From Trichosphaerium sp. ATCC 40318 (taxonomy: Eukaryota > Protista > Tubulinea), in assembly GCA_038496445.1 (NCBI GenBank), contig JALMLS010000027.1, positions 220,552 through 284,551 on the forward strand: a stretch of DNA of 64,000 nt, in the 5' to 3' direction. The translations under genes were made by a program, and so were the position numbers. Shown piece after piece: positions 1 through 64,000 of the stretch (positions are counted from its first letter, which is position 1; each line of letters opens with the position of its first letter). The notes beneath the pieces are model-generated. The model was not told where the DNA came from. It saw only the letters and a list, made by a program, of their open reading frames with translations, and did not search any database.

Positions 1-1931
1 AGAATAACGTCGTAAGTTTGAAACAGATACATCGCCTCTATCACTGCGAAAAACTAATTGAAGAGAAGGACCTAAAGAAAAAAGACAACATGAGAAAAGC
101 GTTCGAACCAAAAAAAATTTGCGGAGATTTTCAATACGACAAATCACGTGACGAACAAAATAAATACGTACCCTTAATAAATGGGTTTCCTACTACATGC
201 ATTTTCTCTCCGCCTTGAAAAGAACCAAAATTACGACTCAAAACCTCAAGCTGAATATTCCCTAAAAAATCACAAAATTAGAAGGCGCTAGGTTCTATTT
301 TTAATGGATACGTACGCCGTCTGGTCAAAACTTTGCTATTTGAGTACGCATAAAAAGGGCTAGAGAGACACGTTACATGCTCTAATTTAGTTCCATTACC
401 CAACAATGTAAACCTAGACAAACAAAAAAGTCAGAAGATAAGAAAATCGAAAATGAAAGGTTTACCGAAGACAGAATTCGCGTTCGTTGTGTTTTGTCGA
501 AGCTTCGGACATTGATAAGTTTGTAAAGTCTACACGACCATCTGGTTTAATTTGTACTCTCTTACTTCCTGTGAGAATACCTTGACGTGGCTAAAAAGAG
601 CGAACATGAGCAATGGTTCAAAACAACTTTTTTGGAAACAAAAACTCGTAATGTCTCGTAACATACCTTGCTTGTATCACCAGGGGCTTGACTCTGTGGA
701 GAATATGCAAGCTCGGCAATCACTGATTTAGCACCAAGGCTCTTCCAAGGACCCAAAAGAGTTACTGAAGCGCTAAACGACCTAAATAATGAGAGTCAGT
801 TATAAAATTATAGGCACAATTGTATTGATTGAATGACGCTGTCACTGTGGTCACATGTTAATGAGACGTTGCGGAAAAAGATCTCTAGATTAAATTTTTT
901 GTACAAGGCTGTTAAGAAGCAGCAGCTATGTAAAAAAAAGCGCAAAAAGAGTTGTTCGTTGGTCGTAATAACGTTGCGAAAAAAAAAATTCTTTTGTTTA
1001 CCTTTTCTCGCTTGGTGTTCGTGTGCGAACTTCAACTGGTGGTTGTGTATGTACTACAATAACAACTTGCCCTGGAGCTAGAAAAAGAGAAAGGGAATAA
1101 GCAAAACAAAAAGCAATAACAAACAGCGAGGCAAAACTACCAAAAAGATCACGTGTAATCTCACTTTCCGACTTATTTCAGAAGGAAAACGAAAAAAAAA
1201 ATCCAAAACCTTGCGTAATCGATAAGTCGATTTCTTGCATACCTACTCTCCCTGTCATTGGTGCGTTTGCTAGCATATTATTACTGTTTACTAATGTCCT
1301 TGGAGGATGTGCAGTACGTGGTCTTGGTAGAGTAGCTGTTGGTTCTACTTTAATATCTCGTTTACCCTATGAAAGGTCCAAAGTTAGAAAAGTTCGCTTC
1401 ATCCTGTCAATCACTCAAGTGAAAATTTTTGTTGAAATGTTTTTTTTTTGGTTTCTTGAGAGCTTTATTAGGCTTCAATAAGTATTTACGCTATTTTATG
1501 CGATGTAGACTCTTCGGGTAATAGTTTGAGCGCAAATAGACAAAATAGTGTTTTGACAAATTAAAAAATCGTACCAAGGCCGTTAATTCTCTATTACTTG
1601 ATGGTTTTTGGTTGCCTCGTTGAACCACGAATGAAGGAAAGATTATTGGGGTATTTGAATCCATCATTGGCGAGTTTTGAGGCACCGCAAAGGACTGAGT
1701 GGGTGTTAAATAGGTGTCTTGACTTCTTCGACGTTCTCGCCCATTATAGCTGTAATCCATGTCCATTGACTCAAAATTCCCTCCAGAGTTGAAAGGAGAC
1801 TCGCTTGACTCCATAAACGCTGGTGGCGCAAATTCTGTTGAAGTTAGGTCGAACATCGTTCCATAACCCACAGATTGGCTGTTGTATGACGGTTCTTCCT
1901 TCCAGTCATCATCCCAACCATAGAATGCCAT
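1..1931 (-). CDS. Transcription factor with a Rel-homology/Velvet/CudA-like Ig-fold DNA-binding domain followed by an IPT/TIG domain (3' end runs off the window)
   Basis: Hand-spliced, frame-consistent GT-AG exons: 1931-~1575, ~1366-1242, 1077-1002, 781-667, 590-466, 413-316, 261-172, 71-1. Protein: acidic/low-complexity N-terminus, then VVIVVHTQPPVEVRTRTPSEKR...GRVDFTNLSMSEASTKHNEREFCLRFTLLGNGTKLEHVTCLSSPFYAYSNSKVLTRRRNIQLEVLSRNFGSFQGGEKMHVVGNPFIKGPSLQLVFR. Gene model is solid; family call is by motif recognition. Confidence 0.7.
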
Positions 1932-3897
1932 TATTTTCCGTTGGGAACTTCGAAGATCCCACGCTGTAGCGTTTTGCTTTTTACTACGGCGCGATACGCC
2001 CTGTTCTAAAGTACTTGGTCAACTTTGAAGGCCGAATTGACGAAAACAGACTCTCAGACTTAAACTCGCCCAAAGTGCCCGAAGTCTTACTACGTGTTTC
2101 AACAGCTGGTTTAAACGAACACCAAATTCGTTTTTTAGTGTTGCTGTAGAAAGAATTCTCGACTTTTGTTTTTTCTTTGATTTTTTTTTTTCTCAAACAA
2201 CCGTTACTTCGTCTATGTACCTCTTTTTATTTGAACAGTCATAAACTGCTGTTGATGTCTCTCTCGTTTTGGCATTGAAATCTTGTGTGAACAGAAGAGC
2301 ACAAGGCAATGGTTCTAGGGTACCGCTAGTGCATGACTTGGGAACATTAATAAATAACGCATTTTGGCCTATAATAAGGCTGTAGCATTACATGTATATT
2401 CGAAAATGGAAAATAGTTTTTGCGGTTTTTTGAACAATTATTTTTTCCATGGACCACAAAAATGGCGTCATGGTATTGGAGGGTGATTGGGGGTCGGAAT
2501 GTGTACATATTCTGTGCCCTGGTGCTCCTGTATTTCCCAACTGTTGAGTAACAGTAGCAACTTTTAATTTAATCACGTGCTACCCACTAGACAGTGAATA
2601 TAAACTCGAACCCCAATAATACCGAAAAATAACTATTATGATACCCACGATAGTGTATTAATATGAATAGCAAAGTACACTGTGGAATCTTTGGAACCTT
2701 CATTGTAAAAAACCCAACGAATACGTTGATTCACCCGATATTTTATGACTTCATTTGCTTGTATTTATACCTATGACTACTTGCGAGAAGTATACCCAAA
2801 TAATCAGGCTGTGAACACAAAGAATTTTTATAAATTCTGGAGAATTTTGAATACACCGTGTCCTTGTTCGGACTAAATTATGGAACGTGACAACGTGTAG
2901 TTTATAATGAGTTTTGGCGAATTCTTTGATTTGTTAAAATTCGCAGACCGTAGCCAAGTGAAGGTTCACAGGGTCTTGGTGTGCGAATAAAACACCAGGC
3001 GGGTCTATATTTCTCCGAGTCAGTTTAAAAAAAAGGTAACGTTTGTAACCGGACGTTTCAGGGGTAGCTATCGACCCAACCCAGGCCATGCAGTTAGTAT
3101 CAGGCTCTACACGCTTGAATTTGGATTGTCTTTAAACTGTAAGTGGATAGAGTTCGCTACTATATTAGCAGCGTACGTCGGAATATAAATGTCCCAGTCA
3201 ACTCTTCAGAGTTGGTAGCTTTTATTTGGTTAACGCCACTGCTTACAAGAATTGTGATCTAGTATTTATTGTTCTTACAAGTACGAGACGTAGTTGTTGT
3301 CTGTATCCATAGGATTTTAATGTGTACAACCAAGTTCGCGGTATTGAACATACACACCTTCTATTCAACACAAAGAACCTATAACCGTCCACCATACAAC
3401 AAACTACATTTTAAGGCATCGCATTTATTGTGGGTTTACAATGCAGTATTTGCGACTGAGGTTATCTCCATGTTAGATTCTACAAAAATTAGACATCTCA
3501 CTGCCAAAGACAAAATAATAGCTGAGCAGGATGCATTACTAGATTCACAGTAAGAAAATCAGTACACTCTGTACCGACCCAACAAGAAATTCAAAGCTTT
3601 TGCTCACTGTAGAAGATCTGCAACGTAAATAAAAAACCAATACGTTCAAGCCGAACCACATAAAACAAGTAGAAAGTTCTGTTAGTCTTGCCTAATGATA
3701 GTTTTTAAACTCAAATACTGAAAGTCAGTAAAAACTAAATTGCATTTTCTTTTAAACGACAATATTAGTCCGAACCCAGTGTACAGGTATCACCTGCACA
3801 AACACTAGAACATTGATCGGTGGAAATACTGTTATTAGTTAAATAGAACAAGAGGGAAGTGAACAAAGTCAATAAGTATCAAAAGGGTTTTTTACTT

Positions 3898-6002
3898 TTA
3901 TATGTGAGGTTCGAATCCAGGCATATGATAGTCATTACCAACAAGCATATCTGACCATAAAACAATAGCACCACAGTAGCTCCCAGCTGATTTTAAAAAA
4001 GTAAGAAAGTACAAAGAACAGAACTAAGAGACTAACCAAAGCCCATGTAAGGTGTTGGTGTGGGTTTTCTCATTAATGTTGGATCTGAAACAATCGGGTT
4101 TTCAACTACAAATTGCTGGAACTTTATTGCTCTGTAGAGGTATTTATCGTCTCCTGTTGCTCTGTGTATATACCTATATATTCCATTAATATACTGAAAG
4201 TAGTAGATAGGTCTAGTACAGTTGCATGTAGGTGTTACCGCTTATGCCATGTCCAAGCATTAAACCTTTTGTTAAAAGACCTTTTTCCCATACATTATCT
4301 GCAGCTTTTCTAGCTGTAGCTAACCAAGAATCGTTTTTAAACGTTTGCCATGCTTTCACAAGAACTGGTATAAATCCTGGAGAGCCATGGCACCACTAAA
4401 GGGTATAAGAAAATGAAGAGCACGTTTGACTGTTAAACAAAAAACAAGGCTTCAAAACATGCCTGTACAAGAATGTCCGGTTTTAGAGGGTAAGGAGACA
4501 CTAGAGGTGTGGGAAAGTTTCCTTTTAAGATGTAAACGTTAACACTTGCTGTTGTAACTCATCGTAGAGTACCTGAAGGAAGTTGGAGCTACCAAAAAGT
4601 TAGAAACAAAAACCTGTAAAAGAAAACAAACCTTGACATAGTAGTTCATTGTATCTGAAATCTGCTTCGCATAAGTTGTGTTTGAGACAATACCTTGTTT
4701 CATTTAATTCAAAAATAAAATTAACCTTAGATCATTACATACCTGGTACATCCAACAATTGTGTAATTATTCCTGTGGAACCCATACCTTGTCCCCAAAA
4801 GTACTGATCTATTTATGAAAATAAAATTATACTGCAATAAGAAACAACACAAGACTCGTCAAAGATATGTGACGCACTGAATTCTGCGTTTTTCCATGAT
4901 AAATGACCATCAATAGGATCAACGACAGCATGAGATAGTACTTGCTCGGCAACATTTACTATCAGCGATGCCGGAATGACTTCTTGTTTAAAGTAGTTAT
5001 TAAGATAGTTCCCTGCGAAAATAAAATCAAAACCACACGTGATTATAATACAAAGAACCTATCATAATCAACCCGGCTCTTCCACTGTCTATGTCATTAT
5101 AACTCGTCAAATGAGCATTTTTGAACCCTTCATTGAGTCATTCTCTCGCTTTCTTTTTTTTTTCTTATTTAGGGTTGTTACCTGTCAAAATCTCTTGAAC
5201 GAATTGTTTGGATTGCTCTTTATCACCTTGCAAATCGTATATGACTGATGCCAAGCAATACACTCCATTAGACGAGTATAAAAACGAAACATCCTCTACA
5301 AACACTGTAAATTAGTTATACATCATTCAAACGCACCAGTAGGCGTAACAGACATGTGCGATAATGAATAATCAATGTATTGCCTATGGAACGATGTGTA
5401 AGATAGAGAGTAGTGATTAATTTTAATCACGTGATTGAAACAGCAACTATCAAATTGACAATCTGCAGACTAGATTACATCCGTACCTCGCCCAACCAAG
5501 AACAGTTTCATTTTTGGTGTTAGCATATACACGTAAGAACGTCATTGCTCTTCCTGCACTACCAGCCATAACACTCCATCCAGCAGCATCCACCTAAAAC
5601 TCAAGATTAGCACGTATTGACAACATAGCTGCTTTTTTTTTCTCACCTGTGGAGACGCATAGGCTATCACTTCGTCAATGTAACTGTTTTGTAGCTTCTC
5701 AATACCTAGAAACCGTTATACAATAATATTGCATCTTTTTAAGTATAAAACGTGCTTTGACGAACAGTCGCAGGTAGGATAGTTGAGTCCCCTGGTTTAT
5801 AGTCTTCATAGGGATTATCGTAGTATCTTGTCAATAAAATGAGCTGTTTTAACACTTAATAGCGGTGTAGTACGCACCTAGGACATGGTGGTCCTATTTT
5901 TTGAGGACATTCTGGTGGTACAGGCTCCAATGCGATATTAGCACCAAAAGCAGCAAGAAAAATACAACAAAGAGCCAAGAACATAAGAAAGTTCATCTTC
6001 AT
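3898..6002 (-). CDS. Lanthionine synthetase C-like (LanCL) protein with N-terminal signal peptide
   Basis: Missed by the ORF track. About 15 exons give MKMNFLMFLALCCIFLAAFG (signal), SVMAGSAGRAMTFLRVY, DIDSGRAGL, YFWGQGMGSTGI, GNFP...DILVQWCHGSPG, VWEKGLLTKGLMLGHGISGNTY, KYLYRAIKF, ending MPGFEPHI* (LanCL-type C-terminus). Confidence 0.9.
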
Positions 6003-6613
6003 TTTAGACACTATATTTATTAAGATGTGCTAAGGCAATCAAAACGGTGGTAGATTAAGTTCCGACCAACACTTTTTGTGATTGTATACTTTGTGGAGAA
6101 TACCCAAATGGAGATACTTATCAATGGGGCAGCATCGCTTTTGAGACAGTTTCGAACTTGATTTTTGATTTACAGAATCTGAGACGTTTTTACTCACGTC
6201 AGAACCATCTTAACTTCGATGGCTATTTTGAACATGTAGCTAGGGTTCTATACTTGTAGGTATAAAAACAGTTTTGCGATTCGTTTGTGCTGTACCGAGG
6301 AAAAGTACTGACAGTCAAAGCAATTTTTTTGTAAACCACTTAGTATGTATCATGCTTTGTTTTACAACTTCATTTTTTTTCATTTTGATTGGCGTTGAGC
6401 AAAAGTTAACTAATCAAATGTTAAATCCTACCAATACACGTGATATCCAAATCACAATGTTACTCTTTAAACTATCTATGACAAATATGTGCTTAATTGC
6501 AAGCATGCAATAGAGCTAACCTTAATTAATTGTTGCTATCTCAAAGTGGCACTTCATTTCGTTGTTTATTGTACAAGTTTTTTTTTATAGTTCTATTTTG
6601 CATTTCAACACAC

Positions 6614-9600
6614 TCACATAATAAAATCGTCATTTTTCCTGTCTTCAAAAAATTGATGTATTACAGACAAGGCATCATCAGGTTTTCTAGTTGTAATATT
6701 TTCTCTTAACCAAGCAGGTAGATTCTTAGCATTGCCAGCACCTGCAAATCTACCATCTACAACAATACAACTTAGAAGAGATATAATTAAAGAAATTTAG
6801 GGACAATTACCTAACAAAACCATGACACCGTAATCGTCTTTGTGTCGAAGACATCTACCAATTGCTGAAGAAAAAAGTAAGAAAAATCAAGAATTCTAAC
6901 TGATTAGCTGCGGGCGTTCTTATTTTGATAAAAATTTAATTACCTTGGTTTAATGCACGCCAAGCTTGTAGTGTATACCATTCTGTACCATTTAAAAATC
7001 CATCTGATTGACGTGTGTTGTTGTACTCTTTTTTTAATTTTATTTTCAAATCAGTCCTGTTTTGAAAATTAGTAAGGTATATCTTAAAGACTGGAATACG
7101 AATAGAAATAAACGTACAACTGAGCAAAGGGTATGCCAACAGATATAACACCTCTAGCATTTGCATCCTTAAAATCAACACCTTCACTGACTTTTCCACT
7201 ACATAAGAAGTTAGCGATAAAAAGACAGATAATAATGTTCTATCATTGTGTATTCTGTACTCACCGACAAACAGCAAACATGAGTGCACCACGTTCAGTA
7301 CCGGTTGCTAATGCGTAGAATTGCTTTATTGTTTTATCAAACTCACGACCTGACGATCTTGGTTCAATAATGAGATCTTTCGTTTCCTCTAATTTCTCCC
7401 TAACAAAACGTAAGCACACTCACCCATTATAAATACTAAAAATGATAAAGGCTTGTAATTGACGTACCAAATATCCGTTTCTTGCCAACGTTGGATACAA
7501 CTAGTCATAAAAGAGTACCTATTTGTGAACACGTGAGTAAAAGTTTTGCGAATAGCAAATCATGTTCGCTTTGTAAAAGTGAGTCGTACGAAGGAAAGAA
7601 ACACAAGACACCATTTGGGATCTTTTCAGCAAGATCGTTGATATGGTTACCGAGATCATCAGTAACTTTTACATCACTACGTGTCTGATATGTGTATCTA
7701 GCCGTAGGTACAACAAGGGCTAATCTGTTCTCTTCTGGTACAACTAACGAGATAATAAATACGACGTTCAATTTCTAAGATGACTACAACACATACCATG
7801 AGGTGTTTGTACTTGAAATGCAAAGTTACAATCAAGTTCTGGCTCAAATAACTTCAGAGGATGAAGTGTTCCTAAAGAGAAAAAAATAAGAAAGGCTCAA
7901 CAACCTCTTTTCTCAAGCTTGGTTTTTCGTGTTATAAAAATAGTACCTGACGCGAGAATAACTGAGTGAGCATCTTTTAATGGACTAAAACCAACTGCTG
8001 GATTCATACACCATATATGAAAAGAGTAAGAATAAGTTGTTACCCTCTTTCTAGGTAGTTTTTCTCTTTTAACCATAATACGATAATCATTAATTGGAGC
8101 ACAACCGTTACTTAACATATGAGAAACTAGTCTAAATAATGTTCCAAGAATCTGAGTTGCCTTGCTAGGTAGTACTTCCTTTGTTTCTGCAAGAGCAGTC
8201 ATGCATTCTATGGAGTATACGTTAGAGATATTGTTGCATATGAAAACAAAACTACAAGTAGTATCCAGCCTATCAACATAGCACTGTTCATTGTTCTTGT
8301 TGAAGACGCACCTCTGTATTTTGATTGAGCGTTCTCTTCATTTACATCTATTAGCGAGAGGACTTGCATGAAATTATCACTTGATACAATAAAAGCACGT
8401 TGATCATTTTTGAAAAGGCCAGCAGCTCCCTCTAACCATTCTGTGATACCAATAGCAACCTTAATATCGTTAACATAAGCTTTGTGTTTAACACAAAAAG
8501 TATAAAGCATCATGTTGTACGTCTGCAGCATCCTTTAGGCGAGCATGGCGTGCTACGATTGACAGCATAGATTCTCGCAAATCTATTCAAAAAAATTAAG
8601 GTTCTCACTTGTCACGTGATATAAAAAAACCCAAGTTGATCACGTGATTTTGTGACTTATACTACGTACCTCTCATATCATCTAATTTTACATCAAAACT
8701 ATAAGCAGTACGGGAAGCGTCCTCAATATTACTGCACAATTATTAGAATCTTCACGAAAAAAAGCAAAAAAATAACCAGCTTACTGTGCCTCATCAATGA
8801 TAACAATATCACCATTAATATCTATACCCATAGCATCTCTATAACTTAAATTAGATTGAACATAGTACAAGCGGAAACAATGGAGACACTGCCACTCCTT
8901 CAGCAACGAAGACGAGATACAATTTTTTTAAAACTGGTAAATGAGTAATATCTCTGTCACAAGAATGTTCAAATACGTGCTTGATTGATGGTTCTATAAT
9001 AAAATTGTATGGACAAATAATAAGCTCTGACATCAGTATCAGTGATTTAGACGCATAGAACGGGCAAGCCTAATTAAAGAAAAATAAATAATTAAATAAC
9101 TCTAACCATTAATGTCTACCTTTTGCTCTTTGCCTATGGAAACAATATCATTCACATTCCATACTTCATCTTCTGATCCTCTCAAAATAGGCGAAGGGGA
9201 TGTTGTCAGTACTTTAGAACGAGACTAGAACTCACATTAACAATGAGTTTATAAATTAAGTTAAAAATACCTTGAATTCACATCCACCTTGTCTGATCTC
9301 ACGCTTACAAGAAGCATTGATATCATATGACTTCGATACCTCAGGATTAATACAATAGTGTTTCCTATAAACTAATAAGTACTGAAACAAGTAAATCCGA
9401 GAAAAAAAAACAAGCTTTCAAAAGTGAAATCTCAATAGCACCAAAACTTCAGTCACTAAAGTAAGACTTACCGTGCTGCTAAAACATTTAACTGAGGTCT
9501 GTATGGCGTTTTCTTAAGCTCTTTCACTAGTTGAGTCACTTGTGCATGCGTTCTGAGGAAGAACAAAGTAAGTACAAGTGTCAACACTATGTGAGTCTTC

Positions 9601-10144
9601 GATACCTTGTCCCATAGTAAATCTTTGGTACACGCTGGCCAGAGCGCATATCTTTTTGCTTTGCTTGCCAAGCAAGGCAAGCCGTTAAGAGAGCCAGTGA
9701 TTTACCTGTACCAGTTGGAGACTCTATCAGCGCATTCTGTTTGCTGTCAAGCGCCTAGTAGCGAAAATATTACAAGATTGCTTGTCTTTTTTTTAATGTC
9801 CTTTTTGTTACCTGTATAATGTTCTCCATTGCCTCTATTTGCGTTGCATAAGGAGTATACGGAAATGAAATGGTTGTGTCAGCGAGAGTAGTTTGATACT
9901 TAGCATTTGCAGCAGCTCTAGATGAGCCTCGTCGTGGTGTACGCTTTAGTTTGCGTAAAGACTAGTGATTGGTCAGAGAAACAATAGAAGCACAATAACG
10001 TCATATATAAGCGTAAAATAAAGTATTTAGGCGTTGCAGACGCGTCATACGCTACTACAGATTTTTTTTAAACTTTTCGCCGTTTTCTTCGTCACATCTA
10101 CTATTTGAACGTACTCCAAGTGTTGTAACCAATCGTGAAGCCAT
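6614..10144 (-). CDS. Fe-S cluster DEAH DNA helicase, XPD family, FANCJ/BRIP1-RTEL1 group
   Basis: Spliced motifs [53 protein letters not shown] (Fe-S), [62 protein letters not shown]. Start ATG 10144 inferred from a GTACGT donor and frame. Confidence 0.9.
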
Positions 10145-10400
10145 TGATGGTAATTTTTATTAAACGTACACTAACACTTACAAAATTGACATATACCTCT
10201 GCTATACGCAACGAAAATCTAGTATTGCAATCTTCAAATACTTTCCTGGCTTATCAACAAAAAACGGTGAGCTTACGAAGAAAACTAAACAAATTTCGCC
10301 TAAACCGAATAAAAAACTCACGTGTCCATAACAAGTACTCTCAAATATACATCAACAACACAAGGCGTTTATTTACCCATCTCCAAAAAAAAACTTGTTT

Positions 10401-12144
10401 CTACTGCATTACAATCTTGATTTTACGACCTTGAGATATATCCGGTTTTATAGCATTTGTGACTTGTGTGCATCCACAAATGTCAAGCATTTTTAATTTT
10501 TTGAGACCTAATACTCTATGTATTACTGCATCTGTAATTTTATCCAACCAAGCCATTGAGAGCTCCTAAATACCGTTATAAGATATTCTACGACAACTTT
10601 TTTCATCTGAAAAATAAAAAAACTAAAATCATACCTCCAAGTTATTCATATGAACAAAAAAGTCAGCTCCTTCATTAGATATACTGCTACAACCACTCAC
10701 AGATAACACAGATATTGTCTTAATTTGACATAGGAACCTCATACCATTATCTGTTAAAGAATCACAGAAGGAAAGATCAAGAACAGTAAGTTGTTTCGCC
10801 TAAATTCTCATTAGCTTCAAGTCAAATCACTCTGTCGTGCATACCTGAGTAAGTTGAGCTAAATAATTATCTGTGATGCGTCCTCGTGATAAATAGAGTC
10901 TTGTGAGGTTTTGTAATGGAATACGATGAGCGCCTGACAAAGGTTAGGTATTGTTTCATTTAATAACAAGAACATTAGGCTACACGTTCTAAATCATTCC
11001 ACATACCATTATCAGTAATTCCAAAACAATTTGACAAGCTCAACACTTTAAGTGAATGTAGATTTTCAATATTTGGCATACCCTATTCGAAGCACGTAAG
11101 CATCAAAACTCAAGAGTAAAAAAAACTTCAGTGAAAAAAAATACTAACCTGATCTGTGAGACGCATACATCCATGAAGCATTAGTCTTGTCAAGCTGTGT
11201 TCCAAATGTTTAAAAGCCTCAGCTCCTCTATCTGATATTTGACACTCAAAAATATCCTAAACAACGTCCGTTCAGTTAAGAGGTTTTTTTTTGCCGTTTC
11301 AAAAAAAATGACACTTACCAATTTTTTCAGGTTAGACAAATGTGACAGCTGCAAAAAGCTCTTGTCTGTGATTTTCGGGCAGAAAGACATATCTAGAATC
11401 TCCAAATTTGAAAGACTACTCAATTTTTCCAGTCCGAAGTCTACAGCGTATAAGAGAACAAATCGTTGTTTGAGCAGTTTGAAAGAAAAAAATTTAAGCC
11501 TTCAACAGGCCTGTCAATATTCGAGCTACTTGCCTGTGAGTTTGTGACAACCAGCCAGGTTCAATGCGATAATTCTCGGCAAAGAAATAGTACTAAAGAA
11601 TTTTTCTATCGATTGGTTCGTTAAATCAGTCCTGAAGCTTAGATTGACGGCCTTACGCCGTCTCGCTAAAGCCAACCATTGTTTGCAAACGCGCAGAACT
11701 CTTTTTGCGTTAATAAGTTACAAAACGGGTTATATACGCACCCGCTTACTTGTATGAGGTCCAACTGGTCTAGAATCATCTCAACAACTTCTGGGGGAAG
11801 TAAAGGATCTGGTGCTTTCTCCTATCATTTTATGTTAAACTTTGAGCTTATTAGGCAACTGTTAATACCGGTTGTTGCTTTGCGCGTTTTATAGCGTCTC
11901 GTTGTAACGCCAACCGACGCCTCGCACTTTGTACTTGCGCTGTGGAATATGTAGGGCCTTTAGCGTGGGCATGTGGAACGCCTGCGTAACCATGACCTTT
12001 GGCGTAAGCTGGGTTACCTGGTGCCCCACGCATAGGCATACGAGCCCTCCCACCCATCTGTTGCCTTTGTAAGAGCTGATGCTGCATAGCAGTTGGCGTA
12101 GGTGCCCTTCCTGGCTGTCTAGTTATTGGTTGATTACCCCTCAT
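10401..12144 (-). CDS. F-box / leucine-rich-repeat protein (FBXL-like) with Gln/Pro/Gly-rich N-terminus
   Basis: F-box LLPPEVVEMILDQLD...LRVCKQW, then cysteine-containing LRRs (LNLAGCHKLTDFGL, LDMSFCPKITDKSF, LDLSFCDSLTDNG, LDICGCTQVTN); stop TAG at 10401-10403. Confidence 0.88.
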
Positions 12145-12256
12145 TGCCAGCACCGTCTTGTAGCCAGAAATACACCGATTTGACTTTTGAGTTACCAAAT
12201 GGCTAGCTTAACACATAGTTGTAAAAAAACCGCGCGTAATACAACGTTAGTTCAGA
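12145..12256. promoter_or_regulatory. Probable compact bidirectional promoter (112 bp between divergent start codons)
   Basis: F-box/LRR ATG at 12144 (-) and basic-protein ATG at 12257 (+) diverge; positional inference only. Confidence 0.4.
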
Positions 12257-12994
12257 ATGTCACTAGAAGTGCTACGCAACCTGCCATCTGCCGAAAGCCA
12301 CATGGGCAAATTTGTAGACCGCCACACTCCCACACGGCGTTACCGACTACATACAGTGCGTAGAATTTAAATCTTGTCATGTAACTCTGTGTAGCAGCAA
12401 ATAAACATTGATGCAAGCGCGCCGTCCATCCTTATAAAGGGTTACACACCCCCAAGCAGTGAAAAAACGCCTGCCAAAAGAAAAAGGTAGTTAAAAAACC
12501 GTTGTAAATTGCTATTGCAACTTCATTAGTGTAAAATTACGCGCTTCGCACTGCCTTCGCACTGGCGCCTTCCAACGTTTGAGATGACATCTCATGTAAT
12601 TGTAGGAAATCATCTCGATGGGCTACACCAGACAAAGAGGTTCTAAAGCTAACACTAAGCCCAACAAGTGACAAGGGCAGGTACGTAGCCAAAAAAAAAT
12701 TTTACTCGATTTGTCAAACTCATTTGACGCCTTTGTAGCACACCATTGCATACCCCCAAACGCCGAAAACTTGTCCATACAGACGATAAAACAGAAATAA
12801 AGAACCCACAAAAGACGCGTAAGCGAAGACTACGCATAAAAATAACAAAAAAATCAAAAAACCCAAAAAGATTTCGTGTTCGTGTCTACGCGAACAAAAC
12901 GTTTACAAAAGATCAAGTACTGCAATTATTGGAGCATGCCGCTAAAAAGAAGCGACAAAAGGCTGAATTAAAGAAGAAAAACTTGACAACATAA
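12257..12994 (+). CDS. Hypothetical highly basic (probably nuclear) protein; N-terminus weakly DDA1-like
   Basis: Four frame-consistent exons (~12257-12355, 12395-12486, 12606-12680, 12739-12994): MSLEVLRNLPSAESHMGKF...QQINIDASAPSILIKGY...KRKRKSSRW...TPKRRKL...KKKNLTT*. Confidence 0.6.
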
Positions 12995-13044
12995 TTTCAA
13001 AAAGCGAAGTTCATTTTTTTGATTTCAAATCTCGCTCACTAGCT

Positions 13045-15604
13045 CTATCCGAGTCTCACGATACCAGCGGCTATCAATGTCTCTATTTTCTTGGCTACGA
13101 TTGGATCTTTCAAATGGCTAGAGAAAAGAGAAATAAGCGATAAGAAAGCAACATAACAGTATCACATGTACATAAAACAAACACAACAAATTCTTGTAGT
13201 TTTTTTTGTGATAGTTGTAGACAAAAAGTTTGAGCAGGGCTACAATCGCTTTTAAACGTTGAAGTATAACCCATTTCTGGTTTAAAATAATATGTTTAGC
13301 AGGGACGTACACTGCAGCGGCGTTAGGATCGTTTTTCATGTCTTGAAGTGCTTTTTGAATGACAGGGTCACGCAAGATTTTCTAAAGCGAAGTGAGTAAC
13401 TAATTGATTTTTTTCTTGTTTTAGAATCAAGGTACCTGGATTTCTGGATCTTGCATAGCGGCTTGAGCAGCTTGCTCGTTTCCACCACCACCTTGCATCA
13501 TCTGAATGGCCATCATAGCTTTTTGTCTACCTTGTTGCATTTCCTAGTGACAAAGCTTAGAATTTTGAAGAAGCACAGTGCTTATTGACATACTCTGTTT
13601 GTTGGATCAATAGCAAGCCCCTTATCGTATACAGTCAGGCATTTGTAGTATTCCTTCTTCATTTCATATACGTAACCCTTTCTAATGTATGATTTCACTA
13701 ATAAATTATTAGTACAACAAAATAGAAACGACTGTCACAGATAAAAAAAAAGTTTGAAAAACATACAGTATTTTGGATCAATCTCTATAGCTTTGTCACA
13801 ATCCTTGATAGCTTCAGGGTATGCCATCAATTTAGTGTATGCAGCAGCACGATTTGAATAAGGCACGCAATTGTTAGGATCACGTTTAATGGCCTAAAAT
13901 AAAGTCAATACATAAATTAAACACTAGTCAAAGCGGTTAAAAAAACGAACCTCAGTGTACTCTTTCACTGCTTCTGGGTACTGACCACCTTTGAAAAAAT
14001 CGTTACCTCTCTTTTTGGCTGCGAGAGAGAGTTCTGGATCAATGTAAGCTAGCTTTTTCTTCTCCTCCCAAATCTTTTCAGCCTAAAATGAAAAAGGTCA
14101 GTTTGAGGTTTTGCTTTTGAAAAAAAAATTCATTAATGCCTTTTTCAAAGCTGAAAGAGTTCTGGCGTTTCTGTCATCAGTAAGTGCATTTTTATAAGCT
14201 TCAATTGCTTTTTCGTATTCCTCTTTCTTCATGAGAGCATTACCAATACGATGAGTAGCCCTATTAGAAAGCCAATAAGTCAACTGGTTTTTTTTTCAAA
14301 AGCAAAAAAAGGCAAAAATCTTACTTGGCGCGAAGGGCGAAGTCTGCGTAGTTTTTCTTGCCAACAGCAAGGGCTTCTTCACAATCAGCGATACAAGTAT
14401 CATAATCACCTTTTTCAAAGTGAACAGCAGCTCTACAAAACCGATTTAGCACTACGTTGCTTCATTATAACATCATACCTGTTGGACAAAAATACCATGT
14501 TCGTTGAATCAGTCTCAAAAGCTTTTGTGTACCATTCAATAGCCTCATCAAACTTTCTTGCCTTGTAAGCAACGTTTCCCTTTTGTTTTAATTCTTGGGA
14601 TGCTTGTTGCTCTGCAGTCAACTCAACCTTTGTTTCTTCTTTTTTTTCTACTTTAGCTGGTTTTTTTTCTGGTTTTTTGAGTTTATCCCAACCGGCTTGA
14701 TTCCAGTATAAAGCGGCTTGAATATACGTCTGGATTTGAATATCTTGTATATACCTGTATTCAAAATTAGACCTCCAAGAGTAAAAGTAACGATATGTGG
14801 CAACAAACTTAAAAGTTTTTGGATTTTAAAAGGTTTTTTTTGTAAACGCACTCTGAAACTTTTTGAGGGCTTCCTTGAATGGTACGGAGCTTTGTGATAA
14901 ATGCTTTATCCTTAGCGAATGTTTGGGTTTGAGGCATCATCAACGCACGCTCTTCAACATCACCTTGGATACACGTAAGTTGTCACCTCAACAAAAGATT
15001 TTTATCAAATTTTGTTTGTTTTAAATGCGCGTACCGCTGAATGCTATTGGTAGTTGGCTGTAAAAGTTCTTGGTAGCTTCTTCCCTTTGCTTTTTGGTTT
15101 TGTTAAGCAACTCTTGGCATTGCATAAACTTCGCTCTGATGGTTTGATTGTTTGGGTCAATTTGAAGGCCTTTGGCGACGGTTTAGTAATTTTTGTGTTG
15201 TTAGCGTTGTACCCTTCTGGAAAGAAGCGATGGCATCTTCGTAATGCTCTGTTAGCTGTAGAGCTGTACCGCGTCTGGAATAGCCCTGGATACATTAAAA
15301 CACGAGAATAAGCACGTATTAGCGTACTTTTGGCCAGTCAGGTTTCAATTTGATGACCATATCAGCGTCCTCCAAGGCTTTGTCATAAGCGCCACTGCTT
15401 GCATGCGCTCCTGATCTGTTACTGTAGTAGACATGATTTGTTCCATCAAGTTTGATCGCTCCTGTAAAGTAGCTGACAGCTTGTCGGAAGTCTCCTTTAG
15501 CAAAAGAAGCGTTTCCCTTTTTTTTTAACTCTAATGCCTTTGGTGGGTTAGAAAATGTAACGTAGTACTCCTATTACTTGTGCTTTTGCCTCTGCGGTTG
15601 CCAT
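13045..15604 (-). CDS. STI1: Hsp70/Hsp90 organizing protein (TPR1-DP1-TPR2A-TPR2B-DP2)
   Basis: ALELKKKGNASF...YYSNRS...LKPDWPK; ELKQKGNVAYKARKFDEAIEWY; YIDPELSLAAKKRGNDFFK; AMQDPEIQKILRDPVIQKALQDMKNDP; C-terminus LIAAGIVRLG*. Confidence 0.95.
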
Positions 15605-15878
15605 AGGTGTCTTTCTCCGTTTCAACTACAAAAAAAGGCGAGTTTCACGCGAATTTCACCAAGTTTTTCTCCTTCTTTCCGAAGCGCTGGGATAACTACT
15701 TCAAAGTATAATTCTCAAGGTTACGGTAGAATACGCGCCAAGAACTAGTATGAGCCTGTTAAACAACTATTAACCAATGTAACTAAGTCGTTAACCGATT
15801 GAGTATTGGCAACTTGCCATTCAAACAAAAGGTGGATAAACATCCGTTTTTAATACAGTACAATCCGCTACAAAAATG

Positions 15879-16836
15879 CTAGTTCGACCCTGGCAAATGT
15901 ACGCTTATGCTCAAATAGTCACCAGTTTTGAATCTAAGATCTTTTAGCGACCTGTCGCTTCCGTTTCTCGTTGGTGTAGAGCCTACAGGTTCTCTAAATC
16001 TTGTTAAACCATTCCTAAAGTAGTCAGATATATCGCTAGTACTACAATACGGGTGGAGAGTTTGTCCATGGATATGTAAACAAACAATAAACAAAAGCAT
16101 GCTAGTACCTTGGATCTGGGTACATGAAGCGAAAGCCAAATCTGGCTTGTCTGTTCCTCGCCTCAACATTCACTTTCTTTACAAGATCGGTAACTTCGCG
16201 TAAAGTAGCGTCCTAATAAATCATAAGATAAAAAAAGAGGTGTCACTATTTTGAGTCAAAATGTCGTGCCATCCATGTGTAAATCTGAACTTCGGATTCT
16301 TCTGGTAGTTTGCCATCAAAGTCAGACTCTCTACGACGGTATTTAGCGTATTGTTGCTGTGAACATAATTTTTATTTTATTCAACGTACTTGTGGTGGTT
16401 TCCAACTTTGAGAAATACGCGTAATAGAAGGGGACATGTCTGTTAAAACAATTAATTGGTGGCGTTTTTGTGATAACTCTTTGAACTTGCCTTTTCTCTG
16501 TCAACCTTGAAATTGGTAGCATTACGTGTAGCAAAGACCTTTCTGCCTCTATTTGGTGGTGCTCGCCTACAAAACACGATTTTAATTAACTTCAACGCTG
16601 GCAGTGTACCTATCACCGCCCATGCGCCTATCAGCCGGTCTGCCACCTCTAAAATCTCTTCTGTCTCTGTCCCTCCTGTTATCCCTCATATCTCTGTCTG
16701 ATTGCCATCTACCACCTCGTGGGCCTCCTTTATCACCACGAAAGCCTCTATCGCGTGTCGGCCCTCTATCGCGCCTATCATCTCTCCTATCATCCCTGCG
16801 ATAATTGTCCCTGTCGTTTCTACCACGGTACGACAT
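15879..16836 (-). CDS. SAP18: Sin3-associated / ASAP-complex protein SAP18 with RD/RG-rich N-terminal extension
   Basis: KVDREKTCPFLLRVFLKVGNHH, EVQIYTW-DATLREVTDLVK, LKDLRFKTGDYLSISV are SAP18 signatures. Confidence 0.92.
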
Positions 16837-17150
16837 TTTGTAGTGGCTTAAGCTCAAGCTGTTATTCCGTTAAGCAGCTAATTCGTCATACCCTTTTGTT
16901 ACAACACCTCCAATCTTGTACGTACACATCTTCATTCATCCCAACGAATACGCGTTTACTGGAGCACCGCTTTTTTTTTGCTGGCATTTTACGTGTTCCC
17001 CAACGAAAACGTTCGTAAATATGTTCCTGAAATCACTCTTATGGTGTAATTTCGTTTCTTTAAATTGAGGGGAACGAACAGTTTACCACTACTTTCTTAT
17101 TGCATATTTTATTGTCGTTATGGGCTGTACACCTAATATGTATTCAGAAA

Positions 17151-18825
17151 ATGGCAAGACAAGCTCCTTTAAAACCTTGGCAAACTGGTAGCGCTGATGG
17201 CCCTCCTACAGCTACTAGCGCGTTAGCTCTTCAGTCCCCGAGCGCTATGAGCGCTGCTGGAAGCACCAGTCCAGCAATTCCTGCTCGCGATGGTACAGGC
17301 GTCTCGCCTGGTTTTTCCACGTATGGTGGTAGCTACAATACAGCAGGCATGCTAACACGTTTGCCACATTTTGTTAATTATTCAGCAGGTGGATACGGAA
17401 GTAGTTACGGCAGTAGATATGGCAGTGGGTATGGTGGCTATGGCGGTGGTACGTAATATTACAATTCTTCCATTACATTGGGAAATACGAGTTTCCTTGT
17501 TTTTTTTTTTTGGTTTGGCGATTATTACTTTTTTTTGGCTTATTTCTTATTTCAAGGCCTCTCGAGCTATGGTGGCGGGTATAATCGATTTGGTAGTTCT
17601 TATGGAGGCTATGGCAGTAGCTATGGTAGCAGGTATGGCGGTGGTTACGGAAGTAGTTTTGGAAGCAGTTATGGCGGTGGTTATGGTGGTGGCTATGGAA
17701 GTAGTTATGGCGGTTACGGCGGTGGCTATGGTGGTTATGGCGGCGGAATGATGCAAAATGGACAAATGGGTCCTCAGGGTGGCATGATGCAAAACGGTGT
17801 ACGTAGTATTATATTAATCTAACAGTGCTTTTTCACATAAGAGCCTATTCAGTTTTTTTTTGTTAAAACCCTTCTACTCGTCAGCGTCTACGTGTCATTT
17901 ATTTATTTTTTTTTAATTTTATTCTAGATGGTACAACGCGGTATGGGATGGCTACAACAAATTGAATCTGTCACAACAAATGTTGGCCGATTTTCTTGGC
18001 TTTTGGACACAAACTTTCAAGCTGTTCATGGTTCCTTTACTTCTATTCTACAATTAATAGAAGGAGTCACAATACTCACTAGAGAGCTCGGTTGCACTTT
18101 CTCGAGCATTTTCATAATTAAACTATTCTACGCGGGTTTACGACGTATAATCAATATGGTAATGAAAGCAATGGGCGCTAAAGAGGAGTTTAACCTCAAA
18201 GCGTTCGAAAAATTTTCAGAAGAGTCAAATGTGGCTGCTTCAGCTGGTGGAAAGCCTAAACCAAAGAACAAAGCATACTGGGCTTCTATTTTCGTTACAA
18301 TTGGCGTTTTTTGTATTGGTGGACCTCTTTTGATTGGAATAATTGAAGGTATAATTAACCGCGTACGTGGTGGTAAAAAATCAGGTTCAATGGATAAAGC
18401 TTGGGGAAAAGGTGAAAGAATGAGGTACATAATACAAATACACGTGTAAAATTTTTTTATTTTTCCCAGCCGAAAAAGCACACTTGACTGATTTTTATTT
18501 CGAATTTTTCGACTTTTTGAATGAAATAAATGACTGGAAAAATTGTTAAAACTCTTTTGTAGAGCTCAACATGATTATCGTGCTCAGCGACGTGATGAGT
18601 TGGAATTTAGAGCAGGTGAAGTTATAGTGATAAAAGGTATGCAAAGCTTTTTTTTTTTTTTTTTTGGTGTTTTATTAATCTTCTTTGTTAGAAAAACCTT
18701 TTGATAAATGGTGGGTTGGTGAAATTGAAGGTGTCATGCCACCTCGGGTGGGACTTGTACCTTCGACTTTGTTGAGTCCAATTGTAGAAACTGTTAAAGT
18801 AGAACCTGTAGAGCCTGTAAAATAA
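17151..18825 (+). CDS. PEX13: Peroxisomal membrane docking protein Pex13
   Basis: N-terminal PLKPW, YG/YGG-repeat region, [28 protein letters not shown] segment ending GGPLL, C-terminal SH3 ([19 protein letters not shown]...WWVGE...GLVPS). Confidence 0.93.
17568..17746 (+). repeat. Coding low-complexity Tyr-Gly repeat of Pex13
   Basis: Repeated tatggtggc/tatggc units encoding YGG/YGSS. Confidence 0.85.
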
Positions 18826-19612
18826 GAAAATTACTGTTTACTACGCTGTTTGTTTGTTTGCTATTCTCCACAATGTTGTACGTGTTAAAAAACTGGTGAT
18901 TTACAAAGGGTGTAGTAGATGTTCTCTATCATAGGGTCCAAGTGAGGGCGTAAATGAGGCAATAAAACCTATTGCTATCGGTCAATATTAATGTAATGTC
19001 TGTATTCGATATTGGATTCTGAGATGCGAAGTTGTGAAGTAGTAAATCAGCCAAAAGAAAAAACTGAAATTTCGCTAAAAATACACGTAATGAAAATTGT
19101 AAGCAAAAATCGTGGAGTATCCAAGTTTTTAATTAAAAAGTGTATTTACAATAGAAACTGATGTATGTACTCACGCGTATTTAGCGTCATCGCTAGTGCT
19201 TCTAATCTTATGTCAAGTTAAAAACACGGAAAATAGCCTATTTCGGTTTAGAAGTCACACAACCAACAAATAACTAGTAAACTAGTATATTTCTCCTTCT
19301 ATCCCTAAAGTAGAGTTGTGTTAGCTATCACTTAATATGACTACACTTCATCTGTCACGTGATCACAGTTGTTAGGACAACATCGTACAGGTTGATAAAA
19401 CCTTGGAAGCAGTACAAAAAGCACGTGGTTAGCATTTTATAGAAACTTCGCGTCGCTTAAACATTTCCAGCTCAAGGAGAAATTCGAAGTGTCCTCTGTT
19501 CACAAGTATTTGGCTTAGCTTGGATTAAGTTTTTTAAGTCATTATTTTTAGCGAAACAACATTATGACCACCTGACGGCAAATCAAACGAGCCCAAAAGG
19601 GGGGAAGCGATA

Positions 19613-22545
19613 ATGTCCAACCTGAGGGGAGGTCGCAAGAAAGCGTCAAATAAGCGCAAAGCTCCAAAAGCGCCACTATCCACCAGAAGGGCAGCAAAAA
19701 AGCAAAAGCACTTGACAGTGGCGTCAGTGATGACTAAATTTCCGCGAAGGGAGCTGCGCGCCATTTGTTCTGCTCTAAAGTTGAGTACAAAAGGCCGTAC
19801 CGCTCAACAATTAGTTGATACCATTGAACAGCATCCTAAAACACGTACGGTAGCCTTTTTTTAGTACTTTTTTTTTTTTTTTTGCGTTTAATGACACTTA
19901 TTGATCAATAACCGTTATTCTAGTCCAATTGAAGCGTTTGAAGGTGCCAGAATTAAAGGATCTATGTAGAAGCCTTGAAGTGCCAATTGGTAAAAAAGTA
20001 AAGGCGCAATTGGCCGTTAGTCTCCTAACAAAGTATAAACGTACGCTTTTTTTTTTACCGCGGATTTTTCAAACTGCCGCGTGTTTTTGAAAAACGGTTC
20101 AAAAAAATACCTGGAATTACTTGTTGTGTTGCCTTCTAATCAATGCTCTGTAGTACCCAAACCGGCCATTCGACCAAGAGTAACCAAGGGATCAACCCCA
20201 ACTTCCCAAGCTCTTGCCGGTAAAGTAAAAAAAAGGCGCAAATGTCGCCGAATCATCAAAATAAAACGAACTCGTAAGACTCCAGGCTCGTCTACACGTG
20301 CCACAAGCGAACAAAAAGCCTCGAGATCCACTGGTCCAATCGCACCCGCATCTCCACTGAACATATCTGTCAGTAGGCGGTCAAGTGGAAGCTCAACTGA
20401 TTCAATATCATACAACGCATCTGATTCTCCAGAAACTACCAAATCTAAGCGCCTTCGACAGGTGGTCATCACAAATGAGGGTTATGAACAAGAAAAGAGC
20501 GTGAATAATGCAATTCTTATGAGCGAGATTCGAAAATTGAAAGCGAAAGATGCTCAAAGAGACGCGAAAGATGCTGAAAGAGACGCGAAAGATGCTGAAC
20601 GAGATGCTGAAGTGCGTGCCACAAAGGCGCTGGCGAAATCAAATGAATATGCAATTGCATTGATAAAACTGCGAAAGGACCACCTCCATTCTCTCTCAAT
20701 ATTGAGTACGCTCAGTTTTTTGACCACTCTTTTTTTTGTGATAACACGTGTACTCAAATGACACTCACACTTAATTTTATTGTAGAGTACTCAGAACTGT
20801 ACAGTAAATTCGACAACCTTGGAGATATACTATTCAAGGAGAACTCATGGTTCGACGGTTCATGTTTGAAGTATTTTCGCGGACTGCCTAAAAACGTGTT
20901 CGCAAAGATGCTCAAGCAACAAACAGCCACAAAAACCACAGATAAACCAAAGAAAACCTGGCAACAAAAGGAAGACTACCTCACCGAGAAAACTGTTGAA
21001 CTGTTGAACAAGGGTAATACGTCTGATTACATGATGGCTTTTGACGCCAAAAGTAACCACACATTTCCAAAAACATCTACGCACGGTTTTGCCAAACCAG
21101 ACATTCTCCTGGCACCTAGAAACCTTGGTATTACGTTGCCAACATCGTATCAGATTATAGTACCATGGGAGGTGAAGTTGGTTGTGGGACAATCCAAAGG
21201 TTTTGAACCAGCAAAACTCGGACAAATAATGTACGGACTTCTTTTTTCTTCTCTTTTGTGTGCATTGTTGACCTAGTTCTAGGATGTATTGTATTCGTGT
21301 CATGTCTGCTCAGCCAACACGTACATCAGTGACAGCAGTTATTTCAAATGAAAAATACGTCCAGTTCTTGCGTATGGAGTGGGACGGCATAACTGCAAAA
21401 GGCGATAAATTCTATTTTACAGAAGTTTATGATTTTGTTGGTAAAGACTCTGAGGGTGCAAAGATGATCAACCAACTCATGGCATGCTCTCCTGAGCAAC
21501 TTGGATGGACCGTACCTCAGTTTAAAATCGGTGGGACTTACTATGCAGCAACGAATATTCTTGGTAAAGGTGCATCAGCATCTGTCTACCAGGTCCGAGC
21601 AGATGATAAGACTTATGCTGTAAAACATCTCCTTCCAAAGTACCTGCCAGAGGCGAAACATGAAGTGAAAATACTCAATAAGCTAAAGCCATGTGAGGAT
21701 GCTCATGTTCCAACAGTAGCACGTACCTCTTGGAAACCTGGAAGACAAGTACGTTTTGGTTTTTTATTCTTGATTGGAAAGTTTTGTGTTTTTTTTCCTT
21801 GTTTGTACTGACGTTGTTACCAGAACCCTAACAAGATATTTTTCGTATCTGAACCCGTGGGTCAAGTGCTGAGCGCAGATGAATTCTCTATTACAGGCCT
21901 CGTGTGCTCATTTTCATCTCTTGTTAAGACACTACAGGCTGCACACAATTTAGGATTTGTACACAGGTATGCTCATTCACGTGGGTTTTTCTTATCTTGA
22001 ACTTATTATGTCCTCTTAATTAACTCTTTTTCTCTTTCAGGGATATCTCACTTACAAACGTGATATGGTTTGAAAATGAGTTGTATATTATTGACTGGGC
22101 ATGTGCTGCTAAAAAAGGTGTGGAAGTTCTGTTCCAAGGCAACGTTCTGTTTGCACCTTCAAAATTGTGTCTGGAGTACAAACGTGATGTCAAATTTACT
22201 CCACGACCATGGCACGATCTCGTATCCCTTGTCAAGATGTATGCATACTTGACACTACCAAGGCAAGCTCGTATCGAGTGTTTTATTGAACCATTCGAAC
22301 AAATTGATTGGGTTACAGATCCACAACGTAGTTTTGCTGCCCAAAAGAAACTTAGTATGAATTGGGAAAATTTACTCCCTTATTTCAAAATACCTATGGC
22401 GTATGCACAAAAAACAGACTATGCCAAACTTGGAGCATGGTTTGATGAGAAGTTTATGTGGAGTAACCTTAAGACCGTCACTGATGAAGACGTGAATAAT
22501 GCCACATATGATGAAGGAAAACCAATTGGTCAGCGATTTTCCTAG
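19613..22545 (+). CDS. Crinkler/CR-type effector-like protein, copy A: basic NLS + 2x SAP/HeH + coiled-coil repeat + PD-(D/E)xK nuclease + protein kinase
   Basis: Exons 19613-19844, 19924-20040, 20154-20705, 20786-21230, 21283-21748, 21824-21966, 22041-22545, all in frame. SAP-like RRELRAICSALKLSTKG...QQLVDTI and LKRLKVPELKDLCRSLEVPIG..KAQL. REase AKPDILL...WEVK...LGQ. Kinase LGKGASASVY, YAVK, HEV, VHRDISLTNV, IIDWA, HDLVSLV. Confidence 0.85.
20543..20605 (+). repeat. 21-bp coding tandem repeat (AKDA[Q/E]RD x3)
   Basis: gcgaaagatgct(c/g)aa(a/c)gaga(c/t) three times; an expanded/rearranged version occurs in copy B at ~24935-25110. Confidence 0.9.
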
Positions 22546-23006
22546 CTTGTAAAATAGATTGATAGATTTTGGATTGATAATAACACACATTGTAAATATT
22601 GTTTTCTTCACCCTATTAAATAAACTTATCACCCAAAGTATCTTGAAATGACTAGTGGTTTGTTGTATTCTGGTAACCGTGTACGAGATTTTTAACAGGA
22701 AATACTAACTACAATAGGGTGGCGTGGGAAAGTACGTGTATGGAACAAGCTAGGTACATTTCTTCCATCTTACATAAAATAAAAATGCTGGTTGGATTCT
22801 ATTTGGTTTTTATTCCACGATAACCGAGTCTGTTTTTATTTTTTATAACCTACATGATTTTTTTGAATCTTCACACTGAAAATAAACGCATAGTTTGAAT
22901 CCCATCACCGAAAATAAATACACAGTTTATTCGATAAGGTGAAAAAACCCCAATATTTACAATGTGTGTTATTATCAATCCAAAATCCATCAATCTATTT
23001 TACAAG

Positions 23007-25434
23007 CTAGGAAAATCGCTGACCAATTGGTTTTCCTTCATCATATGTGGTATTATTCACGTCTTCAGCAGTAACAGCCTTAATATTACTCCACATAAAC
23101 TTCTCATCAAACCATGCTCCAAGTTTGGCATAGTCTGTTTTTTGTGCATACGCCATAGGTACTTTGAAATAAGGGAGTAAATTTTCCCAATTCATACTTA
23201 TCATCTTTTGGGCAGTAGAACTACGTTGTGGATCTGTATTCCAATCAATTTGTTCGAATGGTTCAATAAAACACTCAATACGAGCTTGCCTTGGTAGTGT
23301 CAAGTATGCATACATCTTGACAAGGGATACAAGATCGTGCCATGGTCGTGGAGTAAATTTGACATTGCGTCTGTACTCGATACACAATTTTGAAGGTGCA
23401 AATAGAACGTTGCCTTGGAACAGAACTTCCACACCTTTTTTGGTAGCACACGCCCAGTCAATAATATACAACTCATTTTCAAACCATATCACGTTTGTAA
23501 GTGAGATATCCCTGAAAGAAAAAAAGAGTTAATTAAGAGCATAATAAGTTCAAGATAAGAAAAACCCACGTGAATGAGCATACCTGTGTACAAATCCTAA
23601 ATTGTGTGCAGCCTGTAGTGTCTTAACAAGAGATGAAAATGAGCACACGAGGCCTGTAATAGAGAATTCATCTGCGCTCAGCACTTGACCCACTGGTTCA
23701 GATACGAAAAATATCTTGTTAGGGTTCTGGTAACAATGTCAGTACAAACAAGAAAGAAGGAAAAGAAAGAAAAAAACCAAACGTACTTGTCTTCCAGGTT
23801 TCCATGATGTACATGCTACTGTTGGAACATGAGCATTCTCATACGGCTTTAACTTATTGAGTATGTCCACTTCATGTTTCGCCTCCTCCAGGAATTGTGG
23901 AAAGAGATGTTTCACAGCATAAGTCTTATCATCTGCTCGGACCTGGTAGACAGATGCTGATGCACCTTTACCAAGAATATTCGTTGCTGCATAGTAAGTC
24001 CCACCGATTTTAAACTGAGGTACGGTCCATCCAAGTTCCTCAGGAGAGCATGCCATGAGGTGGTTGATCATCTTTGCACCCTCAGAGTCTTTACCAACAA
24101 AATCATAAACTTCTGTAAAATAGAATTTATCGCCTTTTGCAGTTATGCCGTCCCACTCCATACGCAAGAACTGGACGTATTTCTCATTTGAAATAACTGC
24201 TGTCACTGATGTACGTGTTGGCTGAGCAGACATGACACGAATACAATACATCCTAGAAACTATGTTAGCAACACACAAAAGAAAAAGCAAAAAAGTGACA
24301 TTCAGGAGGTCATACATTATTTGTCCAAGTTTTGCTGGTTCGAATGTTTTGGATTGTCCCACAACCAACTTCACCTCCCATGGTACTATAATCTGATACG
24401 ATGTTGGAAACGTAATACCAAGGTTTCTAGGTGCCAGAAGAATGTCTGGTTTAGCAAAACCGTGCGTAGATGTTTTTGGAAATGTGTGGTTACTTTTGGC
24501 ATCAAAAGCCATCATGTAATCAGACGTATTACCCTTGTTCAACAGTTCAACAGTTTTCTCGGTGAGGTAGTCTTCCTTTTGTTGCCAGGTTTTCTTTGGT
24601 TTATCTGTGGTTTTTGTGGCTGTTTGTTGCTTGAGCATCTTTGCGAACACGTTTTTAGGCAGTCCGCGAAAATACTTCAAACATGAACCGTCGAACCATG
24701 AGTTCTCCTTGAATAGTATATCTCCAAGGTCGTCGAATTTACTGTACAGTTCTGAGTACTCTACAATAAAATTAAGTGTGAGTGTCATTTGAGTACACGT
24801 GGTACAAAAAAAAGAGTGGGGTCAAAAAACTGAGCGTACTCATTATTGAGAGAGAATGGAGGTGGTTCTTTCGCAGTCTTATCAATGCAACTGCAGCGTC
24901 AAGTCCGTTTAATCGTGCCTCTGTGATCTTCTCTCTCGCGTCCCTTTCAGCATCTTTCGCGTCTCTTTCAGCATCTCTTGCATCTCTTTCAGCATCTCTT
25001 TGAGCATCTTTCGCTTTCAATTTTCGAATCTCGCTCGTAATAATTTCACGTTGTGCATCTTTTGCATCTCTTGCTACATCTTTCGCTTTCAATTTTCGAA
25101 TCTCGCTCATAATAATTTCATCCATACTCCTTTCTTGTTCACAACCCTCATCATATGGTATTGAACCAGTTGAGCTTCCACTATATTTATTTGACAGACC
25201 TACGCGTGTGGTAGGACTAGTTGGCCTCAAGGTCTTTGGTGTGTGCGTAATACGGCGTTTAGTTGGACAAGTTCGTTTTATTTTGATGATTCGGCGGCCT
25301 TTGTTTGCCAAATGTAGGGCAGGTGTTTTGGTTGCCTTTTTTTGCTTTTTGGCGAGCCTGTCGGTGTTTAGTGGCGCTTTTGGGGCTTTGCGCTTATTTA
25401 ACGCTTTCTTGCGAGTTTCTCTGAGTTTGGACAT
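23007..25434 (-). CDS. Crinkler/CR-type REase + kinase protein, copy B (lacks the SAP/HeH exons)
   Basis: Inverted paralogue of copy A with the same intron positions in the REase/kinase part and intact PD..EVK..Q and HRDISLTN/DWA motifs; shorter, divergent N-terminus. Confidence 0.85.
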
Positions 25435-25884
25435 GTTCGGCGCTGTGCCCTTGTGGGTTATGTGTAATACAAGTGTTTGCTACCAGTGGTCATTGTGTTG
25501 TTTCGTTAAAATAATGACTTAAATGCTGATACACATGTGAACATATAAATGTATATAAATGTTAGACACGTGCTTGAACAAGAGGCAGAGCGCTAGCTCA
25601 TACTGTATTATTCACGTGCTTTTTGTACTAGTGATTACAAAGTTGTGTCCATCTTCTCCACAAACAAGAACAAGCGTTGCCCAGATCTGCAAGATTTAAT
25701 AGCAAAGTGCATGTTCAACAAGAGCCAGTTTTCTTCGTTGTGGTACTTGTAAAAAAACAATAAACGTAAACTTTGGGTAAGGTATACGTCATACTAACTG
25801 GAACAAACTCCAAGTAAGCTTCTTCCATCTTATACATAACGATAGGACAAGGTGACTTGCTTGGTTTTCGTTCCACATTTACAA

Positions 25885-27027
25885 CTAATCATTCTTTATT
25901 TTACTTTTTACACAACAACATTTATATAGGCTGTACGTAAGTATCATCAAACCTAAGACAGCGCCAATGCATAATACCATAAAGTATTTGATGATAAAAC
26001 TCATTTCATCTAAGTTACATAGCATAGGAGAACCGTGTTTAGGAAACTTTTCACAAAACAATTCTGTGTATCTTTCTTTGATTGTTCTTTCATCCTTAGC
26101 TCCCAGTGGCTTTAACACAAAATCAAACTTCACATCATTACCTTCAGGTAAGCGTAGTGACAACATGTTACTACCTAGCACTGCCAATAGCATAAGTAAG
26201 AGTATGGTACAACGTGAAGTACGTACCATCATGTGAGCCAACCAAAGATGCACGAAAGTCATGCTCAGTAGCCGGGTCATCGTCAAAGTACAGTTGAGTT
26301 CCCAGTGGCTCGTATCCAGGATGGCTTACAATTGCGTGAATATGTCTAGGACCAAAAGGAGGAATATCCATATGATTACCAGTCCAGAAGAACAGGCCTA
26401 GCTGAAGATTAAACTTGTTTGGTAGAAAGCAATAATAGCTCACCATATGCTGACGGTTTCACCGTGGATATCACGTATCCTCCGGCTTCATCCGATGATA
26501 TTTTTCCTCTGCAATAAGTCCAGTCATTCCCCACTCCGTAGTTTCCAGAACCATCAACTTGCCAAATGTCAATAGTGGCGTTTTTAATAATATCTCCAGA
26601 ATCAGCATCTTTTACTGTGCCACGGATAATCAAACTGCGTGTTTATTTAGTGATGGGATTCAAAAACTCTCAAAGTGCCTCTAACCTCATGTCATCGTCT
26701 GCTACGAACTTCCGCCTCCAACAAAATCCTCCAACACACGAATCGGCGTCACTGAGGTAAGAAAATAAGTGCTAAAAAAATGTTGTAGTTTCGTTTTGTT
26801 TTACCTTATGTAATAACCTGAAAAACCTTCAGTCGGGCATATTTGAGATCGCTCAGGCGCATTTAGAACGTAAACTGGTCCTACAATGAGTTTTAGCGTT
26901 AACTACTTTTGAGAAAGTTAATTTGAAGGAAAGGAAGGGTACCAAGGGCAGTTTGAAGCGTAGGACTGAGTTTTTGTGATGCTGCCAAGCACGATAGTAT
27001 GCACAATGATAAAAATAGAAGATGCAT
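25885..27027 (-). CDS. Intradiol ring-cleavage dioxygenase-like protein with signal peptide and C-terminal TM anchor
   Basis: MHLLFLSLCILSCLAAS signal; ALGPVYVLNAP; IIRGTVKD..IDIWQVDGSGNY; CRGKISSDEAGGYVISTVKPSAY; PRHIHAIVSHPGYEPLGTQLYF; VKFDFVL; TM FMVLCIGAVLGLMILTYSLY then KCCC. Confidence 0.85.
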
Positions 27028-27293
27028 TGTTCTGCGTGGGACAGAGGTTACTTTATGTCAAACAGGAGGTCTTAGGTTTTAGTGTATTGGTAGTTAAGTT
27101 GTAGGCATCTTTAAATGAAACGACGCACGTGATGCTCCGTGAAACGGTAAAAATTAAGCCTAAAGTTGTTTGTTCTCGAAACGTCTACAATAAGGATGTA
27201 GTACTAGCTGGCATGTTTTAGCTGATGGAGGGTATTTTCGACCAAATTTGCAATTTTTGGCGACCAAAAACCACAGTGGAAGTTAACCGCACA

Positions 27294-27826
27294 ATGAAGG
27301 CTGTACTTCTGTTTCTTTTTACTATTTTATGCGTCTACGCTCTTGATAGCTATACATGCAAACAACAAGGCGGTGGACAACTAAACACTGCTGTCTGCAA
27401 CTGCTCCGGATTGAATTTTGGGTGCTGTTCTACTGCTTTTGAATACCGTACGATAATTTAGCTAATTTGAGTTGTAATAGCTCTCCGTGCGTAATTTAAC
27501 CTTGTTTAGGCGAAAACAACCAATCCATTGCGTGTTACTTCGATATAGCCAAAGATGAGTGTTTTGCAGCAAAACCTTGTCAGCTTGCTGTTGAAACAAA
27601 CAAATATGACAGCGTCATATGCGCTAAGCAACAATCAATCGAAGAGTGTATAGGTAGCTCTCCAAGTGTCTCAGAGATTGAACAAGACCCTATTTTCTGT
27701 ACTTATGCTGACAATATTGCTTTTCAATGCGTGTGGAACAAGAAAGGTGTATGTGAGCGAGCCGATGCTGACTTAAATACCGCATTGCTTACACGTGTAA
27801 CCTATAAACCACCGAAGTGTGAATAA
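27294..27826 (+). CDS. Small secreted cysteine-rich protein, unknown function
   Basis: Signal MKAVLLFLFTILCVYA; two exons (intron ~27448-27509); 14 Cys in the mature chain; stop TAA 27824-27826. Confidence 0.8.
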
Positions 27827-28130
27827 AGTACTTGAAACTACCTTCCAATATTATTGTCTTTTCATTCACAAAAGTATATTCTTGACATTGTTGGAGTGTA
27901 GTCGTAACTGGGGTGAGGGTCCGATCATCCTTGCTTACAACCAAACAATCATAGAATAAATGTAAAAACGGCAAGCGACAAAAAAGCTCATCTAGAACGC
28001 AAGGCAGAAATAAACAACATTGATTGTTTGAGATGTTATTTGTTTAATTATCCTTGTGATATGTTGTTTGTTCCACGTGAAGAAAATTAAATGTTACAAT
28101 GAAATTGAGTGAGCTCAGAATTTGGTTTTA

Positions 28131-29917
28131 TTATCTGTTTGCCTCAATCAGTTTAAGAGCCAAACTATAGACTCGCTTATTTGCGAGGTATCCTAAAGTA
28201 AAGTCTAGATGCCCGAAAGTCTATAAAGAAAGTCACTAGTGGCTACACAGTAGACAATCAAAGGAAACTCAGTTGGGGCGTACAGGTTCGTTGTGAATGA
28301 AAGGTTTTGTTGGGAGATTCTCTACTATTTGTTTCACATCCTCAGGATCCGCTAATAATCGTTGTTCGTTAGTTCATTACTGAACTTCAAAGAAACCGGG
28401 GCGATTGTTTGTACCTAAGGCGTCAATGCTGCCAGTAAATAAAGCTACTGGAAGAGTTGTTGGGAATTTTTTAAGATCATAAGCAGGAGGCCTCAATTGG
28501 TGATATCTCTCCAAATTACCGATATCACCATAATCAAACTTCTGAAATACATTCTCCCTTATACCTTGTGACCTACACAAGCAACGTTATTGGAATATCA
28601 AGAAAATATATAGCAAGTTTTTTTTGGCTAGTTAATCTGTTGTAGGGACGTACCAATGAATTAGGTTTTTGACAGAGGTAGGAAACGGTTCATTTAGTAC
28701 ATAGAAAGGGAATTGAGTCTTATTTTTGTACGTGAAGTCACCAGTCGCAGCAATCATGGTAAATTCACAAGACCTATTGTTTTTGGAAAGAAGTTACTGA
28801 GAAAAGGCTAGTTAACTATTTCAAACTTACTCTGGATCAAGTTCGCAAAGGTAAGGAGTTAATTTATGTATAAGGCTTGGTAAGTACACTTCATGGATTC
28901 TATTTTTAAAGGTTAAAGGAAATCTAAGCAAAAAAAAAGAAAAAAAAAGCCCATACCCAAGCAACTCGCCTAGTGTAGCCGTGTCAATCGCTGCCAACAC
29001 CTTCATTATTGTAACGTCAATATGTTTAACCCAAGCTACAGGCGCCATTGCTATGAATATCGAAGCCTTTGCAGCTACTGATGGATCTAAAAAGCCTGCG
29101 AAAGCCTGAATTGTACCCTAACAAAGTAAGAAATGCGAAAACAACTTTTGCAACGGTTCACCTGTGAATGTCCGATGTACGGTATTTTCTCTTGTCCCGT
29201 GTGTTTAATAATATAGTCTAGTTGTGCTGGAAGGTCATACTGAGCCATGTCATCGTAACTACCATTTGTTAAAATAAGAAGGAAAAAACGTCGTACGTAA
29301 AATCCCAGAACTCGACATCAGATGGCGTGTATTTGATGTGCTCCATGCTAATACCATTCCCTCTGTTATTACCCAACCTATAACATACTTTTTAGCAAAA
29401 AACCGAGCGCTCTGACAACAGTACCAAACATCAAATCCAGCATCAGCAAAAAAATATGCAAGACCTTCTGGAGGAGGATTACAGACTCCACCGAAACTAA
29501 GGATTTAGGTGAGCACGTGCGATGTTAAAAAAAAAACAGACAAAAAAAAACGTGCGCTGAATCGGTTAATCCATGTTGAAAAAATACAGCTCCTTTAGGT
29601 GCGTCTGTAGACGCTTTGCCGTGAGGAACACGCTAGAAAGAACAAATTTAGAATAAAAAAAGATTGTGGTAGCCCAACAAGGCCAACATAGCGATATCTT
29701 CTTTCTGTAGTGTCGTACGTTAATAGTTAATATGTAACCGTCTTCTGTTTGAACCTTGTGTATTTCTGCCGGCTTTAAACCGAAAAACATTAGCGATGAT
29801 ACACAGCTGACAGAAACTTACGTAGCCCTCAGATTGTATTATTTTAGTGACATTTGAAAGTAGCTGTCCTTGCGAAACGCAAAAAAAGACCAATAACAAA
29901 CCAATAACAGCACGCAT
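28131..29917 (-). CDS. Lysosomal acid lipase / gastric lipase family alpha/beta hydrolase
   Basis: Signal peptide; [14 protein letters not shown]; QHGLTDS; [15 protein letters not shown]; DMAQYDLPA; YIGHSQGT nucleophile motif; FQKFDYG; PPAYDL; GHLDF. Confidence 0.95.
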
Positions 29918-30786
29918 TTATTGCCGTTAATATGTTCAAGTATTATCAAGCTGGCGACTCACATTTAAGCAACTACGCCATCCAAATCTGTATAAATCCA
30001 AAATATGCTTTGGCGAAGCAAAACTCACCTTCCAGGAGTTCGTGCACGTGGTACCCGAAGTTCCCTTTCTACGTAGAAGGCGAGTTTTGACTACAGGAGT
30101 TGTTGCCAGAGATGCGAAGATTGACATCACAAGACTACGATTGCTTGTACTGACAGTTGTTCTGCAGTTGCCTGTGGACGGATAGTCGTCATTGGACTCG
30201 TCATATAGGCTTAGAGTAACCATGGTTGATTGGGTGCATGTGCAGGAGTGCCTATAAATGGCTGGATATGCCAGATTTACAGCGTGAATCCCGGATACTG
30301 ATGAGTATCCGTACATGCAGATTATGTTATGTACCGGGTGAACTGTATGGCATGATTGTCTCAGCAATAGTGTCCTGCACAGCAACTGCAATGTCGATGA
30401 ATCGGTTTATAACATCAAGTGCTTTTGTTCAAAAATTATTGTGGTTTGTAGGGACTGAGTACAACACCTTACGATGATGGCGAAAACTGTAGTAGAAAAA
30501 TGTAAAACAAATTAAATAATTAAAGTGAGGAGTAGAAGAATCACGCCTGCGATGCGTAGAACGGCCAGTACATTAAATCCTAAGTCAGTGATAGAAAGTA
30601 AAGTACTAACAGTCTGTTTGACGTAGTAGAGTCTTACACTAGTAGAATGGGATACAACTGATACTTGCAAGCGATTTTAACGCAGTATTATTAGCTCCTG
30701 TCCTTCCTTAACTAAGTTCTGACTTTTTGATAAGCGAACCCTTTTCTCACGAATTGTCGTTGTGCGCTTAGCCTTTACCTTCAAAT

Positions 30787-33700
30787 ATGGCAATAAGCAA
30801 TATTCTATTGCTGTTAATAGTTTTTAGTGTCTTAAGCGTGAATTCAAGGCATGTACAAGCTTTTTTTGTATTATTTGACCCGTTAACGTTTGTTATAGCC
30901 TTCAAAGCCGCTTCTTCGCTCCTAAATCATTTGATTGTGCTGCTAGAAAGTTGGCCTATTTGTACGCTCAAAAGATACAACCACAGAGGGCTAGTTTCGG
31001 TACAGGTATGTCTAACGAACAATTTTTTTGAAAAAAAAAGTCTGCTTCTTTGGTAACGTGAAACACATTTTATTGTCAACTAAACCCAATCCATAGTTTT
31101 TGACGCTTTGGAGTTATCTACTCTTTGTGGCGAAACGCCACCAAAACACGTGCCAAGGGACATTGGAAACCGAAAAATATATCCAAAGATTCTTGCTAAT
31201 GACTTGTTTGTTGATGTCAAGAACGGGAATGATAGCAATCCGGGGACCCTCACTAAACCATTTCGTACAGTCGAAAAAGCTGTTGAATCTTCAAGGACAC
31301 TTTCCAAGCCACTTACAATTTACTTGAGGTAAATAATTATCACGTGATAAAAGTAACAACAAAAAGTAGCTAAAAAAGATTAATTTAGAACTGGCATTTA
31401 TTACTTGAGTTCAACTATTAGCCTTGATGCGCGTGACTCTGGTATTACCTTTTCGGCATACGGAGGTAGTTATTTAAGGTGACGTTGGCTTAACCCTTTG
31501 TGATAGATGAGAAACCAGAAATAAATGGTGGAAAGAAACTCGAAGTAATATGGAAACCATACAAAGTCTCAAAAGAAAAACAAGCTATCTTATATCACAA
31601 CGTAAAGCATGTTAGTCAATTCGATGATTCATCTTATTTTCTGGGAACCTTCAGCAGGTGCGCTTTCATCTAGCGAGAGTCATTGCTAATGTGCAACTTT
31701 TAGAGTCAAAGACTGCCAAAGAGCTTGTCGTGAACTTGGTCAAAAGTGTGCTGTGTTCACATTCTACACTGAAGACTCTGATTCAAACGCTAATGCCTGC
31801 TTTGGTAGTGAAGCTATAACGTCATCAGACCCTGTGCGCGATTTATAACATGAACATCTTTATCTCACTAGTTTGACAACAGCCGGCTCAAGAAAACACT
31901 GTCAGTGGTGTCTTTGCATCACCAAACATTTATGTCGCAGATTTATCTGGTCAAGGAGTATCTGAAATGCCAGGGTATTAATCACCTCCTCGTATACGTT
32001 GTACTTAGCAACCTTAGCATGCAAATGAATGGACAGCGTGCTGTACGAGCTAGGTTTCCAAATGGAAACCCGGAAACTTCACTCTTTCCAGCAGGTTGGT
32101 TAAACAAACCGACAGGGCTGCCACCTAGAATGTACGTCGTTCTTGTTGTGTTATTTCGAGAGAAGACAAACATTTTTTAGTTTCCCTGAAGCAAAGCAAA
32201 CGTACATACAGTCTCCCGCACGTGATAAAAACATGTTGGAATTCCAGCACTTCTTAAAAGGTACTGGTGGATCTTGTTCAATGTATACTCCACCAGAAAG
32301 TTACTGGTGTAGTAAGAGTAAGGAAGTGCGTGGTGGAGGGTACGGCTCTTTGAATTGTCTGTTTAGTTCATTTACGAACATTTGTTATAGTCGCTACTAT
32401 GTTCAAGTGCCTTCTGGTCTTGTATACAAAAATGGAACTTTCTATGGTCGCGTTTGGAAGGATCCTACAGGTACTTCTTTTCTTTTCAATTACAGGTTCA
32501 ATTAAGTTGTTGTTTAGGCTCTATTGTTCACCAGTGGAGAGATAGCCATTGGTTTATGCTCATGTTTGAGGTTGATAGTTACGATAGCTCGAAAAATACA
32601 ATAGGTAAACTTCAATAGCAACCAATTGATATTGATTGTTTTGTTTAGGATGGACAAAAGGAGGATTCCAAGGTGCCGAAGGATCAGGTAATGCTGCTGA
32701 ATGGTACGATAAATCACTGCTTTTTTGTTTGTTTAACAGGAATGTAAGGTATATTGATGGTGTCTTCGAGGAGCTTGATGCCCCGAATGAATTTTTTTAT
32801 GATGCTAAAACCTCAATGCTGTACTTCTACTATAATGGTACTGGCGAGCCTCCAAAAGACTCTGTATTCGAGGCAACAGAACTTAAACACTTATTCTCTT
32901 TGGTTGCAACACAAAGTGCACCTGTGACAAACGTTGCATTTGTTGGATTGTCTTTCAGAAACGCAGCTTATACTTACATGGATCCGCATGGAGTGCGTTT
33001 GTTGTTGTTCTCCTATTTTTCTCTTTTGTTGTTCTGATTTTTGTAAATAGACTCCGTCTGGAGGTGATTGGGGATTACAAAGATCTGGTGCTATATTCAT
33101 GGAAGGCACAAAAGGAGTTGTTATCGAAAAATGTTTCTTTAATAGGCTTGACGGCAACGCTATATTTTTGTCTGGATTTAACAGTACGTTGCTATCACGT
33201 GACAAGTATACTTGTCAATTTCGTTGATTTACCCTAAGGAAACGCAACCATAAAAAACAACGAGTTTGCATGGATTGGAGGTATGCCTTAAATGACGAAA
33301 CTTAAGTGTGCTGTTGTTTATCTCTTTAATGTAGACTCTGTGATTGCTGCTTGGGGATATAGTAATGATATAGATGGTACTGATGGTAATCAACCTCGTA
33401 TGACTACAGTGTCTGGTAACTTATTCAGAGAGTTTGGCTTATTCCAAGTATGTTTCAATTTTTTTTCTCGCTTTTTGTTTCTAAAGATTATTTTGATGTT
33501 TTCCTCCTCTTATGAAATGTAGAAACAATCTTCTGCTTATTTCCAAGCTGTCAGTTGTCAAAATACCATCACAAACAATATCATATTTAACGGACCAAGA
33601 GCAGGTACCTGCTCCACTACAACTACATTAACTTTTTTCTGTAAACTGCAAACTAATTTTTCCTGTTAGGCGTTAATTTTAACGATGGCTTTGGAGGTGG

Positions 33701-34629
33701 AAGCGAGCTAGCTTATAATATCATATTCAATCAATGTCGGGAATCTTCAGACCACGGCCCGTTTAATTCGTGGGATCGTCAGCCGTACGTGTAACCGATT
33801 GAAAGTTAAAGTTGTTTTTGATTTTTTTTAACAGGTACTTGACAAAAGTGGCAACTGGAAAACCTTCACTTATTGGTGCTTACAATGATTTGCATCATAA
33901 CTTTATGCTATGTAATTATCAATCATCAAACTGCTTTGATAACGATGATGGAAGTTCATACTACAAGGTACGTGTTAAACTAAAAAACCCCAGAAGACAA
34001 CTATTAAAGTTGACGTTTTAGATTCATGATAACTTTGAAGTCTACGGTGGACACAAATCTGACTTTGGCGCACATAATAAGTTTACATACAACGAGTACA
34101 TAGTAGATTTCCATATTTTGTTGCAAAGGAACTATCTGACTTTCTTGTTTAGGTTAATTGCGTATGCACATGTTTATCAAGAAGGAAAATGTTGTGGAAC
34201 AAATGAAGTAGTTCAAGGGTTTCCAGACGGGTACTAGGATACAAACAAAAAGACACTCTAGAAACTGATAATGACTTATCGATTAGGTTCTACAACAACA
34301 CGTGCATTCAAGGAGTGGATGTTCCATACGCAGTCTTCCCTGGGTGCAGCAAAAACGGTACTGTTGATGGCTCACAAGTACCAGTAAGGCAAAATAAAAT
34401 ATACAATCCATCAGGTCAGGTTTCTGTTGTTTGTGGTGGGCAGAAATATACAGAGAAGGAGGTAAGTGAAGATTGTGAAATTGCGTTTTTATTTTTTTTC
34501 AACTTAGCACATTTGTTGATTTATTGCTCTTAGTTTCAAGCTAAAGGGTATGATTTGGGTACTACAAGTGGAGTTATACCATCTGATGAAGAGATAATCG
34601 ATATGGCAAAGAAATTACTGGGCATGTAA
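30787..34629 (+). CDS. Secreted right-handed parallel beta-helix protein (GH141-like / pectin-lyase fold) with an inserted PAN/Apple module
   Basis: Signal peptide; FVDVKNGNDSNPGTLTKPFRTVEKA; RAVRARFPNGNPE; GGFQGAEG; EELDAPNEFFYD; PSGGDWGLQRSGA; FNGPRAGVNFNDGFGGG; CRESSDHGPFNSWDRQP; FDNDDGSSYY. About 20 exons. Confidence 0.8.
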
Positions 34630-34690
34630 TCGACTAAACCAGCTGATAGCGTAGTAAAAAATGTTAATTAAAAAAACCTGCAATTTCTAA

Positions 34691-36029
34691 ATGTGCAACG
34701 TCAGGCATTGCCCTGATGATATTCTTTACAAGTTGTTTATATTTTCCGATAGGCTTGTACGGAGCCCCTATATCACCGTACAAACGCCACAGAATTCCTT
34801 TCTTTATTTTTCCTTGGCATTAGAAATTTCGTTAATTTTGAACCATAATTAAAAACATTTTAAGTTTGTGACAAATTAAAACGATTTCAGATCATTTCTC
34901 CTAGTGAGATGCATAGTAGATGTGCCCCATCTTTCCACACCACCTATCCCAGTGATAATACTTCGTTTCCGAACAAATCTAGGCTTTGTGACACTATACT
35001 TCGTGCTAAACCTCCTGGAATCACAAAGCCAGGGTGTGGTATCTTTCTTCGTTGCTGTCGCAACGGAGAGGAACGGGTACTCCTTTCTTCTTCGTAAATA
35101 TTGTATGATGCTCATAGTGTAAAAACACTACAGCGTCTACTATTAACTTCGGGGCACGCTACGCAAACACCTCTTTTTGGTAAGTTGCCAAATACCACAA
35201 TGACATTTATATCTACACAAGAAGAGATTGTGAACAAACTAGACGAAAGACGCGTTACCATTTCAAATAAAGCAACTGAAAACGTCATCAACTTTGCTAA
35301 ATGGCAAAGCGTATTATTTCCGGGATTACTACTCAGTCCTATCACGCCACCTTTGCACTTTCAGAGAGATTTCTTTGTGGTCTCTCGTAGTACGTTGTGT
35401 AATTCAGTGAAAACACTGTTTACAATATTTGGTGTAGCACAAAGTTTGTTGGAAACGCAGTTTCATTTTTAGAGATTCCGTTTAGTGAATAACACCCCCT
35501 TAACGCTTTAGAAATTTACTATCACATGCTCGAATCCTATAGAATGCCACCTGCACTTGCTGAACGGGGTATAAACGAGCCTTATCAATCGACATTTTTT
35601 ACAGCTGACTCGCCAACTGTAACAGAATTTGTGGCTTTGGAAAGCCCTACATTCAAATCAACACTGGATATTCACCCTGTGATATCTGCAAGCTTTTTCG
35701 TTGCAAGTTCTAAACCATTGACACGTGTCGGTATTCGAATGTTGGATATCTCACCTTCAGAAGATGAAGAACATGTTGATTTAACATTAAAGCCAGTATC
35801 GGCTTTTTTAGAAGAAGAAAATAGATTATATCAGATTCAAATGGTATTTCAGATGCTTAGTAACCGTACTACAATACAAACTGGACATAAAATAAGGATT
35901 CAACTGAGGGTTATACAAACTTTTAGTAATTACAATGGAGCTCCTCCTGAATTGTATTTTTGTAACGACAATGGCTCTTACTTATCCATTAGTGTACAGA
36001 ACTATGATCCTCTTGTAGATATAGTCTAG
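34691..36029 (+). CDS. Hypothetical protein; C-terminal exon resembles a PepX_C/CocE-NonD C-terminal jelly-roll
   Basis: Long open last exon (ESPTFKSTLDIHPVISASFFVASS..VGIRMLDISP...YQIQM...TGHKIRIQL...GSYLSISV). 5' exons and start are uncertain. Confidence 0.5.
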
Positions 36030-36756
36030 TTTTGTAACATGGTCTGGCGTATTGAAACAGAAACAGTTTCAAATGTCGCCACAATAACAAAATAAACATG
36101 TAACAATAGTCCTGTATCTTCGTTTCCTCGTTTGTGGTATTGATTTATTACTCAACATGCTTCATACGCACCAGGAGGCTCCTGATAAAAGTTGAATATA
36201 CGTACTAGTGTTTGATGTGGAAACAACAATTGATATTTTATTACTAAACTGCTAAGTTTTATCCGATAAATGCAACGTCAAGGTAGATCAGCTATACTTC
36301 TCTTTGGTGGAGGACCTATAAGCGACGTAAATAATAAAATAGTTAGGCAATAATTTTACCTTTTGGTGGCGGTTTAGAGGTTGTTTGAAGGTTGTATCCA
36401 TGCGAATCATGAGCACCATTCTGATGAGGGTTCCAGTCACGTTGACCAACGGGTTTTTGGATAGCACCTTTTGTAGTTGTTAAATTCGCTTTATTACGCA
36501 TATCTACAAGTCTACCAATGCAAAGTAGTAATGAGAGCAAGCAGAAAGCGGTTTAAAAAACCGATTTGGTTTTTTTTCAAAAATCACGTGTTGTACCTTC
36601 GTATCCTGGTTTATTTTCTAAAATCTTTTGCTCAAACAAAGCCTTTTTGCTACGTGCTGCCATGGTGATGGTGACTGTATGTGGCCTTTGACCAGAAATC
36701 AAAGATTTGGTAGTCAAAAACGCCTAAGCCAGTACAAAACTTTGTATTCATCTAGC

Positions 36757-38455
36757 ATGCGTCTATTCTTTGTTGTAACGTTGCTAATAATCTCATGCGT
36801 TCTCATTGCTTCAGGTACGCTATACTTGCGTTAAATTGTAACAGTTATCGCCTAGGAAACGATAAACAGTCATGTCAAGACGAAAAATGCTCGTTAGCAA
36901 AAGTTAAGTAATCTCTGGCCTTAATACATGAATTCATTGTCAAACCATTTAAGAAATAACTAACAATGAGCACAGACGATAAGAAATACGTAGAAGTTTA
37001 CACTGGCGCAAAGTTTCCATCAGTAGGACTTGGAACATTTCTCAGCAAGCCTGGAGAGGTCTACCAAGCAGTTTTATGTGCGTAATTTAAACCACAGTAA
37101 GTGTTAATAGCGCCTAGGGGCAATTCAAGCGGGATATCGCCACATTGACGGCGCGTACTGGTACCAAAACGAGGACGAAGTCGGTAGAGCCATTAACAAG
37201 GTGCGGCGGCATTTTTAAAGACTGCTTTTTTACAAATTGTCGCACTAAAACGCCGTTTTTCCGCTTTGAACCTTAACCATTATATTTAGGCAATAGCCGA
37301 TGGTATTGTTAAAAGAAGCGATTTATGGGTGACATCCAAATTGTACGCTCGAATAAACCTTTATTCCTGCCTTTTACTTTACAGCGCTAATAAAACAATA
37401 GGCCTGGCACGCACCAAAAACCCAGTGAAGTTAGAAAGGCATTTGATAAGACTTTAAGCGATCTAGGATTAGAATACTTGGATTTGTGTACGTGGAGTAA
37501 AATTACAAGGCATTTTCTTTGTTCATTTCATACCCTTTTCATTTTGTGTTCGCGTTCGTTTGCTTTCGTCACGTGTTTATTTACCTGTTTAGATTTGATA
37601 CATTGGCCTATTGCTCTTGGTACTAACGACAAGGGAGAGAGAATCGCTACAGATGACCACTATATAGATACTTGGTTAGTCTTTTTTTTTATCTTTCTTA
37701 CTAACTGATAGTATTCAGGCCTGAAATGGAGAAGATTGCCGAGGCTGGACTTGCCAAGCATATTGGTTTAAGCAACTTTAACAAAGACCAAATCTTGGAG
37801 GTAATGGGTATCGCTAAAATTAAACCAGCAGTACTTCAGGTGAGTCCAAAAAAAACGAGAATTCTAAAGCAATTACTCTAACCTTTTTTTGTAGATTGAA
37901 CTTCATCCATACTTGAACCAAGATGAGTTCATTACATTTGTTAAGAGCCAAAAAATTGCTGTTACTGCTTACGCTCCTTTGGGAAACCCAGGATTATTCG
38001 ACGGCAGCCTTCTCACACACGAAAAAGTGGTGGCCATCGCTAAGAAATACAAAAAAACAGCTGCTCAAGTACGTTCCTTTTTTTTCACTGAAGCTCTGAC
38101 TTTGCTCCGAAGATCTGTATTCGCTTTGGTGTAGAAAGAGGTACGTATTTTACCAGCTTTATCCTTAGTGTTTACACCATATTAGGCTACACTGTAATTC
38201 CGAAGAGCGTAAAAGAACACCGTATTAAAGAAAACTTTGATGTTTACGATTTCAGCTTAACAGAAGATGAGATGAAGACACTCCTCGGTGTTAACAAGTA
38301 TGCATACTTTTGAAATCAGTTACAACTGTAACATTACTTACACGTTTCCTTTAAGGAATATGAGACTATACCCAAGCTCTTCAGTCCGTGATTTGTTTAT
38401 GTCAAGCAAATTCTTTCCTTTTGATGATATGAAACAAACAACAAAGGCAGAGTAA
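36757..38455 (+). CDS. Aldo-keto reductase (AKR1-like), with a possible upstream signal-peptide exon
   Basis: [78 protein letters not shown]. Catalytic D/Y/K/H present; alternative internal ATG at 36966. Confidence 0.93.
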
Positions 38456-38820
38456 CCTAACTAAACCAATTTTTGTATTTGGTTTTGTACTATCACGTGT
38501 GATAACTTTTCGTAATACCAAATAAACTAATACCTTCACTTCACACCTTTACATTAATTCTTTTGTTAATTCGCAATAACAAAAAGTAAGTTAGAACACT
38601 GTGCTAAGGCGAAGTGTGCAGTAGGTTAACATTCTTCGTTGATTAGTGACTAACCCGAAACTGCCTCTATCCGTGTATACAAAGCAGAGTGATACAATTA
38701 TGATACAAGGTGAACGCAGCAAAAGTTCAACGAGTCAAGGACACATATTCACGCACTTAAGCCAGACCTGCTAATATTAGTCACATATTTTACTACTTTC
38801 GGAGCGTTGTATTTGGTGGG

Positions 38821-40438
38821 ATGAATCAACTGACGATTTCAGGTTTGCGTTTAAAGCAATTTAGCTAAAATTAACGTTTAATTATTAATATGAAGTTATA
38901 GACCTTCCTATTGAGATTTTTGATCGTATATTGAGCGAATCAGCGGGTTTTTCTTCTAGTATAGCTGGCTTATTACCATTGAGGCTTGTGTCGCGTAAAT
39001 TTGAATGGGCAGTGTCAGCTACGCGCTTGTGGAAGGTAATTTAAGCTTTTACGCCCTTTGTGATGTTTAGACACAAAAAACCAATTCACGTAAAACATAC
39101 TTTGAAATAGCAATGTCATTCATCGTCCATTCTCGGGGTTGACACTTTTTTTTTTTGCAGGACTTTACAAACAAGTACGAATGGAAACATAAAATAACAT
39201 TTTGTGGCAGTGTCAGGCAAATGATTGGACATGATGGATTGGTAAAGACATGACAATAATACAAAAAATGTCAACACGTGAAACTAAGTTTGTTCTTTTT
39301 TCAAAATAGATTTATGTGCTAGTTCACGATAGCGAAGAAGATGTTGAAATTGCTAAAATACTAGTGATAGATATGGACAAATTGATTATTGTTAAAACAA
39401 TCGTTCTTGATAGAGTATATGCTAACATATTTCCACGTAATGATTTACATGATGATCGCTTACATTTGAGTACGAGTTTACTTCTTTCTCATTTTATTTA
39501 TTGTTGCTTTAGTTGGTATATGCTTTGTTCGCACTCCTCGCGAATGCCATTTTTATAATATCAACGTGGATACTGGAAAGGAGGAAATTTATATCCAGAG
39601 TCCCATAAGATATCCTGTAAAAGTACAATGACATTTTTTGTTTTATTCTTTGTTTTTACAAACTGTATAAATCATTCTAAAACTCTGCGTAGTTCGCATG
39701 TATGTGTAAATCAACAGGCTGTATTACAGTACACTATAAAATCCCCCGCTATAGGGGCTATAAGTACACTGTAGATACAGTACAAGTATACAATCGAGTT
39801 GCCGGATTTCGCTTGCATCCGGACAGCAAAGTTGTTGGTATTGGGTGTCAAAATCAAGGTGTAAAAGTTATATTTTCTACTGAAACTCTTATCGAAGAAC
39901 CCCTCAGACTGGTGAGCCCATATGAAAGTTAGATTCCTTTCACTAAATGAGACAACCTGCTTTTGTATTATTTACTTATCACTAGAGTGTTCATCCTGAA
40001 GAAGCTTCAGGTGGGATAGTGTCACCTGATGATGATGTCATAGTATTTTATAAAGATGGGAAAAAAATATCAAAGTTATACTCTAACTTTAAGAAGGTTC
40101 ATAATTTGTTTTTTTGTTCCTCTTTTTATTTGAAATTGCATATTTAGTCGTCTTACTTTTTGAGTTTGTAGTATGTAACAATACTGGTTGGGCAAAGTGC
40201 AGACGGTTTTAAAGGAACGTATAGAGCAGCTACAATTTTAAAAAATAGCTTGTATGCTTGTTATGAGGAATCAAAAGGATACAAGATAGAAGGAAAAATG
40301 AAGAATACAGCACATATTTATAAAATGGAAGCCGTTGGTAGCTTTTACGACGCTGCTACTGAAGATGCACTAAAACAACACAAACAAGAAAATGAAGTGC
40401 TTTCAAATTTGTTTGGAGGTGATAGTGACGAGTATTAA
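38821..40438 (+). CDS. F-box protein with beta-rich C-terminal region
   Basis: Spliced start MNQLTISDLPIEIFDRIL...LRLVSRKFEWAV...LWK (F-box); several downstream exons; stop at 40438. Confidence 0.75.
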
Positions 40439-40620
40439 TAAACAATACAAATGTAAAGTGTTAAACTATCCACTGCTTTTTTAGCTTTATCTAATTTCTT
40501 GAAAAAACACCGCTTATGGCATAGCAATGCGCATTTTTTTGTTGGGTTTGTTAATTTATGACTTGAATCGATTTGTGGAGATTATGTTTTATTGATGTTG
40601 ACTTTCTATTTGATTGTTTC

Positions 40621-42656
40621 CTACCCGATAGGAGGAATATTAACGCACTTGTCTTTGCAATTACAGTCTTCAGTACACTTTTCAAATGGTAATACGTTTG
40701 GTATAATTGATACATCAGTAGTTAATACAAATTGCTTTCCATCAATAATGAAATGCATTTCAATAAATGAAGCTCTATACCCTGAACATGGTTTAGCTTT
40801 CTGGTTTTTTTTTTCTTCGTACCTTGCACTGGATAAGAAGGGTTTGCGATGTATCTTCCATTCCGCCTTTGTATTTCAACACTCTTGTACTCTGTTGGAG
40901 CTACACCGAATCTGAAATCACGTGATACTTCATTGTAAGCAGACCACAAAAGAACTTTCTAAGAAGTATGCTAAGCATGGCACTCTGGTGAATAAACGTA
41001 CTTCTGGGACCATGTCTGATCTTGCACAAATACGTCCTGTTCGTTTATTTGTGCGCCATACCATTCTAGGCAATTGTATATTGTTAACTAGTGCATTAAA
41101 CCATGCACCTAAACCTTCACGAATACTCAAGCTACACCAACTTAGTGGAGATTTGTTTACAGAAATTGGTACAGTTATTTAGCTTACAGTGCAGTTATAT
41201 CGTTTCCCGGAAGGAGCAATGAATGACCTATATTAGGTACGTATCTGAGAGATTTTTTTCCATTCAGTCTGTTGTAGTAGAACTGGCTACTGTCTGGTAC
41301 AAAAAACCTGTTGCGAGCATATTAGAATTTGTACATGTAGCGACTGTTGATTACGTACTCGTCTCTTGCAGCGTTGATAATATACTTTGGTAGCTCAAAT
41401 TCTTCTCTTGTGTGAAATGAGAATGGGTCAACAAGATCACCAAGGTTGTGGTTCTGTTCAGAGTAAGTGCAAGAAGAAAAAATCAAGATTTTACATTACC
41501 TCTGGCGTATTGATCCAGCCGGTGTATCCTATGTCAACATAGTCTCTAATAGCAAAGCTCCAAAATCCATATGTCTAATAGTTGTATTAGCTATAAACCA
41601 ACACCAACGTGATGAAGAGAAATCGATACAATACCAACCTGAAAATGGTGATTAAGAGATGGAACCAAGTTCAGCACATCTATGACAATCGGTGCTATAC
41701 CCACTACACGCTTGTCTATTGGCGTCAACCAAGCAGTCCTAAACAAAATATATTGTTACTAATAACAACTACATCGTGTACGCACCATCCTTTCTTCGAA
41801 CCACCTGCTACAACAAACTTTTCTACAGTTAGAGGCTCTGGCGTAGATTCACTTTGCACAAACTCTTGAATTGCATCCATTGCTTTAATGGCTGCTTTAA
41901 CCATAGGGAAGCGAGCAAGCTGCAAAACAAATTAGAAGAAGGAGCTATCATCAAACTCACTCTTGTTGCATTTTGTGTGTTCAAGAAATCCCACCACGTG
42001 AAAGCTACCATAGCGTCTATAGCACGTATTACTATTACAAACAAAAGGTGTCGTCAATACCTTCTATACGAGGTGTAGGTCCTGTTGGATCATCACGAAA
42101 TATAAGTGGCTGATTAGGTATTTGGAAAACAGTTGCGTAAATTGCACCAGAAAGCAAAATTGGTACTGAAAAAAATTCGAGCCTTGATTAAACTCATCAG
42201 TGAATATATTTCTCGTGGGTCTGTACGTATTAGGTGGATTGTCGAGAGGAATTTCTCTTCCTTCAATGTACATGAAAGCAGTATCGTGTTTGACTTCATC
42301 TGGCATAATTCTAAAGAACAAGGTAATCAGTTTTACAAAGCAAGTCCACGCTTACATTAAGAGCCAATGTTGCCAAACGTTTGAAGATACTTCATCACTT
42401 GAAAGCCATGTTTGTGACGTTAGTTTAAGAACATGTCCTGTATACCCAGGACCTTGAAAACTAGAATTCTTCTCCCACTTGTAACTTAATAAAAAGCACC
42501 TGGTTAGTACTGTTCCTTTTGAAAACAATTCTATTGATACCTTGCATCTGGGGCGTATACGTAATCCTCTAGTGGTGTCGATGCATAACAATAGTACACC
42601 ACACTGAATAGAATAAGTAGTGAAGCAGCACCCCAGCTACGTTTGCTTTTAACCAT
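40621..42656 (-). CDS. PqaA / PhoPQ-activated pathogenicity-related family alpha/beta hydrolase (Dictyostelium AprA-like), secreted
   Basis: Signal then TPLEDYVYAPD; LKLTSQTWL..WQHWL; QIPNQP; DAMVAFTW; ARFPMVKAAIKAMDAIQEF; FVVAGGSKKGW; DKRVVGIAPIVID; PKYIINAARDEFFVPD; YVPNIGHS. Confidence 0.88.
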
Positions 42657-43435
42657 TTGGTACTACGAATAAATATTGGTTGCGCGTGTGAGTGACACGC
42701 GTAGCACAGTTTTATAAAATTTACTTTCCCGGAGAAAACATTTCCCCACGTCCGGGCAACCTACTGTAATGTACTTTCCTGTACTCGTACTTAACCATGT
42801 AACGATCCTTAATAACATCAGTTGATACCGCTAAACTAATTGCCGTTCATCTGTATTACACTACTATCAAAGCTACTCGTTAACCAAACACGTAGTACTA
42901 CCAATATTGCGCTGATAACCAGAAGACGATTGATTTTATGGAAAAATGTTTAAAAGCCATTCTCACTGGCAATAGTTTGCGAAAGATTCCATTCGTTAGA
43001 ACACTGGTCTCTGCTAATAAGTATCTTCAGTTTTTCCTAGGAAAGGGTTCAACAGGATGCATAGTGAAACATATTAAAGCCAAAAGCCAAGCTCAAACAA
43101 ATGGATTTAGATTGTGCTAGTAATACAAAAACGGACAAATTTGTCCTTGTCCGGAGTACATACAATCAAGCTCTCAAATACACTAAAATTACATATGAGG
43201 GTGTCAAAGCATAGGCTGGTGTTCAGTCATACACAAAAGTGATACATGCAAGCGTCAATGGCAAAAGTCGAACTGTGGCCGTACAATTTTGGTATCTTGG
43301 ATGTGATTGTCTAACATCCAAAGGGTAAAAAATTAGCGTGGTACAATTCGCAGCCATTAGATTTAAAACAAACCCACATGTAAATCATCTATCAATAAAT
43401 CTATCTTTTCAGATTTTCTTCTATTACATACTACA

Positions 43436-45963
43436 CTAAACATTGTATAGAGCTATTCTGTGGTGTATTGTACACAAAAGATTTTTGACAATATCATCTT
43501 GTTTATTGCTTACTTGCTCTAAAAACTTTTTCATCTATTTGTTTTTGAGTTAGAAACAAGATTTTCGGCTTACACTTACCTTTGGCATAATTGCCACCCA
43601 AGATTTCCGATCAAGTGCCATAGGAATCTTTGCCATTATTGCCAACCCAAAAAGCACAGCTGATTTATCAGAAAGATTAAAGAAAGCTTCAAAATCAGCT
43701 GCCTGAGCTTCAAGCTCATCAAAGTAAACTAGTCACAAAAAATTAACCTTAGTCAGAATTCCTCATCAGAAAAAACGCTGTACCTGTATCATCATCCGTG
43801 TTCTTAATATCCAATGCAACTTTAGTAAGTTGAGATGAAACTTCTGTTGACAACGGCTCTAAAAACACAAGGCATATTAGATAAAGATGATAATCAATCG
43901 TTCTTTCTTTATACCATGGAAAGACAATTTAGCAAATGCCATACATAGCGCCTGTACAGCAGTTTTATCTGATTTGTCATTGGAAAGGAATTCAGTGAGT
44001 TTATTTAAGTGTGGAGCTACTACAAACGCAACTAAAACAATGTTAAACTTGCCACCCCAAAAAAAAAAAAAGTACACTCTTTCTCACTAGCCATATTCGC
44101 CAAAGCGTTCATTGGGTTCAACTCTCTACTTGGCTCTAGAAAGTGGATAAAAATTAGATATACAATTGTTAAACATCATATGGAGTACCACCTAATGCTG
44201 CATCTATGATTATTTTGAACACATCCAACCGCTAAAAACCAATGTAAGCAAATGTTTAGTCTTTGAAACCCACAAAAAGTTGTTGCTTGTTATAATACTA
44301 GATTTGCCTGTGGGGTAGGGCACATGTAGTTAGTATATACCTATTGGAGTTTTGCAAATAATTGAGAATGTAGGGTAGAAAAGGTAAAAGCAACAAACCC
44401 AAGAAGTTCGCTGAAAAAAAAAAAAGGAAAGAGCATAAAAAGATTGTCGTACTTTAAGAACAACCTGTCGCATCTCAGGCACATCACACATATAATTAGA
44501 TAAACAATTAATCAATAATACACCACTATACTTTGGACAAAGCACAATCTCATCCAACACCTTTCCACGAAGTGTTGAATCATGAATCCAAGAAGCATTT
44601 ATCAGCGCGCCACTCGCAGATGGTTGTTTCAGTACGTGGCAAAGGCTGCGATGCGTATCATTACAGTTTCTATACTTTGGCATCATATTTATAATAATCT
44701 TCCACGTATCCCTCCTATTCATCATATCAGTTGCGCTCCCTGAAAACACCAAATCAGAACTCTCTCCAAAACGGGGGAAAAAAAAATAAAAAGAAGAAAA
44801 TTGAGGTCATACATGCAACTTCCCCTAAAGCACCAACAACCCAAGGCAATTGCTGTTCTATAGACTTAAGTTTTATAAAGAAAATCAAGGTGTCTAATAT
44901 TTCGACAGATATACGCCTATGCGTTATCATATCCTTCTCAATTTCTTCATCAAGACCACGCAAAAAATTACCAACCCAGTATGATACCCTGGCTAAAAAG
45001 TTCCCTTGAACATGAGTTAAGGTACCATTAACTTCCACACCATTAACACGCTTGATTATGGCAGCCAATTCTGTTAAGCGAGTAATTATCTTCGATACAA
45101 AGTCAGCAGTGCATCGGCTACATCTACTAATTATGATTGCAGAAATAAGCAGTTCGAAATCAATTGATTTCGAATCAGCCTGTTCTATCATTTCCTCCGC
45201 AAGTTCAAATAACCCAAGATTGTTATAAGTTGTGGGGTCTAACCCTACAACAAGTGTATTAACAACTGATAAACACTTGGGTCTTCACAAAACTGGCAAC
45301 AGGTTGTTTTGAAAACAATCGAGCTTTTTATGAACTCGCGTGTTTTATGGTGAATGAGAAGCAATAAAAGGAGTTGTGGTCATAAACAACGTACGGACTA
45401 ACGGGAAGATATCTGCTAGTAGCCTACAACAAGAAGAGTAGTCATTCACATTTTTTTCGGCTTTGAAATGTCTGATTCTTTTAATGAGCTCCTCAAGAAC
45501 TTGTGGGTCACAATAAAGAGCTGTAGACGTTTTTTTATGGTCGTTGAATGAAACAAAGAAAGCCATGTTCTAAGTTATGTAAATAAATAGCGCAAGAGAC
45601 GTTGTGTTTAGTACGAAATTGTGCCAAAAAAAACCGCAAAAAAAACAAAAGAAAAACAGTCACCCACCGTTTTGTAGTCTTTTATAAGACTTTTCAACAC
45701 TCCAAACTGTCCAATACTACCTCCAAAGATATTGAAAGAACTTATAAACTTGTAATCATCAGGGAACAGACTCTGACCGCTGTTAATGCGGCATGAAATA
45801 AAACTTAATGCAATATTTGCTATCAAGCTTTGTTGAACATGACAATGTGGTAGCTATCAACAAAAGTTACACCCAATCACCGCACACTCATGGTACGTAC
45901 CAGCATAGTAAGGGCGAAGGATGAGTTATAAAAAGTATCTCCTTTCTGAACGTTTCGCTCCAT
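43436..45963 (-). CDS. Hypothetical alpha-helical (ARM/HEAT-like) repeat protein
   Basis: Multiple long minus-strand exons with amphipathic helical pattern (e.g. LPWVVGALGEVA, AVQALCMAFAKLSFH) and canonical splice sites; both ends approximate. Confidence 0.6.
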
Positions 45964-46471
45964 AACGCGTGAGAATAGAGCTGCTTCTTGGCTTAACCGA
46001 TTTTTATACATGCTAAGCCACTCACTGAATTTGACAGTTAATACACTTGAATATTTTGCTTAGTTACCCCGTTTCCGCGTCTGGGAACTGTAATTGTAGC
46101 TCAGCAGGGTCTAAGAACCAGTTTCGAGCGTAAAAATTACGATAAAATGGTAATTGTTCTGAAGCGCAGATTGAAGCGAACCTTGGGGATAATTACGCAT
46201 AGAACTATGATTTTTTTGTTGCGTACAAGCAGCATGTACGTGACAACGTACAAAAATCTGTAATGGCGTCAACTTGAACAAATATATGTACAATAAGCTC
46301 TTCTGGAAGGGTGCAAAACATTTCGGTTTGTACATCAGTTACTGTGCTAGTCTTTGGCCTCTTCGCAAAGCTTGCCATGTCTAACTACGTTTTATCTGAG
46401 TGTTTGCGGCATTGGCTGAATTTTCATTTGCTGGACTTAATACAGAAAATTCGTTAAGGAGTCACCACAGT

Positions 46472-48820
46472 TTATTTCTGGACGTAGTATTTTATAGATT
46501 TTATACGCATAGGTGATCCAGGTACATTGCCAAAATTCTTTTTCCAGTGGCCTTCCTGACCAACGTTTCTAGGCCATGTTCCGCCAACTTGTACGTTCAA
46601 TGCAATATTCCAATTTTGAGTGGTAGAGAATGGTGCATACGGAACTACATTGAAGCTAAGAAAGTGGTGCTGGACTAGAACATAATAGAAAAAACAGCCT
46701 GTACCTCCTTTAGCTAATGGACTATTAGACCACCATCCTATGCCTGGTTCTTTCGCTCCTTCAACTTTACAATAATTATACGAAGACTTTGGACCCTTAC
46801 CTAAAAAACAACAAAAAATAAATCACGTGACCTCGTTATTCTCAATAAATTCTTTATCTTACCATCTTGTGGACAGTGTGAGGTATCATATCCAGGAGGT
46901 GGATTTAAACAATGGACATCTTCACGTGGAAAGACGTTTGAATGGCTCCAGTCTCCTAGTTCTTTGGTTAAAAATACCAAAGAAAATAGATGTCAACCAA
47001 CAAGGTGGCTAAACTAACCTATCATGCTACATAATAATGGTTCATACAAGTGATCTATTGTTCCGTTCATCATAGTACTTTAAAAAAAAGTTAAAAATCA
47101 TACTAGCAACGAACAAAGGTACCCGTTCGTAAAAAATTTTGGCACAATGCCAAGACCTTTTGGATTATCTTTTGATACCGTCCCTTCATGTATACCTTCA
47201 GTAGATTGTTCAACGTTTCCTTGAATAGGATAGTATCCTTGATAACCTACAAGTATCCATTACGAATATTAACGAATATTGTTCACGTGCCGTAAGATTC
47301 TTTTCCGTCCCAACCTTTGTAAAGTGTCAAAGGTGGACTGTTCCCAGCAGAACCAGGCCAGAATGGAGTCGTAGAGAAAGATATAGTTCCACTACCATCA
47401 CCAAGAACACTACCAGTGGGTGTAGGTCTTTCAGTTCCAAAACGATTCACCATAACATCCATTTGATCGGACGGAGTAAAATCACCGTTTTCATCAATAG
47501 GGTTTCCATCTTTAGCGATCCACCTTCTGGTCAGTTAGTATTTTCAATCAAAGAAACAACTACTTGCCATGTGAATACAGGTCCCTTTTCTTCATCTACA
47601 TTCCACTGGAAGCATAACGTTCCAAGGAAGCCGTCAGGTGCTAATGGATTATTTCCAGATTTTCTTAGAGCAAGAACATTTCCAAGGAGATCTGTAGTGT
47701 TGTAAGCCGAGCCTTTTTTTGCAGAGCTGTTCGTTTTTACAGCTCGATTTGGCCATCCATAATATTCGTCTCCACATGAATAGTGGAGGGTTCCCTAACG
47801 CAAGTCACTATGTCTCCACAAGGTATGCTCCGAGTAGTATATTACGTACATATATTTGAGGCTCATTCCCAATTGTTTCAAGAATGTCAATCTTAGAAAA
47901 GAGTAAGAAAAAAAAGAAACAACGATTAAGTAGGTAAGTTGTACCTCTCCGTTGTTAGGCCATACATCATAGTCTCCACCCACAGGTGTATTTTTTCCTC
48001 CAAATATTGGGTTCGTAACTGGATCGAGCCAAATAGCAGGCCACAAAGGCTTTTGACTAAATCTTTTTAAGTTGGAGTATAGCTGTTTAAAGGCTCACCG
48101 TGGTATCCAAACGTCTTCAAAAACAAACAACCCTCCTTTGTCGTTGATATTAAAAGTCTCTTTGGAGTAAATAGCGGAAGAATGCCATCCCTATACGAAG
48201 GGAGTGAGAAAAAACTTTCTTTTGTAAGTAGCTTTAGCGTACTTCTTGACACCACCACGGAAAGTACTTATTCTCCAAAGTTGCGTTATTACACGAACAC
48301 AATGTGCCGTCGACTTTCTTTTCACCGCATTGCACAGCCTTACAATTTGCAGTACCATTCACGTGAAGAGGGCACGTAGTCTTCATTACCAAGTACCTAA
48401 AAGAGATGTTAGTTTTTACTGCAAAAACAGAAGTGACTGCACGCGTAGTACGGCAAAATTCTATTCGAACATGAGGTTCAAAGGGAGAAACAGTTCAAGT
48501 GATGTTCAAAAGAAAAAGGAAAGTCTGAGTGACTTTTCTCCTCGTACCCTTCTGAATCGATAAATAGGGTAGGATCGCCGGGTACTGTACTACTAAGAGC
48601 TCCAGGGAAGCCATTGTTCTAAAATTATAAATAAAACGACTGCTAAGGACCCTAAACGCACTGTATCTGTTCGTTGTATGTTGAAGAAAGAGTATATTTT
48701 AGATGCACCGTTATCTTTCACGTGATCTTGAGGTGTCCCTTCAAAACTTGATTGTAAGGTCCACGTGCAGATAACTAGAGTAATATACGATGTAATCAAT
48801 AAAGAAAGCAGGAAACGCAT
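46472..48820 (-). CDS. Secreted glycoside hydrolase family 16 (beta-1,3-glucanase-like) with long insertions
   Basis: Signal peptide; YTFRGGVKKYAK; LWPAIWLDP; WPNNGE|IDILETIG (ExDxxE catalytic motif split by an intron); APFSTTQNWNIALNVQVGGTWP. Confidence 0.88.
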
Positions 48821-49230
48821 TTTTGCTACTTGTACTCACTAAATGATAGTTCAACGGTGCTTAACTACAAATACTTCTCAAATTTCTGGGACGTATGTAT
48901 GCTTGCATGACACTCAGTTTGTAGACATTACTGTCCAGTGGCACACATTCACCGAACTCAGCAGTAACCTAACTTAATATTGGCGTGTAATCACATCATT
49001 CTCGATTGGTTGTACACCTATCATGAGCGTTTAGCAATGATAGAAGTACAGAAAAAGTGACGATTTTTTCGAAACAGAGAAAGAATTATATCACGTTTTT
49101 CTGGTGCTTTGTACATTTCAGCCTCTTTTCATGATAGTCGTACTCTCTTATGTATCCACTGCAACTGTCCGCAGTGCTTAACAAGCCTTCCTAGAATTTG
49201 GCAAAAACCGCGCAAAGCTAAAAAGCTAAA

Positions 49231-50289
49231 ATGACAACACCAAAGAAGCACCTCACGTCCATTGAGGGCGACGAAATACAGCTCACTGATGATGCCGTGC
49301 TTGTTATAGCAGAATGGTTGCCTTTCAAGACATTAAACAGTGTCATGCTAATTTCGAAGCGATTCATGTCTCTTTTGGCCGATAACCTTACGTGGAAGCG
49401 TGCATACATAAGAAAATACAAATGTACATCGCCAATACCGGATGATAAAGAGATTACGATAGATTGGCGTGTATTGGCTATGGGTCGCTCCTCTATGTTC
49501 TTTCCAAGTACAACCAACATTTCTGAGCGGGTCTTGGCACTTGACAGCTCACAGAACATGAAAAGCGACATAGCGGCCATACAAAGGTTATTGGGAAGGT
49601 TACAAGCGTCATCCGTGTTCAAAAAGACTGTTGAAGAACTTGAAGGCACAGTAGAACAACTCTTTTCTGCTACTGTATTTACCGCTGTTACATACGAGAC
49701 AACGCTTGCAGATTACTTTGTAAGCGATTCGCGATCTATAAAGGTACCAAGCAACTTCAAAACTTACAGTTTTTGCTCAAAAGTGTTTCGGCTTTTTTTC
49801 TTGTCGTTTTGAACAAAACCTCTTATTATGTTGTAGTGGACTCTTTACTCTCTTGCTACTGGTCTTCCTGTAAAGTTTGCATACTCCCATTACAAGAGTG
49901 GTGATAAAGAAAAAGCAGAAGGAGAACATGAGATACAATACGAAATCCATGGAGAAAAAATGAAGTCGTTGTTTCCTCAAATTCCTCGCCAAACTCCATC
50001 TTTCAGGTTCCGTAAAAATACAGATGACAGTCAAGCGGAAAAGGATAAACAAAAAAAAATAAAGGACAACCTTGAGAATACAGTAATACCACTGGTTTCT
50101 TTTATTTTTGGTGGCGATGGAAAGGATGAAGATCAAAGATCTGATTTGGCTAGTTATATTTATTCATGTTGTTTTGCTCACTATCCAAAATCAAGATATT
50201 TTAGAGGAGCTTCTCCTCCTTCTGATTGGAACGGGTTATATGAAGCTATAGATGAGGCTTCTATGTATTGGTCTATATGCTCTATGTAG
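49231..50289 (+). CDS. F-box protein
   Basis: LTDDAVLVIAEWLPFKTLNSVMLISKRFMSLLADNLTWKRAY is F-box-like; one intron ~49744-49836 joins the two ORFs in frame. Confidence 0.75.
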
Positions 50290-50837
50290 TTTTAAACGAA
50301 GAATAAAAAAATCCAAAATACTTTCACCCTTTTTGGCTGGCGATTTAGTTTGTACCACATTTAGGCCAAACCTGTCCCAACTATTTTATTTCTAACACCT
50401 TCACCGAGGTGTTTTGCCGACAAAATAATTTGGTTGATTTTTGTAGTTTACCAAACAAAAAACAAGAGTAGTAAACATTTGCCAACACTTATATTGTCAT
50501 TATTCTAAACCAACAGGCACCTCAAATGCTCCAGTCAAGGCTTTTGAATGTTCCTTGTCATTTCTTCCATGACCATGATTCAAACTCAAAAATATACAGC
50601 GGCGTATTCTGTAGCAAGGGCTACCGGAGTAAGCCATTTCCGAAAAAGAATTGTTGTCTGTAGTTAAGTCCGTGCAATGTTGGTTGCGGATTTGGCAGCT
50701 CGCTTCTCTTGCAAGCAGAATCGTTAGCGTCATAAGATGTATTTAATTCACAAGCAATGTGGAAACTAACTTAGTTTTTTTTTTTATAACATCAAAGGTT
50801 TTTATTACTACACAAAAGTACAGGGTCATATCATGAA

Positions 50838-55879
<5,042 letters not shown>

Positions 55880-56653
55880 GACTACTAAGGTGAGGGTATG
55901 CTAAATGTCACTTGAAACACGCTGACTCAGTTGTTAACGGGCAAGCAATTTGTATGTTTACAAGTCGGTTTGTATGTTTTTGACTGAGAATTGCGTATCT
56001 AGCTATATAGAAGTGTAATCTGCTAACTCAAGAAAGTTACTTTTTTTTGGCAATAGTGACACCAAAGCGTTCGCTTTACTAGACAGCCTACATAAAACTA
56101 CTTTCGTGAGGCAAGCGGCGAGCGAGTCTTAAGGAGTTAAGCTCTATAACGCCATAGCTGTACCAGAAAAACAGAAAAAGCTACTATTACCACTCCTTTT
56201 AGTGCATAATTGACAGAACGACGCGTGAATTGCTACTTGGAGACACCAAATGAACATGGGCAGTAAGAACTCGAAGGGAGACGTAATCCCCAAGGTACAG
56301 TTGGCTACGCTTGGCGCAGCGTAATAGTTATTAGGAGCCGTTTGCAAAATTGCTGGAGTCATTTCAGCCGGCAGGTGGTACCAGCGTGCATGAGGTACGC
56401 TGAGTTCGCGTTTAAAGGCTAACTCCGTTATTTAGGTCCTTGAAGCAATAAAATGGTTCCAACGAACAATTAGCGAGATAACCAGCTCTGGAGAAGCCTT
56501 TGCGGTTGACTTGAAATCAGCGCCATTTTGTTCTGTGTTTACCAAATTCTCTCAAGTCCGATCAGTGCTTCTGTCTATGGGTACAAATCGCTTTCAGTTG
56601 AAAGAGTGCTAATAAAGGTTCTTGCAGGCTTCAGAACAAAAGAAGGTGACAAA

Positions 56654-59600
56654 ATGGAATTAAAGCCCGATGAAAAACTACTGGAAACCTTGCAGACACA
56701 GAAAAACGATTTAACAAATGTCGTAACAAAACTAACCGGTACGTTTGATTTTTCTTGTTCGATACGTAAGAAAACGATAAATTACGCTACTTGTTACCAC
56801 TAAAGGAAAACAGAAAACAAGAACTATCGGCTTTTTTAATTTCTCACAAAATCGCCACAAACTTCCCGAAAAATATGCTTTTGCGTTTATTCTTACTACG
56901 CGACTTCATAGCGCGTGTTGACGATGAAAAAAATATATTAAATCGTTAATTTAGCTGGTACTACAAACAAATACGCTTTTCTTCCACATATGGCGCCTGC
57001 ACGCTGGACGGCATTAAAGACTGTAATTTCTGGCAAAGTTGGAAATCTTACAGCTTTTGACAAGTTTTCTGCTAATCTTGGAAAATCCAAATCTGCAAAT
57101 TTCATAAGGTTAGTAATAATCACTTAGATCATTTAAATTACCTTTTTATTCGGTGTGTTTGTTAGCTAATATTTTCTTTTTACAGGGAGTACTACTCAGA
57201 TGCTGCATGTAAAATTAGTGAAGAGCATAAGGCTGAGAGAGGTAAACTTTGGTGACAAGTCTTGTTTACGCTTTTTACACTGGTGTTTTTTTTTCTCTGA
57301 CTATTAACACGTTCTTCTCAGACGAATTTTTTGGCGTCATCTTGCCCTTCATTTCATCGTTGGCACTTCGTGTTGAAGAATTGTTTCCTAAAAAGCTTTC
57401 GTTATTGCGACCAAACAAAAACTCAAAGGTCGATATGAGTAGAGAACAGGTGAGGTTATCTCCTTTTTTTCTTTCTTGTGGTTCACTTTCTGTAAAATTA
57501 ATCAACTCCACAAAGGTGGCTTGTCTTCTGTCACACTTTTTCCTTGGTACTCTAGATGCTCCAAAAGACATTCACGCGTACGATTTACATTTTGTTTGGG
57601 AATATTAATCTAATGATTTTATTCTAGTGGTTTGCCAACCTTCAGTCGTTGCGATTTTGAATTCTTACGTGCAACTGATCAAAAACCTTCCACGAATTCT
57701 GAGGTATATAATTAATTAAGCCTTAATCTCATGGTTTTTACTAGGCTTTAATGTTGTGTATTCTATCATATTTTAGACAACTAGTTAAAGAGATCCCAAA
57801 GGGACAAGTCAGTATTCAAAGACTTGTACGTTTTTTTTAATGAACTTTCCATATTTTGTTTTATTCTTACCTATGGTATTAGAGCGTAGAAAACGATGGT
57901 ATGGACTGGAATAGTAGTGATAAACCTATTATCGATGTTACTGTAAGTAAAGAAGATGTTCTATCCAAATTCCATGTAGAATTCGTCAACACACAACTCG
58001 GTTCAGGTAATTACTGGCGTAAAGTTTTTCTTTTTATTTCGATGTTTAATGTTTTTGAAATAGATTCTGTATACGAAGATAGTTTGTTTGCAATTAAACC
58101 CGAAGCATTTATTGTACGAGATAGGATTCTTCTGTATTTACTTAATTGTGCTACCTAGTCCTTGTTTTTATGTCCACAAATGAAATCTAGCGAAGCTGTT
58201 GTAATTAGTGGTGTTGAACGATTCTCTGAGTATAGCGGATGTAGAGATACCCTAAATTATGAAGGTGCATACAAAGATAAGACGGCCTTTAACGAAGAAT
58301 TGGAGTATGTAAACAATCATATCTTTGGTAAGGATCAAAGATTACTTTTTAATTTGCTAATAATGTTTAAAGTTACAACTGGAATAGCAGGAAAAGATTC
58401 TAAATTTGACAAAGAGTATGTTTATAGTCTTTTTCTTAGTCATGTTATGTTTCTTTTTGGCTCACAGTAGTATAGACATATTTTAGAAGGTGTCATGCAA
58501 GTTTATGTGAGCTTGTGCGTTCCTGATGAGTACTATGTTGGAAAATCTGAGGTTCGCACTGCTACTGGTAACTGGGTATGCTTTATTGTTATTTCAAGCT
58601 ATCAGATGCTAATTAAATTTGGTATAGGGTTGCGGAGACCTTGGGGAACTCAGAGCAGTTCAACAGCTTATTGCTTTATCTCAAGTTGGTAAACCTGCTA
58701 CATATTGCACGTTCAAGAACGCTAAGGCCGCTAAAGTACTAGCATATTAGCAGAGGTTGTGCTAATCATGTGCTAGGAGTTTGAATCATTTGTATCGTTT
58801 TGTACAGAAAACTCCCTAACTGTTGGTAATGTGGTTGAGGCACTGACTTCTTGTACTTCTGGAACTTCTGTATTCGATACATGCAAGGCATATATTACGA
58901 ATAAGACTAAAGCAAAGGTTGACATCACGTACGTATCGAAGAAGAAAAGAAAAAAAAGCCTTTGTTAATCGTGTTTGTTTAGTAATAAGAAAGTGGCTGA
59001 AGTGACTGCAAAGAACAAGAAGAAACGGAGCAAAGTACTATCCATTAGATCCAAGAAGGTATATTACTTGTAAAGTACCATCGCTAGCATCACTCTAACC
59101 CATTTCTTTCCTTTTAGAAGCTAGAAGGTGAAATTCAAAGGTTGGAAGATGAAAGTAAAAGTGGGTCTAAAAGTCCTAACCCTAAAAGTCCTTCTGGAGA
59201 GTTTAAAGCTCCTACTTTTGTACGTCTAGTCTTGATAAATCCATTTTATTGTTTTTAACGTACGTTTGTGAATTAGGGTGGTACAATTGCAGACACTAAG
59301 AATATGAATACAAGTGGTATGTAGCTATTTTTATACAAACAAAAAGTGTTTCAAGGTTTTTTGACTTTTTCCAATAGCTCCAGTATTTAAACGCCCAGCC
59401 TCAACTGCTCGCGGTAAATCACCGTACGTTTTGCCCACGGTTTTTTTTGAAATGGCATGTGCACTTTCTAACAGTTCGTTAGTGTGCAAATGGTAAAACA
59501 AAATAGCAAGAGGAGAAATAGGACACAATCTGTTGATTATACAAATACTGGCGGTTTTGCTGGTACAAGTTTATTATCCAACGAGCTCTTCTTTATACTT

Positions 59601-61924
59601 ACGATTACTGTAGGTGAAGGATTCACATTTGATCCTCTTGCGGGTAAGAAAGGTATCCTAAGAAAAGCCAAAGGACAAAAAAAAGGGCGAGCAAGATTTG
59701 GCACTATTACACGCCGTTCGTTGAAAGAATCCGTTGAAGTCAATCATGTTGCTATGGTAGCCAGTGAGTCTAGAACATTTACCAATGTGCATTTTGTAGT
59801 TGGGGTACGATATTAAACAGTTGTTTAGCAATGGCTGTATGCTAACAAAGTATTCATTTAGGGCGTTGTAATTCCAGCTCACATGTATGTGTTACAGTAC
59901 AGGTGTCCAAACATGTTGGATAAAGCAATTCGTGCTAAAAAAGCGAAAAAAGATGTCACTATTTTAGAACTTCAAGATTTAATGCCTCTTGTACCTGCGG
60001 CACTTGAGCGCGTATTACATTACATATACAGGTATGAAATTATTGCCTTTCATTTTTTTATGATACAACCACGTGCACAGCATGGTTTTTAGTCATTTGT
60101 GGTGTTGTTTGTTTTTTGCTTATTTCGATGCTTAGTGGTGCTTTGGATTATGAAGCAATGAGTGATATTTTGGCTGTATCTGTTATTTATCTCGCTAATT
60201 TATATGAGATGCACCGCTTGTTGGAAATAACCCAACAGTGGTTACTTTCTCAATTGACATTATCAAATGTCTTTAGCGTACTTCGTTTATCTGGAGAGAT
60301 GCAAGTACGTCATAGAAGAGCTAGTCAATACAAGTGATCCTTATTGTTTTTTCCTCTTAGATTAAAGCAGCAAAGCAAGTTTGCTTTCAATTCGCATTAA
60401 ACCATAAAGCCGATTTCCTTTCGAATCAAAAAGTAAAGCTTCTTGGCATTGAGTTGTTTCAAGAGGTTGTATTGATAGTAAGAAGTGGTAAGCACCTCTC
60501 ACTTTGTCAGTAATCTAAAATCTTACCTTTTCTTCAAGATAAAACTTCAGTGCTTCCTAGAGCAAGATTATTGGATAAATTCACCATTAAAGGCGATTTT
60601 ATGGAGCTCTTTGACAAGAAGCAGGTACGGACAGCAACTTTATATCGTAAATATCTTATAATCTTTTGTAGACAACAGGTGACGTTTCCTTTGCAGTAAA
60701 GGGCGGTTCAGTTACCTGTCACAAGGCTCTAATGTCAGAGTACGTTAAACATTTACCTTTTGGTATCTGTTGAAGGTTGTCATGGCTCACTTCAATTTTA
60801 CAGGGCCTCTGATAAATTCAAAGCCATGTTTACTCTCAGTAAGGGAGAGACTTGCAAGTTTGATAAACGTTACAAGGACGTAGATAAGAAGTCATTTACA
60901 GAACTTCTTCGCTGGATTTATTACAAACACAAGGATGTACGTTATATGGAATTTGCTTTGTGTCCAGAGACACGTTTGACGTTTTTTGATTTTGATGTTT
61001 GTCTAATTGCGACTAGATTCCTGTACTTTGTGCTTGCAACCTCGTAGATCTCGTAGAGAGCTATAATATGCCAGAACTATTAAGTGTTTTGACTGAGATT
61101 CTAGAATCGAATGTGAGACCTCAAACAGCACTTTATATCCTGAATGTAACGTATTTACCATGCCTGAAATACAACAAAGCTCTTAAGTACGTTTAAAAAA
61201 ACTCAAACAAACCCACCGACTTTGTAACTCTTCAATTTGACATCTTTTCTAGACAAAACTGTATCAATTGTCTCGTTAAAGAGATGGATACTGTAGATTT
61301 AAAACCTCTCAAAAAAATGAGACCAGAATTACAGAGTACGTTGAAGTTTAAGAAGAGTACTCAATGCCTTACTAAATGGTATTTTTAGACGATCTGCTAT
61401 TCTCTTGGCAACTTGGTATTGGCAAGTTGTGGTTCAAGAGAGAAGAGCCAAAAGTTATTAAAGATACATCCGCCGATGAAGAAGAGAAAAAAGTAGCTGC
61501 TAAGCTAAAGCCGCTTAACCTTGCAGATGGAAAAATGAAGAAGATACGAGAGAAGGACTCAACACGTACGTTGAGTGCTCGTAAATCTCAACAAATGGAA
61601 CAACTAGCTGCAGCTTCTCGAGCGAAGGCAAATGGAACAGCAGATGCTAACAATGATGGTGATGGTGATGATGCTGGTGATGCTATGAGTGAGACTGAGG
61701 ATATTGTATTCGTTCAAAGGAAGAAGAGGGAACCTCTTACCGAAGGAGAGATTTCTGTTGCATCTACTGACAAACCTGTTGAGCCTTCAAAGGAAAAGAG
61801 TGAGGATTTATCTCCTGCAGAAGTTTTACAAAATCTTGAGAGGGAGAAGCGTTTAGCACGCTTGAAGGCTATAAATCGAGGTTCATCTGGAAGGAATAGT
61901 ATTGGTAAAGGAATGAATGAGTGA
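56654..61924 (+). CDS. Poly(ADP-ribose) glycohydrolase (PARG)-like domain fused to two BTB/POZ domains and a charged tail
   Basis: PARG-like: FFGVILPFISSLAL, MSREQVACLLSHFFLGT, CILSYF, EAVVISGVERFSEYSG, ATGNWGCG, QQLIALSQ...YCTF, LTVGNV. Frame-consistent linker exons 58777-59804. BTB1 TNVHFVVGGVVIPAHMYVLQYRCP...ALERVLHYIYSG; BTB2 GDVSFAVKGGSVTCHKALMSEASDKFKAMF...FTELLRWIY. Confidence 0.85.
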
Positions 61925-62613
61925 AAATGTCAAGGCACGTGTTCATTTGGAAAAAAAAAATGAAAAAAAAATACAATAAAATTGGTTTGTTCAGAGGTAT
62001 TGTAGTAACGTCTTTAGAAAGCTCATAACCTCCTTGTCATTCCATTTGCGTGCCATTCATGGCAGTGACTCATGGTATGCTCGCGCATGTAAGGTCGTTT
62101 AACCTTTAATACAAACTGACCCATAAGTCGCCCTTTTTTTTGTGATTTGTTTAACTTCCAACAATGTTCAGAAGACTGTTAGATAGAGCAGTTTTCTACG
62201 TTGTTTATTATTAGCGAATTTTAGGCCTCTCATAACATGTAAGAAAAAACAAGGCCAAGTTTAGAAAAAGTACGAAACGTCATGCGTTGTAGATTTATTC
62301 CCAGGTGTTTGAGAAAATGTATCGTTTTCTGGATAACCACAGAAAAACTTTCGAAATATCTAACCTTGCGTTTGCGCACTGAATACAAGCGTCGAGCGCT
62401 AAACCGCTAACTGTTACGTCGCTGGTGATAACACAAATCTTTTTCTTTGTAATATTACCACGTGGGTTTGAAAAGGCATTTTTTTACCATACAAGCAAGG
62501 CTTTGCTCTTGAACACCTGTATTGAGCAATGTGAAGCGGTTTTCCATTCTCGCTGACCTCACTTAACTGTCCATTTGGAACTTTCTTTAAACAAAGCTCA
62601 ACGCATCTCTAAA

Positions 62614-63471
62614 ATGAAGATTTTCGCTTTCGCTGTTGTATTTCTCTTCGCTTCTACTCTAGCTGTTATTTTACATGAGCAGAAGATTAATTTGCCTAAA
62701 AGAGTCCAGAGTTTCAGTTACAAGAACTGTGGCTCTGCTTCTGACCCTATTAAACTCGAAATGTTGACTGTCGCCCCTGATCCATTGGTACGAGTTAATT
62801 TTTTTTTGTTTCCCTTTTTTACCCTTCTCGTATCAATGTTTGGCCCCTCACACCTTTAGAAACTCGATGCCAACATTACGCTTGCCGTAAAGGGAGACAT
62901 TGGCGTTACTGTAGCCAACCTATCGACTTACAAGGCTGAAGTCGTTATTAAGAAGAAGATCTTGGGTGTCTTTATTGAAGTACCATGTACGTAAGGCTTG
63001 AGCCAAGAATGCCTTTTTTAGTCCGATTTTTCTTCTCTTCTTTTTCTGAAACTCAAACTCCTTTTCTTTGGTTCTCACCCATATTTTTAGGTATCGATAA
63101 CATTGGCACGTGCACATACGATAACTTCTGCAGTCTCTTTAAACCAAAAGACGGAAAGTGCAGCGGTGTTTTAGCTAAATACAACATTCCTTGCGCTTGT
63201 CCTTTGTACGTCTCAAAGTCTTCTGTTGCCACGCGTGCTCATAAATTATCTTTTTTAGCCCAAGCGGAACTTATGCTATTCCTACTCAAGAAGTTTACGT
63301 AAAAGATCCTGGTCTCGGCTGGCTTGTAGGCGTACGTGCACATCTGTTTTTCGAGGTGTATTTTCTGATTTTCTTATTTTTTTTCAGGGAGATTATGAAG
63401 TACAAGGAACTTTGCTTGATCCTGCTGGAAAAAGATTGGCATGTTATTCTCTAACTTTGTCAATTGCGTAA
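62614..63471 (+). CDS. ML (MD-2-related lipid recognition) domain protein, GM2-activator-like
   Basis: Signal MKIFAFAVVFLFASTLA; FSYKNCGSASDP..LTVAPDP; EVPCIDNIGTCTYDNFC; IPCACP; WLVGGDYEVQG; RLACY; stop 63469-63471. Confidence 0.92.
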
Positions 63472-64000
63472 ATGGAAAATAAAACCTCAATCACGTGATA
63501 GTTGTGCCTTTTTTTTTTTTCGTTTTTCTTCATTATAAGCCCTCCAACATGATTGTTCGGTATAAGTGTTATGGCTGTGTAGAATGTAGTTTGCGTGGTA
63601 TACCTATTAAAACTTGTTTCAGAATACGTTTCTTGCTTTTTAAAGCGATATTTGCAGTGGAACTCGACCTGCTGCTTGCTACATGAAGAAAACTGGCCGC
63701 AAATACTCGAGAAACGTCGCGCAACCTCGGGAACAATAGTGCCAAACCTACAAAAGAACTTCAAATACCGTGTAAGAAACTAAGCATGTGTAGGCCTCAC
63801 CAAGCATTTTTGAGTGACGAGCCTCGTTTGACGAGATTGAGAAGTTAAGAATTAAAGTTGGAGTTCTCTACTAGGATGTGTTACACCTTCGTAGTTTTGA
63901 ATTGGATAGTACTGTTGATGGTCATAGCCGCATACAAACCTGACGTTTCAATGAAACTCTACTCTCGAGAAGTTCACTTTACGTTGTATCTGAAGAAACA

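Follow-up and report, generated by a model that had tools for sequence, protein, structure and literature searches.

An intron-rich protist gene from an unnamed family predicted to pair an Ig-fold domain with an IPT domain in a Rel-like arrangement

Does the minus strand at the start of the 64,000-nucleotide stretch of DNA analysed here (the window) encode a protein built like the Rel/NF-kB/NFAT factors, in a host that is probably not an opisthokont? Rel/NF-kB/NFAT factors count as an innovation of the Holozoa, and the transcription-factor repertoires of amoebae are considered sparse. In a survey of dictyostelid transcription factors, Rel-homology regions and domains (RHR/RHD) were absent (PMC6873476). 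The reading favoured here is that the locus is a real, intron-rich gene of an unnamed protist family with a predicted RHR-like fold, and that it probably encodes a sequence-specific transcription factor working like Rel/NFAT.

On the minus strand of positions 1-1931, eight exons with GT-AG boundaries join into a frame that is open over 352 codons. The predicted gene leaves the window at base 1, with its C-terminus beyond the window start. Six of the exons lie within 1-1077, as the original prediction had proposed, and two more were placed upstream of 1077:

1575-1931, minus strand: exon 1, 119 codons from the ATG at 1931, GT donor at 1574
1243-1366, minus strand: exon 2, 124 nt, a basic and proline-rich spacer, AG acceptor at 1368-1367 and GT donor at 1242-1241
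1002-1077, minus strand: exon 3, encoding the N-domain's first strand together with the loop QPPVEVRTRTPSEK(R); HMM positions 12-35, E 1.4e-7
667-781, minus strand: exon 4, N-domain strands B and C (SFSASVTLLGPWK...AELAYSP...); HMM positions 35-79, E 2.7e-3
466-590, minus strand: exon 5, ILTGSK...VDFTNLSMSEASTKHNEREFCL, which holds the N-domain's best-conserved hairpin and loop; HMM positions 70-111, E 3.9e-17
316-413, minus strand: exon 6, encoding the N-domain's final strands and, after them, the basic linker (PFYAYSNSKVLTRR-R); HMM positions 108-149, E 4.5e-10
172-261, minus strand: exon 7, start of the IPT (NIQLEVLSRNFGSFQGGEKMHVVGNPFIK); HMM positions 146-180, E 8.1e-11
1-71, minus strand: exon 8, IPT continued (PSLQLVFRSDRGDVSVSNLRRYS...), cut by the window edge; HMM positions 172-198, E 2.3e-3

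All seven introns of the predicted gene run from GT to (T)AG and contain pyrimidine tracts. Judged from the sequence, an eight-exon open frame of this length far exceeds chance, and the interval encodes the first 352 residues of the product of a genuine gene rich in introns. The peptides quoted in the original prediction were found on the minus strand where it had implied: QPPVEVRTRTPSEKR at 1045-1001, VDFTNLSM at 533-510, SEASTKHNEREFCL at 509-468, LSSPFY at 367-350, and NIQLEVLSR...GNPF at 259-179, while FCL-R-FT arises only through the splice 466|413. The N-terminus encoded by exon 1 (MAFYGWDDDWKEE...) is acidic and aromatic, and the S/P/T/N-rich stretch after it is probably disordered; this exon, a putative activation region, gave no Pfam match in a single-exon scan. 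Exon 2 is the least certain of the eight because it is without homology support, and its donor at 1242-1241 was adopted because no other donor preserves the frame into exon 3.

A family HMM built from 19 homologues was run against every one of the 2737 stop-free stretches in the whole window, in six frames. It matched only the six originally predicted exons, in order and over HMM positions 12-198, at E-values of 4e-17, 8e-11, 5e-10, 1e-7, 2e-3, and 3e-3; every other stretch gave E>0.7. Where introns 3, 5, 6, and 7 split a codon of the conserved part, the four residues that result are those present in the homologues: first R35, which is invariant, and after it R, R, and G, matching the closest homologue, P0033. 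The first of these codons, AG|G, belongs to exon 3, which also retains P22, R27, T28, R29, T30, and P31. In exon 4, positions 783-694 are covered by tblastn matches of P0033 and P0009, and the acceptor at 781 (not 772) preserves the invariant F37 together with the family spacing. Exon 6 retains F133, Y134, S137, K140, V141, L142, R144, and R145, and exon 7 retains G162, H167, G170, P172, and F173; the family alignment of exon 8 ends at a YSE motif, leaving about 58 HMM positions of the family domain and the C-terminal tail outside the window. The window protein retains 36 of the 39 testable invariant family columns. Three otherwise invariant residues are altered (G78T, R151E, and E196R), and therefore the window copy may be a divergent paralogue; the window itself contains no paralogue.

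The exons were searched singly against a protein collection, and exon 5 alone, as a query against 1.84 billion proteins, returned 23 single-stretch family members. The three best E-values of that search came from long repeat proteins (P0001-P0003, one of them an fn3 array), which were rejected as unrelated because a generic hairpin (LTG..V.I....F.NL..EA.T) recurs 5-7 times in them and its scores sum; P0024, likewise rejected as unrelated, is a sulfotransferase whose matches are of low complexity. The family itself is tight, comprising about 95 clusters, every one annotated "hypothetical", with 80-87 family clusters matched at E 1e-60 to 1e-140. The window product belongs to this conserved, unnamed protist family. 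Members of named origin occur widely in Amoebozoa, while Diphylleia (CRuMs) and a Colponema transcriptome contribute one each, in keeping with the earlier view that the host is probably non-opisthokont. P0033 is about 55% identical to the window protein over the aligned exon stretches, and on its genomic contig a single intron-free ORF spans the two domains; the P. pallidum member is PPL_05494 (P0032).

Family members begin with a variable, acidic N-terminus that is probably disordered and is acidic-aromatic across the family (e.g., AFYAWDGDMD in P0081). Next comes an Ig-fold domain some 125 residues long, with the invariant loops QPPxEVRTRTPxExR, ILGG, and E(A/S)STKHxExEF, and leads through PFYAYSxxKVLxRR to an IPT domain of about 100 residues, directly after which many members have a short basic tail, often KRLRSRF. 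A weak Pfam match to Calmodulin_bind (CBP60) was also observed on the N-domain of 2 of the 19 members (E 0.085).

The fold was predicted by AF2 for residues 160-416 of P0033, a stand-in for the window protein (pLDDT 87.8, pTM 0.76). The model consists of two Ig-like domains, the N-domain and the IPT, joined by a short basic linker. When it was compared to the PDB with Foldseek, ranks 1-43 were all Rel-homology regions or EBF1, aligned across both domains, with 3do7 as the best match (8e-12). In the ESM Atlas, a search by shape with the same model aligned 229 of its 257 residues to an RHD cluster (TM 0.62); a search by features with P0021 gave an RHD cluster as its top match (0.88, 177 shared features), and P0021's own model met an RHD cluster at TM 0.57. 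The modelled fold of the closest homologue is thus that of a Rel-homology-region-like pair of Ig domains, and the architecture is Rel-like in predicted fold, so that the two-domain layout originally proposed is upheld at the level of the P0033 model. Taken alone, the N-domain is matched to a similar degree by Rel, velvet, STAT, and Runt; its first 16 Foldseek matches are STAT6, 1, 3, 2, and 5 (E 1e-4 to 1e-3, TM by query 0.51-0.64, identity 17-22%). It belongs to the broad p53-like class of Ig-fold DNA-binding domains, and its nearest catalogued relative, by weak matches, is Pfam DG1062_N, not RHD_DNA_bind. The likeness to velvet and STAT folds fits the earlier idea of a family linking Velvet, CudA, and Rel; by itself, the N-domain shows no preference for Rel.

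By sequence, membership of the Rel family itself fails. Pfam RHD_DNA_bind (PF00554) matched none of the window exons (E<=10), none of 10 full-length homologues (E<=0.1), and none of 19 homologue domains (E<=1), and a profile of the N-domain retrieved no PDB sequence at E<=10. No match to Pfam Velvet or STAT_bind was returned for any family member or window exon. The Pfam scan of single window exons was empty throughout, these exons being too short for that to count as evidence. On the C-domain, RHD_dimer (PF16179) matched 5 of the 19 members at E<=1 (best 3.4e-5), its best score among full-length homologues being 23.6 bits (E 5e-5), under the gathering score of 28.3 bits; TIG (PF01833) matched 7 of the 19, below threshold. 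When the family profile was compared to PDB sequences, NFAT5 came first at E 0.016, followed by p65 and NFAT2. The NFAT5-first and RHD_dimer signals on the C-domain, below threshold as they are, may be called suggestive.

The ancestry of the family can be read in two ways. Tentatively, and with the odds against it, the family and the wider DG1062_N-type proteins might be a surviving non-opisthokont lineage of an ancestral factor with an Ig-fold DNA-binding domain and an IPT, from which Rel/NFAT arose, with Velvet and CudA-like proteins as derivatives that lost the IPT or had it replaced; if so, the Rel-homology architecture would be at least as old as the common ancestor of Amorphea and CRuMs. 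It is rather improbable that the family is a true deep member of Rel/NFAT, descended from a shared ancestral RHD+IPT gene, which would make the Rel-homology region older than the opisthokonts. Such descent would account for Rel-homology regions being the best match of the two domains together in three structure libraries, for the leaning of the C-domain sequence to RHD_dimer, and for the QP-x4-R-x-R-x3-E spacing, which is readable in the window sequence and conserved in the family. However, it sits poorly with an RHD_DNA_bind count of 0 of 19 members at E<=1, an RHD_dimer score short of its gathering value, and an N-domain that is equally near to velvet, STAT, and Runt and that, by ESM features, adjoins DG1062_N clusters, the RHD cluster ranking no higher than seventh. 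CSL and COE, which are both among the matches, likewise combine an Ig-fold DNA-binding domain and an IPT.

In the favoured reading, the product would act as a sequence-specific transcription factor in a Rel/NFAT-like mode. Three elements would lie at one end of the N-domain and contact DNA: the RTRTP loop after the first strand, the STKH loop that connects strands 90-98 and 110-118, and RRR, the basic linker of the two domains. The IPT would dimerise the protein, allowing a two-part DNA site to be read, and the acidic N-terminus would activate transcription. It seems unlikely that the protein does not bind DNA at all, its Ig-fold and IPT domains serving protein-protein or other binding and its resemblance to a transcription factor being superficial, given that transcription factors (Rel, NFAT, EBF, velvet, STAT, Runx, and p53) consistently head the matches, that invariance falls on Arg, Lys, and Thr of the loops and linker, not on core positions, and that the N-termini are acidic while a basic tail ends many members. 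That the gene is a modelling artefact or a decaying pseudogene copy, as the three changed invariant residues and the want of significant homology support for exons 1 and 2 might hint, is scarcely credible for a frame free of stops and frameshifts over 352 codons and seven introns, with canonical splice sites throughout, nearly all testable invariant residues retained, and split codons that match the homologues.

If the family of this putative transcription factor binds DNA, it would add an unrecognised class of transcription factors to the amoebae and provide a testable outgroup for the fold relations among Rel, velvet, STAT, and CudA. Genetic study would then be possible through the members in P. 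violaceum, where the gene is CYY_000595, and in Acytostelium and Tieghemostelium; gene knock-outs in P. violaceum have been published (PMC8808424). The value of the finding is limited because the case rests on a predicted fold and because Pfam already covers part of the domain as DG1062_N.

Among known systems, Rel/NF-kB/NFAT proteins share with the family the predicted order of Ig-fold N-domain, short basic linker, and IPT-type C-domain, as well as a conserved Arg-rich loop after the first strand with the QP-x4-R-x-R-x3-E spacing and, in many homologues, a basic tail right behind the IPT. In the Rel recognition loop, RxRYxCEG, the Arg, Tyr, and Glu contact DNA. The family loop, an invariant R-T-R-T-P-x-(E/D)-x-R after QP-x4, may be its counterpart, going by the matching start positions of the structural alignments and by known Rel sequences; compared to RxRYxxE or RxRYxCEG, Thr replaces the DNA-contacting Tyr, and the loop is presumably also the shorter of the two. 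Unlike Rel/NF-kB, the family has neither ankyrin repeats nor an IkB-type partner in view, and its named members come from Amoebozoa and CRuMs, not Holozoa.

CudA-like proteins have in common with the family an Amoebozoan distribution and a beta-rich core of about 120 residues. Their motifs can be aligned by eye (...VLTSQHEDMFFRV... to ...LSMSEASTKHxExEFCL..., and ...PIKVISKPEQLKKK to ...SxxKVLxRRR). In canonical CudA-like proteins the core is followed by a Q/E-rich, helical-looking stretch, with no IPT (PMC5923282, PMC6873476, PMC8808424), whereas in the family an IPT takes the place of that stretch. Published Cud genes are sorted into five ortholog groups, and the six listed for P. pallidum include PPL_05090, 08828, 04431, 00580, and 01091 (PMC5923282, PMC6873476, PMC8808424); PPL_05494 is absent among them, and the matches of the family search contained no protein named CudA or DG1062, only "hypothetical" members. 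The CudA resemblance noted originally appears to hold at the motif level only, with the family outside the published CudA-like lists.

The members of the family are unnamed; part of their domain is already described as Pfam PF28397, DG1062_N (Pfam 38.1; named for Dictyostelium DG1062). Precomputed matches to DG1062_N occur on nine family clusters; the one match of displayed strength is weak, most members carry none, and the local Pfam copy returned none for the homologues. The nearest ESM-feature clusters of the N-domain carry DG1062_N (0.85-0.86, 176-188 shared features), and the Atlas clusters with this domain come from haptophytes and oomycetes. A full-text literature search for DG1062 gave only unrelated matches and nothing on the function of the domain.

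A link between CudA and STAT was reportedly proposed by Yamada et al. in 2008, and the STAT-like fold signal of the N-domain fits that proposal. In STAT proteins the DNA-binding domain sits between a coiled-coil domain and a linker plus SH2; the likeness to STAT is one of N-domain fold only, and no STAT or SH2 Pfam match was found in the full-length homologues. For fungal velvet proteins (VosA, VelB, and VeA), matches are confined to the N-domain, with no Pfam Velvet match, and therefore velvet aligns with no part of the IPT. Pfam gave no match for COE1_DBD, LAG1-DNAbind, BTD, or SPT23_MGA2_DBD, the last of which the copy used may not include. COE/EBF, CSL, and SPT23/MGA2 follow the same domain logic, an Ig-fold DNA-binding domain joined to an IPT: EBF1 is among the two-domain matches, and the neighbours by ESM features include clusters of CSL, COE, and SPT23/MGA2, all of them matching more weakly than Rel.

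The gene under study reads on the minus strand and was predicted as eight exons (E1 to E8), with its C-terminus lying beyond base 1 of the window:

1931-1575, minus strand: E1, predicted, with ATG at 1931, 119 codons
1366-1243, minus strand: E2, predicted exon
1077-1002, minus strand: E3, predicted exon
781-667, minus strand: E4, predicted exon
590-466, minus strand: E5, predicted exon, 41 residues
413-316, minus strand: E6, predicted exon
261-172, minus strand: E7, predicted exon
71-1, minus strand: E8, predicted exon, truncated at the window edge

Each of the seven predicted introns (208, 165, 220, 76, 52, 54, and 100 nt) opens with GT and closes with TAG behind a pyrimidine tract, and the joined exons give 352 codons in an open frame, as counted by a script for length and stops. 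The peptides quoted in the original prediction were all located where expected on the minus strand, and its "six short exons" in 1-1077 correspond to E3 to E8. The four codons split by introns of the conserved part encode the invariant R35 (intron 3) followed by R, R, and G (introns 5, 6, and 7), the residues found there in P0033, the closest homologue. The E4 acceptor at 781 agrees with the family spacing, unlike the in-frame alternative at 772. Single exons of the gene had no Pfam match, as expected because the pieces span just 23-41 residues. E1 lacks a significant match, yet its start is acidic-aromatic, as is typical of N-termini in the family; homology support is absent for E2. The window is eukaryotic DNA of ~38% G+C.

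When only exon 5 (41 residues) was used as the query on 1.84 billion representatives, 23 single-stretch relatives with 51-70% identity came back; the window's own protein was not found in that collection. The three top rows, repeat proteins with scores summed over a generic hairpin, and P0024, a low-complexity match, were rejected. When the relatives were compared to the window by tblastn, collinear matches fell on E3, E4, E5, E6+E7, and E8, with none in the window outside E3-E8. A family HMM from 19 homologues, run on every stop-free stretch of the window across six frames (2737 in total), matched exactly E3-E8, in order, over positions 12-198 (E-values, best to worst: 4e-17, 8e-11, 5e-10, 1e-7, 2e-3, and 3e-3), while all remaining stretches had E>0.7; HMM positions 199-256 lie past window base 1. 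By exon-by-exon alignment, the protein agrees with the family at 36 of the 39 invariant columns that fall inside the window (altered: G78T, R151E, and E196R). P0033, which shares ~55% identity with the aligned stretches of the exons, is a single uninterrupted ORF on a genomic contig carrying other genes too; it is a natural intron-free version with its parts in the same order. The gene as originally observed was confirmed. The two-domain part of P0033 is intron-free on two compact genomic contigs, L004 (1791-3041; Logan SRR22746112) and L005 (SRR10663366), where it adjoins a CCD97-like gene and a RasGEF gene, respectively.

Elsewhere, three ORF pieces look, from their domain matches, like ordinary eukaryotic genes, and a further region holds long ORFs:

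17928-18449, plus strand: Pfam Peroxin-13 N-terminal region, 1e-18
53533-54048, minus strand: Pfam PI3K C2, 6e-15
49231-49812, plus strand: Pfam F-box, weak, E 4e-4, below gathering score
20081-25434, both strands: long ORFs, weak protein-kinase N-lobe matches, E ~3e-3 to 7e-3

CACGTG occurs 50 times in 1-64000, whereas shuffled sequence gives an expectation of 9.6 and never more than 20 in 100 shuffles; sites lie, for example, at 145-150 (intron 7 of the gene) and 1150-1155 (intron 2).

Two profile searches recovered 80-87 family clusters (E 1e-60 to 1e-140), every one annotated "hypothetical." In alignments, members comprise a variable N-terminus of 50-450 residues; a ~125-residue domain (N-domain) with invariant QPPxEVRTRTPxExR, ILGG, FxxLxxxE(A/S)STKHxExEF, and PFYAYSxxKVLxRR; a ~100-residue domain (C-domain) with GGxxxHxxGxPF, YSExVxFFxxPxYP, and TNDGR; and, in many, a basic tail (KRLRSRF). 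Named sources include dictyostelids (Polysphondylium violaceum, Acytostelium, Tieghemostelium, Dictyostelium purpureum, Heterostelium, and Synstelium) and other Amoebozoa (Ceratiomyxa, Cavostelium, Protostelium, Soliformovum, Phalansterium, Cochliopodium, Planoprotostelium, Filamoeba, Stereomyxa, Stenamoeba, Pellita, and Vannella). Beyond Amoebozoa are Diphylleia rotans (CRuMs), whose members P0015 and P0027-P0029 are four isoforms of one Trinity locus, and Colponema vietnamica, with one transcriptome protein (P0097) that could be real or derive from prey or a contaminant. D. discoideum, Entamoeba, and Acanthamoeba proteins are not among the family matches. The named members include no opisthokont, and this distribution fits Trichosphaerium, a marine amoeba in Amoebozoa, in agreement with the non-opisthokont host originally proposed. 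The family to which the gene belongs is conserved but undescribed; its named members are almost all amoebozoan, and its predicted architecture is Rel-homology-like.

The architecture was modeled with AlphaFold2 on the homologue P0033 (residues 160-416, 19-row alignment) rather than the window protein. The model (pLDDT 87.8, pTM 0.76) contains two beta-sandwich domains, with a short helix between them holding KVLxRRR; the two-Ig arrangement originally proposed is thus present in this homologue. Foldseek ranks 1-43 against the PDB are all Rel-homology regions (p52/RelB, NFAT1, p65, p50, c-Rel, and NFAT5; best E 8e-12) or EBF1, with both domains aligned. VIA-align was run against 48,161 chains.

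VIA-align matches of the P0033 model (values in reported order)
RelA/c-Rel, both domains: 13.9, 214, 7.1
p52, both domains: 13.4, 216, 7.7
NFAT5, both domains: 12.9, 211, 9.3
p65 dimerisation domain, C-domain only: 13.7, 97, 1.8
NFAT1 C-domain, C-domain only: 12.8, 93, 1.7
EBF, CAMTA, and plexin IPT domains: about 11

By shape, the top ESM Atlas match was an arthropod RHD cluster (TM 0.62, 229/257 residues aligned), with NFAT, RelB, and p105 next, and the Atlas's own model and features of family member P0021 agree with this likeness.

True deep membership in the Rel family, to which these two-domain matches would point, is nevertheless unlikely. No member matches Pfam RHD_DNA_bind, Velvet, or STAT_bind, and matches to RHD_dimer (5/19 members, best 23.6 bits vs cut-off 28.3) and TIG (7/19) are below threshold. 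Family-profile matches to PDB sequences are confined to the IPT domain (NFAT5 first, E 0.016, then p65, NFAT2, NFAT4, and RBPJ), and the N-domain profile found nothing at E<=10. A separate N-domain model (pLDDT 82.3) gave a near tie in VIA-align among p52 (10.3), VosA velvet (10.1), VeA (9.2), p65 (9.2), Dictyostelium STAT (9.0), NFAT5 (8.5), and Runx1 (8.2), with unrelated Ig-like domains at 7-9; STAT6, 1, 3, and 5 lead in Foldseek (E ~1e-4). Given this near tie and the C-domain matches, it is the C-domain and the pairing of the two domains that make the protein Rel-like, rather than the N-domain itself. The proposed RHD + IPT transcription factor is partly supported: the layout stands in the P0033 model, but matches to the Rel domain profiles are absent or below threshold. 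Pfam Calmodulin_bind (plant CBP60 N-terminal domain) weakly matches 2/19 members (E 0.085) over residues 72-122 of P0033:160-416, the ILGG...STKH hairpin, and may reflect a remote link with the CBP60/SARD1 DNA-binding domain.

Invariant polar and basic residues lie in four segments of the P0033 model: the loop that follows the first strand (RTRTP...R), the stretch preceding a short strand at 82-84 (ILGG), the STKH loop between strands 90-98 and 110-118, and the interdomain helix (KVLxRRR). By strand order, the first three are predicted to share one end of the sandwich, adjoining the linker. In Rel proteins, the DNA-contacting loops L1, L2, and L3 occupy the linker-side end of the sandwich. The family protein is probably a dimeric, sequence-specific transcription factor that would contact DNA through its N-domain loops and linker, dimerise through the IPT, and activate transcription by way of its acidic N-terminus. 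An Ig/IPT protein without DNA binding is as improbable as deep Rel membership. A gene-model artefact or pseudogene, set against the open frame, is very improbable.

Among catalogued families, precomputed Pfam matches to PF28397 DG1062_N occur on nine family clusters, weak where strength is given. By ESM features, the N-domain's nearest neighbours are DG1062_N clusters of haptophytes and oomycetes (0.85-0.86), then LAG1, RHD, Runt, and COE clusters; the N-domain is in the broad p53-like class, adjoining DG1062_N. The RHR/RHD is given as absent from Dictyostelia (PMC6873476). CudA-like (Cud) factors, with five ortholog groups in the literature, are reported from Amoebozoa only (PMC8808424) or as specific to Amoebozoa but distantly related to plant proteins (PMC3188802). 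The Heterostelium album (P. pallidum) member PPL_05494 (P0032, 766 aa) combines family N-domain motifs at ~221-340 with a complete alpha-galactosidase (Melibiase_2, 412-674), and its gene model is probably two merged adjacent genes; this merger may explain why dictyostelid transcription-factor surveys overlooked the family. The CudA-type resemblance originally suggested holds at the motif level, by eye only, but PPL_05494 is missing from the published Cud gene list. In the published alignment, the core of canonical CudA-like proteins is followed by a Q/E-rich, helical-looking stretch without an IPT; in contrast, members of the present family carry an IPT domain after the core.

Follow-up and report, generated by a model that had tools for sequence, protein, structure and literature searches.

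A convergent pair of predicted nuclease-kinase genes in Trichosphaerium and the concerted evolution of their enzyme-coding halves

The 64,000-nt stretch of Trichosphaerium sp. DNA that we analysed (hereafter, the window) carries two neighbouring genes, A and B, which are convergent paralogues within a large lineage-specific family. The reading that we favour, and to which we assign a probability of about 0.72, is that the enzyme-coding halves of these genes have been homogenised by gene conversion, that the palindrome which the pair forms is a by-product, and that the encoded nuclease-kinase proteins would serve in genetic conflict. According to this model A and B would be old partners, and we observed the A+B pair at three loci: in convergent order in the window, in tandem at a second locus, and divergent, or head-to-head, at a third. 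Within each locus, the end of the coiled coil together with the nuclease and kinase parts would have been overwritten repeatedly by conversion, so that the enzyme module would stay 92–98% identical while the 5' targeting parts remained distinct. The 6.2 kb imperfect palindrome would then reflect concerted evolution in a pair that stands tail-to-tail by happenstance, and the palindrome itself looks incidental.

Structure of the pair and of its inverted repeat

Coordinates of the pair are collected in Table 1. The 2 genes contain introns and converge on stop codons at 22545 and 23007, with 461 bp between them. Inverted-repeat arms run from ~20509 to ~22601 and from ~22951 to ~25048, leaving 349 nt between the innermost arms, and consist of collinear blocks of 589, 510, 492 and 219 nt with 95–98% complementarity; weaker matches (79–91%) extend outward to 19608 and 25439. 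An inverted repeat of this length and identity cannot have arisen by chance. With these arms, the narrow gap between the stops and exons that are all open, the initial annotation of an intact tail-to-tail pair forming an imperfect palindrome was borne out. Its outer limits, given as 19411 and 25629, coincide with the 2 copies of a 16-mer, GTACAAAAAGCACGTG; the genome (70 Mb) contains only 4 exact copies of it, each at a promoter or a boundary of the gene A/B subfamily.

Table 1. Positions of the gene pair and associated features in the window
Feature	Position	Strand	Remarks
Upstream 16-mer GTACAAAAAGCACGTG	19412-19427	+	contains CACGTG; ~190 nt 5' of gene A ATG; outer left edge of palindrome
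Gene A, predicted, 819 aa, 7 exons	19613-22545	+	GT-AG introns, every exon open in phase
Gene A exons 1-4	19613-19844, 19924-20040, 20154-20705, 20786-21230	+	
Gene A exons 5-7	21283-21748, 21824-21966, 22041-22545	+	
Basic NLS-like N-terminus and two SAP-like motifs (exons 1-2)	19613-20040	+	A-type copies only
Exon 3: basic Ser-rich linker, then KDAERDA-type coiled-coil repeat	20154-20705	+	high identity with gene B from ~20509
PD-(D/E)xK domain, split by intron 4	20786-21500	+	KPD, WEVK, GQ..Y; divergent DUF6826 relative
Protein-kinase domain, exons 5-7	21500-22545	+	GKGASASV, AVK, E, HRDISLTN, DWA, HDL
Intergenic spacer between stops	22546-23006	.	~55-80 nt at either end are part of arms
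Gene B, predicted, 717 aa, 5 exons	25434-23007	-	GT-AG introns, every exon open in phase
Gene B exons	25434-24840, 24760-24316, 24252-23787, 23726-23584, 23511-23007	-	
Upstream 16-mer GTACAAAAAGCACGTG	25613-25628	-	5' of gene B; outer right edge of palindrome

Other parts of that description required adjustment. Near-identity over ~2.1 kb, including introns and 3' UTR, had been proposed, and the 3' 2.1 kb of the 2 genes is indeed 94–98% identical; but this similarity begins only inside the coiled-coil exon, and the 5' parts are strongly different (70–82% alike). Introns 3 and 6 are close, much as claimed, whereas divergence within the arms peaks in introns 4 and 5 (mismatches at 13/53 and 11/60 positions, respectively, plus indels in both), and in the 3' UTR it is the first 55 nt that are close. 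The surroundings, described earlier as housekeeping genes, are better termed ordinary flanks, with PEX13 to the left of the pair and an intradiol-dioxygenase-like gene to the right. Rfam and tRNA scans of the window gave no matches.

The gene A and gene B products, and the splicing that would yield them, are predicted models. The 2 genes differ in their 5' regions by the two SAP-like exons, which are missing from gene B; the latter has a 72-nt internal duplication in its coiled coil (24992–25120). Pfam SAP (PF02037) matched gene A exon 1 with E 6e-5 (23.0 bits) and exon 2 with E 2e-4 (21.2 bits), against a cut-off of 23.9 bits. Because these are two adjacent matches near the threshold, exons 1 and 2 likely encode SAP motifs.

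An inverted repeat may also be produced by an assembly artefact, whether through fold-back chimerism or through the head-to-head joining of two haplotypes. The assembly probably does contain some uncollapsed haplotypes, since several family loci occur as twins with identical scores (C93/C479, C194/C567 and C80/C157). Yet the arms in the window differ by ~5%, including intron indels, the spacer is asymmetric, the SAP exons are present in A only, both copies are under purifying selection (see below), and no second contig matches the region at ~100%. Moreover, the closest relatives of the two window copies are distinct, an upstream A and an upstream B that lie 43 kb away (upA and upB): in the 5' part, window A is 98–99% identical to upA, and window B is 96–99.5% identical to upB. 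We therefore regard an artefact of assembly as exceedingly unlikely.

Concerted evolution of the enzyme module within a large gene family

A genome-wide count of copies, which the initial annotation had asked for, established that the family is multi-copy, with at least 50 copies in the genome. Purifying selection acts on the nuclease-kinase exons, for which dN/dS (counted per exon, on whole codons only) was 0.15–0.34 in all pairs compared, with a value of ~0.3 for A and B of the window; exon 3 gave ~0.8 or higher, a value affected by uncertain alignment of the repeat. Synonymous divergence in these comparisons was 0.082 between window A and B and 0.107 within the C229 pair, as against ~0.44 between loci.

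Trees built from the 2 halves of the genes did not agree with each other. The 5' part separated an A clade from a B clade (support 100/99), and in the 3' module the A copy on C229 joined the B copy of the same locus (100/100), while the four C62 copies fell into one unresolved cluster. At 20 sites the two window copies agree with each other against the two upstream copies, the crossed pattern being found at 9 sites. Since 5' parts group by type and 3' parts by locus, gene conversion drives concerted evolution of the enzyme module in any orientation of the genes. The discordance thus supports the suggestion, made initially, of gene conversion between the arms. It does not bear out the accompanying suggestion that the inverted geometry is special in this respect, in that the tandem and head-to-head pairs exhibit the same homogenised 3' module. 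It should be noted that, had the 3' half been partially re-duplicated inside each locus, the resulting trees would be the same as those from gene conversion. Also, in the two C62 pairs the 3' modules differ more (dS 0.08–0.15) than the 5' parts do (1–2%), which a simple conversion model does not predict and which calls for conversion from additional donors or for a later homogenisation of the 5' parts.

Duplicated genes that lie in inverted or tandem repeats are known to undergo concerted evolution through gene conversion, an example being the palindromic pairs of sex chromosomes. The pair described here resembles gene-converted palindromic pairs in having arm identity far above that expected from the age of the duplication, mosaic tracts and sharp borders, and differs in that homogenisation is confined to the 3', enzyme-coding part. 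A second difference is that homogenisation is equal in tandem, divergent and convergent pairs, so that a palindrome is not required for it.

The sharpness of the borders invites a different explanation, in which each 3.3 kb gene unit is a mobile DNA element and such units insert side by side. Homology between copies begins and ends abruptly, at ~19398 and ~22722, the flanks share nothing, and an origin in prokaryotic mobile elements has been proposed for CR-type REase modules (PMC5289972). However, inspection of the unit borders for transposon hallmarks revealed neither terminal inverted repeats nor target-site duplications nor a transposase, and these borders correspond to promoter and 3' UTR, as is expected if conversion is confined to pre-existing homology. 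Retention of the introns indicates that the copies are not retrocopies. We consider insertion as mobile units very doubtful.

Arms that can pair over ~2.1 kb, and in which 26 perfectly matched stretches of at least 21 nt add up to 1433 nt, suggest a further possibility, namely that read-through transcription across the 350–460 bp spacer produces a ~2.1 kb duplex whose Dicer products would hold down the gene pair and its close paralogues. The genome does encode an Argonaute/Piwi gene and contains at least 5 RdRP loci, and 2 other convergent inverted pairs of the family are present, on C30 and C16. Against this, each gene has its own AATAAA ~75 nt past the stop (at ~22621 on the + strand and ~22927 on the - strand), and the A+B pair is kept equally conserved in tandem and head-to-head order elsewhere. 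Orientations of neighbouring family copies (3 convergent, 2 divergent and ~7 tandem) are those expected at random, the convergent layout being no commoner than such expectation across the family. The center of the spacer, ~300 nt, is partly unique and partly an A-type 3' UTR tail. Self-silencing through a hairpin is an argument from geometry only, and we judge it improbable; concerted evolution of the 3' module, irrespective of orientation, remains our preferred account of the palindrome.

Nuclease and kinase domains of the predicted proteins

The domain order predicted for the family is a variable N-terminus, a coiled coil, a PD-(D/E)xK nuclease that would be a divergent DUF6826, and a protein kinase. 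All of the nuclease and kinase motifs that were said at the outset to be intact were located in both copies (KPD...WEVK...GQ, HRDISLTN and IIDWACA), as were GKGASASV, AVK and the alphaC Glu of the kinase. One further A-type copy in the genome lacks the kinase-N exon. Homology searches and structure predictions used single exons, or the gene B frame that reads through intron 4 (23742–24788, - strand).

We observed that the nuclease part, modelled by itself with AlphaFold (pLDDT 75, pTM 0.77), contains the elements H68-85, E92-96, E116-120, E135-139, H151-158 and E194-200, which correspond to an alpha-beta-beta-beta-alpha-beta core fold. Nearly all of the top 50 structural matches to this model were REase-fold proteins, the top ones with Z 7–10, among them DrdV (Z 9.3 over 142 aa), BpuSI (Z 9.1 over 140 aa) and 9y1l (Z 8.8), and further matches included Cfr10I, SgrAI, NucC and HsdR. 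The motifs are placed accordingly in the model: P114-D115 of KPD, which are nearly invariant, lie directly before strand E116-120, and WEVK lies within the next strand, E135-139. The Z scores (9–10) are moderate, and it is on the near-uniform list of REase matches and the motif positions that we base the conclusion that, as modelled, the nuclease part has a restriction-endonuclease fold. A first model, which combined the nuclease with the kinase N-lobe, was discarded for this purpose as its Foldseek and VIA lists were swamped by kinases. Catalytic nuclease residues have been lost in some paralogues (L014 and L027).

With regards to family membership, direct Pfam scans of single exons from the window copies detected no DUF6826 at E<=1. 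The DUF6826 HMM did recognize paralogues on C30, with 30.4 and 27.1 bits (cut-off 26.6), and the family profile, run with HMMER against the whole library, returned 377 matches at E<=1e-3, 62 of these at <=1e-10. Such matches extended without a break from the nuclease into the kinase N-lobe, and the best E value, 2.5e-22, was found among DUF6826 + Pkinase proteins. In a set of 60 profile matches, DUF6826 was present in 53, Pkinase in 46 and a Crinkler header in 2. Assignment of the window copies to DUF6826 is accordingly a transitive one, made through the family profile and the paralogues, and would give this Pfam family a reading at the level of fold, as a restriction-endonuclease-like domain. 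Queried with the 349-aa ORF that reads through in gene B, a word-index protein search found no match, and the family-profile search, which covered a collection of 15 billion proteins, returned no protein of this species' family (best match, 96 bits).

The N-lobe of the kinase, as modelled, matched kinases in the PDB with Z up to ~10, and single exons gave weak Pkinase/APH matches in Pfam. Across 19 paralogues the catalytic, DWG and subdomain-IX Asp residues of the kinase are invariant, and positions D1, N6, D18 and D59 vary little or not at all; Ser stands in place of the catalytic-loop Lys.

N-termini of the amoeba genes are basic, SAP-like and coiled-coil, and by eye have no signal peptide. 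From the basic NLS-like N-termini and the SAP motifs, the proteins may be nuclear; they might dimerise through the coiled coil, and the nuclease would cut DNA.

Comparison with Crinkler, DUF6826 and Spok proteins

The initial annotation termed these genes Crinkler-type. This description is apt for the REase+kinase catalytic module and not for the remainder of the protein, as no Crinkler header was found, and the genes are thus not Crinkler effectors in the strict sense. REase+kinase modules are known as toxin heads of Crinklers in plant and animal pathogens, and CR proteins such as Phytophthora infestans CRN8 resemble the amoeba genes in that a kinase comes directly after a PD-(D/E)xK nuclease. 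Both groups have undergone lineage-specific expansions, and both are nuclear or DNA-directed by prediction. In CRN8, cell death is reportedly lost when the REase part is mutated and not when the kinase is disrupted (Zhang et al. 2016, reviewed in PMC5289972). The amoeba genes lack the Ubl Crinkler header and its LxLFLAK motif; Pfam scans of the N-terminal exons of A and B gave SAP-like matches or nothing, and the PF20147 HMM had no match in the 70 Mb genome, although it was equally silent in control genomes. Unlike the CR effectors, the genes come from an amoeba with no known host, and delivery into another cell is not implied. The locus is a clean, intact example of REase+kinase genes in an amoeba, in which a nuclear-looking SAP/coiled-coil front end replaces the delivery header.

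Proteins with DUF6826 and Pkinase, some of which match Pkinase_fungal/FunK1, occur in Glomeromycotina, Zoopagomycota, rotifers and Amoebozoa (Arcella, Nematostelium), and have in common with the amoeba family the motifs DTH...KPD...ExK...GQ, HRDxxxxN and DWG. DUF6826 homologues carry different N-terminal domains, namely SAM_3 in Arcella and, in a family-profile match from Entrophospora, a Crinkler header. DUF6826 was not mentioned in the literature that we searched.

Also close in overall plan are the Podospora Spok proteins, which have an N-terminal coiled coil whose repeat varies in length, then a PD-(D/E)xK domain with Q..Y and a C-terminal kinase, the same order as in the amoeba proteins (PMC6660238, PMC9972908). 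Both families are multi-copy, and the Spok family spreads by duplication. These similarities raise the possibility that the amoeba genes are themselves selfish toxin-antidote elements, each protein having the nuclease as poison and the kinase as its own antidote, so that the genes would owe their persistence and multiplication to the killing of cells, spores or fusion partners without them. A+B pairs would then be co-inherited units, and homogenisation of the enzyme module would keep neighbouring copies mutually immune. Besides domain order, the many family copies, fast turnover and local duplication are consistent with such a role, as are two other observations: an HsdR fragment of V. vulnificus (3h1t), which is reported to be SPOK3's best HHpred match, was among the structural matches to our nuclease model (Z 6.2), and language-model neighbours of the amoeba proteins included SPOK2_N clusters, at 0.90 and 0.76, scores which are leads only. 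However, the Cys/His cluster that precedes the kinase in Spok proteins (C-x3-C-x13-C-x5-H-x7-H) is absent from the family alignment, which has one conserved Cys (LSCTP) there, and the purifying selection and housekeeping setting fit a host defence gene equally well. We look upon a Spok-like selfish role as unlikely, though not negligibly so. If true, it would be a single-protein toxin-antidote outside fungi, and would make Crinkler REase-kinase toxins, fungal FunK1/DUF6826 kinases and Spok drivers one ancient selfish or defensive class; Crinklers were mentioned in none of the Spok papers that we found.

Under the reading preferred here, the copy number and rapid turnover of the family point more broadly to genetic conflict, which might be defence against invading DNA or a selfish toxin-antidote system. 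By analogy with what has been reported for CRN8 and Spok, which have the same domain order, the fused kinase may gate or neutralise the nuclease, and the pair provides a way into the roles of REase+kinase proteins in free-living protists, as defence or as selfish elements. SPOK1 damages DNA (PMC9972908), and in SPOK3 the nuclease substitution K240A abolishes killing and the kinase substitution D667A abolishes resistance (PMC6660238). In the aggregate, the Spok proteins, with a nuclease that kills and a kinase that confers resistance, offer a tested working model for the nuclease-kinase architecture (PMC6660238, PMC9972908).

The inverted gene pair

The initial annotation described a convergent, inverted pair of intact genes, and this arrangement was confirmed by a repeat finder, global alignment, exon tracing and an inverted 16-mer. 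We observed four long collinear inverted blocks with complementarities of 95–98%, the innermost arms lying 349 nt apart, and weaker repeat-finder blocks (79–91%) outward to 19608/25439. Global alignment of one side with the reverse complement of the other gave the same picture; beyond ~20509/25048 the two sides could be aligned only in part. The stop codons are separated by 461 bp. The outer limits first assigned to the palindrome, 19411 and 25629, coincide with the 16-mer GTACAAAAAGCACGTG, of which the 70 Mb genome has only four exact copies, all of them at the A/B subfamily. With one mismatch allowed, the motif xTACAAAAAGCACGTG was enriched (27 genome matches versus 5 for the reversed control) and could be a CACGTG-containing promoter element in general use.

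Features of the window (plain five-digit positions) and of other contigs (C-numbers; L-numbers label extracted family loci)
Feature	Position	Strand	Remark
Gene A (7 exons, 819 codons)	19613-19844, 19924-20040, 20154-20705, 20786-21230, 21283-21748, 21824-21966, 22041-22545	+	A-type, with SAP exons; traced exon by exon
Gene B (5 exons, 717 codons)	25434-24840, 24760-24316, 24252-23787, 23726-23584, 23511-23007	-	B-type, without SAP exons; traced exon by exon
Inverted block 1	22013-22601/22951-23539	+/-	repeat finder
Inverted block 2	20733-21242/24304-24813	+/-	repeat finder
Inverted block 3	21277-21768/23767-24258	+/-	repeat finder
Inverted block 4	21792-22010/23540-23758	+/-	repeat finder
16-mer	19412-19427 and 25613-25628		exact inverted copies, ~190 nt before each ATG
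PEX13-like gene	17100-18450	+	Pfam Peroxin-13_N, E 1e-18
Gly/Ser/Tyr-rich region of 12-nt repeats	17376-17737		precedes the PEX13-like gene
Intradiol ring-cleavage dioxygenase-like gene	26171-26633	-	intron-split; Pfam Dioxygenase_C
Upstream A-type copy	C62:199174-202397	-	with SAP exons
Upstream B-type copy	C62:196339-199039	-	without SAP exons
C229 A-type copy	C229:6478-9880	-	with SAP exons
C229 B-type copy	C229:10164-12839	+	without SAP exons
Solitary A-type upstream segment	C229:13244-13310 (L036)		exact 16-mer; just past 3' end of B-type gene
C268 A-type copy	C268:~15428-18090 (L033/L010)	-	without kinase N-lobe exon (region matching window 21227-21803)
Second tail-to-tail family pair	C30:185330-188529 (L039:3330-6529)		510-nt spacer; arms a 73-97% mosaic
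Third convergent inverted pair	C16:~461690-465990 (L043:690-4989)		arms 80-88%
Family cluster	C16 430-500 kb		at least 8 members, mixed orientations; contains third convergent pair

Every intron of the two genes is GT-AG and all exons are open in phase. GTACG or GTATG starts 9 of the 10 introns, with GTACG in 5 of the 6 in gene A (e.g. 19845, 20041, 20706, 21231, 21749), an unusually rigid 5' splice-site extension given the short introns (53–113 nt). Genes A and B are not simple copies of each other. The start of gene A is very basic; two SAP-like motifs of one exon each (Pfam SAP, 23.0 and 21.2 bits, both under the 23.9 cut-off) come next, and then a basic linker rich in Ser that leads into a coiled coil of the KDAERDA type. 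In gene B the same basic start is fused directly to the linker, without the SAP exons, and the coiled coil contains an internal duplication of 72 nt. A hydrophobic signal peptide is absent from both N-termini. Past the coiled coil, the two genes encode the same nuclease-like domain and kinase. Over 515 codons of the nuclease-kinase exons, dN/dS was 0.32 for A versus B and 0.15–0.34 for all other pairs; the coiled-coil repeat evolves about neutrally or faster, though the alignment there is unreliable. By these sequence criteria and the open gene models, both paralogues are judged intact and functional. An assembly artefact is unlikely, because the arms differ by ~5% and carry indels, the exons present in the two 5' halves are not the same, the closest relative of each arm is a separate copy at another place in the genome, and no other contig of the 642 matches the region at ~100%.

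Copies, pairs and homogenisation of the 3' module

A six-frame search of the 70.3 Mb, 642-contig assembly with the gene B open frame gave 66 exon-level matches, corresponding to at least ~50 genes. Twin matches with identical or nearly identical scores were seen on contig pairs C93/C479, C194/C567, C80/C157 and C470/C261, which are probably uncollapsed haplotypes. The close A/B subfamily comprises 7 copies, 4 with the SAP-like exons (A-type) and 3 without (B-type); the C268 copy is probably a pseudogene or truncated variant. The junction at the missing SAP exons is identical in all three B-type copies, so that the A/B split happened once. A and B are adjacent at three loci: they converge in the window (C62:220552-284551), follow each other head-to-tail 43 kb upstream, and lie head-to-head on C229. 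We looked for flanking sequence shared between these loci and found none. The solitary upstream segment on C229 may have been left behind when a rearrangement gave the head-to-head order there.

The 5' parts are alike by type: identity is 98–99% between window and upstream A copies and 96–99.5% between the corresponding B copies, versus 70–82% for A against B. The 3' parts, from nuclease exon to stop, are alike by locus: the C229 copies share 92–97% with each other but only 82–86% with those on C62, and any two of the four on C62 share 93–97%. Maximum-likelihood trees of the 5' partition gave an A clade and a B clade (support 100/99 each); those of the 3' partition joined the two C229 copies (100/100) and left the four C62 copies unresolved. 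Among the latter, 20 sites of the 3' module unite the window pair against the upstream pair and 9 have the crossed pattern, and the type-specific differences left are mostly in introns 4 and 5. We conclude from these conflicting trees and identities that the enzyme-coding half was homogenised locus by locus once the loci had diverged (dS ~0.44). Between the two C62 pairs, the 3' modules differ more (dS 0.08–0.15) than the 5' parts (1–2%), which requires extra conversion donors or later 5' homogenisation.

Gene conversion within the pair, as originally proposed, is supported by the discordant trees; the special role given to inverted geometry is not, as homogenisation is seen alike in tandem, divergent and convergent A+B pairs. 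The palindrome is the form that homogenisation takes when A and B partners sit tail-to-tail, and is probably incidental. It had also been suggested that read-through would fold into a hairpin of >2 kb, a source of siRNAs. RNA transcribed through the spacer would pair over ~2.1 kb, and 26 runs of 21 nt or more in this potential duplex match exactly; genes for an Argonaute/Piwi protein and several RdRPs are present in the genome, and two further convergent inverted pairs occur, on C30 and C16. However, each gene has its own AATAAA ~75 nt past the stop, the A+B pair is kept equally well in tandem and head-to-head, and neighbouring family members genome-wide (3 convergent, 2 divergent, ~7 tandem) are oriented as expected at random. 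We regard the hairpin idea as improbable.

Family and predicted fold of the nuclease-kinase module

Searches used single exons, or the natural frame of gene B reading through intron 4. Single exons gave weak Pfam matches to Pkinase/APH and a word-index protein search with the 349-aa gene B frame gave no match. For this reason the family was aligned from paralogues, using 36 exon pieces and natural read-through frames. A whole-library HMMER search with this alignment found 377 proteins at E<=1e-3 and 62 at <=1e-10 (best 2.5e-22), most of them aligned in one piece across the nuclease region and on into the N-lobe of the kinase. None was near-identical, indicating that the species' own proteins are missing from the collection. 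When 60 matches were scanned against Pfam, DUF6826 was found in 53 (best E 3.7e-36), Pkinase in 46, a weak Pkinase_fungal in 24 and the Crinkler N-terminal domain in 2. The matches include Entrophospora protein P0006 (Crinkler 7-107, DUF6826 213-284), an Arcella protein with SAM_3, DUF6826 and kinase, and a Nematostelium homologue. The DUF6826 span corresponds to the DTH...KPD...ExK...GQ core of our profile; against the genome, its HMM matched the tail-to-tail C30 paralogues directly, above the cut-off, and C176 just below. The catalytic module is thus of an established type, the CR-type REase-kinase (DUF6826 plus kinase). Two loci (L014:2023-2475, L027:1912-2205) have lost catalytic nuclease residues (ExK to D-I-T, or PD to PC) and kept the kinase.

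A first AlphaFold model, of the 349-aa gene B frame (pLDDT 64), matched mainly kinase N-lobes (Z ~10), and also the BpuSI and DrdV nuclease domains (Z 8.3–8.6). A second, of the first 250 residues with a 70-row alignment, reached pLDDT 75 and pTM 0.77 (core >90); in both, residues 158–179, ~20 residues coded by intron 4, form a low-confidence loop. The second model is predicted as alpha-beta-beta-beta-alpha-beta, with the nearly invariant P114-D115 just ahead of strand 2 and WEVK on strand 3. Among 48,161 PDB representatives, its best 50 matches were nearly all restriction-endonuclease-fold (REase) proteins: mitoribosomal chains 7a5f_s3 and 3j7y_5 (Z 10.0 and 9.5), which we take to be REase-like, DrdV (Z 9.3, 142 aa, rmsd 3.4), BpuSI (Z 9.1, 140 aa), a Leptospirillum REase-domain protein (9y1l, Z 8.8) and, lower, Cfr10I, SgrAI, Bse634I, NucC, NgoMIV, EcoR124I HsdR, V. 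vulnificus HsdR, Hjc, Can2 and McrC. Single Z-scores are moderate, and we consider the predicted REase fold solid because the match list is uniform and the motif placement fits. In the last exon of 19 paralogues, the catalytic Asp, catalytic-loop Asn, DWG/DFG Asp and subdomain-IX Asp are invariant or nearly so; PDB kinases align weakly, from HRD to APE, and the catalytic loop HRDISLTN has Ser in place of the usual Lys.

Relation to Crinkler/CR and Spok proteins

According to a review that summarises Zhang et al. 2016 (PMC5289972), about one-sixth of CR (Crinkler-RHS-type) C-termini pair a REase domain, credited with the toxicity, with a kinase, credited with regulation; CRN8 loses cell-death activity on mutation of the REase part and keeps it on kinase disruption. 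The initial description of our genes as Crinkler-type holds for the REase-kinase module, which DUF6826 profile matches and the predicted fold support, but not for the header: the Crinkler header HMM (PF20147) had no match in these genes or anywhere in the Trichosphaerium genome (nor in any control genome), and SAP-like and coiled-coil N-termini stand in its place. We therefore do not class the genes with the Crinkler effectors, but as a variant in which the header has been swapped. What is new in this locus is the front end and the paired concerted evolution.

A language-model Atlas gave cluster scores of 0.95 for DUF6826, 0.94 for Pkinase_fungal and 0.90 for SPOK2_N (0.76 with the nuclease part alone). 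The Spok literature retrieved makes no mention of Crinkler, nor the searchable literature of DUF6826. In Spok proteins a coiled coil whose repeat varies is followed by a PD-(D/E)xK nuclease that carries a QxxxY motif, and then by a kinase (PMC6660238), an architecture strikingly like that of the amoeba family, although the Spok Cys/His cluster is missing from our family alignment. In SPOK3, killing is lost with nuclease K240A and resistance with kinase D667A (PMC6660238); SPOK1 causes DNA damage in E. coli and yeast (PMC9972908). The function of genes A and B is inferred, and we keep the Spok proteins as their best working analogue.

Follow-up and report, generated by a model that had tools for sequence, protein, structure and literature searches.

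Several adaptors of cullin-3 (Cul3) carry tandem BTB domains and an N-terminal target-binding domain, including LZTR1 (Kelch-BTB-BTB), RhoBTB (GTPase-BTB-BTB) and IBTK. Ubiquitin ligases that depend on poly(ADP-ribose) (PAR) include RNF146/Iduna (WWE-RING), CHFR (PBZ) and DTX3L-PARP9 (macro). Where ADP-ribosylation is known to be linked to ubiquitination, the reader is, to our knowledge, a WWE, PBZ or simple macro domain. Canonical eukaryotic PARGs, which cut PAR and include the solved human (4A0D/4B1H) and Drosophila (8ADJ) proteins, have a two-domain fold. Some PARGs carry extra domains, namely PBZ repeats (Adineta), a Nab2 zinc finger (Entamoeba dispar), G8 (P. pallidum), a transmembrane segment (Paramecium) or Ribosomal_L32e (Schistosoma) (Perina et al., 2014, PMC4245714). 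These are lineage-specific accretions in protists and invertebrates; BTB is not among them, and no rewritten signature is described for these PARGs. The literature searched held no description of a PARG-BTB fusion, in line with the original prediction.

In the 64,000-nucleotide stretch of DNA analysed here (the window; Trichosphaerium sp. ATCC 40318, GCA_038496445.1 JALMLS010000027.1:220552-284551), an amoeba gene at 56654-61924 most likely joins a PARG copy with rewritten active-site residues to two BTB domains, a domain type that recruits ubiquitin ligases, judging from its sequence. All features described below are on the + strand. The predicted protein shares the canonical two-domain PARG fold, and the two are collinear between the helical domain and the LTVG helix at the C-terminus. 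The DFAN Asn, the first Glu, SEYSG, TGNWGCG and the YxTF Phe are all present. Unlike canonical PARGs, it has GSG-X6-YED or a shorter loop in place of GGG-X6-8-QEE, Cys in place of the Tyr clasp and GCGDLG-E in place of GCGAFGGD, and it adds ~680 C-terminal residues with two BTB domains. Its layout of a recognition domain, a linker and BTB-(3-box)-BTB-(3-box) matches that of LZTR1, RhoBTB and IBTK, but a PARG fold stands in the recognition position and the φ-x-E motif for Cul3 contact is not clearly kept. Provided that ADP-ribose binding by the PARG fold persists, an ADP-ribose reader would be physically coupled to an E3 by the same logic as in RNF146, CHFR and DTX3L-PARP9, whereas the putative reader would be a PARG fold and the putative E3 a cullin-RING ligase recruited through BTB.

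The threaded reading frame runs from ATG 56654 to TGA 61922-61924 and is uninterrupted across 29 exons, giving a predicted protein of 1146 or 1150 aa. The introns are all GT-AG and 41-216 nt long; GTA begins 26 of the 28 donors, and TAG accounts for 22 of the 28 acceptors. PARG-linker-BTB-BTB is the best gene model for this region; in the predicted protein, a complete PARG fold is followed by a basic linker, two BTB domains of full length and a charged tail. One continuous gene with phase-compatible linker exons had been proposed. The frame is indeed open through all exons, but three open-reading junctions were wrong and were reset by homology with paralogs in the same genome. After the reset, exon 9 ends at 58113, exon 10 starts at 58159, exon 11 ends at 58415, and exons 12 and 27 start at 58476 and 61017, respectively. 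Exon 1 (56654-56738), with the proposed start codon in the context gacaaaATGgaa and a 216-nt intron after it, is the least certain. Homology to paralogs starts only at exon 2. Exon 29 (61389-61924) encodes a low-complexity and coiled-coil tail up to the stop codon and has the highest codon-usage score among all exons. Its first 23 aa are common to the sole BTB-BTB paralog, on contig C4. The only AATAAA on the strand after 56611 is located at 61975-61980, 51 nt beyond the stop. The gene is single-copy and known from one species, and no orthologue in other organisms was found in an exon-level search of 1.84 billion representatives.

The PARG and BTB portions are bridged by exons 15 (58983-59058) and 16 (59118-59219), which are rich in Lys, Ser and Glu and include an NLS-like KKKRSK. 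By codon usage they rank with the top 0.8% (exon 15) and 0.2% (exon 16) of windows from non-coding sequence. They have no counterpart in the PARG or BTB-BTB paralog family and contain no ATG, and could therefore be translated only as a continuation of the PARG reading frame. Intron 14 (58929-58982, GTACGT...TAG, 54 nt), located immediately upstream, has the top donor score of the region. When it is retained, the PARG reading frame stops at TAA 58965-58967 after ...VDITYVSKKKRKKSLC, where the paralog PARGs stop. Downstream, exon 17 (59277-59316) corresponds in position to exon 1 of the C4 paralog, and its in-frame ATG 59304 could be where a BTB-BTB gene, ancestral or stand-alone, begins. Phase compatibility of the linker exons had been offered as evidence for a single gene. 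Alone it is weak, since 30% of shuffled linkers had an open path with loose splice signals. With the gene's own GTA...TAG consensus, an open path occurred in 3.6% of the shuffles, and in 0.3% with the observed amount of coding sequence (p about 0.003-0.008 for a phase-compatible path with that amount).

The helical accessory domain of PARG (aa ~29-214, 56955-57825) is encoded by exons 2-7 (56955-57108, 57186-57241, 57322-57449, 57516-57577, 57628-57703 and 57745-57825). Exon 4 alone matches Pfam PARG_cat_N (PF20811) with 36.4 bits (cut-off 25.6, profile positions 8-49), and exon 7 matches profile positions 96-118. The tblastx blocks in these exons match five to six paralogs, with TAG acceptors at equal places. 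The macro-fold domain (aa ~215-467, 57883-58928) is encoded by exons 8-14, with junctions corrected by homology (57883-58018 or -58006, 58064-58113, 58159-58327, 58373-58415, 58476-58575, 58628-58735 and 58777-58928). Exons 10 and 13 match Pfam PARG_cat_C (PF05028) with 24.9 bits (profile 75-110) and 20.1 bits (profile 169-206), and the locus scored 32.5 bits, above the cut-off, in a six-frame scan of its own genome with this family. The PARG_cat_N and PARG_cat_C pieces are collinear across the exons, which bears out the prediction of a full PARG-like accessory and macro domain. Over 195 scaffold columns the branch length is 0.70 compared to a median of 0.61, which is ordinary. Change is thus concentrated in the pocket, as in pseudoenzymes.

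Five close paralogs retain DFAN, GGG-X7-QEE, SxYSGY and GCGAFGG. The gene has instead VEFVN (57976-57990), YED (58072-58080), SEYSGC and GCGDLG with a 3-residue deletion. VEFVN and YED, together with SEYSG (58222-58239) and TGNWGCG (58564-58636), are found where they had been placed. The predicted degeneration of the PARG signature, QEE becoming YED, is genuine, while the closest paralogs in the same genome are canonical. The catalytic signature region (57976-58080) replaces DFAN-x3-GGG-X7-QEE and is interrupted by intron 8, whose last position is 58063. Two donors for this intron are in frame, and the splice matrix is undecided between them (7.2 v 4.5 bits). Donor 58007 gives LGS/DSV-YED (GS-X3-YED), and with it the Gly loop is lost, as had been claimed. 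Donor 58019, exactly where five paralogs have a phase-1 intron, gives LGSGNYW/HSV-YED, so that LGSGNYWHSVYED reads GSG-X6-YED with a normal loop length (X6-8). The second position of the catalytic pair (human E756) is Asp and hence still acidic.

The remaining changes surround motifs that are themselves kept. TGNWGCG and ERFSEYSG both remain, as predicted, but the adjoining residues differ. In FSEYSGC (58222-58242), the position of the Tyr clasp (human Tyr795) is Cys, as seen in the alignment of SEYSGC with SEYTGY of human PARG chains; it is Tyr or Phe in all ten paralogs with a readable motif. The diphosphate loop TGNW/GCGDLGE (58564-58648), split by intron 12 (58576-58627), is intact in its first half. 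In the second, AF is changed to DL and G-x-x is deleted, and GCGAFGGD becomes GCGDLG-E; alignment with PDB 8adj (GCGAFGgdsYLKAL vs GCGDLG...ELRAV) shows three residues absent. The ligand-contact positions that are retained include the Glu of the I-E pair, the Asn of DFAN, the first Glu, the equivalent of Phe902 (TYCTF) and TGNWGCG. The loss of the Tyr clasp and the shortened diphosphate loop, which oppose hydrolysis, oppose ADP-ribose binding too.

The BTB portion begins with exons 18-20 (59378-59423, 59507-59562 and 59614-59804), which encode a basic disordered lead-in and the first strand of BTB1 and are common to the C4 paralog (STARGKS ~ SARGKKK; GKKG...RFGTI..RS..EVNHV). After BTB1 (aa 629-728, exons 20-22, 59778-60304), exons 22-23 encode 3-box/BACK-like helices as far as 60487. 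Exon 24 (60539-60624) is an inter-BTB linker conserved with the C4 paralog. BTB2 (aa 823-910) is encoded by exons 25-27 (60672-60739, 60804-60936 and 61017-61186), with later helices in exon 28 (61253-61335). The helices after each BTB are 3-box-like as judged by eye. Single exons score below the Pfam BTB cut-off of 20.5 bits (13.2 for exon 21, 18.1 for exon 26). The joined model was scored on a surrogate profile, distinct from Pfam's, built from 16 BTB domains of the same genome, each above the Pfam cut-off. BTB1 scored 28.4 bits (profile positions 3-96) and BTB2 31.0 bits (3-91), while 500 shuffles gave at most 7.3 bits, so the predicted tandem BTB domains are both full-length. Identity between the BTB exons and the C4 paralog is 55-85%, with 63-65% for BTB1 and 85% for exon 27. 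The BTB exons have no significant match in the PDB. The BTB1 exon matched one spurious repeat protein and nothing else among 1.84 billion representatives, and no sequence relation to LZTR1, RhoBTB or IBTK was detected there. A Cul3 adaptor had been proposed. In the profile alignment the φ-x-E place is K-A-K in BTB1 and K-G-E in BTB2, where the Glu alone is kept. A role as Cul3 adaptor therefore follows from family habit, not from the sequence.

Two neighbouring genes might have been mis-joined, a PARG-like gene of ~470 aa ending at TAA 58965-58967 (or 59255-59257 after exon 16) and a BTB-BTB gene of ~615 aa starting at ATG 59304. We regard this as somewhat unlikely, although the paralogs lend it substance. 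The in-intron stop at 58965 is where PARG paralogs stop: among six C-termini checked, four end 5-23 aa beyond the CKxYI helix and a fifth ~60 aa beyond, the sixth being unreadable, and one has a comparable basic tail, ...KKKRKKSLC. The C4 paralog has no PARG upstream and seems to begin in the exon matching exon 17, none of the 11 other PARG loci of the genome has these BTBs downstream, and open linker paths are not rare with loose splice signals. Opposed to this, exons 15 and 16 appear coding in the model frame and lack an ATG, and the highest-scoring donor of the region (GTACGT, 58929) falls within the PARG reading frame, shortly before the old stop. The two genes would be separated by 336 nt, or by 46 nt with exon 16 assigned to the first, compared to ~650 and ~840 nt for the two measurable tandem neighbours. 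In addition, there is no AATAAA between 56611 and 61975, and thus none inside the 5.3-kb gene. We infer a single transcript. A decaying pseudogene or a functionless chance reading frame would agree with the single-copy, lineage-specific occurrence and the degenerate active-site motifs. It is hardly credible given ~1150 codons open over 28 introns with consensus splice sites, a divergence from paralogs equal to theirs from each other with frame and fold-level homology kept, and the 55-85% identity of the BTB exons to their paralog.

If the gene is fused, the function of its PARG domain has to be considered. The changed signature residues suggest that PAR hydrolysis is probably lost. The "dead" eraser of the original prediction is likely but not certain, because one acidic pair (E-D) remains; with donor 58019 the loop would also have canonical length, and some activity is possible. 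The protein could then be a slow or substrate-shifted ADP-ribose glycohydrolase, acting for example on another linkage, with the BTB pair dimerising it, localising it or controlling its turnover. The retained Asn, first Glu, acidic second position, Phe902-equivalent and TGNWGCG would suit such an enzyme, and surveys list partly conserved signatures of unknown activity (PMC4245714). But six signature positions that five paralogs all retain are altered together, the catalytic Glu is Asp, and neither the Tyr clasp nor half of the diphosphate loop survives, making this reading improbable. The latter two losses also place ADP-ribose binding in doubt. The proposal that the domain was repurposed as a reader presumed an intact ADP-ribose pocket; TGNWGCG is kept, but Tyr795 is Cys and the altered diphosphate loop is three residues shorter. 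Alternatively, the PARG fold may bind no nucleotide and serve purely in protein-protein contacts. Its partner might be, for example, a PARP or a canonical PARG, with the fold acting as decoy or as substrate receptor. Changes in both the distal-ribose and diphosphate loops, loss of the adenine-stacking Tyr and scaffold conservation at the ordinary rate of the family are consistent with this. It is doubtful nonetheless, as the ligand-contact positions still kept would be unexpected in a freely drifting pocket.

Our preferred explanation, of one gene encoding a pseudo-PARG joined to a BTB-BTB nuclear adaptor, is tentative as a whole. A stand-alone PARG paralog and a tandem stand-alone BTB-BTB gene probably fused. 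The old PARG stop codon would have become intronic, and two new bridging exons would have been recruited. The pocket would have been rewritten on a conserved scaffold during or after the fusion. In DFAN, D became E and A became V; GGG became GSG (or the loop shortened), QEE became YED, Cys replaced the Tyr clasp, and GCGAFGG became GCGDLG with the loss of three residues. The protein of ~1150 aa would consist of the PARG fold, a lysine/serine-rich linker of ~150 aa with several nuclear-localisation-like clusters, two BTBs each with 3-box-like helices, and the charged tail. It may act in the nucleus as an adaptor dimerised by BTB, whose PARG fold no longer cuts PAR at a useful rate. This fold could be the target-binding module for ADP-ribosylated proteins, a related ligand or a partner in the PARP pathway, and the BTB pair would deliver what it binds to a ligase of the cullin-3 type or to a different BTB partner.

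The use of a PARG fold for recognition in a BTB adaptor would, if true, be a new solution for coupling ADP-ribosylation to ubiquitination and a natural case of an eraser that has become a binding module. A more specific version is speculative, and we consider it unlikely. In it, the PARG fold would read PAR or a related nucleotide mark within a cullin-3 adaptor, as a third independently evolved coupling of the two modifications, and retention of intron 14 might determine whether the pseudo-PARG is made free or coupled to the ligase. The same genome provides internal controls, with at least five PARG paralogs that are canonical and one BTB-BTB paralog without a PARG, which makes the system experimentally tractable. 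Consistent with our preferred explanation, the loci for PARP writers in this genome number at least 12, those for cullins at least 6 and those for BTB proteins at least 70.

The PARG-BTB-BTB gene (56654-61924, plus strand) was modeled as 29 exons encoding 1146 aa, or 1150 aa with an alternative donor, and the exon lists were tested by script. Genome-wide comparisons used the organism's own eukaryotic assembly (70 Mb, 642 contigs), in which the window is C62:220552-284551; joined exon models were compared with loci of this genome. GC content is about 37%. The median intron of the gene is 57 nt long, and 41-nt introns occur twice. Donors start with GTA in 26 of 28 introns and acceptors are TAG in 22 of 28. 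Three exon junctions were set by tblastx against PARG paralogs and the single BTB-BTB paralog from the same genome. This homology places the conserved SLFLCPQMKSS as coding, outside intron 9, and the E11/E12 junction was positioned by the match of RHILEGVMQVY to RNIDRDINKAY. IPVLCACNLVDLVE was assigned to exon 27 because it is identical in the BTB-BTB paralog. With junctions set in this way, the macro domain has no 4-residue shortfall after PEAFI and BTB2 is not truncated. Alternative placements of these three junctions also read open yet were wrong, and it was homology, not the open frame, that exposed them. Between 56000 and 62000, the prevailing 5' splice-site hexamer is GTACGT (12 copies on the plus strand, against 3 of its reverse complement), and TAG prevails among the acceptors. 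Training a splice-site matrix on the gene neither separated the strands nor settled the choice between the two possible donors of intron 8. Searched at the DNA level, the genome yielded the linker only at the locus itself, with no further copy or haplotig, and a search for contigs encoding the last-exon ORF returned no record. A search for RNA sequencing runs over 56600-61950 listed none. The intact ORF and splice sites led to the rejection of a decayed pseudogene, and the presence of 28 spliceosomal introns to the rejection of an insertion from a giant virus or a bacterium.

The PARG fold is recognized by Pfam exon by exon. PARG_cat_N matches E4 (36.4 bits, over the cut-off) and E7, PARG_cat_C matches E10 and E13, and the four pieces are collinear. 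The locus is also over the cut-off in a family scan of the genome. Single BTB exons are under the Pfam cut-off (13.2 and 18.1 bits), and PDB searches with them gave nothing significant. Nothing significant came from PDB queries with the ORF over the catalytic loop, with E9 or E21, or with profiles of two sequences each for E21 and E22, and the ESM Atlas gave no usable match. The only match of a BTB1 exon among protein representatives, a repetitive bacterial protein of 426 aa (P0001) with six near-identical 70-aa repeats (TPVYNGETPVKDSDAEFNYVF...), was judged to be chance. Since the single-exon Pfam and PDB scores were weak, a surrogate profile was built from 16 BTB domains of this genome, each passing the Pfam cut-off without stops. 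Against the joined model it scores 28.4 bits for BTB1 (aa 629-728) and 31.0 bits for BTB2 (aa 823-910). Both matches span nearly the whole profile, and shuffled sequences reach at most 7.3 bits (n=500). By eye, the helices after each BTB resemble a 3-box.

Comparison with paralogs indicates that the PARG pocket is truly rewritten. The genome scan found about 12 PARG-like loci; those listed (L009-L019) are on contigs C103 (two loci, C103a and C103b), C10, C22, C132, C38, C35, C27, C5, C21 and C50. Six retain the full signature, namely the closest five paralogs (C103b, C5, C50, C10 and C38) and C132. They carry (A/V)DFAN, GGG-X7-QEE, F(S/T)xY(S/T/E)GY, TGNW and a GCGAFGG-type diphosphate loop. 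C10 has this loop exactly, C38 and C132 differ from it by one or two residues, and in C103b, C5 and C50 it is split by an intron or could be read just in part. Variant signatures are found in C22 (LHIGH...QEE), C21 (GGC...QQE), and C103a and C27 (NFAD..PGGT). At the same sites the PARG-BTB-BTB gene reads VEFVN, YED, FSEYSGC and TGNW|GCGDLG-ELRA, minus three residues. Residues that it retains are Glu in the I-E pair preceding DFAN, Asn in DFAN itself, the first QEE Glu and the YxTF Phe. SEYTGY of human PARG chains aligns with its SEYSGC. The clasp residue in this motif, which we take to be Tyr795 in human numbering (with a construct offset; the chain index is consistent), is Tyr or Phe in all 10 copies with a readable SxYxG motif (C35 and C27 are unreadable). 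GCGAFGgdsYLKAL of PDB 8adj aligns with GCGDLG...ELRAV. The original prediction of a QEE-to-YED change is thus borne out against GGG-X7-QEE in the six full-signature loci. TGNWGCG and SEYSG are both present, as it had stated, but their neighbors have changed: the clasp Tyr is Cys, and AFGG is DLG with three residues gone. In a tree of seven PARG paralogs over 195 query-anchored scaffold columns, the PARG-BTB-BTB branch is 0.70 against a median of 0.61; this tree is an unresolved star, informative solely on the branch length not being unusual. Since the scaffold branch is of ordinary length, the change is concentrated in the pocket.

The state of the catalytic loop depends on the donor of intron 8. 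Five paralogs have a phase-1 intron after GGGAL(H/S)|G. The homologous donor at 58019 (ggc|GTAAAG) yields LGSGNYW|HSVYED, a GSG-X6-YED arrangement within the X6-8 range. The donor at 58007 (cag|GTAATT), which arises from the third Gly codon of the former GGG, yields LGS|DSVYED. Both donors are in frame, and 12 nt separate them. Matrix scores favor 58007 (7.2 versus 4.5 bits), whereas homology of position favors 58019. The predicted loss of the Gly loop therefore holds with 58007 but not with 58019. Use of both donors would give two isoforms whose active-site loops differ by GNYW.

The BTB-BTB module has a single close paralog (L021, L023, L024), on the minus strand of contig C4 at ~492,900-495,200. 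It shares intron positions and 55-85% identity with the BTB-BTB exons, and has an E18-like exon of equal phase (SARGKKK, similar to STARGKS). Its probable start is MPAYITSDEDN.... Its immediate upstream neighbor on the same strand combines TPR-like and SGNH-hydrolase-like parts.

Several observations favor one continuous gene across the linker. Scored by codon usage, the bridging exons E15 (58983-59058) and E16 (59118-59219) rank in the top 0.8% and 0.2% of presumed non-coding windows, respectively. Neither contains an ATG, so they can be read only by extending the PARG frame. With GTA...TAG, the majority signals of the gene, 0.3% of shuffles give an open, phase-compatible path that links the E14 donor to E17 and holds at least 178 coding nt; with looser acceptors, 0.8% do. 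A path across the whole linker occurs in 3.6%, or 0.3% when it holds at least 300 coding nt (GTA...TAG signals). AATAAA may be the poly(A) signal of this organism. The plus strand of the 5.3-kb gene has no copy, against about five expected from base composition, and one lies 51 nt past the final stop. In two of five paralog 3' flanks it is also found no more than about 25 nt from the stop.

Two separate genes, PARG-like and then BTB-BTB, would account for other observations. Four of six PARG paralogs checked stop 5-23 aa past the CKxYI helix, a fifth stops after about 60 aa and the sixth is unreadable; one of these C-termini has a basic tail. The unspliced PARG ORF ends in ...VDITYVSKKKRKKSLC, with a stop at 58965-58967 within intron 14 (58929-58982). 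The C4 paralog has no PARG upstream and apparently starts at its own ATG, ~840 nt past the previous gene. This start corresponds to E17, where the PARG-BTB-BTB gene has a matching in-frame ATG (59304), and these BTBs lie downstream of none of the other 11 PARG loci. We nevertheless regard two genes as unlikely. As a gene model, the PARG-linker-BTB-BTB architecture is real. Quite probable is a fusion in which two tandem genes would have been joined, the old PARG stop intronised and two new exons (E15 and E16) recruited. With intron 14 retained, the same locus would yield a free PARG-like protein. No PARG-BTB protein was found in full-text literature searches, in agreement with the original claim that no such fusion was known. 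In a 2014 survey of PAR systems, the sole extra domains of PARG proteins are PBZ, Nab2 zinc finger, G8, transmembrane and L32e, and partly conserved PARG signatures are of unknown activity (PMC4245714).

PAR hydrolysis is probably lost or very slow, because the catalytic Glu is replaced by Asp and the Gln by Tyr, and the Gly triplet, Tyr clasp and loop are altered. These replacements and the rewritten pocket fit the proposed 'dead eraser', although activity may be very slow rather than lost. The same changes make simple ADP-ribose reading by the rewritten fold uncertain. Basic clusters in the linker (KKKRSK, PKRRNR and KAKGQKKGRAR) suggest a nuclear protein. As a class, BTB domains form dimers and frequently recruit Cul3. 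In the profile alignment, the place of the phi-x-E contact motif is occupied by K-A-K in BTB1 and K-G-E in BTB2. A reader-adaptor mechanism is a plausible candidate. Exon-level matches across the genome number at least 70 loci for BTB, at least 12 for the PARP catalytic domain and at least 6 for cullin; both the ADP-ribosylation and BTB toolkits are large. The next downstream gene, on the plus strand from 62575-62859 on, has a signal-peptide-like N-terminus (MKIFAFAVVFLFASTLA).
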